A stretch of 64,000 nt of DNA from an uncultured Bacilli bacterium (GCA_947632395.1 CANRPA010000002.1:1844-65843); one strand, 5' to 3'. Positions 1-64,000 are shown, counted from the stretch's first letter. Notes: generated from the sequence alone by a model not told the origin. Made by a program: numbers and translations.

Positions 1-282
1 TGCTCTATTAAATATAGATATATTAAGTAAATAAGAACCTATATTTAATTTAAAAGTCATTTTATTCATTTTTTTATTAAAATAAAATACACTAGGATTA
101 TTCTCTACTATTCCATCTATTATTATTTTATCATCATCAATTAGTTCGTTTATATTACTTCTTTTTATTAAATCATATTTAAATGGATAATAGTTCATTA
201 AATCATTTGTAGTTTTTATTCCGACACTTTCTAATATTTTAGCAGTCTTAGGACCAATTCCTTTTAAATTAATTATTTCCAT
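1..282 (-). CDS. recG: ATP-dependent DNA helicase RecG, N-terminal fragment (gene continues past left edge)
   Basis: Hand translation of minus strand from ATG (plus cat 280-282): MEIINLKGIGPKTAKILESVGIKTTNDLMNYYPFKYDLIKRS...IIDGIVENNPSVFYFNKKMNKMTFKLNIGSYLLNISIFNRA. Fits RecG N-terminus pattern (KGIGP.T...L...GI....DL..Y.P.[RK]Y followed by wedge domain). Absent from ORF track because truncated. Confidence 0.75.
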   Translation of the reverse strand, partial: MEIINLKGIGPKTAKILESVGIKTTNDLMNYYPFKYDLIKRSNINELIDDDKIIIDGIVENNPSVFYFNKKMNKMTFKLNIGSYLLNISIFNRA

Positions 283-289
283 ATTAACT

Positions 290-808
290 CTAAATAATCT
301 TTGATATTATTCCAAATGATAATATCATCATAATTATTGAAGCAACAAATACTCCAAGTAAAGCGGCAAGAAATGAATTTTTCTTATTTAATCCAAGAAC
401 GCTTGCTATTAAACATCCTGTCCATGCACCTGTTCCAGGAAGTGGAATACCTACAAATAATACTAATCCTAAATATCCAAATTTTTCTATTTGAGATTTA
501 TGTTTATCTACTTTTTTATCTAACCATAAAGCAATACCTCTAATTTTTTTATGCTTACTACTTCTCATCTTATCCAATATTTTTGTAATAAACCATAAAA
601 TAAATGGTATTGGTATTATGTTTCCTATTATACAAATTATATAACTTACTATAGGGTTCATGTGCAAAAGAGATGCTGCTAATAAACCTCCTCTAAGTTC
701 AAGTATTGGACATAATGATATTAAAAATACTATTAATTCTTTCATAAATGGAATTGTTGCAAGTGTTCCAAAACAACCTACTATTCCATTAACTATTTTT
801 TCTGCCAT
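290..808 (-). CDS. small multidrug-export-family membrane protein (COG2426-like)
   Basis: 172-aa polytopic ORF. ELRGG and GIPLPGTGAWTG motifs recalled from the Sm_multidrug_ex family. GGAGG SD (plus cctcc 816-820) 7 nt before ATG. TATAAT -10 (plus attata 838-843). Confidence 0.6.
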   Translation of the reverse strand: MAEKIVNGIVGCFGTLATIPFMKELIVFLISLCPILELRGGLLAASLLHMNPIVSYIICIIGNIIPIPFILWFITKILDKMRSSKHKKIRGIALWLDKKVDKHKSQIEKFGYLGLVLFVGIPLPGTGAWTGCLIASVLGLNKKNSFLAALLGVFVASIIMMILSFGIISKII

Positions 809-893
809 ATTGATACCTCCTATATAAGTATAACATGATTATAACTTTTTTTTGATAAATTTTTACTTTTTTAATTTTTTTTAGAAAAATATA

Positions 894-922
894 TTGACAA
901 AACATCAATTTTAGATTAGTAT
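894..922 (+). promoter_or_regulatory. sigma-A-type promoter driving the orphan plus-strand transcript
   Basis: TTGACA 894-899, 17-nt spacer, TAGTAT 917-922. Divergent from the promoter of the 290-808 gene. Confidence 0.45.
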
Positions 923-928
923 ATATGG

Positions 929-1028
929 TACCAATTCGGAATTACGAATTGGCGCTAGTATCACACTAGCCAACCCCTTTTTATTCTTTTATAGGAACTG
1001 CTCAGGGGGCAGTTTCTAATTTTTTTTT
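929..1028 (+). ncRNA. candidate ~100-nt small RNA of unknown family (two hairpins, C-rich single strand, intrinsic terminator)
   Basis: Hairpin 1 ccaattcg/cgaattgg 931-952. Hairpin 2 gctagt/actagc 954-970. Unpaired CCAACCCCTTTTT 970-985. Terminator stem ggaactgc/gcagtttc 994-1016 plus 9-T run 1020-1028. No plus-strand ORF downstream. Confidence 0.4.
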
Positions 1029-1039
1029 GTAAAAAAACT

Positions 1040-2137
1040 TTATAAATTTAAATCTATAAAGTTTACAATTATATCATTAGAAACATATATATAGTCTGAA
1101 TTTATATATATGTTTTTTTCATCTTCCAACAATTTATTTTCTTTAAGTAAAGTATTTACTATATCTATACTCTTTATATCTAAATTATATTTTTCTTTAA
1201 ATGATAATTTATTTATTCCTTTTATTTTTCTAAACCCTAATATAAATTCATTTTCTATCTTTTCTTTTTTTTCTACTAAATGTTTATCTTTCACATAGTT
1301 ACCTTTTAAATATTCATTTAATCCCCTAGTATTATCATATCTTACATTATCTATATAACCAGAGGCGCCCATACCAAATCCATAATACTCTTCGTTGTTC
1401 CAATATGTTAAATTATGTTTAGATTGATATCCAGGTTTAGAAAAATTACTAACTTCATAATGATTATATCCATTTTTTTCTAGTTTTTTACATATTAATT
1501 TATACATATCATAGTCTATATATTCATCTATATTTTCTGTATTATCTATATATAATTTTGTATTAGGCTCTATTATAAGTGAATATGTTGAAATATGACT
1601 TATATCCAATTTCAAAAATAAATCTAAATCATTATTTAATTCCTCTATAGTTTGATTTTTTAAAGCATATATTAAATCTATATTTATATTTTTAAAACCT
1701 ATAGTTTTTGCTATAGATATTTTATCACTTACCATCTTTACATCATGTTTTCTATTTAAATATTTTAAATATTTTTCACTAAATGCTTGTATACCTATAC
1801 TTAACCTATTAACTCCATTTTTGTATAATAATTCTAATTTTTCTTTAGTTATATTTTCTATATTGCACTCGAAAGTAAATTCTATTGTTTCACTAAATTT
1901 TAATATTTTTAATATATTAAATAATTTATTTAACTGTTCTATAGAAAGAGAACTAGGTGTACCACCACCTATATATATAGTATCTAATACTTCACCTTTA
2001 TATTTTCCTTTTATTTCTTTTTCTAAGGCATTTAAATATAAATTTATCCACTCATTATTTTTTAATAATTTACAAAAATCACAATAACTACAAATAGAAT
2101 CACAAAAAGGAATATGTATATATGCTGATTTAATCAT
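1040..2137 (-). CDS. hemW: radical SAM heme chaperone / coproporphyrinogen-III-oxidase-like protein HemW
   Basis: N-terminal IHIPFCDSICSYCDF radical-SAM CxxxCxxC motif, 365 aa, HemN/HemW architecture. Lies next to lepA as in many Firmicutes. Confidence 0.85.
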   Translation of the reverse strand: MIKSAYIHIPFCDSICSYCDFCKLLKNNEWINLYLNALEKEIKGKYKGEVLDTIYIGGGTPSSLSIEQLNKLFNILKILKFSETIEFTFECNIENITKEKLELLYKNGVNRLSIGIQAFSEKYLKYLNRKHDVKMVSDKISIAKTIGFKNINIDLIYALKNQTIEELNNDLDLFLKLDISHISTYSLIIEPNTKLYIDNTENIDEYIDYDMYKLICKKLEKNGYNHYEVSNFSKPGYQSKHNLTYWNNEEYYGFGMGASGYIDNVRYDNTRGLNEYLKGNYVKDKHLVEKKEKIENEFILGFRKIKGINKLSFKEKYNLDIKSIDIVNTLLKENKLLEDEKNIYINSDYIYVSNDIIVNFIDLNL

Positions 2138-2610
2138 TATTTAAATTTTCCTTGTTTATCTCTTTCTTGATTTTCATATGTATTATTGCCTTTTTTCAAA
2201 TTATTCATGCTATTTTGTTTTAATTTTTTAGATATTTCATTTAATGTTTCTTTACTTATATTAGGAATTTTTGGAAGTCTTTCAGCTAAATCTCTATATA
2301 TTTGACTTTCACTTACATGAATAATTTTTGATATTTCATTTAAGGTATATCCTTTTTTAAATAAATCTAATTCATTTATTATTCTTGTTTTTGTTTCATC
2401 TTTATCTAATGTTAGATTATGACTATCTAATATTTTTTTTATTTCATTATATCTTGGATCTTCTTTTGGTAATTTATTATTCATGTAATGTGATACTGTA
2501 TAATTACTGACATTAAAATGCTTAGCTGCATCTCTTATTGAACATTTTGTTTCAATTATGTAATCTGCTATATTACGCGCTAATTTATCTATTTCTTCTT
2601 CTGTTCTCAT
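2137..2610 (-). CDS. SpoIIID-family transcription regulator with two tandem HTH modules
   Basis: Residues 12-66 ([54 protein letters not shown]) parallel B. subtilis SpoIIID (YIVETKKTVRVIAKEFGVSKSTVHKDLTERLPEINP..VKEILDYH). A second copy follows: [33 protein letters not shown] overlap with lepA stop, TAATG overlap with hemW start. Confidence 0.6.
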
Positions 2611-4406
2611 CTTTCACCATCCATAGAAAGTACTGCTAAGAATGCTTCTTGTGGAACTTCAACGCTTCCTACCATTTTCATTCTTTTCTTACCTTCTTTT
2701 TGTTTCTCTAAAAGTTTTCTTTTACGAGATACATCTCCTCCATAACATTTAGCAAGAACATTTTTTCTAACAGCTTTTATATCACTTCTTGCTATTGCTT
2801 TTGTACCTATAACTGCTTGAATTGGTATTTCAAATTGTTGACGTGGTATTAATTTTCTTAAATTTTCTACTATTGCTTTACCCCTATTATAAGCAAAGTC
2901 TTTATGTACTATTAAACTTAATGCATCAACCATATCTCCATTTAAAAGAATATCCATTTTTACTAAATCACTTGGTTTATATCCTATTAATTCATAGTCA
3001 AATGAGGCATAACCTTTTGTATAGCTTTTAAGTTTATCAAAAAAATCATATACTATTTCTGATAAAGGTATTTCATAATGTATATTGACACGAGTTTGAT
3101 TTATATATTCCATTGATACATAATTGCCTCTTTTATTTTGGCATAATTCCATAATTGGACCTATATATTCACTTGGCACAAATATATTTGTTTTTATATA
3201 TGGTTCTCTTATTTCTTTTATTTTTTGCCTTTCTGGCATTTTTGATGGACTATCTACAAATATAGTTGTATTATCAGTTAAATTTACTTCATATATAACT
3301 GATGGTGATGTAGCAATTAAATCTATTCCAAATTCTCTTTCTATTCTTTCCTGTATTATTTCCATATGTAATAGTCCTAAAAAACCGCATCTAAAACCAA
3401 AACCCAATGCTTCAGATGTTTCTGGTTCAAATTCAAGTGATGCATCATTTAATTTTAGTTTTTCAAGTGCTTCTCTAAGATCTGGAAATTTACTTGATTC
3501 AATTGGATATAATCCACAAAATACCATAGGTTTCATTGGTTTATAACCTGGTAAAGAATTAGCTGGATTATCGTTACTCGTTATTGTGTCTCCTACCTTG
3601 ACATCTTCTATTTTTTTTATACTTGCACATAAGTAACCAACTTCACCTGTAACAAGTTCTTGTTTTTTTTGTATATGTGGAGTATGTACGCCAAGCTCTA
3701 CTACATCATATACTGTATTGGTAGCTAACATTTTTATTTTATCACCAACACTAACTTTACCATTTACTAACCTAATAAGTGTTACTATCCCTCTATATGC
3801 ATCAAAATAACTATCAAATATAAGCGCTTGAAGTTTATTTGTTTTTTCACCTTTTGGAGCAGGAACTCTTGTTATTATGGCTTCTACTAATTCTTTTATG
3901 CCAATGCCATTTTTAGCACTACATAATATTATTTCATCTTCACTAAACCCTAAAGTATCTATTAATTCTTTTTTTACTTTTTCTATATTTGCATTTGGAA
4001 GGTCTATTTTATTTATTACTGGTATTATTGTTAAATCATTTTCCATAGCAAGATAAAGGTTTGCTAAAGTTTGTGCTTCTATACCTTGTGCTGCATCTAC
4101 AACTAATATTGCTCCTTCACATGCAGCAAGACTCCTTGATACTTCATATGAAAAATCTACATGACCTGGTGTATCTATTAAATGTAATATATATTCTTCA
4201 TTATTATATTTATATTTTAATTGTACTGTATTTAATTTTATTGTTATACCACGCTCACGTTCGATATCCATACTATCTAAAAGCTGAGCTTGTTTTTCTC
4301 TCTCTGTTACTGCACCTGTTATATCAAGTATTCTATCTGCTAATGTACTTTTACCATGATCTATATGTGCGATTATTGAAAAATTTCTAATATTTTCTTG
4401 TTTCAT
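2607..4406 (-). CDS. lepA: translation elongation factor 4 (LepA)
   Basis: 599 aa. GTPase motifs [20 protein letters not shown]4-specific C-terminal domain. Confidence 0.95.
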
Positions 4407-4462
4407 TGTTTCACCTACTTATTGATAGTTTTATTTAAACATACGTGTAATATTATACTACA

Positions 4463-5557
4463 TTATTTGTATTTTTGTAATATATATTTTGCTAGTGTTT
4501 CTTTGTCATTTACAAGTGATTTATTGACAAGTTTATTTTCTATGTCTTTAAATATATCTTTTAAAAATTTACCAGGCTTTTTATTTAACAATTTACATAT
4601 TTCTTCTGCATTTATATTTATTTCAGATATGTTTTTTATATATAAACTATCAAATTTTTCATTAATTAATTTTTTATCTATACCTTTTATTTCACTTACT
4701 ATTGTGGATATATAAAGTCCATATTTATATAGATTATTATAATCTAATATATTCTTGTCCATAAGTTCTTTTATTTTTTTTATAGTATCTTTTTCAGTAT
4801 TATTAAATTTATATTTATCAATTGAATCTATTTGTGCCCACATACCTATTAGATATACTGTTGGAACTATTTTTTCTATGTTTTTAAGTTCTAGTACTTC
4901 TGATAATCCTAACAATTTTATGAGTTCTATCCCATACATTGAATTAGGGCTTGAAAATATCTTATCTAGTTCTTCTTTTTTTCTATAATATGATAAATTT
5001 CTAAGTAATTCCTTATTTTTTATTATTGCATCTTTTAAATCTTCATCTAAGCGAAAATTTAATACAGTAGCAAATCTTATTGCACGCAATATCCTAAGTG
5101 AATCTTCCTTTAATTTTATATTAGGATTCCCTACCATTCTTATTATTTTTTTATCTATATCTTTTTTTGCATTCATTAAATCTATTAATTTACCATTTTC
5201 ATCTATACACATAGTGTTCATAGTAAAATCTCTTCTTTTTAAATCTTCATTTAAACTTTTTACATACTCTATTTTTACTGGTTTTCTATTATTTATATAT
5301 TTAATATCACGTCTAAATGTTGTTATTTCAAATTTTGTGTTTTTAATCTCTAATATTACTGACCCATATTGTTCACTTTTGATTGAATCATTAAAAATTT
5401 CTTTTAATTCCTTTGGAGTTGCACTTGTGCATATATCATAATCATTAGATTTTCTTCCCATATAAAAATCCCTTGGAAAACCACCAACTATATAAGAATC
5501 ATATCCATGACTATTTATTTTTTTTAATATTTTAAATACTAAATTATCCATACACAA
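4463..5557 (-). CDS. cca: CCA-adding tRNA nucleotidyltransferase
   Basis: GGFPRD...DYD nucleotidyltransferase motif, RRDFTMN motif, 364 aa poly(A) polymerase/CCA family architecture. Confidence 0.8.
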   Translation of the reverse strand: MCMDNLVFKILKKINSHGYDSYIVGGFPRDFYMGRKSNDYDICTSATPKELKEIFNDSIKSEQYGSVILEIKNTKFEITTFRRDIKYINNRKPVKIEYVKSLNEDLKRRDFTMNTMCIDENGKLIDLMNAKKDIDKKIIRMVGNPNIKLKEDSLRILRAIRFATVLNFRLDEDLKDAIIKNKELLRNLSYYRKKEELDKIFSSPNSMYGIELIKLLGLSEVLELKNIEKIVPTVYLIGMWAQIDSIDKYKFNNTEKDTIKKIKELMDKNILDYNNLYKYGLYISTIVSEIKGIDKKLINEKFDSLYIKNISEININAEEICKLLNKKPGKFLKDIFKDIENKLVNKSLVNDKETLAKYILQKYK

Positions 5558-6530
5558 CCTCTTTTATATAAGTATTTATAAAATCAATTTTTCTTTCTAT
5601 ATCATTATATAATTTAAATAAATTTCTTGCTTTATCTAAGTTTTCTTTTTTATAACTTACTTTAAAATAATTATTACCACTCATATAATCATTTAAATAT
5701 CTAATACCAAGTTCTAATGTAATAGTTAAAATAGAGATACCCATATTATCTATTTCTTCTTTAGTTAAATAATCTTTTATTTCATTTAAATACCCTCTAC
5801 TTATAGCTTTAAATTTATCTAAATTTAAAGATGTATCATCCGCAATGCTCCTTATCATATCCCCATAATCATACAAAATTGTACTATACATGAGAGTATC
5901 CAAATCTATAACCGTACATTCTCCATTATTTATAATAACATTACTTATTTTAGTATCACCATGTATTAAACGAAGTGGTAAAACATCCAACAAATTATAT
6001 ATTTTATATACCATATCTTTTTTTGATTCTATAAATTTTTCTTCTTTCATTTTCATTTTTCTTTTATTATGTATAAAATCATTATATATTTTTGGAGTAT
6101 TATGAAAGTCTTTTATAGTAATTTTTAGTTCATCTGTATAGTCAATTAAACTTTTTTCAAAAATTGCAAAAGATTTTCCTATTAAATATAAAATATCTAT
6201 ATTGTCAGTTTTATTATATGTTATTCCTTCTATATTTTTATACATTCTATAATATGAATTTTCTATTTTAATTAATGGTTGTTTATCCTTAGTATATATT
6301 AAATTTAGTGTATTTATCCCATTATTGTTAATATGATTTGTTACGTTTTTTATATTATCCATTACATCATTAGGATTTTTAAAAACATCATTATTTATTT
6401 TTTGAAATATATATTTTTTAGTATTTGTAGTTATTTTATATGTATTATTTATTTTACCATTACTTATACTTTCTATATTTATTATATCATCTATATCATA
6501 ATTTTCTTTTATTAAATCTGTATAATTCAT
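5544..6530 (-). CDS. APH/choline-kinase-like phosphotransferase family protein
   Basis: 328 aa. Catalytic-loop-like LIHGDTKISNVII followed by VIDLD. Substrate not inferable. 14-nt overlap with cca start. Confidence 0.55.
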   Translation of the reverse strand: MNYTDLIKENYDIDDIINIESISNGKINNTYKITTNTKKYIFQKINNDVFKNPNDVMDNIKNVTNHINNNGINTLNLIYTKDKQPLIKIENSYYRMYKNIEGITYNKTDNIDILYLIGKSFAIFEKSLIDYTDELKITIKDFHNTPKIYNDFIHNKRKMKMKEEKFIESKKDMVYKIYNLLDVLPLRLIHGDTKISNVIINNGECTVIDLDTLMYSTILYDYGDMIRSIADDTSLNLDKFKAISRGYLNEIKDYLTKEEIDNMGISILTITLELGIRYLNDYMSGNNYFKVSYKKENLDKARNLFKLYNDIERKIDFINTYIKEVVYG

Positions 6531-6574
6531 ATTTACCGCCTAAATATATTATATCAATATTTTAACTTTATATA

Positions 6575-6601
6575 AAGAAAAAAAGCATTAATTTAATGCT
6601 T
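6575..6601 (-). terminator. intrinsic terminator of the HU gene (stop codon inside hairpin)
   Basis: Minus strand aagcatt-aaatt-aatgctt followed by TTTTTCTTT. Stem arms at plus 6583-6589 and 6595-6601. Confidence 0.6.
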
Positions 6602-6860
6602 CTTTTAATTTAGATCCAGCTTTACCTTTAACTGCAATTCTTGCAGGAATTTTTACAGTAGCACCAGTTCTTGGATTACGTCCTTCTTTAGCTGGTTTTT
6701 TTTCAGCTGTGAAAGTAAAGAATCCTGTTAAAGTTACTTTTCCTTCCTTTTTTAATCCTTTTGTTACTCCACTCATGAATGCATCAAGTGCACGAGTAGC
6801 ATCTGCTTTAGTTAATCCAGCTTCTTCAGCTATATAATTTACTAAATCTGTTTTAGTCAT
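6588..6860 (-). CDS. hup: DNA-binding protein HU
   Basis: 90 aa. MTKTDLVNYIAEEAGLTKADA...RNPRTGATVKIPA is the canonical HU/IHF fold sequence. Confidence 0.95.
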   Translation of the reverse strand: MTKTDLVNYIAEEAGLTKADATRALDAFMSGVTKGLKKEGKVTLTGFFTFTAEKKPAKEGRNPRTGATVKIPARIAVKGKAGSKLKEALN

Positions 6861-6910
6861 TGTTGACTACCTCCCTATCTAATTTAATAAGCTATCTTGC
6901 TTACACTTTA

Positions 6911-6939
6911 ATATTAACACATATATCAAGTGTTTGCAA
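6911..6939 (-). promoter_or_regulatory. sigma-A promoter of the HU gene
   Basis: Minus strand TTGCAA (6934-6939), 17-nt spacer, TAATAT (6911-6916). About 50 nt upstream of a GGGAGG SD and the ATG. Confidence 0.55.
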
Positions 6940-6985
6940 CATTTTTTGATATTTTTTTTTATTTTTAACTATTTTTCATATAATT

Positions 6986-8110
6986 TTACGAATTTTTTTT
7001 AATAAAATTATCTATTTTGTCAAATTCACTAGTCTTTAAATTTGTTTCGCTTAACTCTTCAAATAATTTCTTTTGTTTTTTATCCAACTTATTAGGTATT
7101 ACTACATTAATTACTATATACATATTACCCTTAGAACCTGAATGTAAATCTTCTACACCTTTTCCTTTTAATCTATGTTTATCACCTGTATTGGATCCTT
7201 CAGGTATTGAAAGTTTAACATTGCCATATAAAGTAGGAACTTCTTTTTTACATCCAAGCACAGCTTCTGTTATTGTTATTGGAAGTTCTAAATATATATC
7301 ATTTCCATCTCTTTCATACAATGAGTGATCACGTACATTAAATTCTAGATATAAATCTCCATTAGGACCACCATTGTATCCAGCATCACCCTTACCTGCT
7401 AATCTAAGTCTATTACCTGTATCTACACCTGCTGGAATCTTTACCTCTATATTTTTATTTTCTTTTATTTTTCCAGTACCTCTACATTTAGAACAATTAG
7501 ATTCATAGGTTTTTCCTTTTCCTTTACAATCTGGGCATGTTGTTCTTGTCATAAAAGAACCTAATATTGTACTTTGCTCTCTTGTTATAGTTCCATTACC
7601 ACGACAAGTTGGACAAGTTTTTTCACCTTTACCACCTTTACCATGACATTCTTCACATTCTTCATATACATCTAAATTTAGTTCTTTTTTACATCCAAAT
7701 ACTGCTTCTTCAAATGTTAAATCAACTCTCATAAGTCTATCTGAACCACTTTGAGCGCGATTTGAATTTCTTCCACCAAAACCTGAAAAACTAGAGAAAC
7801 CTCCACCAAATGATGAACCAAATATATCACTAAATATATCGCTAAAATCAAATTCTGAGAAGTCAAATCCTGCTCCACCATTCATTTGATCAAATGCTGC
7901 ATGACCATATTTATCATATTGGCTACGTTTCTCAGGATCACTTAAAACAGCATATGCTTCTTGTGCTTCTTTAAATTTTTCTGCTGCATCTGGTTCTTTT
8001 GATACATCTGGGTGATACTTCTTAGCAAGGCGTCTAAATGCACTTTTGATTTCTTTATCATCTGCATTTTTACTTACACCCAATACCTCATAATAATCTT
8101 TTTTATTCAT
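6986..8110 (-). CDS. dnaJ: molecular chaperone DnaJ
   Basis: J domain with HPD (KKYHPD), G/F-rich linker, four CxxCxGxG zinc-finger repeats. Confidence 0.95.
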
Positions 8111-8150
8111 ACAACTTCCTCCTTATATAAATATTTTTTTATCTATATTC

Positions 8151-9944
8151 TTATTGTTTAATTAATTCTTTTAATTCTTCTAGTTTTTCTTTAAACATGG
8201 ACATAGCTTCTTCTATTGGTTTAGAAGTTGTCATATCTACACCAACTTTTTTTAATATATTAAGTGGATAATCATTACCACCGCTACTTAAAAATTTTAA
8301 GTAGTTATCTTTTGTTTCACTATCACCATTAAGTATACGACTGGCTATTGATAATGCACTAGATAATCCAGTTGCATACTTGTATACATAAAATGGAGTA
8401 TAAAAATGTGGAATACGTGACCATTCATACCTAATATCTTCATCACTAATTACATTATCTCCATAATATAATTTATTTAGTTCATAATATGTATTTGATA
8501 TTTCTTCTTCTGTAAGTGGTACACCATCTTGTTCTTTTTGATGCATTATCATTTCAAATTCAGCAAACATTGTTTGTCTAAATAAAGTAGTTCTAACTGT
8601 ATCTAAAAAATCTGTTAAAAAATATATTTTATCCTCTTTCGTTTTAGCGTTTCTATACATATAATCATTTATTAAAACTTCATTTACTGTAGAAGCTATT
8701 TCCGCTAAAAATATAGGATAATTGGAATCTACATAATTTTGTTTTTTAGAATAATATGAATGCATAGAATGGCCCAACTCATGCGCCATAGTACTTACCG
8801 CATCTACTGTATCATTATAATTTAATAATAAATATGGATATGAATCATAACATCCCCATGAATAAGCACCTGATTTTTTTCCTTTATTAGGATATATATC
8901 TATCCATTTTTCATCAAATGCATGATTTAAATCATTTAAATATTTATCTCCTAATGGTTTAAGTGCTTCAAAAAGAATTTTCTTACCTTCTTCAAATTCA
9001 ATATTATTTTTTGATTTTTCACACAAATCTACATATATATCGTACATATGAAGTTTATCTAAACCCAACATTTTACATCTAATTGCCATATAATCATACA
9101 TAAGATTCATATTTTTATGAACTGTATCTATTAAATTTTTATACACGCTAATATCTATATTATCTGAATATAAACTTCTTTCAAGTGTTGATTTATACTT
9201 CTTTACATTTGTTATAAATGATGACTCCTTAATTTCACCAACATATGTTGATGATAAAGTATTTTTTAAACCTTTATAATAATTATACATACTTTTGAAA
9301 GCATTTTCTCTTACACTTCTATCTTTGCTTTTCATGAAATTTATATAATTACTTTGAGTAAGTTCTACTTCTTCACCATTTTCGTTTTTTATAATTCCTA
9401 AATCAATATCAGCATTATTAATATTATTAAATGTTTCAGCACAGGCTCCAAAAGCATTGAGTGCTTTTGTAAATATTTCTTCTTCCTCAAGAGTTAATGA
9501 ATGATTTTTATATCTGTAAACACATTCTAAATAGAATCTATATTCTTCTAATTTTTTATTTTCTTTAATATATTCAAGTACTTTATTATAATCTTCTTTT
9601 AACATTTCTGGTTCAATAAAAGAGTAATTTTCACTTAAAGATTCATTTAATTTTTCTATCTTCATCTTTAGTGCTTTAGTATTATTATCTGTTGTATCTA
9701 CATCAAAATTCATTTTTGAATATACATATAATTTAGTTATTATTCTATCTTGTTCTTCCGTTAATTTTAAGAATTCATATAAAGTACAACTATTATCCAT
9801 AATATGGTTTTTATATTTTAATATTTTAGGTGTCAATTCATTAACTTTATCTATATCTTTATTTATGTCATCTTCACTATCATACATACAATTTAAATTC
9901 CATTTATATTCATTAGGTACATCTTTTCTTGTCTTATATTCCAT
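8151..9944 (-). CDS. pepF: oligoendopeptidase F (M3B metallopeptidase)
   Basis: 597 aa. HELGH zinc-binding motif in the C-terminal half. PepF-like length and N-terminal region. Confidence 0.85.
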   Translation of the reverse strand: MEYKTRKDVPNEYKWNLNCMYDSEDDINKDIDKVNELTPKILKYKNHIMDNSCTLYEFLKLTEEQDRIITKLYVYSKMNFDVDTTDNNTKALKMKIEKLNESLSENYSFIEPEMLKEDYNKVLEYIKENKKLEEYRFYLECVYRYKNHSLTLEEEEIFTKALNAFGACAETFNNINNADIDLGIIKNENGEEVELTQSNYINFMKSKDRSVRENAFKSMYNYYKGLKNTLSSTYVGEIKESSFITNVKKYKSTLERSLYSDNIDISVYKNLIDTVHKNMNLMYDYMAIRCKMLGLDKLHMYDIYVDLCEKSKNNIEFEEGKKILFEALKPLGDKYLNDLNHAFDEKWIDIYPNKGKKSGAYSWGCYDSYPYLLLNYNDTVDAVSTMAHELGHSMHSYYSKKQNYVDSNYPIFLAEIASTVNEVLINDYMYRNAKTKEDKIYFLTDFLDTVRTTLFRQTMFAEFEMIMHQKEQDGVPLTEEEISNTYYELNKLYYGDNVISDEDIRYEWSRIPHFYTPFYVYKYATGLSSALSIASRILNGDSETKDNYLKFLSSGGNDYPLNILKKVGVDMTTSKPIEEAMSMFKEKLEELKELIKQ

Positions 9945-9963
9945 ATTTTTCTCCTTAATTTAA

Positions 9964-9987
9964 GAAGTTCTAGTTACCTAGAACTTC
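9964..9987 (-). terminator. perfect 10-bp stem-loop between dnaK and pepF (attenuator or processing/stability hairpin)
   Basis: gaagttctag-ttac-ctagaacttc starts 4 nt after the dnaK stop. The U-tract on the minus strand is weak (cttaaatt), so it may not terminate fully. Confidence 0.45.
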
Positions 9988-9990
9988 ATT

Positions 9991-12443
<2,453 letters not shown>

Positions 12444-12457
12444 GAATTACCTCTTTT

Positions 12458-13447
12458 CTATTTTCTATCAATATTTTCTTTTATGTAATTTAAGAGAGTT
12501 ACAACTCTGTCATATTCCATTCTTTTAGGACCTATAAGTGCGATAGTTCCCTCTTCACCATTTACTATATATTTTGTTTTTATAATTGTTACATCATCAT
12601 CAAAATTATTCTCACTACCTATATAAATATTAATTCCATTATCTTCTTCTTTAATACTTCCTACAATATCTTTATCTTCAAATTTACTAATTATCTCTCT
12701 TATTTTATCAGCATTATTAAATTCAGGTTGCATAAGTATATTTTTTGTTCCATTTACTTTAATAGACTCGTTTGCAAAATCACTAAATGCATTATAGAAA
12801 GCATTATATAATACTTCATGTTGTTTTACATATTTTCCTATTATTGGTTTAACTTGATATTCAAGTACCTCACTCACACTATTAATACTAATTCCAACAA
12901 TTAATTTATTTATTAAATCTACTGTTTGTTTTACTTCAGCTACTTCAACATGACCTGGTATATAGATATTTTTATGTTCAACATGTCCTTTATCTGTGAC
13001 AACAATAGCTACTACATTATTTTCATCTATTGGAATAACCTCAACTTTTTGAACTAAATTTTCACTTGATTGTTTACCCAAAACTATTGTAGTATAATGA
13101 GTAAGTTCTGATATTATTTCCATACTCTTTAATATTATATCATTTACAATAAGTGATTTATTGTCAACTATTGTCTGTAATTTTAACATGTCTTCACTAT
13201 TTAATTTTTTAGGCTCCATAATATTATCTACGTAATATCTATAACCCTTTTCACTAGGAACTCTTCCAGATGATATATGTGTTTTTTCTAATAATCCTAT
13301 TTCCTCTAAATTATTCATTTCTGCTCTTATAGTCGCACTAGAACATTTCATAATATTGCAAAGCGCTTTTGAACTAACTGGTCTAGCATTTTTAATATAA
13401 TCTTCTACTATTAATTTAAGCAACGATTCTTGCCTTTTGCTAATCAC
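12458..13447 (-). CDS. hrcA: heat-inducible transcription repressor HrcA
   Basis: N-terminal winged-helix KRQESLLKLIVEDYIKNARPVSSKAL. First gene of the grpE-dnaK operon. Proposed GTG start at 13447 lies 7 nt after GAGGTGAT. The track start at 13507 is a GTG inside the CIRCE element. Confidence 0.85.
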   Translation of the reverse strand: MISKRQESLLKLIVEDYIKNARPVSSKALCNIMKCSSATIRAEMNNLEEIGLLEKTHISSGRVPSEKGYRYYVDNIMEPKKLNSEDMLKLQTIVDNKSLIVNDIILKSMEIISELTHYTTIVLGKQSSENLVQKVEVIPIDENNVVAIVVTDKGHVEHKNIYIPGHVEVAEVKQTVDLINKLIVGISINSVSEVLEYQVKPIIGKYVKQHEVLYNAFYNAFSDFANESIKVNGTKNILMQPEFNNADKIREIISKFEDKDIVGSIKEEDNGINIYIGSENNFDDDVTIIKTKYIVNGEEGTIALIGPKRMEYDRVVTLLNYIKENIDRK

Positions 13448-13500
13448 TATATCACCTCTATTTTTATTATATAAGTTTTTTATGATTATATAACAATTTT

Positions 13501-13527
13501 TTAGCACTGCCTTTCTGTAAGTGCTGA
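13501..13527 (-). promoter_or_regulatory. CIRCE operator (HrcA binding site), promoter-proximal copy
   Basis: ttagcactg-N9-aagtgctga versus consensus TTAGCACTC-N9-GAGTGCTAA. Lies downstream of the -10 box. Confidence 0.75.
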
Positions 13528-13531
13528 AATA

Positions 13532-13560
13532 AGTATAGCACTATTTTTTAGCACTGTCAA
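13532..13560 (-). promoter_or_regulatory. sigma-A promoter of the hrcA operon
   Basis: Minus strand TTGACA (13555-13560), 17-nt spacer, TATACT (13532-13537). The -35 box lies inside the spacer of the second CIRCE. Confidence 0.6.
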
Positions 13561-13574
13561 TAGGTATGTGCTAA
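13548..13574 (-). promoter_or_regulatory. CIRCE operator, second copy overlapping the -35 box
   Basis: ttagcactg-tcaataggt-atgtgctaa: 9-nt arms, 9-nt spacer. Confidence 0.75.
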
Positions 13575-13602
13575 AAAATAAAAAAATAAAAAAATAAAGA
13601 AA

Positions 13603-14385
13603 TTAATTCCCTATTTTTTTAATTTTTATAGGTAATTTTTGTTTTTCAGTAAGGAATTCCTTTACTTCCTCTAAATCTACAAGATTAGATATTTTATCCA
13701 TTTTTCTAGATTTAGCTATTGCCTCATAATATTTATAAAGCCAATATGAATTTAATAATCTATTTAAATTATCATCATACCCATCTGTCTCAACTTCAAA
13801 CATATTTAGATTATCATAATATAATTTCATATCAGTACCTAATCTAATTAATAGTTCCATAAGATTTTCATTACTTAATGAATTTTCAATTGGTTTTTTA
13901 TACATCATTTGAGTTAATTTAGGGTTTTTATTGATTTCGCTCAATATATTTCTTATCCTTACTTTGTACATATTTTGTTCACATTTAGTCGTATTTTTTA
14001 AAAAATGTGCGATTTGTCTTGCTTCATATACATTTGAACACTTATTAAGAGCTGATGAAATATCTTTTTCTTCTAATATTCTTATTTGATTTTCATATTT
14101 TGTTCTTATTAAATTTATTTCTTTTAAATTTTCTTCAGTGAAATTTACTAATGGTGTTACTGAACATGACTCAGTATCAAATTCTACAATATCTCCTAAA
14201 TATAAAAGATTTTTATTTTTGTTAGTATAATCCGTAGTTTCTATTGCAATTTTTATTTGTTTTAATATTTCTTTATGTTCATCATATATTGTTATAAATA
14301 AATCAGATACATACAATGTTTCTAAATTATTATTTTCATACGGCTCATCATACTCTATTTTTGATACAACCCCTATTTTTTTCAT
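13603..14385 (-). CDS. hypothetical protein (260 aa), no recognised family
   Basis: Long ORF. Start moved to the ATG at 14385 (MKKIGVV), 6 nt after GGAGGA (plus tcctcc 14391-14396). The track start at 14418 has no SD. Confidence 0.6.
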   Translation of the reverse strand: MKKIGVVSKIEYDEPYENNNLETLYVSDLFITIYDEHKEILKQIKIAIETTDYTNKNKNLLYLGDIVEFDTESCSVTPLVNFTEENLKEINLIRTKYENQIRILEEKDISSALNKCSNVYEARQIAHFLKNTTKCEQNMYKVRIRNILSEINKNPKLTQMMYKKPIENSLSNENLMELLIRLGTDMKLYYDNLNMFEVETDGYDDNLNRLLNSYWLYKYYEAIAKSRKMDKISNLVDLEEVKEFLTEKQKLPIKIKKIGN

Positions 14386-14441
14386 AATCTTCCTCCAAAC
14401 AGGTGTATATATTATCATATAAAATGGATATTGTCAAGTTT

Positions 14442-14780
14442 TTATTTACACTTATATCCATAACTTTCATACTTTTCTTTTGTACTTTTTTTATCTTTAT
14501 CAATTTTTATATCTCCAATTAAGTTTGATGTTATAACATTTTTTTCCAATTTTAAATTATATTCTTCTTTATATTCATCGATATCTTCAAAATATTCTCT
14601 AGCACTCTCTTCATTATTAAATATCATTTTATCTATTTCCTCATATGTATTATTTTTATAATTAAATATTATTTTATTATGTATTTTTATATCCTCGTAA
14701 TCTTCTTTATAATTACATTCTAATTTTTTAGAACAACCACATAATGTTATTAACAAAAATAATAATATAATTTTTTTCAT
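14442..14780 (-). CDS. small lipoprotein, unknown function
   Basis: MKKIILLFLLITLCGCSKK: signal peptide with lipobox LCGC. 112 aa, acidic/lysine-rich mature part. Confidence 0.7.
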   Translation of the reverse strand: MKKIILLFLLITLCGCSKKLECNYKEDYEDIKIHNKIIFNYKNNTYEEIDKMIFNNEESAREYFEDIDEYKEEYNLKLEKNVITSNLIGDIKIDKDKKSTKEKYESYGYKCK

Positions 14781-14830
14781 ACTACCACCCTATTTAATAT
14801 TATGAAAAAGATAAAGCAATAATTACTACT

Positions 14831-15994
14831 TTATCTTAAAATCATATATATGAGTGCACCAACAAATATTAATGTCATTATTATTCCGTTTATTATATCT
14901 GATTTAGTACTTTTATATTTAACACCTACTGCCATTGAAAGCAATACACCTCCAACAAGTCCACCTATGTGCGCTAAATTATTAATACTTGTAATCATAA
15001 ATCCAATCATTAAGTTTAATAATATAAGAGGTATTATTTGACTCTTCATAACACCACTTAGATATACTCTATAATGATATCCAAAGTAAACTAATGAACC
15101 TAATAAACCAAATATTGCTCCACTAGCACCCACGGATATATAAGTATCTTGTAAAAATGCTAGTGTAAGTAAATTACCTATAATTCCACTACCTATAAAT
15201 ATTACACTATATTTTACTTTACCAAAAAAACTTTCAAGTTGTGGCCCTATTACATATAAAGAATACATATTACATAATAAATGTAAAATTCCTCCGTGTA
15301 AAAATATAGATGTAACGAGTCTATACAATTCTAGATTATTATTCATAGAATTTAAATTTACTAAAGCACCAAATTTATACAATACATTAGGGTCTAGTTC
15401 TATAAAATTACCAGATTCTAAAAATGTAAGGACAAAAAGTACTAAACTAATAGCCATAAAAATATATGTCATAATAGGTTTCTTTTTAGAAAAAACTTTT
15501 TCTGCCTTTTTAGTTTCTTCCATATTTTTTTGGTTTATTTCGTCTGTTAATTTTATAAATAATTCTAAACCTTCTCCAGTTGTATTTTCTATTTCTAATA
15601 TATTAGGAAATTCATTTATTATAAATGAATATTTTTTTAAATCCTCTACATCATTTATTTCTGCACACTTTATATTGTCATAATCTTTATTTTCTAAGTT
15701 TACATTTTCACCTAAATTAACAAATATTGAAAGTGTTTGCATTTTTATAGAAAACATTTTATTCTTTATTCTTTTTAATATTTGTTTTGTTCTAAATATA
15801 TCAAAATCTAATTGTTCATCATTATGTATATAACCAGAAACTATTCTTATTATTTTATAATCGGCATCTGAATTTTCTAGCCATATTTCATCTTTAGCAC
15901 CGTGTAAAACAACAGGATTGTAATTTGCTTCCGTTATAAAATAATGAAGTAATTTCATTATAATTTCATCATTTTTATTTAAAGTAATATTCAT
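14831..15994 (-). CDS. gluP: rhomboid intramembrane serine protease with cytoplasmic N-terminal domain (GluP/YqgP-like)
   Basis: Rhomboid motifs HGGILHLLCNM, GASGAIFGL (catalytic Ser) and AHIGGL (catalytic His). N-terminal GAKDEIWLENSD resembles the YqgP N-domain. Confidence 0.8.
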   Translation of the reverse strand: MNITLNKNDEIIMKLLHYFITEANYNPVVLHGAKDEIWLENSDADYKIIRIVSGYIHNDEQLDFDIFRTKQILKRIKNKMFSIKMQTLSIFVNLGENVNLENKDYDNIKCAEINDVEDLKKYSFIINEFPNILEIENTTGEGLELFIKLTDEINQKNMEETKKAEKVFSKKKPIMTYIFMAISLVLFVLTFLESGNFIELDPNVLYKFGALVNLNSMNNNLELYRLVTSIFLHGGILHLLCNMYSLYVIGPQLESFFGKVKYSVIFIGSGIIGNLLTLAFLQDTYISVGASGAIFGLLGSLVYFGYHYRVYLSGVMKSQIIPLILLNLMIGFMITSINNLAHIGGLVGGVLLSMAVGVKYKSTKSDIINGIIMTLIFVGALIYMILR

Positions 15995-16057
15995 AATAAA
16001 TCACCTCAAGCAATTAATATTTTAATACATTTATCATAATATGTAAAGAGGTGCCAT

Positions 16058-16492
16058 ATGAAAAAAATTGTAAGATTTTTCATTTTTTTATTTTCTTGGT
16101 TTGTAGGAATGATTATATTTAAATGGAATTCACTATTCTTTAATAATTTAAATAAACCAAGTTTTTCCTTAAGTTTAAATACTATTAAATTTATTTTAAT
16201 TTTTATTTATATATTAGTTTCTATAAGCATTTATTTAACAAAAGAAAAAACTTTTGAATATAAGAAAATACTAATTATAAATTATTTTTCTAATCAAGTA
16301 TTTCCATTTTTATTTTTTACATTAGAAAGTATTATCTTAGGTGTTATATCTATTTTTTCTATATTAATTAGTTCTATATTTTTGTATTATGAATCAAGAT
16401 CTAGTAAAGTATCTTCAAAATTGTTTATACCTTACATATTATTTAATTTATATTTATGTATTTTACTTATATTTATATTTTTTATGAATTAA
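16058..16492 (+). CDS. tspO: TspO/MBR family membrane protein
   Basis: 144 aa, 5 predicted TM. L.KPSF, LINYFSNQVF and SKVSSKLFIPY parallel Bacillus TspO (LEKPSW, LLNYIFNQAF, SKVSAWLLIPY). Confidence 0.65.
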   Translation: MKKIVRFFIFLFSWFVGMIIFKWNSLFFNNLNKPSFSLSLNTIKFILIFIYILVSISIYLTKEKTFEYKKILIINYFSNQVFPFLFFTLESIILGVISIFSILISSIFLYYESRSSKVSSKLFIPYILFNLYLCILLIFIFFMN

Positions 16493-16515
16493 AAAAGAGA
16501 AAAATTAATTTCTCT
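16491..16515 (-). terminator. intrinsic terminator closing the bacteriocin operon
   Basis: Minus strand agagaaaa-ttaa-ttttctct (plus 16496-16515) followed by TTTTT (plus a-run 16491-16495). Overlaps the stop codon of the last small ORF. Confidence 0.5.
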
Positions 16516-16675
16516 ATGTATTCCCATTACCAATAACTCTTATATATGTACCAGCAGTTCTTCCTGCCTGAATTACAAAATCCAACATATAATTAACAAG
16601 CGTTAACCAAAAAGGAATTGTTATTATTAATATAGTTGGCAATAAATATTTTTTTAATTTTAAATTCTTATTCAT
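16514..16675 (-). CDS. 53-aa single-TM protein, candidate bacteriocin immunity protein
   Basis: Hand translation: MNKNLKLKKYLLPTILIITIPFWLTLVNYMLDFVIQAGRTAGTYIRVIGNGNT. Last ORF before the terminator. No GG leader and no clear SD, so the weakest call in the locus. Confidence 0.4.
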   Translation of the reverse strand: MNKNLKLKKYLLPTILIITIPFWLTLVNYMLDFVIQAGRTAGTYIRVIGNGNT

Positions 16676-16681
16676 ATTATA

Positions 16682-16798
16682 CTATATAAAAGCACGAAAT
16701 AGTTTACTTAATGTAGTTTTAATATAGTAAACTAACTTTGATATATAAATACATCCACCATCTATATTTAATAATTCATTATTTTTTAATTCTACCAT
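16682..16798 (-). CDS. double-glycine-leader peptide C (38 aa): short cationic bacteriocin or pheromone-like peptide
   Basis: Hand translation: MVELKNNELLNIDGG|CIYISKLVYYIKTTLSKLFRAFI. Leader is hydrophobic at -4/-7/-12 and ends in GG. GGTGGA SD just upstream. Not in ORF track (<60 aa). Confidence 0.7.
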   Translation of the reverse strand: MVELKNNELLNIDGGCIYISKLVYYIKTTLSKLFRAFI

Positions 16799-16808
16799 AT
16801 TCCACCTA

Positions 16809-16976
16809 CTAAACCTTACAAACGTTTCCACTAATTGTTCTTCTAATTGCTGAACCTAGACTTTTACCTAAATCTATTATAACAGTGATTGCACGTGTCA
16901 CTGCATTTATAAGTGTTGCGCTAATTGTTGCTCCTCCAACTACATCTAATAATTCTTCTTTTCTTAATTCTACCAT
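16809..16976 (-). CDS. double-glycine-leader bacteriocin precursor B (55 aa)
   Basis: Hand translation: MVELRKEELLDVVGG|ATISATLINAVTRAITVIIDLGKSLGSAIRRTISGNVCKV. GGAGGT SD (plus 16982-16987). GxxxG motif GKSLG. Confidence 0.8.
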   Translation of the reverse strand: MVELRKEELLDVVGGATISATLINAVTRAITVIIDLGKSLGSAIRRTISGNVCKV

Positions 16977-16985
16977 AATGACCTC

Positions 16986-17129
16986 CTAATAATTACACTT
17001 TAATGGTCTTACTAAACCATCGATAACTCCAATTATAAATGCTATACCTGCAGCTATTCCCGCAAGTATGCTAAAACTAAAACCACCGCCACTTATTTCT
17101 TTTAATTCTTCATTAGTTAAATTTTTCAT
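16986..17129 (-). CDS. double-glycine-leader bacteriocin precursor A (47 aa)
   Basis: Codon-by-codon hand translation: MKNLTNEELKEISGG|GFSFSILAGIAAGIAFIIGVIDGLVRPLKCNY. GGAG SD. GxxxG motifs G9-G13 and G19-G23 of the mature part. Confidence 0.8.
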   Translation of the reverse strand: MKNLTNEELKEISGGGFSFSILAGIAAGIAFIIGVIDGLVRPLKCNY

Positions 17130-17508
17130 ATTTTAATTTTTCTCCTTTTCTAATTAGTGTATTAAATATACTTTTTTTACTTGATATATTTACAAGCAAT
17201 ACATTGTTATCATATTTTATATCATCTTCTAAATTTAATTTTAATATATACCTGTCTTCTAATTTTTTGATTATTTTAAAATCATATAATTTGTTGTTTA
17301 TATACAATTTTTTATTTGAAAGATCACTATTTGTATACAATATTAAAACAAAATTATGATTCATATTTTTAATAACGCCACCATAACTTTTAATGATATT
17401 TATTGGTATAAAACTTAAGATTATTAATGCTAAAGGAATATATTGAGTAAAAGTTAAAATTATATGCGCAATATTATAAATCATTAAATTATCCATTTTT
17501 ATAAACAT
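17113..17508 (-). CDS. 131-aa membrane-anchored protein: candidate minimal export accessory or immunity protein
   Basis: GGAGGAG SD 6 nt before the ATG, inside the end of the ABC gene. N-terminal hydrophobic segment(s), then a beta-rich domain. Sits where HlyD-type accessory or immunity genes sit in class II loci. 3' end overlaps peptide A start by 17 nt. Confidence 0.6.
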   Translation of the reverse strand: MFIKMDNLMIYNIAHIILTFTQYIPLALIILSFIPINIIKSYGGVIKNMNHNFVLILYTNSDLSNKKLYINNKLYDFKIIKKLEDRYILKLNLEDDIKYDNNVLLVNISSKKSIFNTLIRKGEKLKYEKFN

Positions 17509-19561
17509 TTTTTACTCCTCCTTTTTCTATTTTTACTAGATTATCAAATAAATCTAAATTGTCTAATCTATGAGAAATCATTATTATAGTTTTGTCCTTG
17601 TATACTTTAAATAATTTTTTCAAGATTTTTCTTTCTAAATCTACATCTACTTGACTTAATCCTTCATCAATTATAAGAATATTAAATGATTTTAAAAGAC
17701 TTCTTGCGAGGATTATTCTTTGTTTCTCACCTCCAGATAAATTAAATCCATTTTCTTCTATAAGCATATTAAATCCTAAATTGTTATCAATTATTTCATT
17801 TAAACAACATATATCTTTTACTATATCAAGATTTTTTGAATTACTACCATCAAAAATTAAATTATTATAAAGTGTATCATTAAATAAAATTTCATTTTGA
17901 CTTATATAAAGGATATTATTATTAATAGTATCAACTTTATATTTATTTAAATCTATATTATTTATAAATATACAATTATCATTTATATTATAATATTTCA
18001 TTAATATTTTAAATAAAGTACTTTTACCACTACCACTTTTTCCTACTACCATTACTTTAGAATTCTTTTTAATTTTTAAATTTATATTTTTTAATATATA
18101 ATCCCTATCATTATAAGTATAATTAGTGTTTTTAAATTCTATATCGCCATTTTCAAAGTTAATAATACTTCCAAACTCATCTTTTTTATAAGTTACTATA
18201 TCAAGTACTCTTCTGAGAGAATTTTTAGCTTCTTTTATAGTATTATCTAAATCGATAATATTTTTTATTGGTTCTAAAAAGTATATAAGAAGTGATGAAA
18301 AAGTAAAAAGTTCTCCCAATGTAAGTTTACCATCTAAAACTAAAATACATCCTATTAGCATTATAAATATAAAACCTATATTATTTATAACATCTTTTAA
18401 TAAATTTTGTTTAAAATAAACTTTTTGAAATTTAAATATATCATTTACAAACTTTTTATACTTAGTTTCAAATTTATTTATTACACTACCTTCTAAATGT
18501 AATCCTTTAATAGTTTCAAATCCACCAATAGATTCTACCATATATGAATTTGTTTCACCTTTTTTTATTTGTATCTTTTTTACATAATCATTAAATAATT
18601 TTCTAAATAAAACTATTATAATAAAATATAAAATTAATATGGCTAGTCCAATTAAAAATAGTATTTTATTTATTAGAAATAAAACTATTAATGATATAAA
18701 CGTAAGTGGTAAATCTATAAAAAGTGATAAAGATACTCTGCTAATCATTTCTCTTATATTATCTAAGTCATTTATTCTAGATATTACATCTCCTGTTGTT
18801 CTATTTTTGTAGTAGTAATAAGGAAGTTTTATAATTTTATTATAAATATCTAAAGTGAGTGCAAAATCAAGTTTTTGATTAATTAAAGCAAGAAATTTAT
18901 TTCTAAAATAATCTAATACTATTTTAAAAATGTATATAAGGAAAAATGTATAAAAAACTTTAAATAAATATTTTTTAGAAAATAAATTAACACCATTAAT
19001 CATATACTCTGTGTAAAAACTTGTTAATATAGATAAAACAGTTATAAAAATTGATAAAATAAAGATTGATAATAAAATTTTTTTAAATGGGGTTATTAAG
19101 TCTTTTACAAATTTTAAAAGTGAAATATCTTTTTCCATGGGTAAATTCTTTATGGGGTAACCAGTTATTAATACTTCATTAAAAATTTCGTTAAACTGTT
19201 CAAATGACATTTTCTTTACTTTATCTGCGGGATCTCCTATAATTAAATATTTTTTATCAAAGTTAATTTCATATATTACTACAAAGTGTTTATAGGATTT
19301 ATCAATTATAACGTTTGCTATACAAGGTAATTGAATATTAATAATATCTTTTAATTCGCATCTAATTCCCTTTGACTCAAAGCCCAAGTTAATTAAAGTT
19401 TCCTTTAAATGATATGCAGTTGTTCCTTCTTTATTTGTTTTTGTCATATCAATTAAGGTATTTTTGCGTACGTGGCCACCATAATATTTAATTATCATTT
19501 GTAAACAAGCTACTCCACAATCTTTAACTTCATCTTGCAGAACAATTGAATATTTTTTTAT
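17489..19561 (-). CDS. bacteriocin-processing ABC exporter with N-terminal C39 peptidase domain (ComA/LagD type)
   Basis: C39 His/Asp context (KHFVVIYEI, IIGDPAD), 6-TM ABC domain, Walker A GKSGSGKST, signature LSGGEKQR, Walker B ILIIDE. The first ATG (19498) would omit the catalytic Cys motif QDEVKDCGVACLQ, which is encoded in frame upstream. 5' end placed at ATA 19559-19561, 7 nt after GGAGG. Confidence 0.85.
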   Translation of the reverse strand: MKKYSIVLQDEVKDCGVACLQMIIKYYGGHVRKNTLIDMTKTNKEGTTAYHLKETLINLGFESKGIRCELKDIINIQLPCIANVIIDKSYKHFVVIYEINFDKKYLIIGDPADKVKKMSFEQFNEIFNEVLITGYPIKNLPMEKDISLLKFVKDLITPFKKILLSIFILSIFITVLSILTSFYTEYMINGVNLFSKKYLFKVFYTFFLIYIFKIVLDYFRNKFLALINQKLDFALTLDIYNKIIKLPYYYYKNRTTGDVISRINDLDNIREMISRVSLSLFIDLPLTFISLIVLFLINKILFLIGLAILILYFIIIVLFRKLFNDYVKKIQIKKGETNSYMVESIGGFETIKGLHLEGSVINKFETKYKKFVNDIFKFQKVYFKQNLLKDVINNIGFIFIMLIGCILVLDGKLTLGELFTFSSLLIYFLEPIKNIIDLDNTIKEAKNSLRRVLDIVTYKKDEFGSIINFENGDIEFKNTNYTYNDRDYILKNINLKIKKNSKVMVVGKSGSGKSTLFKILMKYYNINDNCIFINNIDLNKYKVDTINNNILYISQNEILFNDTLYNNLIFDGSNSKNLDIVKDICCLNEIIDNNLGFNMLIEENGFNLSGGEKQRIILARSLLKSFNILIIDEGLSQVDVDLERKILKKLFKVYKDKTIIMISHRLDNLDLFDNLVKIEKGGVKNVYKNG

Positions 19562-19711
19562 ATTATCACCTCCTCACCTATATTATTCCATGCTGATATA
19601 TCTATTTCCTTTTTTTATCATGAAAAAAATTTAAAAAAATGAAATTTCTCTCATTTTTTGCTATTAAATTTATATTTTAAATAAAAAAAAATTTAGATAA
19701 TTAAATCTAAA

Positions 19712-20128
19712 TTAATATAATTTTACAAATACACTAGTATCTTTTATTTTAAATTTTTTACTTTTATAAAATTCTTGAGCATCTGTTCTATGATTACCTG
19801 ATGTAATCTCTACATAATTTATCTTATTTTCTTTTACCATTTCTTCTACTTTTTCAAATAGTTTTGATGCATAACCATTCTTTCTATAATCTTTAAGTAC
19901 TCCAAAATAAGACAAGTGATAATATTTTTCATTTTTAATATATTCAAAATATTCTTCTACAACTACTGAAGCAATAACTTTATTATCATCTTTTATTACT
20001 AATACTTTATGTTTTTTCATTAATTTTTCTATTAATTCTTGTTTAATATCATAATCAAATGTTTCCTTTATATATTCAATATAACTTTTTATATCTTTTT
20101 TCTTTAATGTTTCTACTTTTTTATCCAT
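19712..20128 (-). CDS. GNAT family N-acetyltransferase
   Basis: 138 aa. Acetyl-CoA binding region YFGVLKDYRKNGYASKLFEKVEE (R/Q-x-x-G-x-A pattern). Confidence 0.75.
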   Translation of the reverse strand: MDKKVETLKKKDIKSYIEYIKETFDYDIKQELIEKLMKKHKVLVIKDDNKVIASVVVEEYFEYIKNEKYYHLSYFGVLKDYRKNGYASKLFEKVEEMVKENKINYVEITSGNHRTDAQEFYKSKKFKIKDTSVFVKLY

Positions 20129-20245
20129 ACAAATCTACCTTCCTTTTTCATCTGTTTCAAATTGAACATACTCTGATTTAATTATAACAATTTTTTTGCT
20201 TTTTTACTAGATATTCACTAATACTACAAGAAAAAAACTGTCTAA

Positions 20246-20668
20246 TTAACAGTTTTTTTCTAGTACTTCTTTTGTACCTTTCCAAGTTAATAACGCACAA
20301 TTTTTTCTATTAGGTTGTTTTGATATATCATTATAAACTATTGCTTCTCCTAGTGCTTGTTCATCGTATTCTTCTTCGTTAATCATTTTTTCAAAATTTT
20401 CTATTATTTTTTTTGCTTCATTAACATTTTTGCCTATTAAAGTTTTTGTCATAATTGATGTAGAACTTGTACATATAGCACATGCTTCTCCATCAAATTT
20501 AATATCTTTTATTATATTATCTTCTATTTTTAATTCTAAATCTATTTCATCTATGCAACTTTTACTATTTGTATTTATACTTATATATGAACTATCGTGT
20601 GTAAGTCCTCTATTACTGGGATTTTGATAATTTTCAAGTATAATTGCTCTTTTTAAATCTGAATCCAT
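20246..20668 (-). CDS. sufU: SUF-type Fe-S cluster assembly scaffold SufU/NifU-like
   Basis: 140 aa. ILENYQNPSNRG N-terminus and conserved Cys positions (SKSCIDEI, GEACAICTSS, NRKNCALL). Confidence 0.8.
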   Translation of the reverse strand: MDSDLKRAIILENYQNPSNRGLTHDSSYISINTNSKSCIDEIDLELKIEDNIIKDIKFDGEACAICTSSTSIMTKTLIGKNVNEAKKIIENFEKMINEEEYDEQALGEAIVYNDISKQPNRKNCALLTWKGTKEVLEKNC

Positions 20669-20784
20669 TTTATCCCTCTTTCTAGCACTATTATAATATA
20701 GTTATTTTTTTTTTACAATAAAATTTTTAGTAATTTTTTTTTATTACCGGAATATATTTAAGTGTAGAAAGAGAGGAATAAATC

Positions 20785-21045
20785 ATGGAAACACTTAAAG
20801 TTGGGACTAAATCAAATCCTAATTCAGTTGCAGGAGCTTTAGCTAATGTATTCAGAGAAAAAGGTAGTGTAGAAATACAAGCAATAGGAGCTGGCGCACT
20901 TAATCAAGCTATTAAAGCTATTGCAATTGCAAGAGGATTTGTTGCTCCATCTGGTAAAAATTTAGTATGCATCCCTGCATTCACCGATATTGTAATTGAT
21001 GGTGATGAGAGAACTGCTATTAAATTAATTGTAGAAGCTAAATAG
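20785..21045 (+). CDS. spoVS: stage V sporulation protein S
   Basis: 86 aa. METLKVGTKSNPNSVAGALA...IQAIGAGALNQAIKAIAIARGF is near-canonical SpoVS. Confidence 0.95.
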   Translation: METLKVGTKSNPNSVAGALANVFREKGSVEIQAIGAGALNQAIKAIAIARGFVAPSGKNLVCIPAFTDIVIDGDERTAIKLIVEAK

Positions 21046-21058
21046 TTTCTCATATACT

Positions 21059-21092
21059 ACAAATAGGTAAAAAATACTTATTTGTTTTTTTT
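21059..21092 (+). terminator. intrinsic terminator of spoVS
   Basis: acaaata (21059-21065) pairs with tatttgt (21079-21085), followed by an 8-T run. Loop is long, so moderate confidence. Confidence 0.45.
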
Positions 21093-21124
21093 CACTTTTA
21101 AGCTATAATATATTTGGTGATTTT

Positions 21125-22060
21125 ATGTTTAAATATAGTGATTCAAATAAAAGATATTACACCCTTGATTATTTTTATAAGCATAAATTTAATTCTAAAG
21201 TTTTCAAAGTAAGTTTAAATGCTGGGTTTACTTGTCCAAACATTGATGGAAAAGTTGGATATGGTGGATGTATATACTGTTCTAAACTTGGCAGTGGTGA
21301 ATATGCTGGAGATAAAAACAAAGATTTAAAGCTTCAATTTGATGAAGTTAAAAATATGATGTTAAAAAAATGGCCTAAAGCTAAATACATAGGTTATTTT
21401 CAGGCAAATACAAATACTTATGCTCCAATTAATGTATTGAAAGAAAAATTTGAGACTATACTTAAACTTGATAATGTAGTTGGACTTAATATTGCAACGC
21501 GTGCTGACTGTATTACAGATGAATGTCTAGATTATTTAGAAGATTTATCTAAAAGAACTTATTTAACTATAGAACTTGGTCTTCAAACTATACATGAAAC
21601 TACATCAAAGTTTATAAATAGATGTCATACTTTAGAATGTTTTCATGATATGGTAATTAAATTAAGAGAAAAAAATATTAATGTTGTTGTACATATTATT
21701 AATGGTCTTCCATATGAAACAAAAGAAATGATGATTGATACAGTAAAATATTTAAGTAAATTGGATATACAAGGAATAAAAATACATATGCTTTCAATTT
21801 TAAAAAACACAAAATTAGCTGAAATATATAAAAAAGAAAAATTTAAACTTCTTACAAGAGAAGAATATATAGACATAGTATGTGATCAACTTGAATATTT
21901 AAGAGAAGACATTGTAATTAATAGAATTACAGGCGATCCTAAAGTAAGTGATTTAATTGAACCAGATTGGTTAATAAAAAAGGTTACAATATTAAATGAT
22001 ATTGATAAAGAGATGAAAAAAAGGAATACATATCAAGGTATTAAATATGATTCCATTTAG
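21125..22060 (+). CDS. TIGR01212-family radical SAM protein (YtqA/YhcC-like)
   Basis: FKVSLNAGFTCPNIDGKVGYGGCIYCS N-terminal Cys cluster typical of this family. 311 aa. Confidence 0.8.
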   Translation: MFKYSDSNKRYYTLDYFYKHKFNSKVFKVSLNAGFTCPNIDGKVGYGGCIYCSKLGSGEYAGDKNKDLKLQFDEVKNMMLKKWPKAKYIGYFQANTNTYAPINVLKEKFETILKLDNVVGLNIATRADCITDECLDYLEDLSKRTYLTIELGLQTIHETTSKFINRCHTLECFHDMVIKLREKNINVVVHIINGLPYETKEMMIDTVKYLSKLDIQGIKIHMLSILKNTKLAEIYKKEKFKLLTREEYIDIVCDQLEYLREDIVINRITGDPKVSDLIEPDWLIKKVTILNDIDKEMKKRNTYQGIKYDSI

Positions 22061-23904
22061 TTTATTTCCATCCATTCTTTAGTTTTAATTTCTATTTGTT
22101 CCTGTAATTCTTCTATTTGTTTTGATATTTTCTTTGATTCTATATTATCCATATATATTTCTTTTTTTAGTAATTCTTGATTTAATTGTTTAACTTTATC
22201 TTCTAATTTTATTATTTCGTTTTCTAATTTTTTTGTATTTTTTTCATTATTTTTAATATCTTTATTAGATATTTTTTCTTTATAGTTTACTTGTTCTAAT
22301 ACTTTTTTCTCTTTTTTCTTTTGTAAATATTCTTCATATCCAAACATATAATAATCTACTGTATCATTATTAAAAACAAGTAATTTATTACATACGTTTT
22401 TAATTAAATATCTATCATGACTTACTAATATTATTGTTCCTTTATAATCTTTAAGTAATTTTTCTATTTGTTCTTTATTTATTATATCTAAATGATTAGT
22501 TGGTTCATCTAATATTAAAAGATTAGGTTGACTATTTAATATTTTGGCAAGACTTACTCTAACCTTTTCTCCACCTGATAAATTATTTATTTTTTTAAAT
22601 ACATCATCGCCACTAAATCCAAATGCTCCTAATAAATTTCTTATTTCATTCGAGGTCATATTTTTAAAACTCGAATCTATTTCTTCGTATATTGTATTTT
22701 CTAAATTTAAATTTTCAAAATTTTGTGAGAAGTATCCTATTTCTACTTTATCACCATATACATATTTTCCTGATAATGGAGAATACTTACCTATCAAAGT
22801 TTTAAGAAGGGTACTTTTACCACATCCATTTTCTCCTATTATTCCTATCTTATCTTGTCTTTCTACATTAAATGTCAATGTGCTTAGTAATTTATCATAA
22901 CCTATACCTAAATTTTTAACTTTTAATACTTCTTTATAGCTATCTACTTTAGGATTAAAATTTATTTTAAATGTTTTTTTATTTTCCTTTTTTGGTTTTT
23001 CTATCTTAACCATTCTTTCTATTTGTTTTAACTTAGACATTGCCATAGATGCTTTACTAGGTTTATATCTAAACTTATCAGCAATTTCTTGTAATCTTTT
23101 TATTTCTTTTTGCTGTATTTCATAATCTTTAAGTTGTTTTAAATAATCATCTTCCTTTTTTTTAATAAAGTAAGTATAATTGCCACTATATCTTTTAAGT
23201 ACACCATATTCTACATCATATATTACATTACAGATATTATCTATTAACATTCTATCGTGACTTACTAGTATTAAACTTTTATTGTAGTTTTTTAAATATT
23301 CCTCTAACCATTCTATAGTATTTATATCTAAATGATTAGTTGGTTCGTCTAATATAAGTAAATCTGGTTTACTTAAAAGTAGTTTTATAAGTGCTAATTT
23401 AGTAAGTTGACCTCCGGAAAATTCATTTAATTTTTTATTTTTATCTAGATCATTAAAACCAAATTTTTTTAACATAGTTTCATATTCTTTTTTATATGAA
23501 TATCCACCAATGTATTCATAACTACTTAGCAAATTATTATATTTATTTAGTATCTTTTCATCATATTTTGTTTCCATTATTTTTTCAATATTTTTTATTT
23601 TTTGTTCTATTTCTATTACATCTTTAAATGAATCTAATATAAATTCTAAAAGTGTTATATCTAAATTATCTTGTATTTGTTTTTGATATCCTATTTTTAA
23701 ATTTGAAGAAACTTCTACTTTTAAAGGGGCATATCCATCCTCAAGTTCTATTTCACCTATTATAGCTTTAAGAAGTGTTGTTTTACCACTGCCATTTCTA
23801 CCAACTAAACCTATTTTTTCATTATCTTTTACATAAAAATCTATATTCTCTAAAATAGTATTACCCTTTAAGGTAATACTACCATTACTTATTTTATAAT
23901 ACAT
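22057..23904 (-). CDS. ABC-F family ATPase (two NBDs, no TM) with C-terminal coiled coil
   Basis: Two Walker A sites (GRNGSGKTT, GENGCGKST), two signatures (FSGGQLTK, LSGGEKVR), inter-domain linker, K/E-rich coiled-coil tail. Confidence 0.85.
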   Translation of the reverse strand: MYYKISNGSITLKGNTILENIDFYVKDNEKIGLVGRNGSGKTTLLKAIIGEIELEDGYAPLKVEVSSNLKIGYQKQIQDNLDITLLEFILDSFKDVIEIEQKIKNIEKIMETKYDEKILNKYNNLLSSYEYIGGYSYKKEYETMLKKFGFNDLDKNKKLNEFSGGQLTKLALIKLLLSKPDLLILDEPTNHLDINTIEWLEEYLKNYNKSLILVSHDRMLIDNICNVIYDVEYGVLKRYSGNYTYFIKKKEDDYLKQLKDYEIQQKEIKRLQEIADKFRYKPSKASMAMSKLKQIERMVKIEKPKKENKKTFKINFNPKVDSYKEVLKVKNLGIGYDKLLSTLTFNVERQDKIGIIGENGCGKSTLLKTLIGKYSPLSGKYVYGDKVEIGYFSQNFENLNLENTIYEEIDSSFKNMTSNEIRNLLGAFGFSGDDVFKKINNLSGGEKVRVSLAKILNSQPNLLILDEPTNHLDIINKEQIEKLLKDYKGTIILVSHDRYLIKNVCNKLLVFNNDTVDYYMFGYEEYLQKKKEKKVLEQVNYKEKISNKDIKNNEKNTKKLENEIIKLEDKVKQLNQELLKKEIYMDNIESKKISKQIEELQEQIEIKTKEWMEIN

Positions 23905-23990
23905 AAATCAACACCTATCATTTTTATAAACTATCTTGTAAAATAGTTTTTTACTTTTTTATACAATTCAGTATAATATTTTCATTATAA

Positions 23991-25703
23991 CTATTTTTGT
24001 AATATTTGATAATATTTGTTATTTGCAATCAAATCTTTATGTGTTCCCTTTCCAACCAACTTACCATGATCAATTACTATTATTTCATCAGCCATTTTCA
24101 TTAATTCTGGTTTATGTGTAATCATTAAAATAGTATGATCTTTTTTTAAATCTTTCAAAATATTTATTATTTGTTTTGATGTATTCATATCGAGTGCAGA
24201 AGTTACTTCATCAAATAATAATACCTCAGATTTTGAAAGTAAAGTTCGTGCCAAAGCAATTAATTGTTTTTGTCCTGTTGATATATTTTCAGCATCACTA
24301 ACTAATTTAGTATTATATCCATCTGGTAGGGACATTATAAAATCATGTACACCGGCTCTTTTGCAAGCATTTATTTGATGTTCTTTATTTGAATCAACTA
24401 ATGATAAATTTTCTCTTATACTCATATCAAATATAAATGGTTTTTGAGTTACAATCGATACATTACTAGAATAGACTTCTTTCGAATATTTATAAATATT
24501 TTCATTATCTAATAATATTTCACCTTTATTTGCTTTATACAATCTTAATAATAATCTAAAAATAGTTGATTTTCCACTACCACTTTTACCAACGATAGCT
24601 GTAAATGATTTAGAAGGTATTTTAAAACTTACATTTTTCATTACTTCTTGTTTTTCATAAGTAAATGAAACATTTTTAAATTCTATTTCTCCCAAAATAT
24701 CATCTGTTTGATTGTCTCCAAATTTTAACATATCTTTGGTTTTATAATTCAATACATTATATGCTCTGTCTACTCGCGTAGAATTATCTGATATATTATT
24801 CAAACACTCATGTAATTTATTGAAGTTTGATTCTATATTTTCATAATATCCTATTACTAAAACTAATGTTGCAACATCATATCTACCTTGTAAAATTAAA
24901 TATATTAGGATAAGATATATCAAAATTTTCCCAAATCCTAAAATTGTAGGAACTAAAACATAAATATTATCATTATACTTTCTTTTTTTAAAATAATTTT
25001 TTCTCCATTGTTTTTTATAGTCATCAAGATATCCAGAAATTTCTTCTTTAATGTTAAATGATTTTATTTCTTTGTTCCCATCTAGTACTTGTCCCATTAA
25101 ACCAGATATACTATCTTGATATTTTCTTTGATTCGATAAATAATAATTCTTCTTTTGTATATTTTTTCCTAAAACATATAGAGAAATGATATTTAAAATT
25201 AGTGTAACTATACAAATATATATATTTACGCTAGCAAGGATAAATAAAACAATTACTATAGTTATAAGTTCATTCAATGCATCAAATGCTTGATCTGGAA
25301 TTTGATAAATTTTACCAACATCATTGAATGCTGTGTTTACTATATATGGTACTGAAATTTTTTTAGAAAAATTTTCATCGTAAGTTGTTACTTTATCCAT
25401 TATCAATTGTTGAAATTTATTATGAGTAAACATTGAATTTTTTTCATAAGCAACATAATTATAATGATGACACAATACATAAAATAAACTACATCCCAAA
25501 AATACAAATATACATATTAACATTGTTTTGTAATCACTATTTGTTGCATATTCAACAATTTTTGAAGCAACAAACGGAATAAGTAAAAAAGATGAACTTC
25601 TTAGAAATGATGTAAAAAACAAATAAAACAAATATTTTTTATTATTAGCGCCTAATGAAAAATATTTTTTTACTATTAAATAATATTGCTTAATCATTAT
25701 CAA
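23991..25703 (-). CDS. ABC transporter permease/ATP-binding protein (exporter half-transporter)
   Basis: N-terminal 6-TM domain. GKSGSGKST Walker A, STGQKQL signature, LLFDEVTSALD Walker B. Confidence 0.85.
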   Translation of the reverse strand: MIMIKQYYLIVKKYFSLGANNKKYLFYLFFTSFLRSSSFLLIPFVASKIVEYATNSDYKTMLICIFVFLGCSLFYVLCHHYNYVAYEKNSMFTHNKFQQLIMDKVTTYDENFSKKISVPYIVNTAFNDVGKIYQIPDQAFDALNELITIVIVLFILASVNIYICIVTLILNIISLYVLGKNIQKKNYYLSNQRKYQDSISGLMGQVLDGNKEIKSFNIKEEISGYLDDYKKQWRKNYFKKRKYNDNIYVLVPTILGFGKILIYLILIYLILQGRYDVATLVLVIGYYENIESNFNKLHECLNNISDNSTRVDRAYNVLNYKTKDMLKFGDNQTDDILGEIEFKNVSFTYEKQEVMKNVSFKIPSKSFTAIVGKSGSGKSTIFRLLLRLYKANKGEILLDNENIYKYSKEVYSSNVSIVTQKPFIFDMSIRENLSLVDSNKEHQINACKRAGVHDFIMSLPDGYNTKLVSDAENISTGQKQLIALARTLLSKSEVLLFDEVTSALDMNTSKQIINILKDLKKDHTILMITHKPELMKMADEIIVIDHGKLVGKGTHKDLIANNKYYQILQK

Positions 25704-27432
25704 ACACCCCTATTCTACTTGGTGATTTTCTTGATTGTAACATTTGATAAATTTCATTTCTTTCAATCAATTGTTTATGAGTACCAACGTCATTAATTTT
25801 TCCTTTATCTAAAACAACAATTCTATCTGCTTCTTTCATTAAATCTGGTTTCTTTGTAATCATAATTATCGTATGATCTTTTTTCAAATTATTTATTAAT
25901 TTAGGAACTAATTTAGCAGTATCAGGATCTAAAGCCGTCGTAATATCATCTAGTAGTAATACTTCTGCATCAGATAAAATTGTTCTAGCAATAGAAATCA
26001 TTTGTTTTTGACCACCAGATATATTACTTCCGTTTTCTCTTAAAATTGTATTATATCCATTAGGTAATGTCTCAATAAATTCATGTATACCTGCTTTTTT
26101 ACATGCTTCTATTTGGTGTTCTCTATTTGAATCTACAAAATCAAGATTTCTTCTAATACTCATATTAAATATAAATGGTTTTTGATTTACAACAGAAACA
26201 TTACTAGAATAAGTTTCTTTTGAAAAATCATATATATTTATGTTATCTAAAGTTATTTTACCTTTTGTTGGTTCAAATAATCTTAATAACAAATTAAATA
26301 ATACTGTTTTTCCAGAACCAGCCTCTCCAACGATTGCTACAACCTCATTATGATCTATTTTTAAATTTATATTATGTAATACTTCTACATCTTTAAACTT
26401 TAATGATACATTTTTAAATTCTATCATTCCATAAATATCATTTGTATCTATTGTTCCAAATTTTATTTCTTTGGAATCGTAGTTAAGAATATCATTAACT
26501 CTGTTAACAGCTGTATTGACTTCTCTAATTGTTGAAGTTGCACTAATAAGAGTATCTATATAATCTACTAAATATTCATGATATGAAACTATTAGCACAA
26601 GACCACTTACATCAATCTTTTTCTGAAATAGTAAAATCAACAATACTATATAAAGCAAAAATCTAAATATATAGATAATAACTTTTACATCATTATCCCT
26701 TAAAGTATAATAATGTCTTTTTATACTATAATTTTTACTAAATTTGCTTTGAATAATATTTAATTTTCCTTTTAATTTAGGTAACATATTAAATGTTTTA
26801 ATTTCCTGTAAACCTGATACAATTTGAGTAAGTAATGTACTATATTTATCATCTTGTATTACAACCTTATTATGATAATAATTAATTTTTCTATCAAATT
26901 TATTTCTATATATTATATAAATAATTGAAAATAATATTAAAATAAATGCAAGATATATATTATAAAAAAACACTATTAATAATACAACAATAATTTGAAT
27001 TGTTCCCATCAAAACTTCTGAAATTCTATCATTCATATCTCCAATATCAATAATGTCAGAATTTATTGAATTCATAAGTCTTCCTTTACTAATAAATCTA
27101 GTAAAATTGTTATCAACTGATACTAACTTATTTAATACTTTATTTGTTAATTTATCATAACAATAATTTATACTAAAACCATATACTTTATAATTTATAT
27201 ATAATGAGATATTGTATAAAACATAAGTTATAAAAAAAGCAATTAAACAATAATATGACATTTGTTCATTTCCATCAGTTAAATATTTAATAATCATTGA
27301 AGCAATAAGAGGTAACAAAATTGAAAATCCTTTATAAAAAAATGCTGATAAAATATTAATAACAACATACTTAATTTTTAATTCAGCTAACTTTAGATAG
27401 TCTTTAATAAAATTGTAATATTCCTTTATCAT
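25690..27432 (-). CDS. ABC transporter permease/ATP-binding protein (partner half-transporter)
   Basis: Paralog of the downstream gene. GEAGSGKT Walker A, ISGGQKQM signature, LLLDDITTALD. 14-nt overlap implies a heterodimeric pair. Confidence 0.85.
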   Translation of the reverse strand: MIKEYYNFIKDYLKLAELKIKYVVINILSAFFYKGFSILLPLIASMIIKYLTDGNEQMSYYCLIAFFITYVLYNISLYINYKVYGFSINYCYDKLTNKVLNKLVSVDNNFTRFISKGRLMNSINSDIIDIGDMNDRISEVLMGTIQIIVVLLIVFFYNIYLAFILILFSIIYIIYRNKFDRKINYYHNKVVIQDDKYSTLLTQIVSGLQEIKTFNMLPKLKGKLNIIQSKFSKNYSIKRHYYTLRDNDVKVIIYIFRFLLYIVLLILLFQKKIDVSGLVLIVSYHEYLVDYIDTLISATSTIREVNTAVNRVNDILNYDSKEIKFGTIDTNDIYGMIEFKNVSLKFKDVEVLHNINLKIDHNEVVAIVGEAGSGKTVLFNLLLRLFEPTKGKITLDNINIYDFSKETYSSNVSVVNQKPFIFNMSIRRNLDFVDSNREHQIEACKKAGIHEFIETLPNGYNTILRENGSNISGGQKQMISIARTILSDAEVLLLDDITTALDPDTAKLVPKLINNLKKDHTIIMITKKPDLMKEADRIVVLDKGKINDVGTHKQLIERNEIYQMLQSRKSPSRIGVFDND

Positions 27433-27539
27433 AATTTAGACACCTCATGTTACCATTCTACCATATTTTTGTCGTATTTTGTATATTTTTGCATTTAAAA
27501 AAACTAAATTTAGTTTCTTTATAAATTTAGTTTTAATTA

Positions 27540-28169
27540 CTACAAATTTTCCTTTATTTCTGGAAATAAATTATAGAGATTATATCCTAATAAATTATCA
27601 AAGTATTCTTTTAATTTAAGTGTTTCTACAATGTGATAATGGGTTTTATCAAATACACCATGCCTTATTAATAAATCAATCATTCTCTTTTCTACAGTCA
27701 AAGTTTTAGTTGTACACATTAAATCACATAGATTAATTATTTTCTCTTCTAATGAATATTCATTTTTAATATACTCTTTAAAAAAATTATAATTAGGATT
27801 TGATTTGTCAGTTTCATCTCTATCATTAGATATACAATCAATATCATTATTTAAAAATGAATGTTTTATACAAATACCAGCATACTCTTCATCATATCCT
27901 AATTTTTTTATATAATTATATCCATTTATAGCATGAGGAAATACTCCACCATTTTCATTAAACCTTTTTCCTATATCGTGAACATAACCGAGTGTGATTG
28001 TTTTATCAATATCAACTCCAATGCCTTTTTTAACTAGTGCTTTTGCAATTTTTCCAGCAGTATCTCCAACACATATTGAGTGATTTATCCATCTATCATC
28101 TTTTGCATTTTGTCTTTCCATTTCTAAAATTTTTTTTGCTTCTTTACTTGTTAGTTTCATAAATGTCAC
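27540..28169 (-). CDS. HD/HDIG-domain phosphohydrolase
   Basis: H...HD metal-binding pattern (WINHSICV ... LGYVHDIGK). 209 aa. Confidence 0.6.
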   Translation of the reverse strand: MTFMKLTSKEAKKILEMERQNAKDDRWINHSICVGDTAGKIAKALVKKGIGVDIDKTITLGYVHDIGKRFNENGGVFPHAINGYNYIKKLGYDEEYAGICIKHSFLNNDIDCISNDRDETDKSNPNYNFFKEYIKNEYSLEEKIINLCDLMCTTKTLTVEKRMIDLLIRHGVFDKTHYHIVETLKLKEYFDNLLGYNLYNLFPEIKENL

Positions 28170-28662
28170 CTATATTATCTACAATTATTCCTTTTATACC
28201 ATTCTTAATTAAAAGTCTAATAACATCTTTTCTATCATCTATAAATAGTATTTCATCTAAATTACAATTGTTAATTCTTTGAATAATTTTTACTCCTTTT
28301 AATTTCAACTCTTGTGATGCGGTAGATATAACTTCAATATCTTTTCCATAATATTTATTAACAAAAAACTGCTTAGCTTTTAGGTGAAATGATAATTTCA
28401 TTCCAGTTAAACAATACATTTTTATTTTTTTACTTCTTAAAATACTTGTAAAATTATATAACTCTTCTGATCTTACACAAGGTTCTATTTTATCATAAAA
28501 ACAATCTGGATTTTTATAAGCATTTTCATAATAACTTAAAAATTTTTCTTCACTCTCACTGCGATGTTTTGAAAAATCTTTATCTTTATGAATAGCTAGG
28601 GTGTCATCAAAATCAAAAATAACCACCTTTATATTATCTAAATTTATATCACTTAATTTCAT
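28144..28662 (-). CDS. HAD-superfamily hydrolase
   Basis: VVIFDFDDTLA (DxDxT motif I) and FIDDRKD (motif IV-like). Start moved to the ATG at 28662 (MKLSD). The track start is a GTG inside the SD GGTGAT. Confidence 0.55.
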   Translation of the reverse strand: MKLSDINLDNIKVVIFDFDDTLAIHKDKDFSKHRSESEEKFLSYYENAYKNPDCFYDKIEPCVRSEELYNFTSILRSKKIKMYCLTGMKLSFHLKAKQFFVNKYYGKDIEVISTASQELKLKGVKIIQRINNCNLDEILFIDDRKDVIRLLIKNGIKGIIVDNIGDIYETNK

Positions 28663-28849
28663 TATTATCACCTATTTTTTTAAATAAATCATTGAAAATT
28701 TTATTTATGTCAATATAATTTACCATTGTTATTTTATGATTGTTTTCAGTTAATTCGTAAGATGTATCATCTTTAATATTTGGACAACTTATATTTATAC
28801 TTTTAAACCAATCTTTATTTATCATATAGCAATAACGGATATATCCCAA
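28649..28849 (-). pseudogene. displaced C-terminal fragment of the nucleoside hydrolase domain (frameshift remnant, not an independent gene)
   Basis: YMINKDWFKSI... continues the upstream protein (...TIWDISVIA) across a 1-nt frame change, restoring the IUNH C-terminal pattern D..V.AY.I.P..F. Confidence 0.55.
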
Positions 28850-30087
28850 ATAGTTCGCCTTTCTGTTATTCCATGATATCCATCATTATAAAATCTATCA
28901 ATTAAATAATTACATAGTTCACTTTTATCTTTCAAATAATGATTTAGTTCATATACTGATGTTATTAAATTAGATGCAACATTTTTACAAGGAATTATAG
29001 TTAATTTAACTTTTGATTCAAATACTATTCTTACAGCATTTACATCTTGTTTAAAATTAAATTCTAAATTATCATTTTGTAATAGACTATGTCCTCCTAA
29101 CCAAATAACCTCTATTTTGTCAATTATTTTAGGTTCTTTTTTAATTGCTAATGCAACATTCGTAATTGCACCTATTGCCATAATATAAATTTTATTATTT
29201 TTAAGTGCTACTTCAATTATTTTATTAACCGCATCATTATCTTCATCATATCCATTACAAATGTAATCTTTTGCGCCTTTAAACACTTTATTTGTCGTAT
29301 CAAAATTTAACCAATTACATATTTTTAATATTTCATTATAACTTTTTTCTTGCCCTTCTGTTATTGATTCATTGTATTCTTTATGGGAATAAGGTGCAAC
29401 AGTTATTGCTTCAATATTAAATATATCTTGACTTTTAATCATATAAGAAAGTGCAAATTGATCATCACATTCGTTATAAGTATCTGTATCTAATATTACA
29501 TTTATTTTTTCTTTTTTGTAATTTGTTATAAATTCATATATTTCTTCCCAATTATTTACTCTTGTATATTTTCTTTCGTTTTTATTATACTCAGTATTAA
29601 ATAATAAAGATTTAATATTTTTTTCAGAACATTTCATACATACATTAATTGAATCATCAATCATAATATCAATATTATTTTCTAAACAAGCATTTGCTTT
29701 CTCTTCATAGTTATATGCATTGGTTAAAACAAGTTTATCATATTCAATATCGTACTTTTTTAACCATTTTACAGTCATATTATATGGATCAGAATATTCT
29801 CCATTATCCCTACCACTAATAATACATATATAATTTCCATTTTCTCTTAATTTTTTTATATATTTAGAACAATCTTTAATTGGCTCAAATAAATCTGCTA
29901 GTCTTTCAATATTTTCACTATAATATTGTTTTTCTTCATCTTCTGACCAATCAAACATTTTTCTTATATAAACACCATTATTAACAATTCCATTATTTCT
30001 TAATTGTTTATCATGATTAATATAATTATCTAATAATACTTCATTAAAATTAGATAAAACATTATCAATATCTACACCTATTCTCAT
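28822..30087 (-). CDS. fusion protein: NT5C-type 5'(3')-deoxyribonucleotidase + inosine/uridine-preferring nucleoside hydrolase (3' end frameshifted)
   Basis: N-terminus MRIGVDIDNVLSNF (HAD DxDxV) as in the NT5C family. From about residue 195, VILDTDTYNECDDQFALSYM matches the DxDxxxDD IUNH signature. Confidence 0.65.
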   Translation of the reverse strand: MRIGVDIDNVLSNFNEVLLDNYINHDKQLRNNGIVNNGVYIRKMFDWSEDEEKQYYSENIERLADLFEPIKDCSKYIKKLRENGNYICIISGRDNGEYSDPYNMTVKWLKKYDIEYDKLVLTNAYNYEEKANACLENNIDIMIDDSINVCMKCSEKNIKSLLFNTEYNKNERKYTRVNNWEEIYEFITNYKKEKINVILDTDTYNECDDQFALSYMIKSQDIFNIEAITVAPYSHKEYNESITEGQEKSYNEILKICNWLNFDTTNKVFKGAKDYICNGYDEDNDAVNKIIEVALKNNKIYIMAIGAITNVALAIKKEPKIIDKIEVIWLGGHSLLQNDNLEFNFKQDVNAVRIVFESKVKLTIIPCKNVASNLITSVYELNHYLKDKSELCNYLIDRFYNDGYHGITERRTIWDISVIAI

Positions 30088-30100
30088 TTTAACTCCATTA

Positions 30101-32242
30101 CTATAAATTTACCCTTATGCTATTTACTCCTATGTCAAAATAATTTTCTTCTAATTTAATTTTTTTATAATTATATATGTGCATAAAATTATTTTTGATT
30201 TCTATTTTATATTTGTTATTAAATCTATCTATTAAATAGCCCTTATTTTTATTATATTTTTTTAACATGTTATATTTACACACCATTACTTCTGGATAAG
30301 AATCTACTATTACTTCTAAATTAGGATGACAACTATATCTTTTTTCATAACACTCTATTAAATATTTTATTTGTTTAAAATTTAATTCATAAGATAAAGT
30401 TATTTTATTTACATTTAGTGAATGTAAGAGTGCGACTGCATATGAATTAGTTACATTGAGTGAAAAATCTGTATCTATATTTTTATATTTGTAGATACTA
30501 CCAAGTTCACCTACTAATAATTTAGTATTATAATTTTTTAAATGTTCTTGAACTCTACTAAGTTTTAATATACATTTTTTATCATTTACACTATTAAACA
30601 ATTCTAAATTATCTATATAGATTACATCAAAGTTATCTTTAAATTTTAAATAGTCTTCATATGTACTTATAAGTATACTTTTATTATTTTCTCGCTTATA
30701 ATTTTTAACACTTATATCATAATTAGACTTTTTATAATCTGTTTTATACATTCTTTTTTCATTTAATAAATATAAAACTTTTCTTCTCAATTCATTTAAC
30801 TTAGAAGTTGGTACAAATATATTATCATCTTTTTCTATTATAAGTTCACTAAATTCGTATATAGTATCTCCTAACCTATTTAATTGTTCTTTTATTTGTT
30901 CTTCCGAAGTTTCGTTTTTAATTGCTTTTTCTACTATATAATCACTTATATCTTCTACTATATTTTTAGTATCATCTACTACTAGTTTAATAGGTTTTCC
31001 AACTTTTAATATACATTTTCCTTTAATAAAAACTTTCTTTCTTTTTTTCATTTCATTTTTTATTTTTTCCAATTGTATATAATCAGAAGTTTTAACTACT
31101 ATACTATTTTTTTCTATATTTTCTTTCATAGGTATGCTTACTATATCATTTTGTTTTGCATGATAAATTTTAATATTATCCTTATACATAACATTAATAG
31201 TAGTACCTACATCGTTATCTCCTATTATTCTTATCCCATCATTTATATTTAAGTCATCGACAAGTTTTATAATTATATTTCTATTTTTATAATCTACTAC
31301 TTTACCCACATTTATTCCAATATGATTTGGCCTATAAGTATTTACATAACTATCATTTTCTTCATTAAATAAAAATCCTTTAGTAAATTTTCTATTGAAT
31401 ATTTTTTTAATGTCTTTAATATTTTCATCAGTTACTTTAGTTTTTCCAAACTTTATATAATTATCAATAGCCTTACGATATATACTAGTAATTAAATATA
31501 CATATTCAGGCCTTTTCATTCTACCTTCTATTTTTAAACTAGTTATTCCCATATCTATTAATTTAGGAATATCATTTAAAGTGTTTAAATCTCTAGTACT
31601 TAATAAATATTTGTCTTTTTCCAATATTTTATTATCTATTTCTAAACTATATTTTTGCCTGCAACATTGTGCGCATGTACCACGATTTCCACTTCTTGAT
31701 CCTATCATAGCACTCATTAAACATTGTCCAGAATAACTCATACAAAGTGCGCCATGAATAAAAACTTCAAGTTCAATATTCGTATTTTGTTTTATTTCAT
31801 TTATTAATTCTAATGGAGTTTCACGTGCAAGCACTACTCTTTTTATGCCAAGTTTTTCACATAATTTTACACCTTCTAAATTATGTATATGCATTTGTGT
31901 AGAAGAATGTATTTCTAAATTAGGATATGTTTTTCTTACTAAATCAATCATACCTATATCTTGCATTATAACAGCATCTACCCCTATTTTATGAATATAA
32001 TCTATGTAATTCATAAAATATTCAACTTCACTATCGTATATTAAAGTATTAACTGTTATATAAACTTTTACTCCATATAAATGACATGTGTTTATAGCAA
32101 TAACTAATTCTTCACGTGAAAAATTGCCAGCAAAACTTCTAGCACCAAAGTTTCTACCTGATAGATATACTGCATCACATCCTGCATTTATTGCAGCCAT
32201 TAAACATTCCATATTTCCAACTGGAGCAAGTAACTCTGGCAT
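30101..32242 (-). CDS. U32 family protein, long form (peptidase U32 / RNA hydroxylation family)
   Basis: MPELLAPVGN...AGCDAVYLSG...ARSFAGNF N-terminus and E.F.HGA.C.SYSG.C motif (FIHGALCMSYSGQCLMS). Start moved to the ATG at 32242 after GGTGAT. Confidence 0.75.
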   Translation of the reverse strand: MPELLAPVGNMECLMAAINAGCDAVYLSGRNFGARSFAGNFSREELVIAINTCHLYGVKVYITVNTLIYDSEVEYFMNYIDYIHKIGVDAVIMQDIGMIDLVRKTYPNLEIHSSTQMHIHNLEGVKLCEKLGIKRVVLARETPLELINEIKQNTNIELEVFIHGALCMSYSGQCLMSAMIGSRSGNRGTCAQCCRQKYSLEIDNKILEKDKYLLSTRDLNTLNDIPKLIDMGITSLKIEGRMKRPEYVYLITSIYRKAIDNYIKFGKTKVTDENIKDIKKIFNRKFTKGFLFNEENDSYVNTYRPNHIGINVGKVVDYKNRNIIIKLVDDLNINDGIRIIGDNDVGTTINVMYKDNIKIYHAKQNDIVSIPMKENIEKNSIVVKTSDYIQLEKIKNEMKKRKKVFIKGKCILKVGKPIKLVVDDTKNIVEDISDYIVEKAIKNETSEEQIKEQLNRLGDTIYEFSELIIEKDDNIFVPTSKLNELRRKVLYLLNEKRMYKTDYKKSNYDISVKNYKRENNKSILISTYEDYLKFKDNFDVIYIDNLELFNSVNDKKCILKLSRVQEHLKNYNTKLLVGELGSIYKYKNIDTDFSLNVTNSYAVALLHSLNVNKITLSYELNFKQIKYLIECYEKRYSCHPNLEVIVDSYPEVMVCKYNMLKKYNKNKGYLIDRFNNKYKIEIKNNFMHIYNYKKIKLEENYFDIGVNSIRVNL

Positions 32243-32330
32243 AAATATCACCTAAAATATTATATCATTTATTAAATACTTTTTAAATATCAAAATTTAT
32301 ATAATAACAAAAGAAAATAGTCCAAAAGAA

Positions 32331-33278
32331 CTATTTTAAAAATAATATTACCATATATATAATGTATAACAATACATATGCTATACCATTAGATCTACTT
32401 ACTTCATTTTTAGGAGGTATAATGGAAAATATCAATAAAAGAATTGTACCTAATATTAATATTATTAATTGTATATTATATGTAGTATTATACACAATTG
32501 GATTTATAACAGATGATGTACCTATTATAAGTAATATATTAAATATATTAGAACCTATTATATTACCTACAGCTATATCACTATTGCCTTTAATACCTGC
32601 AGTTATACTTGTAACAAATTCTGGTAAACTTGTACCTATAGCAAGTATTGTTAATCCAATTATTTTTTCACTTATATTAAAATCATTGGCAATTATAACT
32701 GAATTATTTACAACAAAATCTCCACCAAATTTAAGACCAACTATACCAAGAACTATATATATTAAATTTTTAAATATAGATATTTTTTTTATTTTTTCTT
32801 CATCACTTTTTTCTTCTTTTATTTTATTTTTTAATCCTATAAAAATCGTATATATTATAAATAATATAAATAAAATTATTAATACTACTGATTCTAATCT
32901 ATCTATTATATTATTAGTATTACAAAATAAAGTAAAAATAAGTGTTACAAATAAACATATAGGTATATCGATTAATTTAGTTTGTTGTTGAAATTTTATT
33001 GATTTTATAATGGCTGAAACTCCTAATATCAACATTAAATTACAAACGTTGCTACCTATTATATTTCCAATAGACATATCTGAATATCCATTAATAGCAG
33101 ATGTAACACTTACAAATAATTCAGGTATTGATGTCCCTATTGATACTATTGTAAGTCCTACTATTATTTCCGATACATGAAATTTTTTTGCTATATTGCT
33201 TGAACCATCTACTAAAAAGTCAGCACCTTTTATAAGTAATATAAATCCAACTACTATCATTAAAATATTTATAATCAT
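32331..33278 (-). CDS. CaCA family sodium/calcium antiporter (YrbG-like)
   Basis: Two internal alpha-repeats (GTSIPELF ... GNIIGSN and GTSLPEF ... GNIIGSN). 315 aa, about 10 TM. Confidence 0.85.
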   Translation of the reverse strand: MIINILMIVVGFILLIKGADFLVDGSSNIAKKFHVSEIIVGLTIVSIGTSIPELFVSVTSAINGYSDMSIGNIIGSNVCNLMLILGVSAIIKSIKFQQQTKLIDIPICLFVTLIFTLFCNTNNIIDRLESVVLIILFILFIIYTIFIGLKNKIKEEKSDEEKIKKISIFKNLIYIVLGIVGLKFGGDFVVNNSVIIANDFNISEKIIGLTILAIGTSLPEFVTSITAGIKGNSDIAVGNIIGSNIFNILLIIGTSSVINPIVYNTTYNIQLIILILGTILLLIFSIIPPKNEVSRSNGIAYVLLYIIYMVILFLK

Positions 33279-33330
33279 ATCTATCTCCTCTATCCTAGAA
33301 ATTATTATATATAAGTTTTAAAATAATATC

Positions 33331-33359
33331 AATAAAAATCAAAAGTTAATACTTTTGAT
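33331..33359 (-). terminator. putative terminator of the sigma factor gene
   Basis: Minus strand atcaaaag-tattaa-cttttgat followed by TTTTATT. AT-rich stem. Confidence 0.4.
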
Positions 33360-33413
33360 CTCTATTTTTATAAACATCTTTATTAATGTTAATAAATTAT
33401 ATAAATGTTTTTA

Positions 33414-35087
33414 TTATTTTATGAGTTTTTTCTGATTTTTTATTTTATTTATTGCTTTATCATGTATTTCAATAATTCTTTTTATAGTTAAGTGAGTTTT
33501 TCTACTTATTTCTTCAATAGATTCTCGTTCTTCTGTTATGCCGTAAAGTTTTTTTAATAAACTTTGTTCTAGAAGAGTTAAAATTTCACTATCAATATTA
33601 TTTTCTAGAAGACTTAAAGTGATATATTCTGTCTGTTTAGGTGAAATTTTTATTACTGGATCATCATTATCATATATATATACGGCAAGTTGATTTTTTT
33701 CACCAAAATTTAATAATTTTTCTATTGCTTTACCATGAATTTGTCTAATACGTTCCCTTGTTTTATTATATTTTTTACCAATTTCTGTAAAATTTTTAGG
33801 ATATGTTTTGATTCCATAATATTCAATCAATACTAATATTTCCATTTCACTTAATTTTGCTTTATGACAAATATTTAATATATCACTTTGTAAAAATTTT
33901 TGTTCTGCCTTTGTTTCAACAGATTCATCGTCTGAAGGTATAAGATCTCCAAATTCATCAGAATTTTCACCACAATCCAAAGGTTCATTTAAACTTACAA
34001 TATCCTGCATAGCATTATTTATTTCATCTACAGTTGTAACAGGTATATTCATAGCTTCTGCAATTTCTTCAGTTGTTGGTTCACGATTTAACTTTGCTTC
34101 TAATTCTATTCTTGTTTTATCTATTTTATTTTTTGTACTATATACATAAAAGGGCAATCTAATAATTTTACCATTTCTTTTAATTGATGAATTTATAGAC
34201 TGTCTAATCCACCATACTGCATATGTTGAAAATTTATAACCTTTACTTACATCAAATTTTTCTACTGCTCTTATAAGTCCTAAATTTCCCTCACTTATCA
34301 AATCTAAAAATTGAAGACTTCCATGATATTTATTAAGAAAATTTTTTGCAATACTAACTACAATTCTTAAATTATGTTTTATTAGTAATTCTTTAGCTGT
34401 TTCATCACCACTATTATATCTATTAAATAATTCTACTTCTTGCTCTTTTGTTAATAATGGATATTTAATAATTTCACTAAAATACATCTGTTCAAGTTCA
34501 ACTGAAAATGATAAATCATTGTCTTCAATATCATATTCATATATTTCATTAATGGTACAATATGCATCAATAAGTAGTGAAAATAATTCATTATTAAACA
34601 TATCATTAATTTCACCTGATTTTATTAATTCAATATTTTTTTCAACTATTATTTTAAGTAAATTGTTAATTTTTTCTTCTTTTAATAATTTTTCACATTC
34701 GCTAAATTTTGGTTTATGTCCAGTTTGATCAAAAAATACACATAATTTATTCATTTGAACGAGTGCAGAATCATATGAATTTACTAATTCTATATTACTA
34801 TCTATAAAAGACTTTAATAAATTATTTCTATTTTTTTTATTTATGTGCAAATTAAAATAATTGCTAATCTCTTTTTCAAAATATTCTTTAAATGATATGC
34901 CACTATTTATATTAAAACTTGTAATACATTCTCTTATTACTTCAAGTGATATTTTTTTTAATTTTGCAGGATTTATTGTTTTTTTATTTTCACCAAATAC
35001 TTTATCAATTACTGGAGTAAGCAATTCATACAATTCATTAAGTGAATATGAATTTAAATTTGCATCATATATTTTTTCTTGATCCAT
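33414..35087 (-). CDS. sigma-70 family RNA polymerase sigma factor with long N-terminal region and extra C-terminal region-4-like HTH
   Basis: Region 2 ([37 protein letters not shown]), region 3, region 4.2 ([26 protein letters not shown]), then a second copy-like segment ([26 protein letters not shown]). 557 aa. Confidence 0.8.
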
Positions 35088-35122
35088 AAAAACATCCTTT
35101 CATTTCATACTAATTTTATAAT

Positions 35123-35150
35123 ATTATAATACAAATAATTTTTTTGTCAA
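35123..35150 (-). promoter_or_regulatory. near-consensus sigma-A promoter of the sigma factor gene
   Basis: Minus strand TTGACA (35145-35150), 16-nt spacer, TATAAT (35123-35128). Confidence 0.6.
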
Positions 35151-35205
35151 ATTAAAAGGACTAACCTCTGAAATTGTGGGTTATAATCCTCTAATTATAA
35201 GTAAT

Positions 35206-35940
35206 TTAGCTTCTTGCTGCACCATCTACAGAAAGTATATTACCTGTTATATAACTTGCAAGTGGGCTTGCTAAAAACAAAAAGGCATTTGCTATGTCAC
35301 GAGGTTCACCAATTCTGCCAAGTGGTATAGTTTTAATTAAAGGTTCTATTACTTCTTTTGGTAAATTAGATACCATATCTGTATTTGTAATACCTGGTGC
35401 TACAGCATTTACACGAATGTTAAAAGGAGCAAGTTCCCTAGCTAATGATTTAGTAAGGCCATTAACAGCAAATTTACTAGTTGGATATCCAACACCCTTT
35501 GGTTGACCATATATACTTACCATTGAACTCGTATTAAGTATTACTCCACCATTTTTTTTCATGTAAGGTTCAACTACTTTTATCATATTAAACATTGCGT
35601 TTACATTTATATCCATGATACTTTTAAAATCATCACTTGTAGTTTCTTCTATACTTTTATTTGCAGATATTCCAGCATTATTTATAAGTATGTCAATGTA
35701 TCCATATTTTTTTATAATTTCTTTTACTACTTCTTCTATTTCGTTTATATTACTTAAATCAGGATAATATCCATCTGCTATAATTCCTTCTTCTTTTAAT
35801 TTTTCTAAAGCTTGTTCCACTGTCTGCTTCTTAGAGCCAAAAAGTATAACACGTGCTTTATTTTCACTAAAAACTTTTACTGTTTCATATCCTATTCCCC
35901 TAGTTCCTCCTGTAATAATTGCAACTTTTCCTTCTAACAT
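35206..35940 (-). CDS. short-chain dehydrogenase/reductase (FabG-like)
   Basis: TGGTRGIG cofactor motif, NNAGI, catalytic YPTSK. 244 aa. Confidence 0.85.
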   Translation of the reverse strand: MLEGKVAIITGGTRGIGYETVKVFSENKARVILFGSKKQTVEQALEKLKEEGIIADGYYPDLSNINEIEEVVKEIIKKYGYIDILINNAGISANKSIEETTSDDFKSIMDINVNAMFNMIKVVEPYMKKNGGVILNTSSMVSIYGQPKGVGYPTSKFAVNGLTKSLARELAPFNIRVNAVAPGITNTDMVSNLPKEVIEPLIKTIPLGRIGEPRDIANAFLFLASPLASYITGNILSVDGAARS

Positions 35941-35941
35941 A

Positions 35942-36547
35942 TTAATTCACACTTTCTTTCTTAAAATATTCTTTAGATACTCCACATATTGGACATCTAA
36001 AATCATCAGGCAAATACTCACCATAATAAATATATCCACAAGCTTTACATATCCAAGCCGTTTTACCTTTTTCTGTGGTAACTTTAAATAAATCAGTTTT
36101 ATGTTCTTGATAATATCCATAGCTCATAGGATTTTTATCATTAAAAACGTCGGCTTCAATTACCTTACCAATAAACAAAGTATGTGTATCATTTTCTATA
36201 TAATCTACTATTTCACATACTATATACCCTATTGAATCTTTTACTATTTTTATTTCTTCTTCACAAATAGTTTCTATTTTTTCAAATTTGTCAATATCCC
36301 TTGATGAATTAAATCCAAATGTTTTTATTATTTCAGGATCCACATCACGACTTAATATACTTATAGCAAATTTTTTATTTTTTTTAAGTAAATCATTTGT
36401 ATTATTTTTTTTCATAACTGCTACTGATATTAAAGGATTTTCTCCAGATGATACTTGTGAAACTGCATCTACTATGCAACCTCCACCATCTGTAGTTAAA
36501 GCATAAATACCTTGCGTTATTTTTCTTGTTATTTTTATATTTTTCAT
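35942..36547 (-). CDS. flavin reductase-like domain fused to C-terminal rubredoxin
   Basis: C-terminal WICKACGYIY...FRCPICGVSK (two CxxC rubredoxin knuckles). N-terminal flavin-reductase-like beta-barrel region. Likely start is the ATG at 36547 after GAGAGGAA; the track start at 36562 overlaps ttcA. Confidence 0.7.
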   Translation of the reverse strand: MKNIKITRKITQGIYALTTDGGGCIVDAVSQVSSGENPLISVAVMKKNNTNDLLKKNKKFAISILSRDVDPEIIKTFGFNSSRDIDKFEKIETICEEEIKIVKDSIGYIVCEIVDYIENDTHTLFIGKVIEADVFNDKNPMSYGYYQEHKTDLFKVTTEKGKTAWICKACGYIYYGEYLPDDFRCPICGVSKEYFKKESVN

Positions 36548-36548
36548 A

Positions 36549-37373
36549 TTATTTCCTCTCATAATTACTTAAGTAACTTGTATATACTCCATCTTTTTTA
36601 GTTCCTAATACACAATTTAAATTTATATTATCTAAACTTTTAAATATATTGTGATCAATATTTGGATTTATCTTTTTTAATTCACTTATAATTTTCTTTA
36701 TCTCTTTTCTTTTACTATTATTCTCGTCTATCATAGAAATTTCAGTAAATTTACATGCACAATTTAAAAATGTTAATTCATTGAAATTTTTCCATGAAAT
36801 TATATCTGATTCTTTTACTAAGTAAAGTGGTCTTATAAGTTCCAATCCTTCAAAATTTTCACTGTGCAACTTAGGTAACATAGTTTTAAGTTCAGCACCA
36901 TAAAACATAGATAATAACGTAGTTTCTATAACATCATCAAAATGATGTCCCAAAGATATTTTATTGCATCCTAATTCTTTAGCTTTGCTATATAAATATC
37001 CTCTTCTCATTCTAGCACACATATAACATGGACTTTTATCAATATTTTTTACTACATCAAATATATTGCTTTCAAATATCTCTATTGGTATGTTTAAATA
37101 CTCAGCATTCTTTTTTATTAAATTTATATTTTTATCATTATATCCAGGATTCATTACTACATAATGTACATTAAAATTAACTTTACCATGTCTTTTTAAT
37201 TCCTGAATGCATTTTGCCATTAAAAACGAATCTTTACCTCCAGATATACATACCATTATATTATCATTTTCATTTATAAGTTCATATTCACTAACTGCTT
37301 TAATAAATTTGCTCCATATATCTTTTCTATATTTCTTAATAATACTTCTTTCTATTTCCTTATATTTTTCCAT
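36549..37373 (-). CDS. ttcA: PP-loop ATPase, tRNA 2-thiocytidine synthetase TtcA-like
   Basis: CISGGKDS PP-loop, conserved Cys pairs (CYMCARMRR, CACKF). 274 aa. Confidence 0.7.
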   Translation of the reverse strand: MEKYKEIERSIIKKYRKDIWSKFIKAVSEYELINENDNIMVCISGGKDSFLMAKCIQELKRHGKVNFNVHYVVMNPGYNDKNINLIKKNAEYLNIPIEIFESNIFDVVKNIDKSPCYMCARMRRGYLYSKAKELGCNKISLGHHFDDVIETTLLSMFYGAELKTMLPKLHSENFEGLELIRPLYLVKESDIISWKNFNELTFLNCACKFTEISMIDENNSKRKEIKKIISELKKINPNIDHNIFKSLDNINLNCVLGTKKDGVYTSYLSNYERK

Positions 37374-37414
37374 ATTTACTCCCTAAATAATTTTAGCATA
37401 AATAGAAAAAACTA

Positions 37415-37726
37415 TCAATTATGATAGTCTATGTTTTCGATTATATTTGACATTTTATCTATGAATTGTGCGCTGACATCTTCTAAACTATTTAAATATG
37501 CATACAAAGCATCTAAAAATTCATCTTCAGTTATATTTTTTCTGTTTACATTTAACATTTCTTTATTTAAAATCATGTTAGGCATAATACCAAATTTAGT
37601 ACATATTTTAGAATAATTTGAAATAATTTCTTCAATACCATCAATTACTTCTTTTCTTTTTATATCTATAGGTAAACGTTTATAATACTCTATAAGTCCA
37701 CCAAAAGCTTCTTTTTCTACTTCCAT
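37415..37726 (-). CDS. hypothetical helical protein (103 aa)
   Basis: ORF whose ATG lies 1 nt after the stop of the upstream ORF (ATG TAG T ATG). No recognised family. Confidence 0.5.
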   Translation of the reverse strand: MEVEKEAFGGLIEYYKRLPIDIKRKEVIDGIEEIISNYSKICTKFGIMPNMILNKEMLNVNRKNITEDEFLDALYAYLNSLEDVSAQFIDKMSNIIENIDYHN

Positions 37727-37727
37727 A

Positions 37728-38114
37728 CTACATTTTTACCTTTACTACTTCCGCTAAATTTTTTTGATGATTATTTAGATATTTTTCTATAACACTTAAC
37801 ATATGTGAAGTAGAAACTTTAATTTTGCATATTTGTTTATACTTGTTTTTAAATAGATAATAATTATCTATATTTGTTTCCTCAATAGCTAATTTTTTTC
37901 TTCTAACTTCTTTTTGTCGGTTTATTTCATTAGAACCTACTATTCTTTCTATCTGCTTATCTAAATATAAAATTTCTGATTTAAATGCATTTATATCATC
38001 TATGTTTTTGTTATTTGATTTTAATAATTCATTTAATTTTATTTGTAAATCTAACTTTCGTTTTTCCAAAGATTTTACATCCTCATTACCTATCATAACA
38101 TCACCATCTAGCAT
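37728..38114 (-). CDS. hypothetical coiled-coil protein (about 122-128 aa)
   Basis: ORF immediately downstream of pcrA. K/E-rich heptad-like N-terminal half. Start ambiguous (38114 or the ATG at 38096). Confidence 0.5.
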   Translation of the reverse strand: MLDGDVMIGNEDVKSLEKRKLDLQIKLNELLKSNNKNIDDINAFKSEILYLDKQIERIVGSNEINRQKEVRRKKLAIEETNIDNYYLFKNKYKQICKIKVSTSHMLSVIEKYLNNHQKNLAEVVKVKM

Positions 38115-38126
38115 AATAATAATATA

Positions 38127-40250
38127 CTATATTAATTGGTTATTTTCAAGTTCTTTAGATATTTTTTTTAAACTTTTATGACCCTTCATTATTTTTACTA
38201 TACCATATGGATGTTTAAAAGCTATAGTTAAAAAAGCATTTTCTATTCCTATTATAACCCCTTCACCATATTTATTGTGAACTACTTTTTCACCTAATGA
38301 ATATTCTTCATCTTCATTTATGTTGGATTTATTTATACTTTGCTTCATATTAAATAAATTTAATTTAACTTCTTCCTTATCTAAATATTCATCACTTATT
38401 TCATTTATAAATCTACTTGGTGGATTATATTGATCTTGACCATATAATAATCTTCTTTTCGTATTAATAATAGTCAATTTTTTTCTTGCACGTGTTATTG
38501 CAACATAGCAAAGTCTTCTTTCTTCTTCTACTTCACTATCACTATATAAACTCATAGTATGTGGGAATATTCCCTCTTCAAATCCCACTATAAATACATT
38601 GTCAAATTCAAGACCTTTTGCAGAGTGAACAGTCATAAGAGTTACTACATCAGTTTGATTTTTATGTTCTTCAATATCCGATACTAAACTTATTTCATAT
38701 AAAAATTCACTAAGTGATACTATTCCATATGTATTTTCAAAATTCTTTGTTATAGATTTAAATTCCTCTAAATTCTCTAGTCTTGATTCAGATTCTATTG
38801 AATTTTCTGCTTCTAATTCTTTTCTTATGCCAGTTTTATCAAGTATTAAGTCTACTAATTCAGTAAGAGTTATTTCTTCACTTTTTTCTTTTAAATCTAA
38901 TATTAATTTTTTAAATTCTAACTCTTTACCACTATCTATTACATTAAATATACTTTCATTTAACATATTGGCTTTAGTAGTTAAATTTTCTAGTGTTTTA
39001 AGACCTATTCCTCTTTTAGGAACATTTATAATTCTTTCTAAACTAATATCATCATCTGCGTTATAAATTAATTTTAAATAACTAATTAAGTCCTTAATTT
39101 CTTTTCTATTATAGAAATAAAAACTTCCTACTACTTTATATGGTATATTTTCTTTCAAAAAGGCTTCCTCTATATTTCGTGATTGAGCATTAGTTCTATA
39201 AAGGACTGCTATTTGATCAAGTGAAACAGATTCGTTAATTAATTTTTTTACATTATCAACTACATATTTAGCTTCTTCTTTTTCATCATTGCATCTTTTA
39301 TATTTTATTAAATCTCCCTCATTATTATTAGTCCATAAATTTTTTTCTTTTCTTTCTTTATTGTTTTTTATTACATCATTTGCTGCTCCTAATATATTCT
39401 TAGTTGAACGATAATTTTGTTCTAAAAGAATTGTTTTTGTATTTTTATAATCTTTTTCAAAATTAAGTATATTTCTATAATTTGAACCTCTAAAACCATA
39501 TATACTTTGATCTGGATCGCCTACTACACATATATTTTTATATTTTGCACTCATCATTTTAGTAAGTATATATTGTACATGATTAGTATCTTGATATTCA
39601 TCTATCAATATATACTTAAATTTTTCTTGATAATACATTAATATATTTGGATTTTCTTGAAATAATTTTATTGGTAACATTAATAAATCATCAAAATCCA
39701 AACTATTATTTGTCATTAATTTATCTTGATATTTTCTATATACATTTACAACTATTTCATCCATTTCATTATTTTTATATCTATCTAAATCATCAGGTGA
39801 CATTAATTCATTTTTAGCGCTACTAATTCTATTTCTTATTGCTTTAGGATTATATATTTTTGGATCCAAATTCATATCCTTAAGTATATTTTTTATAGCT
39901 GAAAGTGAATCATCTGCATCTATTATTGTAAAATTTGATTTAAACCCTAATTTTTCATAATGATTTTTTATAATTTTTAATCCAAATGAATGAAATGTAG
40001 ATATTTGTATTAAATTTGAATCTATACCTAACATATTTTGAACTCGTAATTTCATTTCATTTGCTGCTTTATTTGTAAAAGTAATTGCGAGTATACTAGT
40101 TGGATCTACATTATTATTTTCTATAAGATAGGCAATTTTGGTTGTAAGTACCCTAGTTTTACCACTTCCTGCACCTGCTAAAATAAGCATTGGCCCATCT
40201 GTATTTAATACGGCCTCCTTTTGTTTATCATTTAAGTTATCTAGTATCAT
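38127..40250 (-). CDS. pcrA: ATP-dependent DNA helicase PcrA (UvrD/Rep family)
   Basis: LNDKQKEAV, AGAGSGKTRVLT (motif I), DEYQDTN (motif II), TVHSAKGLEF, VAITRA. 707 aa. GGAGG SD. Confidence 0.95.
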   Translation of the reverse strand: MILDNLNDKQKEAVLNTDGPMLILAGAGSGKTRVLTTKIAYLIENNNVDPTSILAITFTNKAANEMKLRVQNMLGIDSNLIQISTFHSFGLKIIKNHYEKLGFKSNFTIIDADDSLSAIKNILKDMNLDPKIYNPKAIRNRISSAKNELMSPDDLDRYKNNEMDEIVVNVYRKYQDKLMTNNSLDFDDLLMLPIKLFQENPNILMYYQEKFKYILIDEYQDTNHVQYILTKMMSAKYKNICVVGDPDQSIYGFRGSNYRNILNFEKDYKNTKTILLEQNYRSTKNILGAANDVIKNNKERKEKNLWTNNNEGDLIKYKRCNDEKEEAKYVVDNVKKLINESVSLDQIAVLYRTNAQSRNIEEAFLKENIPYKVVGSFYFYNRKEIKDLISYLKLIYNADDDISLERIINVPKRGIGLKTLENLTTKANMLNESIFNVIDSGKELEFKKLILDLKEKSEEITLTELVDLILDKTGIRKELEAENSIESESRLENLEEFKSITKNFENTYGIVSLSEFLYEISLVSDIEEHKNQTDVVTLMTVHSAKGLEFDNVFIVGFEEGIFPHTMSLYSDSEVEEERRLCYVAITRARKKLTIINTKRRLLYGQDQYNPPSRFINEISDEYLDKEEVKLNLFNMKQSINKSNINEDEEYSLGEKVVHNKYGEGVIIGIENAFLTIAFKHPYGIVKIMKGHKSLKKISKELENNQLI

Positions 40251-40273
40251 ATTTGCCTCCTTAAACCTATTTA

Positions 40274-40302
40274 ATTATAACAAACATAAGTTTGTTATAC
40301 AA
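40274..40302 (-). promoter_or_regulatory. pcrA promoter with embedded perfect 10-bp inverted-repeat operator (SOS-box-like)
   Basis: Minus strand TTGTAT (40297-40302), 17-nt spacer, TATAAT (40274-40279). IR tataacaaac-ataa-gtttgttata (40276-40299) fills the spacer. Core CAAACnnnnGTTTG resembles the Cheo box CGAACnnnnGTTCG. Confidence 0.6.
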
Positions 40303-40417
40303 TAGTTTTTTTAATAAATTAAAAAATATAATATTTAAAATATTTTTTATAATACATTTTCTTTAAAATAGTAAAAAGTTGTGTAAAATTCTTAATGAAT
40401 TTTATTTTTTTAAAATT

Positions 40418-40440
40418 AAAAGAAGCATTACGCTTCTTTT
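40418..40440 (-). terminator. intrinsic terminator of the 50-aa membrane protein gene
   Basis: aaaagaagc-attac-gcttctttt, a 9-bp stem directly after the TAG stop. T-rich tract follows on the minus strand. Confidence 0.6.
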
Positions 40441-40441
40441 A

Positions 40442-40594
40442 CTACATCATATCTTCTAGTTTTTTATTAGCCTTTTTGATAGCCTCATCAGCCACATCTT
40501 CTAATTTATTCATTATAGGTTCACTATATTTTTGGTAAGCTAAAACCGCACCTGCACCAACAGCTATTAAAGCCATAGTTTTTGCTATTTTCAT
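40442..40594 (-). CDS. 50-aa small membrane-anchored protein
   Basis: Hand translation: MKIAKTMALIAVGAGAVLAYQKYSEPIMNKLEDVADEAIKKANKKLEDMM. GAGGTGAT SD. Followed by a terminator. Not in ORF track (<60 aa). Confidence 0.6.
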   Translation of the reverse strand: MKIAKTMALIAVGAGAVLAYQKYSEPIMNKLEDVADEAIKKANKKLEDMM

Positions 40595-40664
40595 ATTATC
40601 ACCTCACTAGAAATATGACAATCGTATATAATTTCTTATATACATTAATAGTTTTAGATTTTTT

Positions 40665-42869
40665 TTAATTTTTATTCAAATAATTTAATAATTTTTGAGT
40701 TAAATCCGTTTTTCTTGAATATTCATCAGTTTTTCTTGCACCCATTATAAATGCTTCCGGTTCACCTATTAATATTAATCTACGTTTTGCTCTCGTTATT
40801 CCCGTATATATTAATTTTTTATAAAGCATTCTTCTATAATAAGTACTTAATAACATTATTACAAGTTCAAATTCGCTTCCTTGACTTTTATGTATACTTA
40901 TAATATATCCATGTTTAAATTTTGGAAAATCTTTTAATTCATATTCTACAAAATTGCCATCATAATCTATTGTAACACTTTGTTTACCATATTTGTTTAT
41001 ATTACATATTACTCCAATATCTCCATTAAATACATTATTATCTGGATCATTTACAAGTTGTAATACTTTATCATTTTCTCTGTATATAACATCTCCATAT
41101 TTTATTTCTTCTTTACCATATTCTGCTGGATTAAATACATTTTGAAGTACTTTATTTATATTATCTATACCATTAATTCCAGCATACATTGGAGCCATTA
41201 ATTGCATTCTTTTATAGTCATATCCTTTTTTTATTACTTCATTACATATATTAATTAAACTAGGTATTATTGCTTCACTTGAACATTTTAAAAATTTATA
41301 ATCTGATTTATTTATTAAACAATCTTCATCTAATTCATCATTTTTTATTAAACTAGCAAGCACTGGTATATAACTATCATCGCCCTGTCTATAAAGTAAA
41401 TCTAGTTCTACTTTATCTATTACATCACTTTCTATTAAATCCTTAAGTACATTACCAGGGCCAACACTAGGTAATTGATTATAATCACCTACAAGTACGA
41501 GTTTAATATTATTTGTAAGTCCTCTAAGTAAATTGTTCATAAGTCTATTATCAATCATACTTACTTCATCAACTATTATTAAGTTAGAAAAATCTGGATT
41601 ATACTCATTTACTATAAACTCATCTAATTCTTTGTTCCATTTTAAAAATCTATGTATAGTACTTGCAGGGAGTAGTGTTGATTCACTCATTCTTTTACTT
41701 GCTCTACCTGTAGGTGCGAGTAATGCTACTCTATCAATTAATTCCTTTTCACTATATTTATTTAATAATTTATATAAATCAACTATACCTTTAATAATTG
41801 TGGTTTTTCCTGTACCAGGACCACCAGTTATTATTACTACATTATTTTCAATTGCTTTTTTTATTGCTTCTTTTTGTTTATCACTATATTCTATTTCTTC
41901 TTTTTTTTCTAATTCCTCTATTTTTTCATCAATATTTTTATACTTTGTACATTCCTTATTTGATAAATACATTAATTTTTGTGCGATATATTCCTCTGCT
42001 TCATAGTCTTCTAGTAAATAATATTTTTCATCATCTATTTTTATCTTTAAATCGCCTGATAGTTCAAATAATGCATCATCAAATAATTCACTATCTATAT
42101 CACCATTTAAATAAAATGATACTCCATCATATATTTCTGAATATGTTAAATATGTATCTCCATTTTTAAAAGTTAAATCTTTCATAGAATATATAATGCA
42201 AGCTTTTATTCTATTTATATTGTATATATCGTCATTTAAATTAAGTGCGATTGTGTCTATTTTAGAAAAACTTATTCCATCTACATCATCCATGATACTA
42301 TATATATTATTCTCAAGTTTACGAATTGTATTAGTTTTATATATATTATAAATATTTAATGATTCATTCATTGAAAATCCAAGTTTTGTAAGTTTCAATA
42401 TTACTTCATGAGATTCTTCATATTTAATAAGAGTATTATAAATTATATCTGCTTTCACTTTTGTCATTTTAGGAACGTCATAAAGACATTCTCTATTTTC
42501 TATTATAAGTTCAAGTGTTCTATCTCCTAAAGTATCTACTATTGATGTAGCAAGTTTTTCCCCTATTCCTTTAAAAAGACCACTAGATAAAAACTCTATT
42601 ATTCCATCTTTACCTTCTGGTTTTACCGATTCATATGATTTAACACTATATTGAAATCCATATTTAGGATGTTCTACTACATCTCCATACATCACATATT
42701 TAGCATTTTCATTTAAATCTGCAAAATTACCTGTAAAGGTAATTAATTTGTTTATATGAGATTTCATTAATTCTTCATCTGTTTCTAAAACTTTTAAAAG
42801 GCCTATAATATAGCCTTTATCTCCTTTATAGATTGTTTTTTTTAGTATTCCCTTTACATAATTTTGCAT
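40665..42869 (-). CDS. recD2: SF1B helicase RecD2 (RecD/TraA family)
   Basis: ITGGPGTGKTT Walker A, IVDEVSM, LVGDYNQLPSVGPG, SIHKSQGSEF, TGITRAK. Probable start is the ATG at 42869 (MQNYVKG), 8 nt after GGAG; the track start is 42890. Confidence 0.85.
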   Translation of the reverse strand: MQNYVKGILKKTIYKGDKGYIIGLLKVLETDEELMKSHINKLITFTGNFADLNENAKYVMYGDVVEHPKYGFQYSVKSYESVKPEGKDGIIEFLSSGLFKGIGEKLATSIVDTLGDRTLELIIENRECLYDVPKMTKVKADIIYNTLIKYEESHEVILKLTKLGFSMNESLNIYNIYKTNTIRKLENNIYSIMDDVDGISFSKIDTIALNLNDDIYNINRIKACIIYSMKDLTFKNGDTYLTYSEIYDGVSFYLNGDIDSELFDDALFELSGDLKIKIDDEKYYLLEDYEAEEYIAQKLMYLSNKECTKYKNIDEKIEELEKKEEIEYSDKQKEAIKKAIENNVVIITGGPGTGKTTIIKGIVDLYKLLNKYSEKELIDRVALLAPTGRASKRMSESTLLPASTIHRFLKWNKELDEFIVNEYNPDFSNLIIVDEVSMIDNRLMNNLLRGLTNNIKLVLVGDYNQLPSVGPGNVLKDLIESDVIDKVELDLLYRQGDDSYIPVLASLIKNDELDEDCLINKSDYKFLKCSSEAIIPSLINICNEVIKKGYDYKRMQLMAPMYAGINGIDNINKVLQNVFNPAEYGKEEIKYGDVIYRENDKVLQLVNDPDNNVFNGDIGVICNINKYGKQSVTIDYDGNFVEYELKDFPKFKHGYIISIHKSQGSEFELVIMLLSTYYRRMLYKKLIYTGITRAKRRLILIGEPEAFIMGARKTDEYSRKTDLTQKLLNYLNKN

Positions 42870-42923
42870 ACAATCAACTCCAATATTCATTATATCATTT
42901 TCTTTTATATTATAAAAGAAGAA

Positions 42924-43391
42924 TTAGCTTTGTTCATCTAATTCCTCTTTTGGTTCTGCTGTTTCAAGTTCATCTCCATAGACATAAGTACAACCATCTA
43001 TAGATTCTGGATCAACTTCATATGTAGTGACTATTTTACCCCTTTTATTAATTATTGTTGATATTTTAAATTTTAAATCTTCAGGAATTTCTTCATTTGT
43101 TTTTGGATCAATTATTTCAGAATCTATTAATCCATCATCTTTTAAATCTTTTAAAGTTAAATATGAGCAATTATCAACTTCAGGTAATTTATCTAAATTA
43201 TCTGACCCCCAAATTTCTACAGTAGACTTAAGTGCGATTAATTGTGTATTATGTAAGTCTTCTTTTGAATCATTTAATATCTTTGTAACTGAAGTTGCTG
43301 TTATTGAAACTAAAGCAGCAAGTATTACTATAACTGCTAATAACTCTATCAAGGTAAATCCCTTTTTATTCATATAATCATCTACTTTCAC
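42924..43391 (-). CDS. type IV pilin / ComGC-like pseudopilin (orphan)
   Basis: Prepilin signal KKG|FTLIELLAVIVILAAL (class III signal peptide with Glu+5). Acidic C-terminus. Start may be the internal ATG at 43373 (MNKKGFTLIE). Confidence 0.75.
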   Translation of the reverse strand: MKVDDYMNKKGFTLIELLAVIVILAALVSITATSVTKILNDSKEDLHNTQLIALKSTVEIWGSDNLDKLPEVDNCSYLTLKDLKDDGLIDSEIIDPKTNEEIPEDLKFKISTIINKRGKIVTTYEVDPESIDGCTYVYGDELETAEPKEELDEQS

Positions 43392-43437
43392 TTAATAGTA
43401 TACAGAATTTTTTTATTTTTTACAAGTACTATTTGTA

Positions 43438-44823
43438 TTACTCAATTGATTTTCTTGTTTCGTCAATAAAACAAGATAATGATTCACCGTATCTATTTAC
43501 AACTTCATCTATATTATTGGAATCTAATCCATTTAGATCTATTCCCAATAATACTATTTTTTTAGGGCTTTTACCTTCTAATTTATGACTTAATTCATCT
43601 CTATAACCATCATCATTAGTAAAATGTTTTACTTCATTATGTATTATAAATTCTTTAAGCGCTCTATCTGCTTGATATTTGCCATATTTTTTACATGTAT
43701 TGACATATGCATTTTTTAATACTTCAGATATATTATCTAGTGTTTCATCTTGGGATACTTCTTCTTTATTTTCTTTTGGTAATATTTGTACTAAATAACT
43801 ATTGATTAATTCATTATTGTCAATTGGAACTGGAACATTGTCTTCTTTTAATTTTGACCTCATTATATTTAATACATCACTTGGTTTTACATGTTTAATT
43901 AAACCTAATCGAACATTGTCTTCATTAGTAAAATAATTTGCAACTCCTTTTTCTATATAACATAATATAGCAGTTTCTATATTATTTGGATGTTTTATAT
44001 AAGTTGCTTTTACTGCTTTTTCAAAATAACATTTATTGTCATCAATATTACTTTCAGATTTATATACCGTTTTTCTTTTAGTATGCATAACGATATCTTT
44101 AAGTTTAAATTGTTTACTTGTAATTTTTTCAAGTAAATTATAGATTTCCTTTAAATCCAAATCATCAATAGCTTGTGATTGTTCTTTTATGAATGAATTT
44201 AACCCATCTATTGAAAGTGAATACAATTTATCTTCTTCTTTCAAAAACATTATATAATTACTTATTATTTCAGAAATAATTAAATTATATGAATAATTGT
44301 TATCAATAGTAACTCCAATACCATGTATATTTGGTAAAAATGGATTTGTTTTAAGTAATCCTTCTTTTATATTATTATGTACAAACTTTATTATCTTTTT
44401 GGCATCTTTAATAGTATTTAATCTAATTACTACATTATCATTTCTTACCATATTTGCAAATTTAATTTGATTTTCAATATTATTAGACATTAAAAAATTA
44501 ATCAATTCTTTAGCACTTTGTTCCATATGATTTTTATCAAGTGGTATATAAAGTTTTATCTCATTACCTTTAATTTCTCCATAATTAAATATTAAAAAAT
44601 TTTTTTGTTTTATCGTATCTAAATTATTGTTATCCTGATATTCTCTTTCAATATTTTCTAGTATACTTGTTGTACTACTATATGGCTCTTGTTCATCACT
44701 AATATTATACCCTATTAAAGAAGTATAAATAAAATTTTTATCTATTCTATTACCTGGATTTGAAATAGCAAGTTCTTTAATAATATCTAAGAATTTTTGA
44801 ATTAATTTATAATTTTCATTCAT
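43438..44823 (-). CDS. hypothetical protein (461 aa) with internal C-terminal repeat
   Basis: Long ORF with no family recognised. Two related segments of about 55 aa (residues about 267-321 and 369-425) share A..T..K...A[IL]..[YF]I.......FTN[ED]D..R..L. Confidence 0.6.
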   Translation of the reverse strand: MNENYKLIQKFLDIIKELAISNPGNRIDKNFIYTSLIGYNISDEQEPYSSTTSILENIEREYQDNNNLDTIKQKNFLIFNYGEIKGNEIKLYIPLDKNHMEQSAKELINFLMSNNIENQIKFANMVRNDNVVIRLNTIKDAKKIIKFVHNNIKEGLLKTNPFLPNIHGIGVTIDNNYSYNLIISEIISNYIMFLKEEDKLYSLSIDGLNSFIKEQSQAIDDLDLKEIYNLLEKITSKQFKLKDIVMHTKRKTVYKSESNIDDNKCYFEKAVKATYIKHPNNIETAILCYIEKGVANYFTNEDNVRLGLIKHVKPSDVLNIMRSKLKEDNVPVPIDNNELINSYLVQILPKENKEEVSQDETLDNISEVLKNAYVNTCKKYGKYQADRALKEFIIHNEVKHFTNDDGYRDELSHKLEGKSPKKIVLLGIDLNGLDSNNIDEVVNRYGESLSCFIDETRKSIE

Positions 44824-44956
44824 AATCGTTTACTTCCTTTACTACTTCACTTAAATTATCATTATTTTCAATTATTTCATTTTGCTCTATTTCAGCTTCA
44901 TCAAATATAGGTAAATTAATTTCTTCTCCATTAAATTTAAAACTCTCTACTCTCAT
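44816..44956 (-). CDS. 46-aa highly acidic protein, translationally coupled to the 461-aa ORF
   Basis: Hand translation: MRVESFKFNGEEINLPIFDEAEIEQNEIIENNDNLSEVVKEVNDYE. GGTGAT SD. Its stop overlaps the downstream start (tATGAATGA). Not in ORF track. Confidence 0.5.
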   Translation of the reverse strand: MRVESFKFNGEEINLPIFDEAEIEQNEIIENNDNLSEVVKEVNDYE

Positions 44957-45008
44957 ATTATCACCATTTCTATTTTATCATAAAATTTATATTTTTACTC
45001 TTATTTTT

Positions 45009-45042
45009 TAAAAAAAGTTTACTGGTTATTATCCTGTAAACT
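45009..45042 (-). terminator. intrinsic terminator of the PFOR gene (hairpin built from the last codons)
   Basis: Minus strand agtttac(a)gg-ataataa-cc(a)gtaaact followed by a 7-T run. The stop codon lies in the 3' arm. Confidence 0.55.
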
Positions 45043-48000
45043 TTCATAATATCTATATGTTTCTATTGCATTAATTTTATTTTCTTCAAGTAATTTAGTA
45101 GATTCTTCTGCATTAACTTTTTTTAATATTGAATATCTATTTTGTAATTCTAAAAATTCATCGTATTTATCAAAATCTACTTTTTTACTATATAAGTTAA
45201 ATCCTTTTATTGGATGTCTTCTAAATGTTGGAAAATATCCACACTCAACGGCTAATTTTTCCATGTTTATACTATTACTCATTCCACCTTTTATACCATG
45301 AGATATACATGGTGCGTAAGCAATTACTATCGATGGTCCATTATAATCATTTGCTTCTTTTAATGTATTTATTACTTGCATCATATTAGCACCCAAAGAT
45401 ATCTGTGCGACATATACATTTTTATAAGAAAGTGCCATTCTAGCTAAATCTTTTTTATTAGTCTTCTTTCCTGATGTAGCAAATGAAGCAATTGAGCCAA
45501 TTTCACTTGATTTACTTGCTTGACCACCAGTATTAGAATATACTTGTGTATCAAGTACTAATATATTTATATTGTCGTTACTTGCAAGTACATGATCTAT
45601 GCCACCAAATCCAATATCATATGCCCATCCATCTCCACCTATACACCAATAATTTCTAGATGGAATATAATCTTTTATATCTTTAAGTTCCTTTGGTATA
45701 TTATCTGTTAATTTATCGTATACATTTTTAGTAATTTCATAATTATCATAGTTTTCTAACCATTCTCTAAATAATTCGTGATTTTCATTATCCATATTAT
45801 TTTTCATAATATTTTTAATTCTACTTCTAATTAAATTATTACTTATAAGCATACCATATCCATATTCTGCATTATCTTCAAAAAGTGAACTAGCCCATGG
45901 TAAATTATAAGGTGTTGATGGAGCAGAACCTCCATATATTGATGAACATCCTGTAGCATTTGCAATTATTAAATTATCACCAAAAAGTTGAGTTAATATT
46001 TTTATATATGATGTTTCCCCACATCCAGCACATGCTCCACAATATTCAAATTTAGGTTTAACAAAACCAATACCTTTTATTGTGTTAGTGTTAAATTTAT
46101 TTTTATTTGTTATATTTTTATCTAAGTAATCAAATACTTCTTGCTCTTTATTTTTCATTTCATCACTCAAACTATTAAAGATGAGTGCTTTTACATTCTT
46201 GATTCCAGGACATGTTTTAATACATAAACCGCATCCAGTACATTTTTTAATTGATACCCCAATTGTAAAATAATATCCATCTAACATAGATTTTTTGCAT
46301 CTAGTTTTTATATAATCAGGTGCGGCATCATACTCTTCTTTAGAAAGTAAAAAAGGTCTTATTACTGAATGAGGACAAACTAATGAGCATTGGTTGCACT
46401 CTATACAATTTTCACTTAAATAATGTGGTACCAATTCACTTATGATTTTATCTTCTAATTTACTAGTTTCAGGTTTAAATATTCCACTTGGCATATCAAG
46501 AAATGCAGATACAGGTAATGAATCACCTTCTCTTTTGAAAATAGTTTCATATAAATTATTTATTTCTTTTTCTTCTTGTTTTTTATTACAATTTAACTTA
46601 ATTTCTTGTATATTTTTTTCAGTTATATCAAGTGCGGATATATTTGAATTTACTATGTCATCGCCTTTTTTACCAAATTTATTTTTTATATATTTTACAA
46701 GTTCTTCTTTAGACAATTTATAATCTATTAAGTTTGTTATATATAATATAGCACATTCCATTATCATACTTATTTTGTTTTTAAGACCTACTTTGTTTGC
46801 TATATCGTAAGCATTTATTGTATATATTTTAGTATTATTTTCTAATAATAATTGCGTTAATTTTGATGAAAAACTATTTACTAATTCTTTTTCACTTTTT
46901 CTTGTATTTATTATCATTATTGAATCTTTACTTATCTTGTTCAATATTTCAAATTCATCAAAATAACTATCTTTAGATATTACTACTATATCAGGTTTTT
47001 CCACATAATAAGTTGATCTGATTTTTTTATCACTTATTCTTAAATGTGAGATAGTAACTCCACCAGATTTTTTAGAGTCATATTGAAAGTATCCTTGTAC
47101 ATAATTTTTAGTATTATCTCCTATTAGTTTTATTATACTTTTAGAAGCACTTACCATTCCATCGGAACCATAACCATATATAAGTATCTCTTTACTTGTT
47201 TTTATATTAAAATCTTTTATTTCTAAACTTAAATTAGTTACATCATCATTTATTCCTACTGTAAAATTATTTTTAGGATTATCTAACATATCTATTACGG
47301 CTTTTATACATGCTGGAGTTGTATTTTTACTTGATAATCCATATCTTCCACCTACTATAATTATATTTTTATCTTTTAAGGATGAGCATACATCTAAGTA
47401 TAATGGTTCACCCACACTACCAAATTCTTTTGTTCTATCAAGTACAGCTATTTTTTCACAAGTGAGTGGTAATACATTTAATAAATATTTAGTACTAAAT
47501 GGCCTATAAAGATGAACTTCAATAAGACCTACTTCCTCATCTAAATTATCTATTGTTTCTTTTATTGTTTCACATACCGAACCCATTGCAACTAATACTT
47601 TTTTAGCAGTTTTACTTCCATAATATTCAAATGGTTTATATGAAGTACCAGCAAGTTTATTAATTTCTTCCATGTATTTATTTACTATATCAGGAATTTC
47701 ATTATAGAACTTATTTCTAACTTCTGTTGCTTGAAAATATATATCATCATTTTCAGCAGTTCCACGAGTATTAGGTTTCATTGGATTTAACGCTTTATTT
47801 CTAAAATTAATAAGTGATTCAAAGTTTACAAGTTTTTTGTAATCTTCAATCTCTAATACATCTATTTTTTGTATTTCATGACTTGTTCTAAAGCCATCAA
47901 AAAAATGCATAAAAGGAAGACTTGATTCTATAGCACTTAAATGGGCAATACCACTTAAGTATGCTGTATCTTGTACTGATGAAGAGGCCAACATACAAAA

Positions 48001-48405
48001 ACCTGTCATTCTTGTTGCATATATATCTTGATGATCTCCTAGTATACTAAGTGCATGTGTTGACAAACTGCGTGCGGCAACATGCATGACACATGGTAAC
48101 ATCTCTCCTGCTATTTTATACATATTAGGTATCATTAAAAGCAAGCCTTGACTTGCAGTAAAGGTTGTTGCAAGTACACCATTTTGAAGTGCACCATGTA
48201 TAAATCCAGCAGCACCTGCCTCACTTTGCATTTCTACTACTTTTACTTTATCATCAAATATATTTAATCTATCACTACTCCATTCGTCTAAATGTTCTGC
48301 CATTGGACTTGATGGTGTTATAGGGTAAATTCCTGCTATTTCTGTAAACATATATGCTGTATTTGCACATGCTTCATTTCCATCTAAGGTTTTTATTTGT
48401 TTCAT
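45019..48405 (-). CDS. nifJ: pyruvate:ferredoxin (flavodoxin) oxidoreductase
   Basis: 1128 aa single-chain PFOR. N-terminal MKQIKTLDGNEACANTAYMFTEIAGIYPITPSSPMAE. Two 4Fe-4S ferredoxin motifs (CIECNQCSLVCP, CTGCGLCIKTCP). TPP-binding GGDGWAYDIG. Confidence 0.95.
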   Translation of the reverse strand: MKQIKTLDGNEACANTAYMFTEIAGIYPITPSSPMAEHLDEWSSDRLNIFDDKVKVVEMQSEAGAAGFIHGALQNGVLATTFTASQGLLLMIPNMYKIAGEMLPCVMHVAARSLSTHALSILGDHQDIYATRMTGFCMLASSSVQDTAYLSGIAHLSAIESSLPFMHFFDGFRTSHEIQKIDVLEIEDYKKLVNFESLINFRNKALNPMKPNTRGTAENDDIYFQATEVRNKFYNEIPDIVNKYMEEINKLAGTSYKPFEYYGSKTAKKVLVAMGSVCETIKETIDNLDEEVGLIEVHLYRPFSTKYLLNVLPLTCEKIAVLDRTKEFGSVGEPLYLDVCSSLKDKNIIIVGGRYGLSSKNTTPACIKAVIDMLDNPKNNFTVGINDDVTNLSLEIKDFNIKTSKEILIYGYGSDGMVSASKSIIKLIGDNTKNYVQGYFQYDSKKSGGVTISHLRISDKKIRSTYYVEKPDIVVISKDSYFDEFEILNKISKDSIMIINTRKSEKELVNSFSSKLTQLLLENNTKIYTINAYDIANKVGLKNKISMIMECAILYITNLIDYKLSKEELVKYIKNKFGKKGDDIVNSNISALDITEKNIQEIKLNCNKKQEEKEINNLYETIFKREGDSLPVSAFLDMPSGIFKPETSKLEDKIISELVPHYLSENCIECNQCSLVCPHSVIRPFLLSKEEYDAAPDYIKTRCKKSMLDGYYFTIGVSIKKCTGCGLCIKTCPGIKNVKALIFNSLSDEMKNKEQEVFDYLDKNITNKNKFNTNTIKGIGFVKPKFEYCGACAGCGETSYIKILTQLFGDNLIIANATGCSSIYGGSAPSTPYNLPWASSLFEDNAEYGYGMLISNNLIRSRIKNIMKNNMDNENHELFREWLENYDNYEITKNVYDKLTDNIPKELKDIKDYIPSRNYWCIGGDGWAYDIGFGGIDHVLASNDNINILVLDTQVYSNTGGQASKSSEIGSIASFATSGKKTNKKDLARMALSYKNVYVAQISLGANMMQVINTLKEANDYNGPSIVIAYAPCISHGIKGGMSNSINMEKLAVECGYFPTFRRHPIKGFNLYSKKVDFDKYDEFLELQNRYSILKKVNAEESTKLLEENKINAIETYRYYESLQDNNQ

Positions 48406-48416
48406 AGAATAACCTC

Positions 48417-48599
48417 CTATTTATTATATTTTTTGAATTCTTCTGTTGTTTTTTCAGCCTTTAATTTTGCTAATTCTTTTTTTATTTTTTCTCTTTCTGC
48501 TATATATTCATCATATAATTTAATTCTTTCGTTTGGAGTATGACTCATATACTCTAAATGTATTTTAAAAAGTGCTTTTTTTGATTCTTCTTCTGTCAT
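48417..48599 (-). CDS. hypothetical 60-aa helical protein
   Basis: ORF with ATGA overlap to the upstream esterase stop. K/E-rich. No family recognised. Confidence 0.45.
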   Translation of the reverse strand: MTEEESKKALFKIHLEYMSHTPNERIKLYDEYIAEREKIKKELAKLKAEKTTEEFKKYNK

Positions 48600-49309
48600 A
48601 TATTATCTATTCCTTCCATTTTTTTATTTTTAAAAAATTTTTCTACAAGTTTAAATATTTCTAATTTATTTTTTGCTCTAAAAATATCATGAGTTGCTTC
48701 ATCTATGTATATAAGTGATTTAGATGATGATTTAACACTATTATATACATATTCCGATGACGTAATAGGTACCAAATTGTCGTTTTTACCTTGAAGTATT
48801 AAAATTTTGCAATATACATATTTAGGATAATCATAATACTTTTTTACTAATTCCATAAATTCTCTAATAACAATCGGTTTAAATTTTAAAAAACGAGCTA
48901 TTATTTCATTACCACCATATGTTTTAATAACTTTTGGAGTTACTTTTAATGATTCAGTCAAATTTAAGTTTTCTTTTACTACTTGTAAATATTGAAAAGC
49001 AGGAGCTGCAAGCACTAACTTTTTAATTTCTTTATATTTAGATGCCAAATATGTAGCAATTACACCACCCATACTATGACCTATTAAATAGATATTTTTA
49101 TATCCATTATTTATTAACCATTTTAATTTTTCTTCACTTGCATTTATCCAATCTATGTACTTAACTTTACTTAAATTTTTTTCATGACCTGGTAATGTAA
49201 ATTGAAAAACATCAAAATTTTTATTTAACTCTAAATAATTGGCAAGCTCTTCTTGATCATATACTCCTCCAGCAAATCCATGTATAATTAATATAGCTTT
49301 TCTAAACAT
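48596..49309 (-). CDS. alpha/beta hydrolase (carboxylesterase, YvaK/Est-like)
   Basis: GHSMGG nucleophile elbow. 237 aa with IHGFAG oxyanion region. C-terminal His region (EATHDIF). Confidence 0.7.
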   Translation of the reverse strand: MFRKAILIIHGFAGGVYDQEELANYLELNKNFDVFQFTLPGHEKNLSKVKYIDWINASEEKLKWLINNGYKNIYLIGHSMGGVIATYLASKYKEIKKLVLAAPAFQYLQVVKENLNLTESLKVTPKVIKTYGGNEIIARFLKFKPIVIREFMELVKKYYDYPKYVYCKILILQGKNDNLVPITSSEYVYNSVKSSSKSLIYIDEATHDIFRAKNKLEIFKLVEKFFKNKKMEGIDNI

Positions 49310-49387
49310 AATTTAAACCTCGTATTTCTTTAATAATTATATCATTTAATACTAATGTAAGTAAAGAAAAAAGTTGCTTTTTGCAAC

Positions 49388-49858
49388 TTATTTTACTGAT
49401 ATTATTTTAACATCATATTTGCCATTTGGGCTTTCTACAGACACAGTTTCACCTGATTTTAGACCTAATATTGCCTTAGCTATAGGTGACTCATTTGATA
49501 TTTTATTTTCAAATGGATCTGCTTCTTTACTACCTACTATTGTATATTCCTCTTCTTCATCTTCTTCTATATATTTTAAAGTGACTTTAGAGCCAAGTGA
49601 TACTACATCAGATTCAGTTTTAGTAATAACTTTAGCATTATCAAGCATAACCTCTAATTCTTTTATTCTGGATTCTACTATTGCTTGCTCAGTTCTAGCA
49701 GCATCATATTCAGCATTTTCACTTAAATCGCCTTGAGCACGTGCATCTTTAAGTGCATTAATTACCTCAGGACGCTTAACTAACTTTAATTCATCTAATT
49801 CTTTTTTTAATTCATCTAAACCTTCTTGTGTTAAAAATAATTCTTTTTGTTCAGACAT
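49388..49858 (-). CDS. greA: transcription elongation factor GreA
   Basis: LTQEGLDELKKELDELK...RPEVINALKDARAQGDLSENAEYDAA is the canonical GreA N-terminal coiled coil. Start moved to the ATG at 49858 after GAGGTGA. Confidence 0.95.
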   Translation of the reverse strand: MSEQKELFLTQEGLDELKKELDELKLVKRPEVINALKDARAQGDLSENAEYDAARTEQAIVESRIKELEVMLDNAKVITKTESDVVSLGSKVTLKYIEEDEEEEYTIVGSKEADPFENKISNESPIAKAILGLKSGETVSVESPNGKYDVKIISVK

Positions 49859-49923
49859 AACTTTCACCTCTTTATATCAATTCCGTTAAGCATACAAAAT
49901 ATTACTACTTTATTTCTATTTTG

Positions 49924-51117
49924 TCAACTCTTAATTCTAATTAAATCATAATTTTCTACAAACTCATCTATTTTTATTTTGACTATTTGTCTTGGATGTC
50001 TAACAATATCTATTTGTTTTCCATCCTCATCAATTATTATATTAAATTTATATGTAATTGTTCCATGATTTGGTCCAAATATTTCTACAATATCTCCCTT
50101 TTTAAAGTAATTTCTCTGTTCTATAGTAGCTATTTTAGTTTCTTTGTTATATTCAAGTACTATACCTAGAAAGTCTTGATTTGATACCTCTACTCTACCA
50201 TTATAGTAACTACAAGTTGAATCATAAACTCCATTAAAAAATTGTGGTACAGAATCCCTATTAGCGCATCTTCTTAGTATTTTTTCATACTTATCTATAT
50301 TTTTTATTTTACCAGTTTCATAATATTCATCTATTGCTTTTCTATATATAGAAACTACTGTTGCTATGTAATAAAGAGACCTCATTCTACCTTCTATCTT
50401 TAGTGAAGTTATACCAATATCTATCATATTTCCTAAATATTTTAACATTGATAAATCTTTAGAACAAAATGTGAATGGTTTATCACCTTTTATTTCTTTT
50501 TTATTTTCACTATATAAATCAAAGTCCCATCTACATATTTGACTACATCCACCACGATTTGCATCTCTATTTGTAAGAAAATTTGACATGACACATCTTC
50601 CACTATATCCAGCACACATTGCCCCATGTATAAATGTTTCAATTTCAATATCTACATTATCGATTATTTCTTTTATTTCATCTTTAGTACATTCTCTAGC
50701 AAGTACTACTCTAGTAGCACCCATATTCTTCCAAAATTTTACAGATTCTATATTTGATGTAGAACCTTGTGTTGATATATGCACTTCTAATTTTGTATTA
50801 TCAAGGGCCTCTTTTATTACTACTGGATCACTGACTATTACGGCATCTATTCCACATCTTTCTAGTTTTTTTAAATATTTATTTACTAAATTTAATTCCT
50901 CATTATGAAGTATTATATTTACAGTAACATAAACTTTTTTGTGTAAAGAATGTGCGAACTTTACGGCTTCTTTAATTTCATCAAATGTAAAATTTATAGC
51001 ATTTGCCCTTAAACTTAACATAGGTCCGCCAATATAAACTGCATCAGCCCCATACATGAGTGCAATTTTAAGTCTTTCCAAATCTCCTGCAGGAGATAAT
51101 AACTCTACTTTTTTCAT
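49924..51117 (-). CDS. yrrO: U32 family protein (B. subtilis YrrO-like; tRNA hydroxylation family)
   Basis: ELLSPAGDLERLKIALMYGADAVYIGG...LRANAINF and FIHGAMCAGYSGRC motifs. 397 aa. Paired with the upstream YrrN-like gene and near greA, as in B. subtilis. Confidence 0.7.
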   Translation of the reverse strand: MKKVELLSPAGDLERLKIALMYGADAVYIGGPMLSLRANAINFTFDEIKEAVKFAHSLHKKVYVTVNIILHNEELNLVNKYLKKLERCGIDAVIVSDPVVIKEALDNTKLEVHISTQGSTSNIESVKFWKNMGATRVVLARECTKDEIKEIIDNVDIEIETFIHGAMCAGYSGRCVMSNFLTNRDANRGGCSQICRWDFDLYSENKKEIKGDKPFTFCSKDLSMLKYLGNMIDIGITSLKIEGRMRSLYYIATVVSIYRKAIDEYYETGKIKNIDKYEKILRRCANRDSVPQFFNGVYDSTCSYYNGRVEVSNQDFLGIVLEYNKETKIATIEQRNYFKKGDIVEIFGPNHGTITYKFNIIIDEDGKQIDIVRHPRQIVKIKIDEFVENYDLIRIKS

Positions 51118-51956
51118 TTTTTCACCCTATATATCGTTTTTTTATTTAAAAAACATTCATCGGTATTATCAAATAATTTTTTAATATTTTCATCATATTC
51201 TAAAACATTATCATTATTAACGTTCTTAAAAAAATTTATAACTTTAATAAACTTTTCTAAATCTATATTAAAACTATTTAATACTACATAATCGATATTT
51301 AAATTTATTACTTCCTTTATACCATTTAATATATGAGACGAATATACAGATGTACCAAGACTATTATCTATTATAGGATAAGTATTACCATCTTTTTCTA
51401 TGTAATTTACTTTAGAATTATCTTTTAAATTAAAATATTCTAAATAATTTTTTACTATATGTCTTTTTGATACAAACATAGGTAAATATCCAAACATTGT
51501 AACCATTAGTTTTGATTTAGATTTTTCTATTATTAAATCTATTTCTTCTTTGGATATATCACTAGATATATATGTATACTTTACTCCTAATGAATTCCAA
51601 TAATTAACCCCAGCATAATTTGTTGTAGCATGTTCCATATACCATACTAAATCATAATTATGTTTTTTCTTTTTATAAATATTAAAGACTGCTATATCAT
51701 AATACAATACACCCTTTATATTAAAATTATCTAATTCATCTAATAATTTTTCTATTTTCATTAAATCACTGTTATGCATATTTTTATTTAAATTTATGAA
51801 TACCTCTTTATCTATTTTTTTTAGTATCTCTAAATCATTTATGCATAGATTAGTATTTACACACATATCCTCTATTCCAATTATAAAACCATTTACTATA
51901 TTTTTTGTTTTTTCTATTTCTTCTATACTAGATGGGATAGTTAATAATTTAAACAT
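51114..51956 (-). CDS. yrrN: U32 family protein, short partner form (YrrN-like)
   Basis: 280 aa, TIM-barrel-like U32 pattern without the Cys motif. 4-nt overlap with the YrrO-like gene. Confidence 0.55.
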   Translation of the reverse strand: MFKLLTIPSSIEEIEKTKNIVNGFIIGIEDMCVNTNLCINDLEILKKIDKEVFINLNKNMHNSDLMKIEKLLDELDNFNIKGVLYYDIAVFNIYKKKKHNYDLVWYMEHATTNYAGVNYWNSLGVKYTYISSDISKEEIDLIIEKSKSKLMVTMFGYLPMFVSKRHIVKNYLEYFNLKDNSKVNYIEKDGNTYPIIDNSLGTSVYSSHILNGIKEVINLNIDYVVLNSFNIDLEKFIKVINFFKNVNNDNVLEYDENIKKLFDNTDECFLNKKTIYRVKK

Positions 51957-52119
51957 AATTCACCTCAAAAAAAGACGTCTCATTGAAACGTCTTCATTTT
52001 AACACAATGTTATTTTTATGTCAATTTTTTTTATTGAAACTTCTAATATATCAAAATCAATATATAGATATAACTATATAAAATAAAGTATTTTGACTAT
52101 AAATAAACAAGTAAATAAA

Positions 52120-53568
52120 TCATCTTTTATTAATTTCAATAGTACTTCCGACATGAACATCAACTTCACTATCACTAGGACACTCAGATGAACTTTTGGG
52201 TTTAAAATTTGTTTTTACAGGATTAGTTACTTCTGCAGAAGATCCACTACCATAATTTAACTTTGTACCTATTATATTTCCATCATAATCAAATGTAACT
52301 GTATAAGTTGCATTATCTGATTTATCAGTAAATGAGCAAGTAAATGCATCTACTTTATTAATTTTATTAATTACATAAGTATCATCTACAAATTTAAAAT
52401 CGACTTCACTATCACTAGGACATTCATATGAATTTTTAGGGTTAAAATTCGTTTTCACAGGATTAACTAATTCGTCGTAAATTCCGTCATTATTCCAATC
52501 AGTATTTATGCCTATTGCATTTCCATTATAATCAAATGTAACTGTATAAGTTCTATTACGTGCTTTATCAGTAAATGGGCAAGTAAATTCTTCAGATGCT
52601 TTATAAAAATCCGTACATGGTATAATACTATTTTGATTAGATATTTCTGTACAATAATCTTCTCCACTCTTATTTGTTTTAAAATATTTAATACACCTAT
52701 TATTTAAGAAACATGACATACATGATGAAATACTATTTTTATCTTCATCATCAGCTATTTTAAGAACTATAAATTGTACTATTGCTATTATCATAAAAAT
52801 CATTACAGCAGCAATTACTTTTCTAATAAGCGATTGTTGAGCTTTTTTTATTTCATCTTCCCTTGAAGCCATAATTGCTTTAACAAGTGTTATTATACTT
52901 ACTATTATGAGAATTATTGGAGTTGCTATCTTAAGCAAATTAACTGCCGTACTTACAAGTACTGGAATTTGTGCTGGAATATCATGAGCATCGCCACACA
53001 TTACATATTGTAAATTATCTGTATTACAATATTTATCATTTTTATTCCATATATATCCCTTAGATTTGCATGCCTCTTCACCTAGTCCAAGGGAATTTAT
53101 ACGTGTTGGACTCATATTAGATTCTAAATCATATTCAGCAATAAATTCAATATAATCCTGTGCTTCTACGTAAAAATCGATTTTTCCATTTATATCTATT
53201 ACAATTTTATCATTTTCACTACAATCTTCTTTATATACTTGATCATTGCCATCTTCGCAAAGATATCCATATGCTGTATGTACTTTCCAGCCAGAATGAA
53301 AATATCCTTCTTTTCCAAAAATAATGCTATTTACATAATAAGATTCATTAAGGTTTTCAGAATTAGTAAGATACGAACATTCTGGATAACTTATTTGACA
53401 TTGTTCACTATAACCATCTTTTACGTGCAATATAGAGCCACCATTCCCATTAAAAATAACATTAAAATTGGTGGTTTTATTAATTTTATTATCTTTTGCA
53501 TATACATAATTTTGAAAACATATAAATGTTGCTAAAAATATAATTAAATATGAAATTTTCTTCCTCAT
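52120..53568 (-). CDS. secreted Cys-rich protein with central two-TM hairpin and C-terminal tandem repeat, unknown function
   Basis: Signal peptide (FQNYVYA|KD). Two hydrophobic helices flanking the loop KAIMASREDEIKKAQQSLIRK (residues about 205-270). Two C-terminal repeats of about 80 aa. ATGA overlap with pduL stop. Confidence 0.65.
   Translation of the reverse strand: MRKKISYLIIFLATFICFQNYVYAKDNKINKTTNFNVIFNGNGGSILHVKDGYSEQCQISYPECSYLTNSENLNESYYVNSIIFGKEGYFHSGWKVHTAYGYLCEDGNDQVYKEDCSENDKIVIDINGKIDFYVEAQDYIEFIAEYDLESNMSPTRINSLGLGEEACKSKGYIWNKNDKYCNTDNLQYVMCGDAHDIPAQIPVLVSTAVNLLKIATPIILIIVSIITLVKAIMASREDEIKKAQQSLIRKVIAAVMIFMIIAIVQFIVLKIADDEDKNSISSCMSCFLNNRCIKYFKTNKSGEDYCTEISNQNSIIPCTDFYKASEEFTCPFTDKARNRTYTVTFDYNGNAIGINTDWNNDGIYDELVNPVKTNFNPKNSYECPSDSEVDFKFVDDTYVINKINKVDAFTCSFTDKSDNATYTVTFDYDGNIIGTKLNYGSGSSAEVTNPVKTNFKPKSSSECPSDSEVDVHVGSTIEINKR
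52123..52587 (-). repeat. in-frame tandem duplication (2 x about 240 nt) encoding the C-terminal repeat domains
   Basis: Nucleotide similarity visible: cgacttcactatcactaggacattcatatgaatttttagg (from 52401) versus caacttcactatcactaggacactcagatgaacttttggg (from 52161). Protein repeats FTCPFTDKARNRTYTVTFDYNGN... and FTCSFTDKSDNATYTVTFDYDGN... Confidence 0.8.
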
Positions 53569-54128
53569 AATATCTCTCCTATATCACCATTTTTTACTAA
53601 ATGAGCATTCGCATCATCTGTATCTAAATGCATTTCAAAATAAGATTCATCACTTACTTTTAAATATACATTTGTTATTATTCCACCTTTTTCTCCATTT
53701 ATTTTTACATTTACTTTTTCTATACCCTCTAGGTTATAAGCTTTAACCTGCTTTGGTAATATATGAATGTGTCTTGTTGCAATTATACATCCCTCATTTA
53801 AATCTACTCTACCTTTAGGACCTATTATTGTAATTTTCGAACTTCCTTTTATATCTCCTGAATTTCTAATTGGTGGATTTATACCTAGTTTATATGCATC
53901 TGTCTTACTTATTTCAACTTGTGTATAATCCCTTACTGGTCCAAGAACTCTTACATTATTTATTTCATCTTTTTCTGTTTTAAGTGTTACTAAACTTGTT
54001 GATGAATATTGTCCTGGTTGATTTAAATCACTTTTTTTTTCTAATTTATAATCTTTTCCAAATAATATTTCTAAATGTTCTTTAGTTAGATGAACATGCC
54101 TATTTGATACTCCAATACTTACATTCAT
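53565..54128 (-). CDS. pduL: phosphate propanoyltransferase / phosphotransacylase PduL
   Basis: Two PduL repeats: VSNRHVHLTKEHLEILFG and ATRHIHILPKQ. VRVLGPVR...QVEIS.TDA.KLG. 187 aa. Confidence 0.85.
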   Translation of the reverse strand: MNVSIGVSNRHVHLTKEHLEILFGKDYKLEKKSDLNQPGQYSSTSLVTLKTEKDEINNVRVLGPVRDYTQVEISKTDAYKLGINPPIRNSGDIKGSSKITIIGPKGRVDLNEGCIIATRHIHILPKQVKAYNLEGIEKVNVKINGEKGGIITNVYLKVSDESYFEMHLDTDDANAHLVKNGDIGEIL

Positions 54129-54199
54129 TTTACCACCTATTCAAATTATATCATATTTTTTTATTTTTTTAAATATATTTTAAAGAAAGGAATGATTTT

Positions 54200-54583
54200 A
54201 TGAACAATGGTTATTTAAATAATAATGTCTTCCCAGGAAAACCTATTTATTCTGGAAATATACCTACACCAAATCAAGCTACTGCACCTACTAATATGCA
54301 AGAATATATACCAAACGAACAATCATATATTGAAAATATTTTAAGAGTAAACAAAGGAAAGAAGGTATCTGTTTATCAATCTTTTTCAGATGCTGGAGAA
54401 TGGAAAGATAAAATATTTACTGGTATTATAGAACAATCTGGTAGAGATCATATTATTTTAAGTGATCCTACTACAGGCAATTGGTATTTGCTACTTATGA
54501 TTTATGTTGATTTTATAAAATTTGATGAAGAAATAAATACTGTAGAACAGTTTTATCCTTCCATTAATCCATCTAATAGTTGA
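54200..54583 (+). CDS. gerQ: spore coat protein GerQ
   Basis: QSYIENILRVNKGKKVSVY...WKDKIFTGIIEQSGRDHIILSDPTTGNWYLLLMIYVDFIKFDEEI parallels B. subtilis GerQ/YwdL. Confidence 0.8.
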   Translation: MNNGYLNNNVFPGKPIYSGNIPTPNQATAPTNMQEYIPNEQSYIENILRVNKGKKVSVYQSFSDAGEWKDKIFTGIIEQSGRDHIILSDPTTGNWYLLLMIYVDFIKFDEEINTVEQFYPSINPSNS

Positions 54584-54626
54584 TAATTATATAAAAATTT
54601 GATATAATTAATTTAGGTTAGGTGGT

Positions 54627-55172
54627 ATGATGAATACTTTTATTGTAATAATATCTATAGTTATTATTATAGATTTAATTCTTATATTATTAATATCTAA
54701 TTATAATCGTTTTCAAGATTATATAATTAGAATTAATGAAGCAGATGTAAACATAGATGCTACATTAAGAAAAAGATTTGATTTACTAAATAAATCTATC
54801 GGAATTATTAAACAAACTACAAAAACTGAAGATGAAGTATTAGATATCATCGTTAAATTAAGATCAAAAAAATTATCAAATTTTGAACTTGATAGAAGTT
54901 TATATGATGCGATTAATGAATTTCATATTATAAAAGACAAATATCCAAAACTTCAAACTTGTAAAGAATTTTTAAAAATTGAGATTAATTTAATTGAATC
55001 AGAGTCAGAAATAGTAGGACTTAGAAAATATTATAACGACATTATTACTGATTACAATAAATTAATTAAATCTTTTCCATCTAATATAATTGCAATATTA
55101 AAAAATTATAAAGTAAAAGAATATTTTGATGGAAACAATATAGATAATGAAAACGAAACTGTTAATCTCTAG
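54627..55172 (+). CDS. lemA: LemA family protein
   Basis: N-terminal TM, then YN.F......I.EA..NID..L.KRFDL, KYP.L and the FP.N tail typical of LemA. 181 aa. Confidence 0.75.
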   Translation: MMNTFIVIISIVIIIDLILILLISNYNRFQDYIIRINEADVNIDATLRKRFDLLNKSIGIIKQTTKTEDEVLDIIVKLRSKKLSNFELDRSLYDAINEFHIIKDKYPKLQTCKEFLKIEINLIESESEIVGLRKYYNDIITDYNKLIKSFPSNIIAILKNYKVKEYFDGNNIDNENETVNL

Positions 55173-55189
55173 TTTCGTTTATTTTTTTT
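55151..55189 (+). terminator. lemA terminator embedded in the 3' coding end of convergent divIC
   Basis: Perfect 10-bp stem aaacgaaact (55151-55160) / agtttcgttt (55171-55180), 10-nt loop containing both stop codons (cTAG), then aTTTTTTTT (55181-55189). Confidence 0.65.
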
Positions 55190-55600
55190 CCTAATTATTA
55201 TAAATATAATCATTAAAATAAATAATACACTGAGTGCAATAAAAATATAATTTTTATTAATCTCAAATTTAATATTTTCTAATGTTTCACTTGCTTCATT
55301 TGTGTCTTCGACTATTTTAATTATATATTCTCCATCTTTGGAATATAAATAATGTTCTCTTATATAATTTGCCAAATACTCTTTATCGTTAAATTTTTCT
55401 ATATCTATTTTAAGTTGTTCTGATTGTTCCTGGAGTTCTAAATATTGTTTTTCTAATTTTTTTTTATCCATTGTCAAATTATAAATAGTTACTGCGCTAT
55501 ATAATAAGTTAATTATAAAAACTACAACAAATATTAAACTTATAGATCCAAATATTATAAGTCTTGATTTAGTTCCTCTCGAAATTTTACCTTTAGCCAT
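55169..55600 (-). CDS. divIC: septum formation initiator FtsB/DivIC family protein (with extra C-terminal hydrophobic segment)
   Basis: N-terminal TM, coiled coil (KKKLEKQYLELQEQSEQLKIDIEKF), DivIC-like EYLANYIREHY. Follows yabP-yabQ as in Bacillus. A second hydrophobic helix at residues about 117-136. Confidence 0.65.
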   Translation of the reverse strand: MAKGKISRGTKSRLIIFGSISLIFVVVFIINLLYSAVTIYNLTMDKKKLEKQYLELQEQSEQLKIDIEKFNDKEYLANYIREHYLYSKDGEYIIKIVEDTNEASETLENIKFEINKNYIFIALSVLFILMIIFIIIRKKNKRN

Positions 55601-55623
55601 ATAACCACCATAAGTAGATTATA

Positions 55624-55911
55624 TCATTTTTTATTATTTTTATCAATTAATTTAATTATTAAATCATAAAGTAAAAATCCTATTATAATGCTAATAATTG
55701 AATATATATGCAATATTGCATTACCTATTTTTTGTATACCTATAAAATAAACAAATGACATAAAAAATACTAAAAAACATGATAATAGTATTTTTATATA
55801 AGTTTTATATTTTTTTATTTTTTTATTAAAAAATTCAAGTAATATAGAAAAAAAGAATCCAAAAAAAAGAGAAAAAAGTATTAATTTAATTTGAATATCT
55901 AAATTAATCAT
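55624..55911 (-). CDS. yabQ: spore cortex biosynthesis protein YabQ-like small membrane protein
   Basis: 95 aa, 3 TM. 4-nt overlap with yabP stop. Conserved yabP-yabQ-divIC order. Confidence 0.6.
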   Translation of the reverse strand: MINLDIQIKLILFSLFFGFFFSILLEFFNKKIKKYKTYIKILLSCFLVFFMSFVYFIGIQKIGNAILHIYSIISIIIGFLLYDLIIKLIDKNNKK

Positions 55912-56192
55912 TTAAATAATTTGGCAATTATACTTTCTTTAGTCTCTTGTTTTTTGGCAGATTCTAAATAACTTAAACTATCTATTTTCCCTTTAATCGA
56001 TACATCACCTTGATATGTGTCTAATTTAATTATTTCTAAATTGTTCCCTTTTATTTGCATATATCCCATATTTGTTTCAAGTAAAAATTCATTTTCATCA
56101 AAGTTGTCTATTTTTTTTACTCCACTTATATTTATATTCTTCCTGCTAGTTATACTTATATTATGAGTATTAGTTACTATATCCTTGTCCAT
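55908..56192 (-). CDS. yabP: sporulation protein YabP
   Basis: ISGVKKIDNFDENEFLLETNMGYMQIKGNNLEIIKLD...VSIKGKIDSLSY...AKLFK parallels B. subtilis YabP. Start moved to the ATG at 56192 after GGTGAT. Confidence 0.85.
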   Translation of the reverse strand: MDKDIVTNTHNISITSRKNINISGVKKIDNFDENEFLLETNMGYMQIKGNNLEIIKLDTYQGDVSIKGKIDSLSYLESAKKQETKESIIAKLFK

Positions 56193-56286
56193 AATTATCA
56201 CCTACTAAATATTATTCATAAAAATAATTATTATGAATTTTATTGATTATAAATAAAAAATGTGTTATTATGTGTGGGGTGAAAAA

Positions 56287-56625
56287 ATGGATAATGATAA
56301 AAGAAGAGAATATCTTGTAACTAAAATAGAAAAATATAACGAAGAGAGAAAAGATGAATTTACAAATAAATGGTTTATTTATTTTTTAATTGTGCTTTTT
56401 ATTATTATTCGTGATATAAATTTTAATGAAAATTCAGAAGAAATACAATTTATCTCAGAAAGTATTATAAAAAATTTAAGTACTTTTGGTTTAGCAGCAC
56501 TTCTTCCTGAAGGTATAATATGTTTTATTAAATCAATTATTAGAACTGCTAAACAAATAAAATTAGAATTTGAACTAGATAAATTAGATGATGAAAAATC
56601 AAAAATTAAATATAAACAAAAATAG
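56287..56625 (+). CDS. hypothetical membrane protein
   Basis: ORF with GGGGTGA SD before the ATG at 56287 (MDNDKRREYL). Two hydrophobic segments. The track start at 56260 lacks an SD. Confidence 0.5.
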   Translation: MDNDKRREYLVTKIEKYNEERKDEFTNKWFIYFLIVLFIIIRDINFNENSEEIQFISESIIKNLSTFGLAALLPEGIICFIKSIIRTAKQIKLEFELDKLDDEKSKIKYKQK

Positions 56626-56645
56626 AGTTTTCACTCTATTTTTCT
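56614..56645. terminator. bidirectional terminator shared by the 56287-56625 gene and spoVG
   Basis: aatagagt-tttc-actctatt (56621-56640) flanked by an A-run upstream and a T-run downstream. Both stop codons lie in or next to the stem. Confidence 0.55.
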
Positions 56646-56902
56646 TCTTCTTCTTGTTTATTATAAGCCTCAAATATTGCATCTTCAAATGCTTTTCTTG
56701 TTTCAGCATTAATTGGATGAGCTATATCATGATATTCACCCTCTGCATTTTTTCTGCTTGGCATTGCAATAAATAATCCATCTTTACCTTCAATTATTCT
56801 AATATCACGGATTACAAAGCAATCATCTAGTAATACAGATGCTATTCCTTTCATTCTTGTATCATCGTTTTTTTTGTGAACATTGACTGACGTAATTTTC
56901 AT
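56636..56902 (-). CDS. spoVG: septation/sporulation regulator SpoVG
   Basis: MKITSVNVHKKNDDTRMKGIASVLLDDCFVIRDIRIIEGKDGLFIAMPSRK is canonical SpoVG. Confidence 0.95.
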   Translation of the reverse strand: MKITSVNVHKKNDDTRMKGIASVLLDDCFVIRDIRIIEGKDGLFIAMPSRKNAEGEYHDIAHPINAETRKAFEDAIFEAYNKQEEEEK

Positions 56903-56993
56903 AATTAAGCATCTCCCTCCGTTATCATTTCACATTTTAAGTATATAATAATTTATTCAAAAATGCAAGTACTTTTATTATTTTATAAGAAAA

Positions 56994-57434
56994 TTATTTA
57001 TTCTTTAATGTCTTATCTAATTCTCGTTTTATATCTCTTTCTTTTATAGCTTCTCTCTTATCATAATTTTTCTTACCTTTACATATTCCTAATAATATTT
57101 TAGCTTTATTATTTTTAAAATACAATTTAAGTGGTATTAAGGTATAGCCACTTATTTCTAATTTATCTCTTAATTTTAATATTTCTGACTTATGTAATAG
57201 AAGTTTTCTATTTCTTCTTTCTTCATGATTGAATATACTAGCATCGTTATATTTACCTATATACATATTAAGTAAATATACTTCACCATTTCTAATAATT
57301 GCATATGTATCTTTTAAATTTGAATTTCCTTCTCTTATTGATTTGATTTCCGTACCTTTAAGTACTATTCCTGCTTCTACTTCTTCTTCTATAAAATAGT
57401 CAAAATATGCTTTTTTATTTTTAATTTCTAACAT
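56994..57434 (-). CDS. smpB: SsrA-binding protein SmpB
   Basis: NKKAYFDYFIEE..EAGIVLKGTEIKSIR...YI..Y...........RKLLLHK.E...L is canonical SmpB. 146 aa. Confidence 0.95.
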   Translation of the reverse strand: MLEIKNKKAYFDYFIEEEVEAGIVLKGTEIKSIREGNSNLKDTYAIIRNGEVYLLNMYIGKYNDASIFNHEERRNRKLLLHKSEILKLRDKLEISGYTLIPLKLYFKNNKAKILLGICKGKKNYDKREAIKERDIKRELDKTLKNK

Positions 57435-57525
57435 ATTATATTCCTCACTTTTTAATTATCTTGTTATAATTATAAATTGAAAATTAAATAAAGTCTATAC
57501 CTTTTACACAAAAAAAGTAGTATCA

Positions 57526-59613
57526 CTACTTCTTTATTAAAAAGTCTACTGTATGATTAATTTTACTTGCTGCTTTTACTTCTACTTTAACTTCATCACC
57601 TAATCTATATCCTCTTTTATTTTTATTACCAACAAGTGAAAAAGTTGATTCGTCATATCTATAATAATCATCTTTTAAATCTTCTATTCTAACTAATCCT
57701 TCTATTTTATTTGGAAGTTCTATAAATATACCAAAACTCATAACACCTGATATAGTTCCAGTAAACTCTTCACCTATATGTTTTTCCATATATTCTGCCA
57801 TTTTCATATCATCAACTTCACGTTCACAATCTATTGCTGCTCTTTCTCTTTCTGATGAATGTTCTGCTACTGCAACTAATTTTTGTTCCCAATATTTAAG
57901 TGTATCATTACTTATATTTTTACTAAACATATATGTTCTAAGTAATCTATGAACAGTTGTATCTGGATATCTTCTAATTGGAGATGTAAAGTGTGTATAA
58001 CATTTACTTGCAAGGCCAAAGTGACCTATATTATTTGGATCATATACTGCCTTTTGCATACTTCTTAAAAGCAATGTTGAAAGTATTGGATATTCTTTTA
58101 CATCTTTAAGTTCTCCAAGTAATTCTTGCATACTTTTTGGTGTTATTTTTTTCATTTTATGCACACTATAACCAAGTATACTTATAAAGTTTAAAAAGTT
58201 ATTTATTTTTTCTTCATTAGGTTCTCCATGTATACGATATATAAATGGATAATCCAAATATGTTACATGTCTAGCAACTGTTTCATTCGCAGCAATCATA
58301 AAATCTTCAATTAATTTTTCACCAGTACCGCGTTCCCTTAATCTTACATCTATTGTTTCTCCATTTTCATTTGTTATTATTTTTGCTTCATCTATATCAA
58401 AATCTATATAACCTTTTTTTATTTTATTTTCTCTCAATATATCTGCAAGTTTAGACATTTCTTTTAGAGTATCTACATATGGTTCATATCCATCTGGTAT
58501 TATATTTTCTTCAAGAATACTATTAACTTTTTTATATGTCATTTGTATTCTTGATTTTATAACACTTTCAAATATGTCGTAATTTACTACTTCTCCTTTA
58601 TCATCTATTTCCATAACACAACTTATAGCAAGTCTATCTACATTTGGGTTAAGTGAACATATTCCATTTGATAATTCATGAGGTAACATTGGTATTACAG
58701 TATTTGCTAAATAAGAACTAGTACCTCTTTTATATGCTTCTTCATCTAAAGGAGTATTTTCTTTTACATAATAACTTACATCTGCTATATGCACACCTAA
58801 TTTATAATTTCCATTATCTAATTTTTCTAAAGAAATAGCATCATCTATATCTTTAGTATCATCACCATCTATTGTAAATATCATTTCATCTCTTAAATCT
58901 ATTCTTCCTTGATATTCTTCTTCTAATACATGATCTGGAATTGATTTAAGTTGCTCAATAGCTGGTTTTGGAAATTCCTCTTCTATTTCATATTTAGCTG
59001 CTATACTTAATATATCTACACCAGGATCATCTACATGACCAAGTATCTTTATAATAGCGCCTTTATATGTTTGATTGTCTACCCTATTAAGTAATCTTAC
59101 AAGTACTTTGTGACCACTAACCGCACCAAGTGACTTATCTTGATCTACTATGATATTTAAATTTGCTTTTTTATCATCTATATCAACTAAGCACTTATTA
59201 TTTTTAAAGTATACTTTACCTACAAATTGTTTTAATTTACGCTCTACTACTCTAAGTATCCTACCTTCAAGTTTCAAACCTTTTTTAGATGTTATCTCAA
59301 CTACTACTTGATCGCTATTTATAGCTCCATTTATATTTGATTGATCAATAAATACATCTTCATCGCCTTCTATATCAACAAAACCATATCCCTTTTTTGT
59401 TGACATAAATTTACCGACCTTAAGATTACTATTATTAAATAACATATATTTATCTTTTTTTGTTCTATAAATTTTTAAATCTTCTTCTAAATGATTTAAT
59501 AATTTAAGTAGTTCTTGTAATTCATCTGCAGTTTCTATATTTAATTCATCCTGAATATCATATATAGAAAGTGCATTATTGTTATCTAAAAGTTTTAAAA
59601 GTTTTTCTTCCAT
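57526..59613 (-). CDS. rnr: ribonuclease R
   Basis: RNB domain (TIDGDDTKDIDDAISL, HFGLAS..YTHFTSPIRRYPD), N-terminal cold-shock-like domains, C-terminal S1 domain (FTGTISGVMSFGIFIEL). Adjacent to smpB. Confidence 0.95.
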   Translation of the reverse strand: MEEKLLKLLDNNNALSIYDIQDELNIETADELQELLKLLNHLEEDLKIYRTKKDKYMLFNNSNLKVGKFMSTKKGYGFVDIEGDEDVFIDQSNINGAINSDQVVVEITSKKGLKLEGRILRVVERKLKQFVGKVYFKNNKCLVDIDDKKANLNIIVDQDKSLGAVSGHKVLVRLLNRVDNQTYKGAIIKILGHVDDPGVDILSIAAKYEIEEEFPKPAIEQLKSIPDHVLEEEYQGRIDLRDEMIFTIDGDDTKDIDDAISLEKLDNGNYKLGVHIADVSYYVKENTPLDEEAYKRGTSSYLANTVIPMLPHELSNGICSLNPNVDRLAISCVMEIDDKGEVVNYDIFESVIKSRIQMTYKKVNSILEENIIPDGYEPYVDTLKEMSKLADILRENKIKKGYIDFDIDEAKIITNENGETIDVRLRERGTGEKLIEDFMIAANETVARHVTYLDYPFIYRIHGEPNEEKINNFLNFISILGYSVHKMKKITPKSMQELLGELKDVKEYPILSTLLLRSMQKAVYDPNNIGHFGLASKCYTHFTSPIRRYPDTTVHRLLRTYMFSKNISNDTLKYWEQKLVAVAEHSSERERAAIDCEREVDDMKMAEYMEKHIGEEFTGTISGVMSFGIFIELPNKIEGLVRIEDLKDDYYRYDESTFSLVGNKNKRGYRLGDEVKVEVKAASKINHTVDFLIKK

Positions 59614-59745
59614 CTTTATTCATCCTTTCAATCAAATATTAAGATAATATTAACTACATACATTATAAAATATTTATTTACTTTATTATAGTATTTTTAA
59701 TTAAAAAACGTTTTATTTTGTAAAATTGTGTAAAGAAAAAGGGAA

Positions 59746-60822
59746 TTAAAAATCTATAATTCCACATCCTTCTGCAACAAATCCCATTTTATCTAATATA
59801 AATTCTATTATAAATGGTATTATAAATATTAAAACCGCTACTATCAAACGTATTACAAACTTATGTTGCGCTTTCTTCATTTCATCTTCTTTATCTGAAC
59901 CTATTGCTTTTATGAAATCCAATATACTAAGTATTATAATAATTGCTGGAATTAAGTATTTTACCCATTTCATTATATTTTTTATAAAACCTAATAAATT
60001 ATCTGAAAATCCACAAGCATAATTATTCGAAGTGATACCTTCTAATTGCATTATATAATTATTTAAATCAACACAGTCTTTTAAACAAGGATCTATATGA
60101 GAAGTATTTCCTAATACACTTTTACAATATTGTTTTAATTGTGTTTTTGTCATATTATAATCGTAAGCATTATTTGATTGATGACTATAATATAATGTCC
60201 CAATTAAGTCTTCATATTTTGGACATGAAAATTTAAGATCTTTACTTTCACCAGTTGAACTCTCATCATATTCAGCCTCAAAACATTGATTTTCGTCAAG
60301 AATAATTATTGGATTCATGGCGAAAATGGGCATAAAATCACCAGCATATACCCATGTTCTGTCAGAAAATAAAACTTCTCTTATTAATCTTGCATTCAAT
60401 ATAATAAAATAGTAATTAGCTTCTGTTCCTAATAATGTTGGTAATATGGGTATGGTAACCTTAGTAGATACCCTACAAATCGTAACATATGTTGGACAAA
60501 CTTTTTCTTCATCAAACACATTTTTAATAATAGCTTCATCGCTCGAATCTTTATCAAGATATTTATCAATTACGTATGCTTGATCAACATGACCTATGGT
60601 GTTTTTAAGCCAATTTACTGAATCAAGACCACTACTTAAAAAAGGTTGAATTTGATAATCATCTGTTACAATAAAATATCCAGTATATTCACCAGGTCCA
60701 CTTGCAGATGATTCTGTAACATTATATTTATATCCACATCTATATAATTCTTTTGCGTTAACATTAAAATTAAACAACATAAATAAACCTATTACTACTA
60801 TTATTCTATATATTTTTTTCAT
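59746..60822 (-). CDS. secreted Cys-rich protein with C-terminal two-TM hairpin, paralog of 52120-53568
   Basis: Signal peptide (FNFNVNA|KE). C-terminal module ...LIPAIIIILSILDFIKAIGSDKEDEMKKAQHKFVIRLIVAVLIFIIPFIIEFIL aligns with KAIMASREDEIKKAQQSLIRKVIAAVMIFMI of the other protein. Confidence 0.65.
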   Translation of the reverse strand: MKKIYRIIVVIGLFMLFNFNVNAKELYRCGYKYNVTESSASGPGEYTGYFIVTDDYQIQPFLSSGLDSVNWLKNTIGHVDQAYVIDKYLDKDSSDEAIIKNVFDEEKVCPTYVTICRVSTKVTIPILPTLLGTEANYYFIILNARLIREVLFSDRTWVYAGDFMPIFAMNPIIILDENQCFEAEYDESSTGESKDLKFSCPKYEDLIGTLYYSHQSNNAYDYNMTKTQLKQYCKSVLGNTSHIDPCLKDCVDLNNYIMQLEGITSNNYACGFSDNLLGFIKNIMKWVKYLIPAIIIILSILDFIKAIGSDKEDEMKKAQHKFVIRLIVAVLIFIIPFIIEFILDKMGFVAEGCGIIDF

Positions 60823-61552
60823 ATTTCACCTCTTCACGATATGCGTCATTTATTATTAACCCCATTATGCATCCTATAAATCCTAATATAATCAAAATTA
60901 CTACACCTATATATTCGTTGTTTATATTAAACTTATATAAAACATTACTAGGTCTATTGTAACTAGTACCTAAATCATAATTTATTATATATGTAGTAAA
61001 CAATATTAATATACCACTTACTAACGATTTTAATAAATCCTTAAAAACAAATTTTAATTTATTAATTGACATAATAAGTGTAACAAAAACAAGTTCTAAA
61101 TGATGACTTATGAATAGTGTATAAAATGCAAAGCAATCAATTCCTCTTGTTATATCAGGAAAAATTACTCCCCAAAATAGTCCCATCCAACTAAGTCCAT
61201 AAATTATTTTATAAAATGGTTTATAATTTAATATTAAACTAAATACAAATAAATAATTTACAATATGACAAAAATACAACGACAAATGTACTTTTATATC
61301 ATATTCTCCATAATATAAATACGAGCCTCTATATATAAACATATTGAGTAATATTATCATTGCAATAATTATTCTAATTTTTTTATAATTTTTAGGTTGT
61401 CTTAATATTTTATTATCTTTTAATTTGTATACAATTATAAATAAAACTATTGTAACTAAAGTCATAATTAAATGTTGAATGCCAAACATTTTAAATGGAA
61501 AATTATCATTTCTTGATAATAAAAAATTTTTCATATGATAATATACCTCCAT
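60806..61552 (-). CDS. YwaF-like integral membrane protein (TIGR02206-type)
   Basis: About 7 TM. N-terminal FKMFGIQHLIM pattern recalled from the YwaF family. Start may be the internal ATG at 61534. Confidence 0.5.
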   Translation of the reverse strand: MEVYYHMKNFLLSRNDNFPFKMFGIQHLIMTLVTIVLFIIVYKLKDNKILRQPKNYKKIRIIIAMIILLNMFIYRGSYLYYGEYDIKVHLSLYFCHIVNYLFVFSLILNYKPFYKIIYGLSWMGLFWGVIFPDITRGIDCFAFYTLFISHHLELVFVTLIMSINKLKFVFKDLLKSLVSGILILFTTYIINYDLGTSYNRPSNVLYKFNINNEYIGVVILIILGFIGCIMGLIINDAYREEVKYEKNI

Positions 61553-61604
61553 AATATATTTTTTTCAACAATTTAATTATATCAAAAAAAATAAACAAAG
61601 TAAA

Positions 61605-62198
61605 TTAATTTACATTATTTATAAATTTTTTTATTAATAAATTATTATTCCATTTATATTCAAAGTAATACATCATTGATACTATTATTGACCCTAAAAA
61701 GGCAACAATTATATCCTCCATCGTATCTGTTACTCCTGTTAATTTTACTCTCTGTGGATCTACATTAAATAAACAACTTGATGTAAACTCAAACATTTCC
61801 CAAAGTGCTGCAACCATAAGCGTAACTGATATTATAAAAAATATATCAAATCTTCTATTACCATTTTTCTTTGACTTTACAAGGATAAATATTGCACCAA
61901 ATGAACTTATAATACCTGATAAAAAATGTGTATATTTATCAAACCAATATATTTTGCCATATAAATTTATTGTAACTCCTAAAAAATGTGCATTAAATAT
62001 AAATAATATATATATTAAAATTATTGCATCGCTTATATTTAATTTAAATATCTTTTTTACTATATATAAAGCATTTATCGTAAGTATTATAGACATATCT
62101 TTTAATACATATAATAAACTTTTATCTTTAGTAATTGTTATATAAATACTTCCAATAATCGCTATTAAAACAAGTGTTACATTAATTTTCTTTATCAT
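61605..62198 (-). CDS. polytopic membrane protein (tentatively DUF2238/YjdF-like)
   Basis: 197 aa, about 6 TM. FDKYTHFLSG and WEMFEF motifs. Family assignment from memory only. Confidence 0.4.
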   Translation of the reverse strand: MIKKINVTLVLIAIIGSIYITITKDKSLLYVLKDMSIILTINALYIVKKIFKLNISDAIILIYILFIFNAHFLGVTINLYGKIYWFDKYTHFLSGIISSFGAIFILVKSKKNGNRRFDIFFIISVTLMVAALWEMFEFTSSCLFNVDPQRVKLTGVTDTMEDIIVAFLGSIIVSMMYYFEYKWNNNLLIKKFINNVN

Positions 62199-63246
62199 TT
62201 GTTTCCCCTATCTCTACTTGATTTATACTATTAAATCTTTTTGTAATTTTATCTGTTGTCGTATATATATCTTTTACATCGCGACTTACTGTTTCTATAC
62301 TTCTATATAATTTATCCCATCTATCTTTATAACGCTTAAATTCTTCATCCAAAAGTTTAAGTTCATTATGGATAACTTTTGTATACTTATCTCTTTCTAT
62401 ATTTTTTAGTATTATTTGTATTGTTGTAAGAGTACTAATAAGTGTTGTAGGACTTGTTATCCATACTCTATTTTTATACGCATATTCAAGTATTTCAGTA
62501 TGATATGCATTAATTTCTGCAAATATTGCTTCTGCTGGTAAAAATAGTATTGCTTGGTCACTAGTTTCACCTGGAATTATATATTTACTACTTATTGCAT
62601 CTATATGTTTTTTCATGTCTGATTTAAACAATTTTTCAGCCTGTTCTCTTTCACTAACACTATTTTTTTTATCAACCATTATTTGATAATGCTCTAAAGG
62701 AAACTTGGAATCTATTGCAATAGTACCAAGAGGTTCTGGTGTAAAAAGAACAGAGTCTGCTATTGTTCCGTTTGAAAGTGTATATTGTGTTGCATATATT
62801 TTAGTATTATTTGGACCAAATACATTAGATAAAATGTGCTCTAAATTTACTTCACCAAATATGCCTCTAGTTTTTTTATCTGTTAATACTCCCTGAAGTG
62901 AAACTATATCTCCAGATAACGTATCTATTTTCTTTTGTGCCTCATCTATTTTAGATAATCTTTCAAGTACATTTTCAAATGTTTTATTAGTTTTTTCAAA
63001 GTTTTCATCTAATCTTTCATTTACTTTATCATTTATTAATCTAAGTCTATTATCTAGTTTTTCAGTTTGATTATTAAAATCTTCAGTAATACTATGTAAA
63101 AAATCTGTCTTAAACTCTCCTATTTCCTTTATTAAACTTACTTCTAATTTATTTATTCTATCATTTGAACTATTATCTTTTTTTATTAGTAACACTACTA
63201 TTAAGACTAATATTATTATTAATATTCCAAGTATTATATATTCCAT
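62182..63246 (-). CDS. rmuC: DNA recombination protein RmuC
   Basis: N-terminal TM, long coiled coil, C-terminal RmuC nuclease-like domain (GIFGEVNLEHIL..., IAIDSKFPLE, FLPAEAIFAE). 354 aa. Confidence 0.8.
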   Translation of the reverse strand: MEYIILGILIIILVLIVVLLIKKDNSSNDRINKLEVSLIKEIGEFKTDFLHSITEDFNNQTEKLDNRLRLINDKVNERLDENFEKTNKTFENVLERLSKIDEAQKKIDTLSGDIVSLQGVLTDKKTRGIFGEVNLEHILSNVFGPNNTKIYATQYTLSNGTIADSVLFTPEPLGTIAIDSKFPLEHYQIMVDKKNSVSEREQAEKLFKSDMKKHIDAISSKYIIPGETSDQAILFLPAEAIFAEINAYHTEILEYAYKNRVWITSPTTLISTLTTIQIILKNIERDKYTKVIHNELKLLDEEFKRYKDRWDKLYRSIETVSRDVKDIYTTTDKITKRFNSINQVEIGETNDKEN

Positions 63247-63319
63247 ATTGACCTCTTTTCTATTTTCATATAAATATATTGTACTGCATTATCAATTGTT
63301 TGTAAAGTTTATAATACAA

Positions 63320-63344
63320 TAAAAATAAGCAGAAAACTGCTTAT
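63320..63344 (-). terminator. intrinsic terminator of the rhodanese gene
   Basis: Minus strand ataagcag-tttt-ctgcttat (plus 63325-63344) followed by TTTTTATT. The stop codon is inside the stem. Confidence 0.65.
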
Positions 63345-63628
63345 TCACTTAGTATCCATGCCTCATATCCACCCTGTACATTTACTACATTAAATCCTTT
63401 GTTTGAAAGTATTTGACATAGTTTTCTACTTTGTATTCCTTTTTGGCAATATATATAATATCTACTACCCTTATTTAAATATTTGTCTGGATTAATTAAA
63501 AGTTGGTTGGTATTTATATTTACTGCGTTATTTATATGATTATTATTATATTGTTCTACGTTCCTTATATCTATTAAATTTATATTACCAAGTCTTTTTA
63601 ATTCAGACACAGAAATACTATTAATCAT
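63341..63628 (-). CDS. rhodanese-like domain protein
   Basis: 95 aa. LIDIRN..EY...HI..A.NI and the active-site loop YIYCQKGIQS (Cys) typical of single-domain rhodaneses. Confidence 0.75.
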   Translation of the reverse strand: MINSISVSELKRLGNINLIDIRNVEQYNNNHINNAVNINTNQLLINPDKYLNKGSRYYIYCQKGIQSRKLCQILSNKGFNVVNVQGGYEAWILSE

Positions 63629-63683
63629 ATAACCACCCTAATACATTATATGAGGGTGGTTATATTTTATAAAGTTAAAAAGT

Positions 63684-64000
63684 TTATTCGTCACTAAAGA
63701 AATCGTCAAAGAATTCATCATCAGTAATTCCTTTATCTTTCTTTTCAGTTTCATACTTAGTAGATTCATCAATATCATTAATAGGTGCAGTTGATGTCTG
63801 TGCTTTTTTCTCTTCTTCTTTTAATTTTTCTTGTCTTTCTTCTTCTTCAAGTTCTGCTATTTTAGCATCTATTCTTTTTACTAAATCATCTACATTAAAT
63901 CCGCCACTACTACCTTGTGGTTTAGTATCCATAAAAGGATTAAATGGCATACCTCCCATACCTGGCATAATAGGTGATTTTGGGACATCTCCATTTAACA
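63684..64000 (-). CDS. C-terminal part of an unidentified protein with G/M/P-rich linker and acidic tail (ORF open to right edge)
   Basis: The frame stays open upstream of the track ATG (…LNGDVPKSPIMPGMGGMPFNPF…), so the gene probably starts beyond 64000. Low-complexity K/E coiled region and DDEFFDDFFSDE terminus. No family assigned. Confidence 0.4.
   Translation of the reverse strand, partial: LNGDVPKSPIMPGMGGMPFNPFMDTKPQGSSGGFNVDDLVKRIDAKIAELEEEERQEKLKEEEKKAQTSTAPINDIDESTKYETEKKDKGITDDEFFDDFFSDE

What the first reader, a model, noticed from the sequence alone, without database searches (positions are those of the whole stretch)
16491..19575. Unannotated double-glycine bacteriocin operon: C39-ABC exporter, mini accessory protein, three GG-leader peptides, small TM ORF
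The ORF track is empty on the minus strand between 16493 and 17112. Hand translation there gives three consecutive small ORFs, each with its own SD and a textbook double-glycine leader (hydrophobic at -4/-7/-12, GG at -2/-1):
- A: MKNLTNEELKEISGG|GFSFSILAGIAAGIAFIIGVIDGLVRPLKCNY
- B: MVELRKEELLDVVGG|ATISATLINAVTRAITVIIDLGKSLGSAIRRTISGNVCKV
- C: MVELKNNELLNIDGG|CIYISKLVYYIKTTLSKLFRAFI
A and B carry the GxxxG motifs typical of two-peptide (class IIb) bacteriocins. Directly upstream on the same strand are a C39-peptidase ABC exporter and a 131-aa membrane protein. Downstream are a 53-aa single-TM ORF (possible immunity protein) and a terminator hairpin. This is the only obviously accessory module in the window. 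I do not recognise the mature peptide sequences as any named bacteriocin.
Basis: partly seen in the sequence, partly recalled or inferred. Interest (0 to 1): 0.7.

Follow-up and report, generated by a model that had tools for sequence, protein, structure and literature searches.

The report
Conserved two-peptide bacteriocin export operon
An uncultured, very AT-rich gut bacterium carries an intact operon that should export and cleave two (here three) small membrane-active peptides, most likely a two-part antibacterial toxin, and its probable self-protection protein looks like a membrane-anchored copy of one of the toxin peptides.

Summary
On the minus strand, 16514-19561 holds one tightly packed operon: a C39-peptidase ABC exporter, a 131-aa single-TM protein, three peptides with exact 15-residue double-glycine leaders (A, B, C) and a 53-aa TM protein.

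Corrections and additions:
- The exporter starts at ATA 19561, not ATG 19498. Only then does it contain the catalytic Cys. ATA/ATT at this position is conserved in six related species.
- The locus is not a mobile accessory island. The same operon sits next to the same GNAT gene in at least 11 related gut "Bacilli" MAG species, and its GC content matches the flanks.
- Peptides A and B are always paired. Each has an invariant GxxxG motif and one invariant C-terminal Cys. Peptide C occurs only in the window's own subclade.
- The 53-aa protein is a paralogue of mature peptide B, with the leader replaced by a membrane anchor (hhalign P 4e-7; shuffle z about 14).
- The 131-aa protein belongs to the periphery of the Mycoplasma "MAG1140" family. 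It has a weak membrane-fusion-protein-like fold.

Best reading: an uncharacterised class IIb-type bacteriocin system. It is a new member of a known kind. Antimicrobial activity is untested.

The parts
19583..19610 (-). Promoter-like box AGGAAAT-N12-ATGGAATAA. It matches the sigma-H type consensus RNAGGAWWW / RNNGAATWW and lies 8 nt upstream of the SD.
   Evidence: Pattern search: 4 sites in the window vs 0.86 expected, and this is the only intergenic one. The AAGGA box is invariant at a fixed distance from the SD in 12 species, and GAAT is kept in 8 of 12. The same motif sits at the orthologous site in L001, L008, L009 and L023-25. Consensus taken from PMC8510167. The function is inferred.
19566..19575 (-). 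Shine-Dalgarno GAGGAGGTGA, 4 nt before the ATA start
   Evidence: Read directly from the sequence. Invariant in all 12 aligned species.
17489..19561 (-). Peptidase-containing ABC transporter (PCAT), 690 aa, starting at ATA 19559-19561. Motifs: Gln9, Cys15, His92, Asp110; Walker A at 507, signature at 608, Walker B at 629, H-loop at 662.
   Evidence: Pfam C39, ABC_membrane and ABC_tran. Best NCBIfam match is TIGR01193, 428.6 bits. PCAT1 (4RY2) matches at E 2e-111, aligned from residue 2 and including the catalytic Cys. The start-codon column is ATA/ATT/ATG/GTG across species. The 20 codons upstream of the internal ATG are open and under purifying selection. Motif positions.
17113..17508 (-). 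131-aa bitopic membrane protein (N-terminal TM helix plus a beta-rich extracytoplasmic domain). It overlaps the ABC stop by 20 nt and the pepA start by 17 nt. Candidate mini accessory protein.
   Evidence: No Pfam or NCBIfam hit for the window protein itself. 9 of 14 orthologues hit NF045999 'MAG1140 family', and L011 passes the cut-off (37 vs 35 bits). AF2 models have pLDDT 62 and 71. Foldseek hits are not significant, but about 20 of the top 50 are membrane-fusion proteins.
16986..17129 (-). pepA precursor (47 aa): leader MKNLTNEELKEISGG, mature GFSFSILAGIAAGIAFIIGVIDGLVRPLKCNY (32 aa, 3296.9 Da average mass)
   Evidence: The motif G.[IVL]DG..RPL.C occurs in 117 of the 120 best relatives, and 118 of 120 have exactly one Cys.
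16809..16976 (-). pepB precursor (55 aa): leader MVELRKEELLDVVGG, mature ATISATLINAVTRAITVIIDLGKSLGSAIRRTISGNVCKV (40 aa, 4097.8 Da, charge +3.8 at pH 7)
   Evidence: D35, G37, S39, G41, R45, R46 and C53 are invariant in 12 species.
16682..16798 (-). pepC precursor (38 aa): leader MVELKNNELLNIDGG, mature CIYISKLVYYIKTTLSKLFRAFI (23 aa, 2784.4 Da, charge +3.7 at pH 7, amphipathic)
   Evidence: Present only in the window, L009 and L023/24/25. TIGR03949 score is 20.1, below the 21.5 cut-off.
16514..16675 (-). 53-aa protein: K-rich N-terminus plus TM anchor, followed by a pepB-like domain (G38xxxG42, I45, R46). Candidate immunity protein.
   Evidence: hhalign of the pepB family vs this family: probability 93%, P 4e-7, 36 columns. 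My control: score 34.5 vs 8.2 +/- 1.8 (max 15.2) for 200 column shuffles. No similarity to the pepA family. Conserved directly after pepB in 11 of 11 species where the region is complete.
16490..16515 (-). Weak intrinsic-terminator-like hairpin AGAGAAA-UUAAUU-UUUCUCU plus U6. It overlaps the stop codon of the 53-aa gene and faces the convergent TspO gene.
   Evidence: RNA fold of the 48-nt stretch around the hairpin gives -7.9 kcal/mol, z -1.94. Not found by the consensus scan, which needs at least 3 GC pairs.

Best explanation
This is a self-contained, chromosomally conserved class IIb-type (two-peptide) bacteriocin operon of an uncultured low-GC gut 'Bacilli' lineage.

Proposed mechanism, step by step:
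1. Transcription starts at a dedicated promoter between the GNAT gene and the exporter, possibly of sigma-H type (inferred).
2. The exporter is translated from a non-canonical AUA codend behind a strong SD. This would keep exporter levels low relative to the peptides. The start position is shown by sequence and conservation; the effect on expression level is inferred.
3. The PCAT recognises the 15-residue double-glycine leaders of pepA, pepB and pepC. It cleaves after GG with its Gln9/Cys15/His92/Asp110 site and exports the mature peptides (inferred from homology to PCAT1 and ComA).
4. The 131-aa bitopic protein, translationally coupled to the exporter, acts with it as a minimal accessory or adaptor (weakly supported).
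5. Outside the cell, the hydrophobic A peptide and the cationic amphipathic B peptide pair through their invariant GxxxG motifs and permeabilise related bacteria (inferred from class IIb precedent). Their single invariant C-terminal cysteines may also pair (speculative).
6. The 53-aa protein is a membrane-anchored paralogue of mature B that keeps B's GxxxG-IR motif. It protects the producer, plausibly by occupying A, or the A/B receptor, as a tethered decoy. The paralogy is shown; the function is inferred.
7. pepC is a lineage-specific extra GG peptide, either a third toxin component or a signal.
For: - Gene content and translations.
- C39, ABC_membrane and ABC_tran domains. PCAT1 E 2e-111 and ComA E 4e-95, with the catalytic residues aligned.
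- Intact ATPase motifs.
- pepA passes the TIGR01847 and TIGR03949 cut-offs.
- Leaders match the GG consensus exactly.
- A and B are strictly co-occurring and adjacent in 12 species. GxxxG is invariant in both, and each has one invariant Cys.
- The small TM gene always lies directly after, or overlapping, pepB. It is homologous to mature pepB.
- Overlapping or closely spaced genes indicate one transcription unit.
- Two hairpin-plus-T-run structures separate the operon from the GNAT gene (read from the sequence).
- All class IIb criteria that can be read from sequence are met (PMC2850506).
- NCBI and JGI name pepA relatives as class IIb bacteriocins.
Against: - No experimental data exist for any member. 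No paper in the library contains the motif strings.
- pepB, pepC, the 53-aa protein and the window's 131-aa protein match no curated family.
- pepA clears TIGR03949 by under 1 bit, largely through its leader and Gly-rich region.
- The exporter scores below the TIGR01193 cut-off (428.6 vs 523.85 bits).
- The operon is vertically conserved with the same peptide pair over deep divergence. This is atypical for bacteriocin loci, which are usually strain-variable, and could point to another physiological role.
- The AUA start predicts very low exporter synthesis.
- The 53-aa gene has no SD.
- The fold match of the accessory protein to MFPs is not statistically significant (E at least 0.05).
Confidence: 0.65

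Rival explanations
1. The peptides are not toxins. They would be exported membrane-active or signalling peptides with a housekeeping or developmental role in this lineage, for example cell-cell signalling or a stationary-phase or sporulation-linked function. On this view the 53-aa protein is a membrane partner or receptor subunit rather than an immunity factor.
For: - Deep vertical conservation at a fixed chromosomal position, with the same A/B pair in at least 11 species.
- A conserved sigma-H-like promoter box.
- Sporulation-type genes (SpoVS, SpoIIID-like) in the window.
- pepC evolves fast, as pheromones do.
Against: - No histidine kinase or response regulator near the operon, or in the inspected parts of the window.
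- Mature A and B are 32 and 40 aa long and very hydrophobic or amphipathic, with GxxxG motifs. This is typical of pore-forming class IIb peptides and not of pheromones (PMC2850506).
- Pheromones usually diverge quickly, whereas A and B are highly conserved.
Confidence: 0.15
2. A and B are two independent one-peptide (class IId-like) bacteriocins, or only one of them is active, rather than an obligate two-peptide toxin. pepC would then be a third independent bacteriocin.
For: - Multi-bacteriocin loci served by one exporter are common (established knowledge of blp and pln loci).
- pepC has been added without a visible partner.
- Only pepA hits a bacteriocin family model.
Against: - A and B are never found apart in the 12 loci examined.
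- There is one candidate immunity gene for both, and it is related to B.
- Both peptides keep an invariant GxxxG motif and a single invariant Cys.
Confidence: 0.12
3. The locus is a decaying remnant. The exporter lost its ATG (ATG to ATA) and is no longer made, or is made without its peptidase Cys, so the peptides are not processed.
For: - There is no canonical in-frame start between the upstream stop and Met22.
- Gene callers report only the 669-aa truncated product.
- In L015 the accessory gene appears disrupted.
Against: - ATA, or ATT in L016, is kept at the same column in six species whose exporters are only 69-81% identical. The SD and spacing are invariant.
- The 20 upstream codons stay open, with synonymous changes at least as frequent as non-synonymous ones.
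- All catalytic and ATPase motifs and all downstream genes are intact.
Confidence: 0.05

Closest known systems
Class IIb two-peptide bacteriocins with all genes in one operon (lactococcin G type; review PMC2850506)
   Same: Two adjacent GG-leader peptide genes, GxxxG motifs in both peptides, a dedicated C39 ABC transporter, an accessory-protein gene and a small membrane immunity candidate in the same operon.
   Different: The mature sequences are unrelated to any named bacteriocin. There is no PDB hit and no paper contains the motif strings. The NF038034/NF038035 scores are below cut-off. The gene order is exporter first. The accessory protein is 131-150 aa, against roughly 450 aa for HlyD-type proteins (size from my own knowledge). 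The immunity candidate is a paralogue of the beta peptide. Each peptide has a single invariant Cys.
TIGR03949 'class IIb bacteriocin, lactobin A/cerein 7B family' (NCBIfam)
   Same: pepA scores 22.4 bits against a cut-off of 21.5. Relatives carry this name in NCBI and JGI records.
   Different: The match is marginal and mostly covers the leader plus the Gly-rich N-terminal part. The family-specific C-terminal motif G-x-I-D-G-x-x-R-P-L-x-C-N is not part of the lactobin A or cerein 7B sequences I know (my own knowledge). pepB does not match and pepC is below the cut-off.
PCAT1 of Clostridium thermocellum and ComA of Streptococcus (solved peptidase-containing ABC transporters)
   Same: Full-length homology (E 2e-111 and 4e-95). 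The Gln/Cys/His/Asp peptidase site and the ATPase motifs are conserved.
   Different: The gene begins with ATA/ATT in this clade. The score is below the TIGR01193 cut-off. The exporter is paired with a MAG1140-like mini protein.
Mycoplasma cassette: Mbov_0121-family peptidase ABC transporter (NF045998) plus MAG1140 family protein (NF045999)
   Same: The exporter hits NF045998 at E 3e-89. Orthologues of the 131-aa protein hit NF045999 over the full profile, and one is above the cut-off. This points to the same pairing of exporter and small bitopic protein.
   Different: The window's own proteins are below both cut-offs. No function is published for the Mycoplasma genes. I could not fetch a Mycoplasma locus to see whether GG peptides accompany them.
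CibAB/CibC of Streptococcus pneumoniae: a two-peptide bacteriocin plus small immunity protein under the competence sigma factor (from my own knowledge, not tested here)
   Same: Two GG peptides plus a small membrane immunity gene, transcribed from an alternative-sigma (sigma-H/ComX family) promoter. This may be analogous to the sigma-H-like box here.
   Different: No sequence relationship was tested. CibAB lacks its own exporter in the operon. The sigma-H assignment here is only a motif match.

Membership tests
Class IIb (two-peptide) bacteriocin system | Two different peptide genes next to each other in one operon | tested here: met
   pepA and pepB are 9 nt apart. They are adjacent in all 12 species.
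Class IIb (two-peptide) bacteriocin system | 15-30-residue double-glycine leader on both preforms | tested here: met
   Leaders are 15 aa with L-12, E-8, L-7, I/V-4 and GG. TIGR01847 is passed by pepA.
Class IIb (two-peptide) bacteriocin system | Dedicated ABC transporter with an N-terminal C39 peptidase that can cleave the leader | tested here: met
   Pfam domains are above cut-off. The Cys15/His92/Asp110 site is present if translation starts at ATA 19561. Cleavage itself is not testable here.
Class IIb (two-peptide) bacteriocin system | GxxxG (or GxxxG-like) motifs in both peptides | tested here: met
   A has G9xxxG13 and G19xxxG23; B has G22xxxG26. G34xxxG38 (A) and G37xxxG41 (B) are invariant across species.
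Class IIb (two-peptide) bacteriocin system | Immunity gene in the same operon | tested here: inconclusive
   A conserved 53-58-aa TM protein gene always follows pepB. It has no family match and its protective function is untested.
Class IIb (two-peptide) bacteriocin system | [quoted passage not shown] | not testable with these tools
   Needs peptide synthesis and activity assays.
TIGR03949 lactobin A/cerein 7B class IIb family | Score at or above the curated cut-off of 21.5 bits | tested here: met
   pepA scores 22.4 bits. pepC scores 20.1 bits (not met) and pepB has no hit.
TIGR01193 peptide cleavage/export ABC transporter | Score at or above the curated cut-off of 523.85 bits | tested here: not met
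   428.6 bits, although this is the best-scoring family and spans the full length. The three-domain architecture and catalytic residues are present.
HlyD-type bacteriocin accessory protein / membrane fusion protein | Sequence match to HlyD/MFP family models; TM anchor plus beta-barrel, lipoyl and coiled-coil domains | tested here: inconclusive
   No HlyD, MFP or TIGR01000 hit even at E up to 10. The protein is only 131-150 aa and has no coiled coil. In Foldseek, about 20 of the top 50 hits are MFPs (AcrA, MexA, BesA, CusB, Spr0693), but with E 0.09-0.6 and TMq 0.31-0.37.
NF045999 MAG1140 family protein | Score at or above the curated cut-off of 35 bits | tested here: inconclusive
   The window protein has no hit. 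The orthologue in L011 scores 37.0 bits, and 8 other orthologues score 12.9-27.8 bits over the full profile.
Three-component peptide-pheromone regulated bacteriocin locus (inducing peptide + HK + RR) | Histidine kinase and LytTR-type response regulator genes next to the GG peptide | tested here: not met
   The neighbours are GNAT, SufU-like, TspO and rhomboid genes. I saw no HK or RR among ORFs inspected from 1 to 45 kb.

The most novel reading that the evidence does not exclude
Immunity by molecular mimicry. The 53-aa protein would be a membrane-tethered decoy copy of the beta peptide (pepB). It keeps B's GxxxG-IR core and, in most species, B's C-terminal Cys-containing tail. It would neutralise incoming alpha peptide, or block the A/B receptor, at the producer's own surface, possibly through a disulfide. 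No class IIb immunity protein derived from its own toxin peptide is known to me.

In the subclade that lost this Cys (window, L009, L023), a new GG peptide (pepC) whose mature form begins with Cys has appeared. This hints at a thiol-dependent three-way interaction.
Probability: 0.3. Interest if true: 0.65.

Novelty: new member of a known kind. Interest (0 to 1): 0.42.

Why it matters
If active, this would be a large, so far uncharacterised two-peptide bacteriocin family. Over 1,300 database clusters match the pepA profile. It belongs to uncultured low-GC gut Bacilli of mice, rabbits, ruminants and humans, so it may be a determinant of competition among hard-to-culture gut bacteria and a source of narrow-spectrum antimicrobials.

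The locus also offers three testable side-questions:
- Can a toxin-derived, membrane-anchored paralogue confer immunity?
- What does a 130-150-aa 'mini' partner of a PCAT, shared with Mycoplasma, do?
- Why is an AUA/AUU start conserved on the exporter? This start makes automatic annotation report a peptidase-dead 669-aa protein.

Tried and rejected
- Consensus terminator scan found nothing. The hairpin exists only as a weak AT-rich stem.
- Rfam at gathering threshold gave no RNA family anywhere in the window, so there is no riboswitch or leader RNA explanation.
- PDB sequence searches with the pepA, pepB and accessory profiles gave only insignificant hits. The CtA leader peptide scored E 0.3-0.9.
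- The first AF2 model of the window's 131-aa protein (pLDDT 62) gave uninformative Foldseek hits. A second model from a relative (pLDDT 71) gave MFP-enriched but non-significant hits.
- A single-sequence search for the 131-aa protein (4 hits) and a profile search (19 hits) show that the family evolves too fast for deep alignments.
- phmmer of the 53-aa protein against 1.8 billion representatives found only 8 hits, and none was a GG peptide. The link to pepB is visible only profile-to-profile.
- pepC as a truncated pepB duplicate: the leaders co-vary within each genome, but the mature parts align poorly. Left open.
- Horizontal-island idea rejected: GC content matches the flanks and synteny is conserved.
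- Pheromone-regulated locus rejected for lack of an HK/RR pair.
- Literature searches for Mbov_0121/MAG1140 and for the motif strings gave nothing functional.
- One paper search failed on syntax.

Full report
**What is there**

On the minus strand, the ORF listing and the raw sequence show a compact gene string:
- ABC transporter, longest canonical ORF 17489-19498
- 131-aa ORF, 17113-17508
- pepA, 16986-17129
- pepB, 16809-16976
- pepC, 16682-16798
- 53-aa ORF, 16514-16675

The genes overlap (ABC/131-aa by 20 nt, 131-aa/pepA by 17 nt) or lie 6-10 nt apart. The 131-aa gene, pepA, pepB and pepC each have an SD, while the 53-aa gene has none. The flanks are a convergent TspO gene (16058-16492, +) and a GNAT acetyltransferase gene (19712-20128, -).

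Two hairpin-plus-T-run structures lie between the GNAT gene and the exporter (sequence). A weak 7-bp hairpin plus U6 overlaps the last stop codon (the consensus scan missed it).

**The exporter and its start codon**

Pfam finds Peptidase_C39, ABC_membrane and ABC_tran, all above cut-off. However, the C39 match of the 669-aa ORF begins at profile position 20, and the catalytic Cys is missing.

Reading upstream in frame gives IKKYSIVLQDEVKDCGVACLQ-M22. There is no ATG, GTG or TTG in this stretch. An ATA codon sits 4 nt behind a perfect SD (GAGGAGGTGA).

With this extension the protein (690 aa) aligns to PCAT1 (4RY2) from residue 2 at E 2e-111, and to ComA at E 4e-95. Gln9, Cys15, His92 and Asp110 and all ATPase motifs are in place.

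In related genomes the same alignment column varies:
- ATA in the window, L001, L023, L009, L008 and L011
- ATT in L016
- ATG in L010, L012, L013, L014 and L017
- GTG in L015

The SD is invariant throughout. The 20 codons between this column and Met22 stay open only in this frame, and they accumulate at least as many synonymous as non-synonymous differences.

I conclude that AUA/AUU is the real, conserved start. Gene callers report the truncated 669-aa product. That AUA lowers exporter synthesis is my inference from general knowledge of initiation-codon strength.

**The peptides**

All three leaders are 15 residues long with L-12, E-8, L-7, I/V-4 and GG. pepA passes the NCBIfam cut-offs for the GG leader (TIGR01847) and, narrowly, for TIGR03949 'class IIb bacteriocin, lactobin A/cerein 7B family'. 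pepB has no family. pepC is just below the cut-off.

| Peptide | Length | Character | GxxxG motifs |
|---|---|---|---|
| Mature A | 32 aa | very hydrophobic (GRAVY 1.34) | two |
| Mature B | 40 aa | cationic (charge +3.8), amphipathic | one |
| Mature C | 23 aa | cationic (charge +3.7), amphipathic | none |

(Values.)

A profile of pepA orthologues retrieves 1,336 database clusters at E <= 0.01. A few are named class IIb bacteriocins by NCBI or JGI. Of the best 120, 117 carry G-x-[IVL]-D-G-x-x-R-P-L-x-C and 118 have exactly one Cys. No solved structure and no paper in the library contains these sequences.

**Conservation and context**

A genome scan with the exporter found the same operon in at least 11 other species-level MAGs. 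These are labelled 'uncultured Bacilli', 'Tenericutes' or 'Clostridium sp.' and come from mouse, rabbit, roe-deer and Hadza human guts. Exporter identity is 49-81%.

In every complete locus the order is ABC, then a 131-150-aa TM protein, pepA, pepB and a 53-60-aa TM protein. Invariant residues:
- pepA: GG, G28, G34xxxG38, R41-P42-L43, C45
- pepB: D35, G37, S39, G41, R45, R46, C53

The GNAT gene directly upstream is conserved in L008, L010, L011, L016 and L023. Downstream, most relatives have rpsU-yqeY, whereas the window and L023/24 have TspO-rhomboid-hrcA.

GC content (0.18-0.26) does not differ from the flanks. The locus is therefore vertically inherited, not a recently acquired island. pepC exists only in the window, L009 and L023-25.

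**The 53-aa protein is a pepB paralogue**

A profile-profile comparison of the pepB family (A3) with the small TM family (A4) gives 93% probability and P 4e-7 over 36 columns. It aligns mature pepB residues 6-40 with the C-terminal two-thirds of the small protein. The pepA family shows nothing against A4.

In my own control the real hhalign score was 34.5. For 200 column-shuffled versions it was 8.2 +/- 1.8 (max 15.2), and for the reversed alignment 14.1.

Shared features:
- the GxxxG motif followed by (I/V)R
- in most species, a C-terminal tail with a single Cys (for example ...TICPF vs ...SICPV)

The protein thus looks like pepB with the cleavable leader swapped for a Lys-rich N-terminus plus a TM anchor. 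In species without pepC, its gene overlaps the 3' end of pepB by about 20 nt, which suggests translational coupling.

Its position is the canonical place of class II immunity genes (PMC2850506). I therefore read it as the immunity protein and propose a tethered-decoy mechanism (inference).

One curiosity: the three genomes that have pepC, whose mature peptide begins with Cys, are exactly those in which the small protein has lost its C-terminal Cys. This is a single evolutionary event, so it is only a hint.

**The 131-aa protein**

The window's copy has no Pfam or NCBIfam hit. However, 9 of 14 orthologues match NF045999 'MAG1140 family protein' over the full profile, and L011's copy is above the cut-off. 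The exporter also matches NF045998, the 'Mbov_0121 family peptidase domain-containing ABC transporter'. This suggests a conserved pairing shared with Mycoplasma. Nothing functional is published for either.

AF2 predicts an N-terminal TM helix and a 7-8-stranded beta domain (pLDDT 62 and 71). Foldseek finds no significant PDB match. With the better model, about 20 of the top 50 hits are membrane-fusion/adaptor proteins (AcrA, MexA, BesA, CusB, Spr0693) at probability 0.87-0.98 and TMq 0.31-0.37.

'Mini accessory protein' is therefore plausible but not established. No HlyD-family sequence signal exists.

**Regulation**

Upstream of the SD, 12 species share an invariant AAGGA(A/T)(A/T)T box. In 8 of them, 11-12 nt further on, there is RNNGAAT(A/T)(A/T). 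This matches the sigma-H consensus RNAGGAWWW/RNNGAATWW quoted in PMC8510167.

The combined pattern occurs 4 times in the window against 0.86 expected. Only this site is intergenic, and it recurs at the orthologous position in relatives.

This is a lead for stationary-phase or sporulation-linked (or competence-like) control. It is reminiscent of ComX-driven cibABC in pneumococci (my own knowledge). No HK/RR pair is nearby.

**Verdict**

The system meets every sequence-testable criterion of class IIb bacteriocin loci. Activity, synergy and immunity remain untested.

It is a new, widespread but uncharacterised member of a known kind. Its unusual details are a toxin-derived immunity candidate, a MAG1140-like mini partner and a conserved AUA start. 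Together these make it moderately interesting.

Noticed in passing
window 19559-19561 (-); same column in L001, L008, L009, L011, L016, L023: The exporter gene uses a conserved non-canonical start (ATA; ATT in L016) behind an invariant strong SD. More distant relatives have ATG or GTG at the same column. Automatic gene calls therefore give a 669-aa product lacking the catalytic Cys.
   Followed up: yes
window 19583-19610 (-); alignment A9: A conserved AAGGAWWT-N11-12-RNNGAATWW box matches the sigma-H promoter consensus. It lies immediately upstream of the operon's SD, which would leave a very short 5' leader.
   Followed up: partly
window 19633-19711 (-): Two successive hairpin-plus-T-run structures lie between the GNAT stop and the operon promoter: TTTAGAT/ATCTAAA + T9 and AAAATGA/TCATTTT + T7. 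The second is kept with compensatory changes in L016 (AAATGTGAAA/TTTCACATTT).
   Followed up: no
L015:2421-2854: In this relative there is no intact ORF for the 131-150-aa accessory protein between the exporter and pepA. The peptides and the small TM gene are intact. This may be a natural knock-out of the accessory gene.
   Followed up: no
L008, L010-L012, L014, L016, L017 downstream of the operon vs window 14442-16492: Most relatives have rpsU (S21)-yqeY right after the operon. The window and L023/24 instead have TspO, rhomboid, a lipoprotein and hrcA-grpE-dnaK. This is a rearrangement with its breakpoint exactly at the operon's 3' end.
   Followed up: partly
P0070, P0089 (57 aa, tails): Two 57-aa pepA relatives (presumably P0070 and P0089, the only 57-aa hits) carry a C-terminal extension (NWWKGGNYGNFK) after the otherwise terminal Cys-Asn.
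   Followed up: no
window 20785-21045 (+), 2137-2610 (-), 42924-43391 (-), 33414-35087 (-): SpoVS, a SpoIIID-like regulator, a ComGC-type pseudopilin (MNKKGFTLIELLAVIVILA...) and a 557-aa sigma-70-family protein with a long N-terminal extension. This suggests the roughly 22% GC 'Bacilli' MAG lineage keeps sporulation- and competence-type genes.
   Followed up: no
window 1-64000: No Rfam family reaches its gathering score anywhere in the 64 kb (no riboswitch, T-box, tRNA or sRNA model hit), despite about 46 long genes.
   Followed up: no
window 16514-16675 vs 16682-16798; L009, L023: The small TM protein has a C-terminal Cys in all 9 species lacking pepC (and in P0140, P0141, P0144 and P0146). 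It lacks that Cys in the 3 genomes that have pepC, whose mature peptide starts with Cys.
   Followed up: partly
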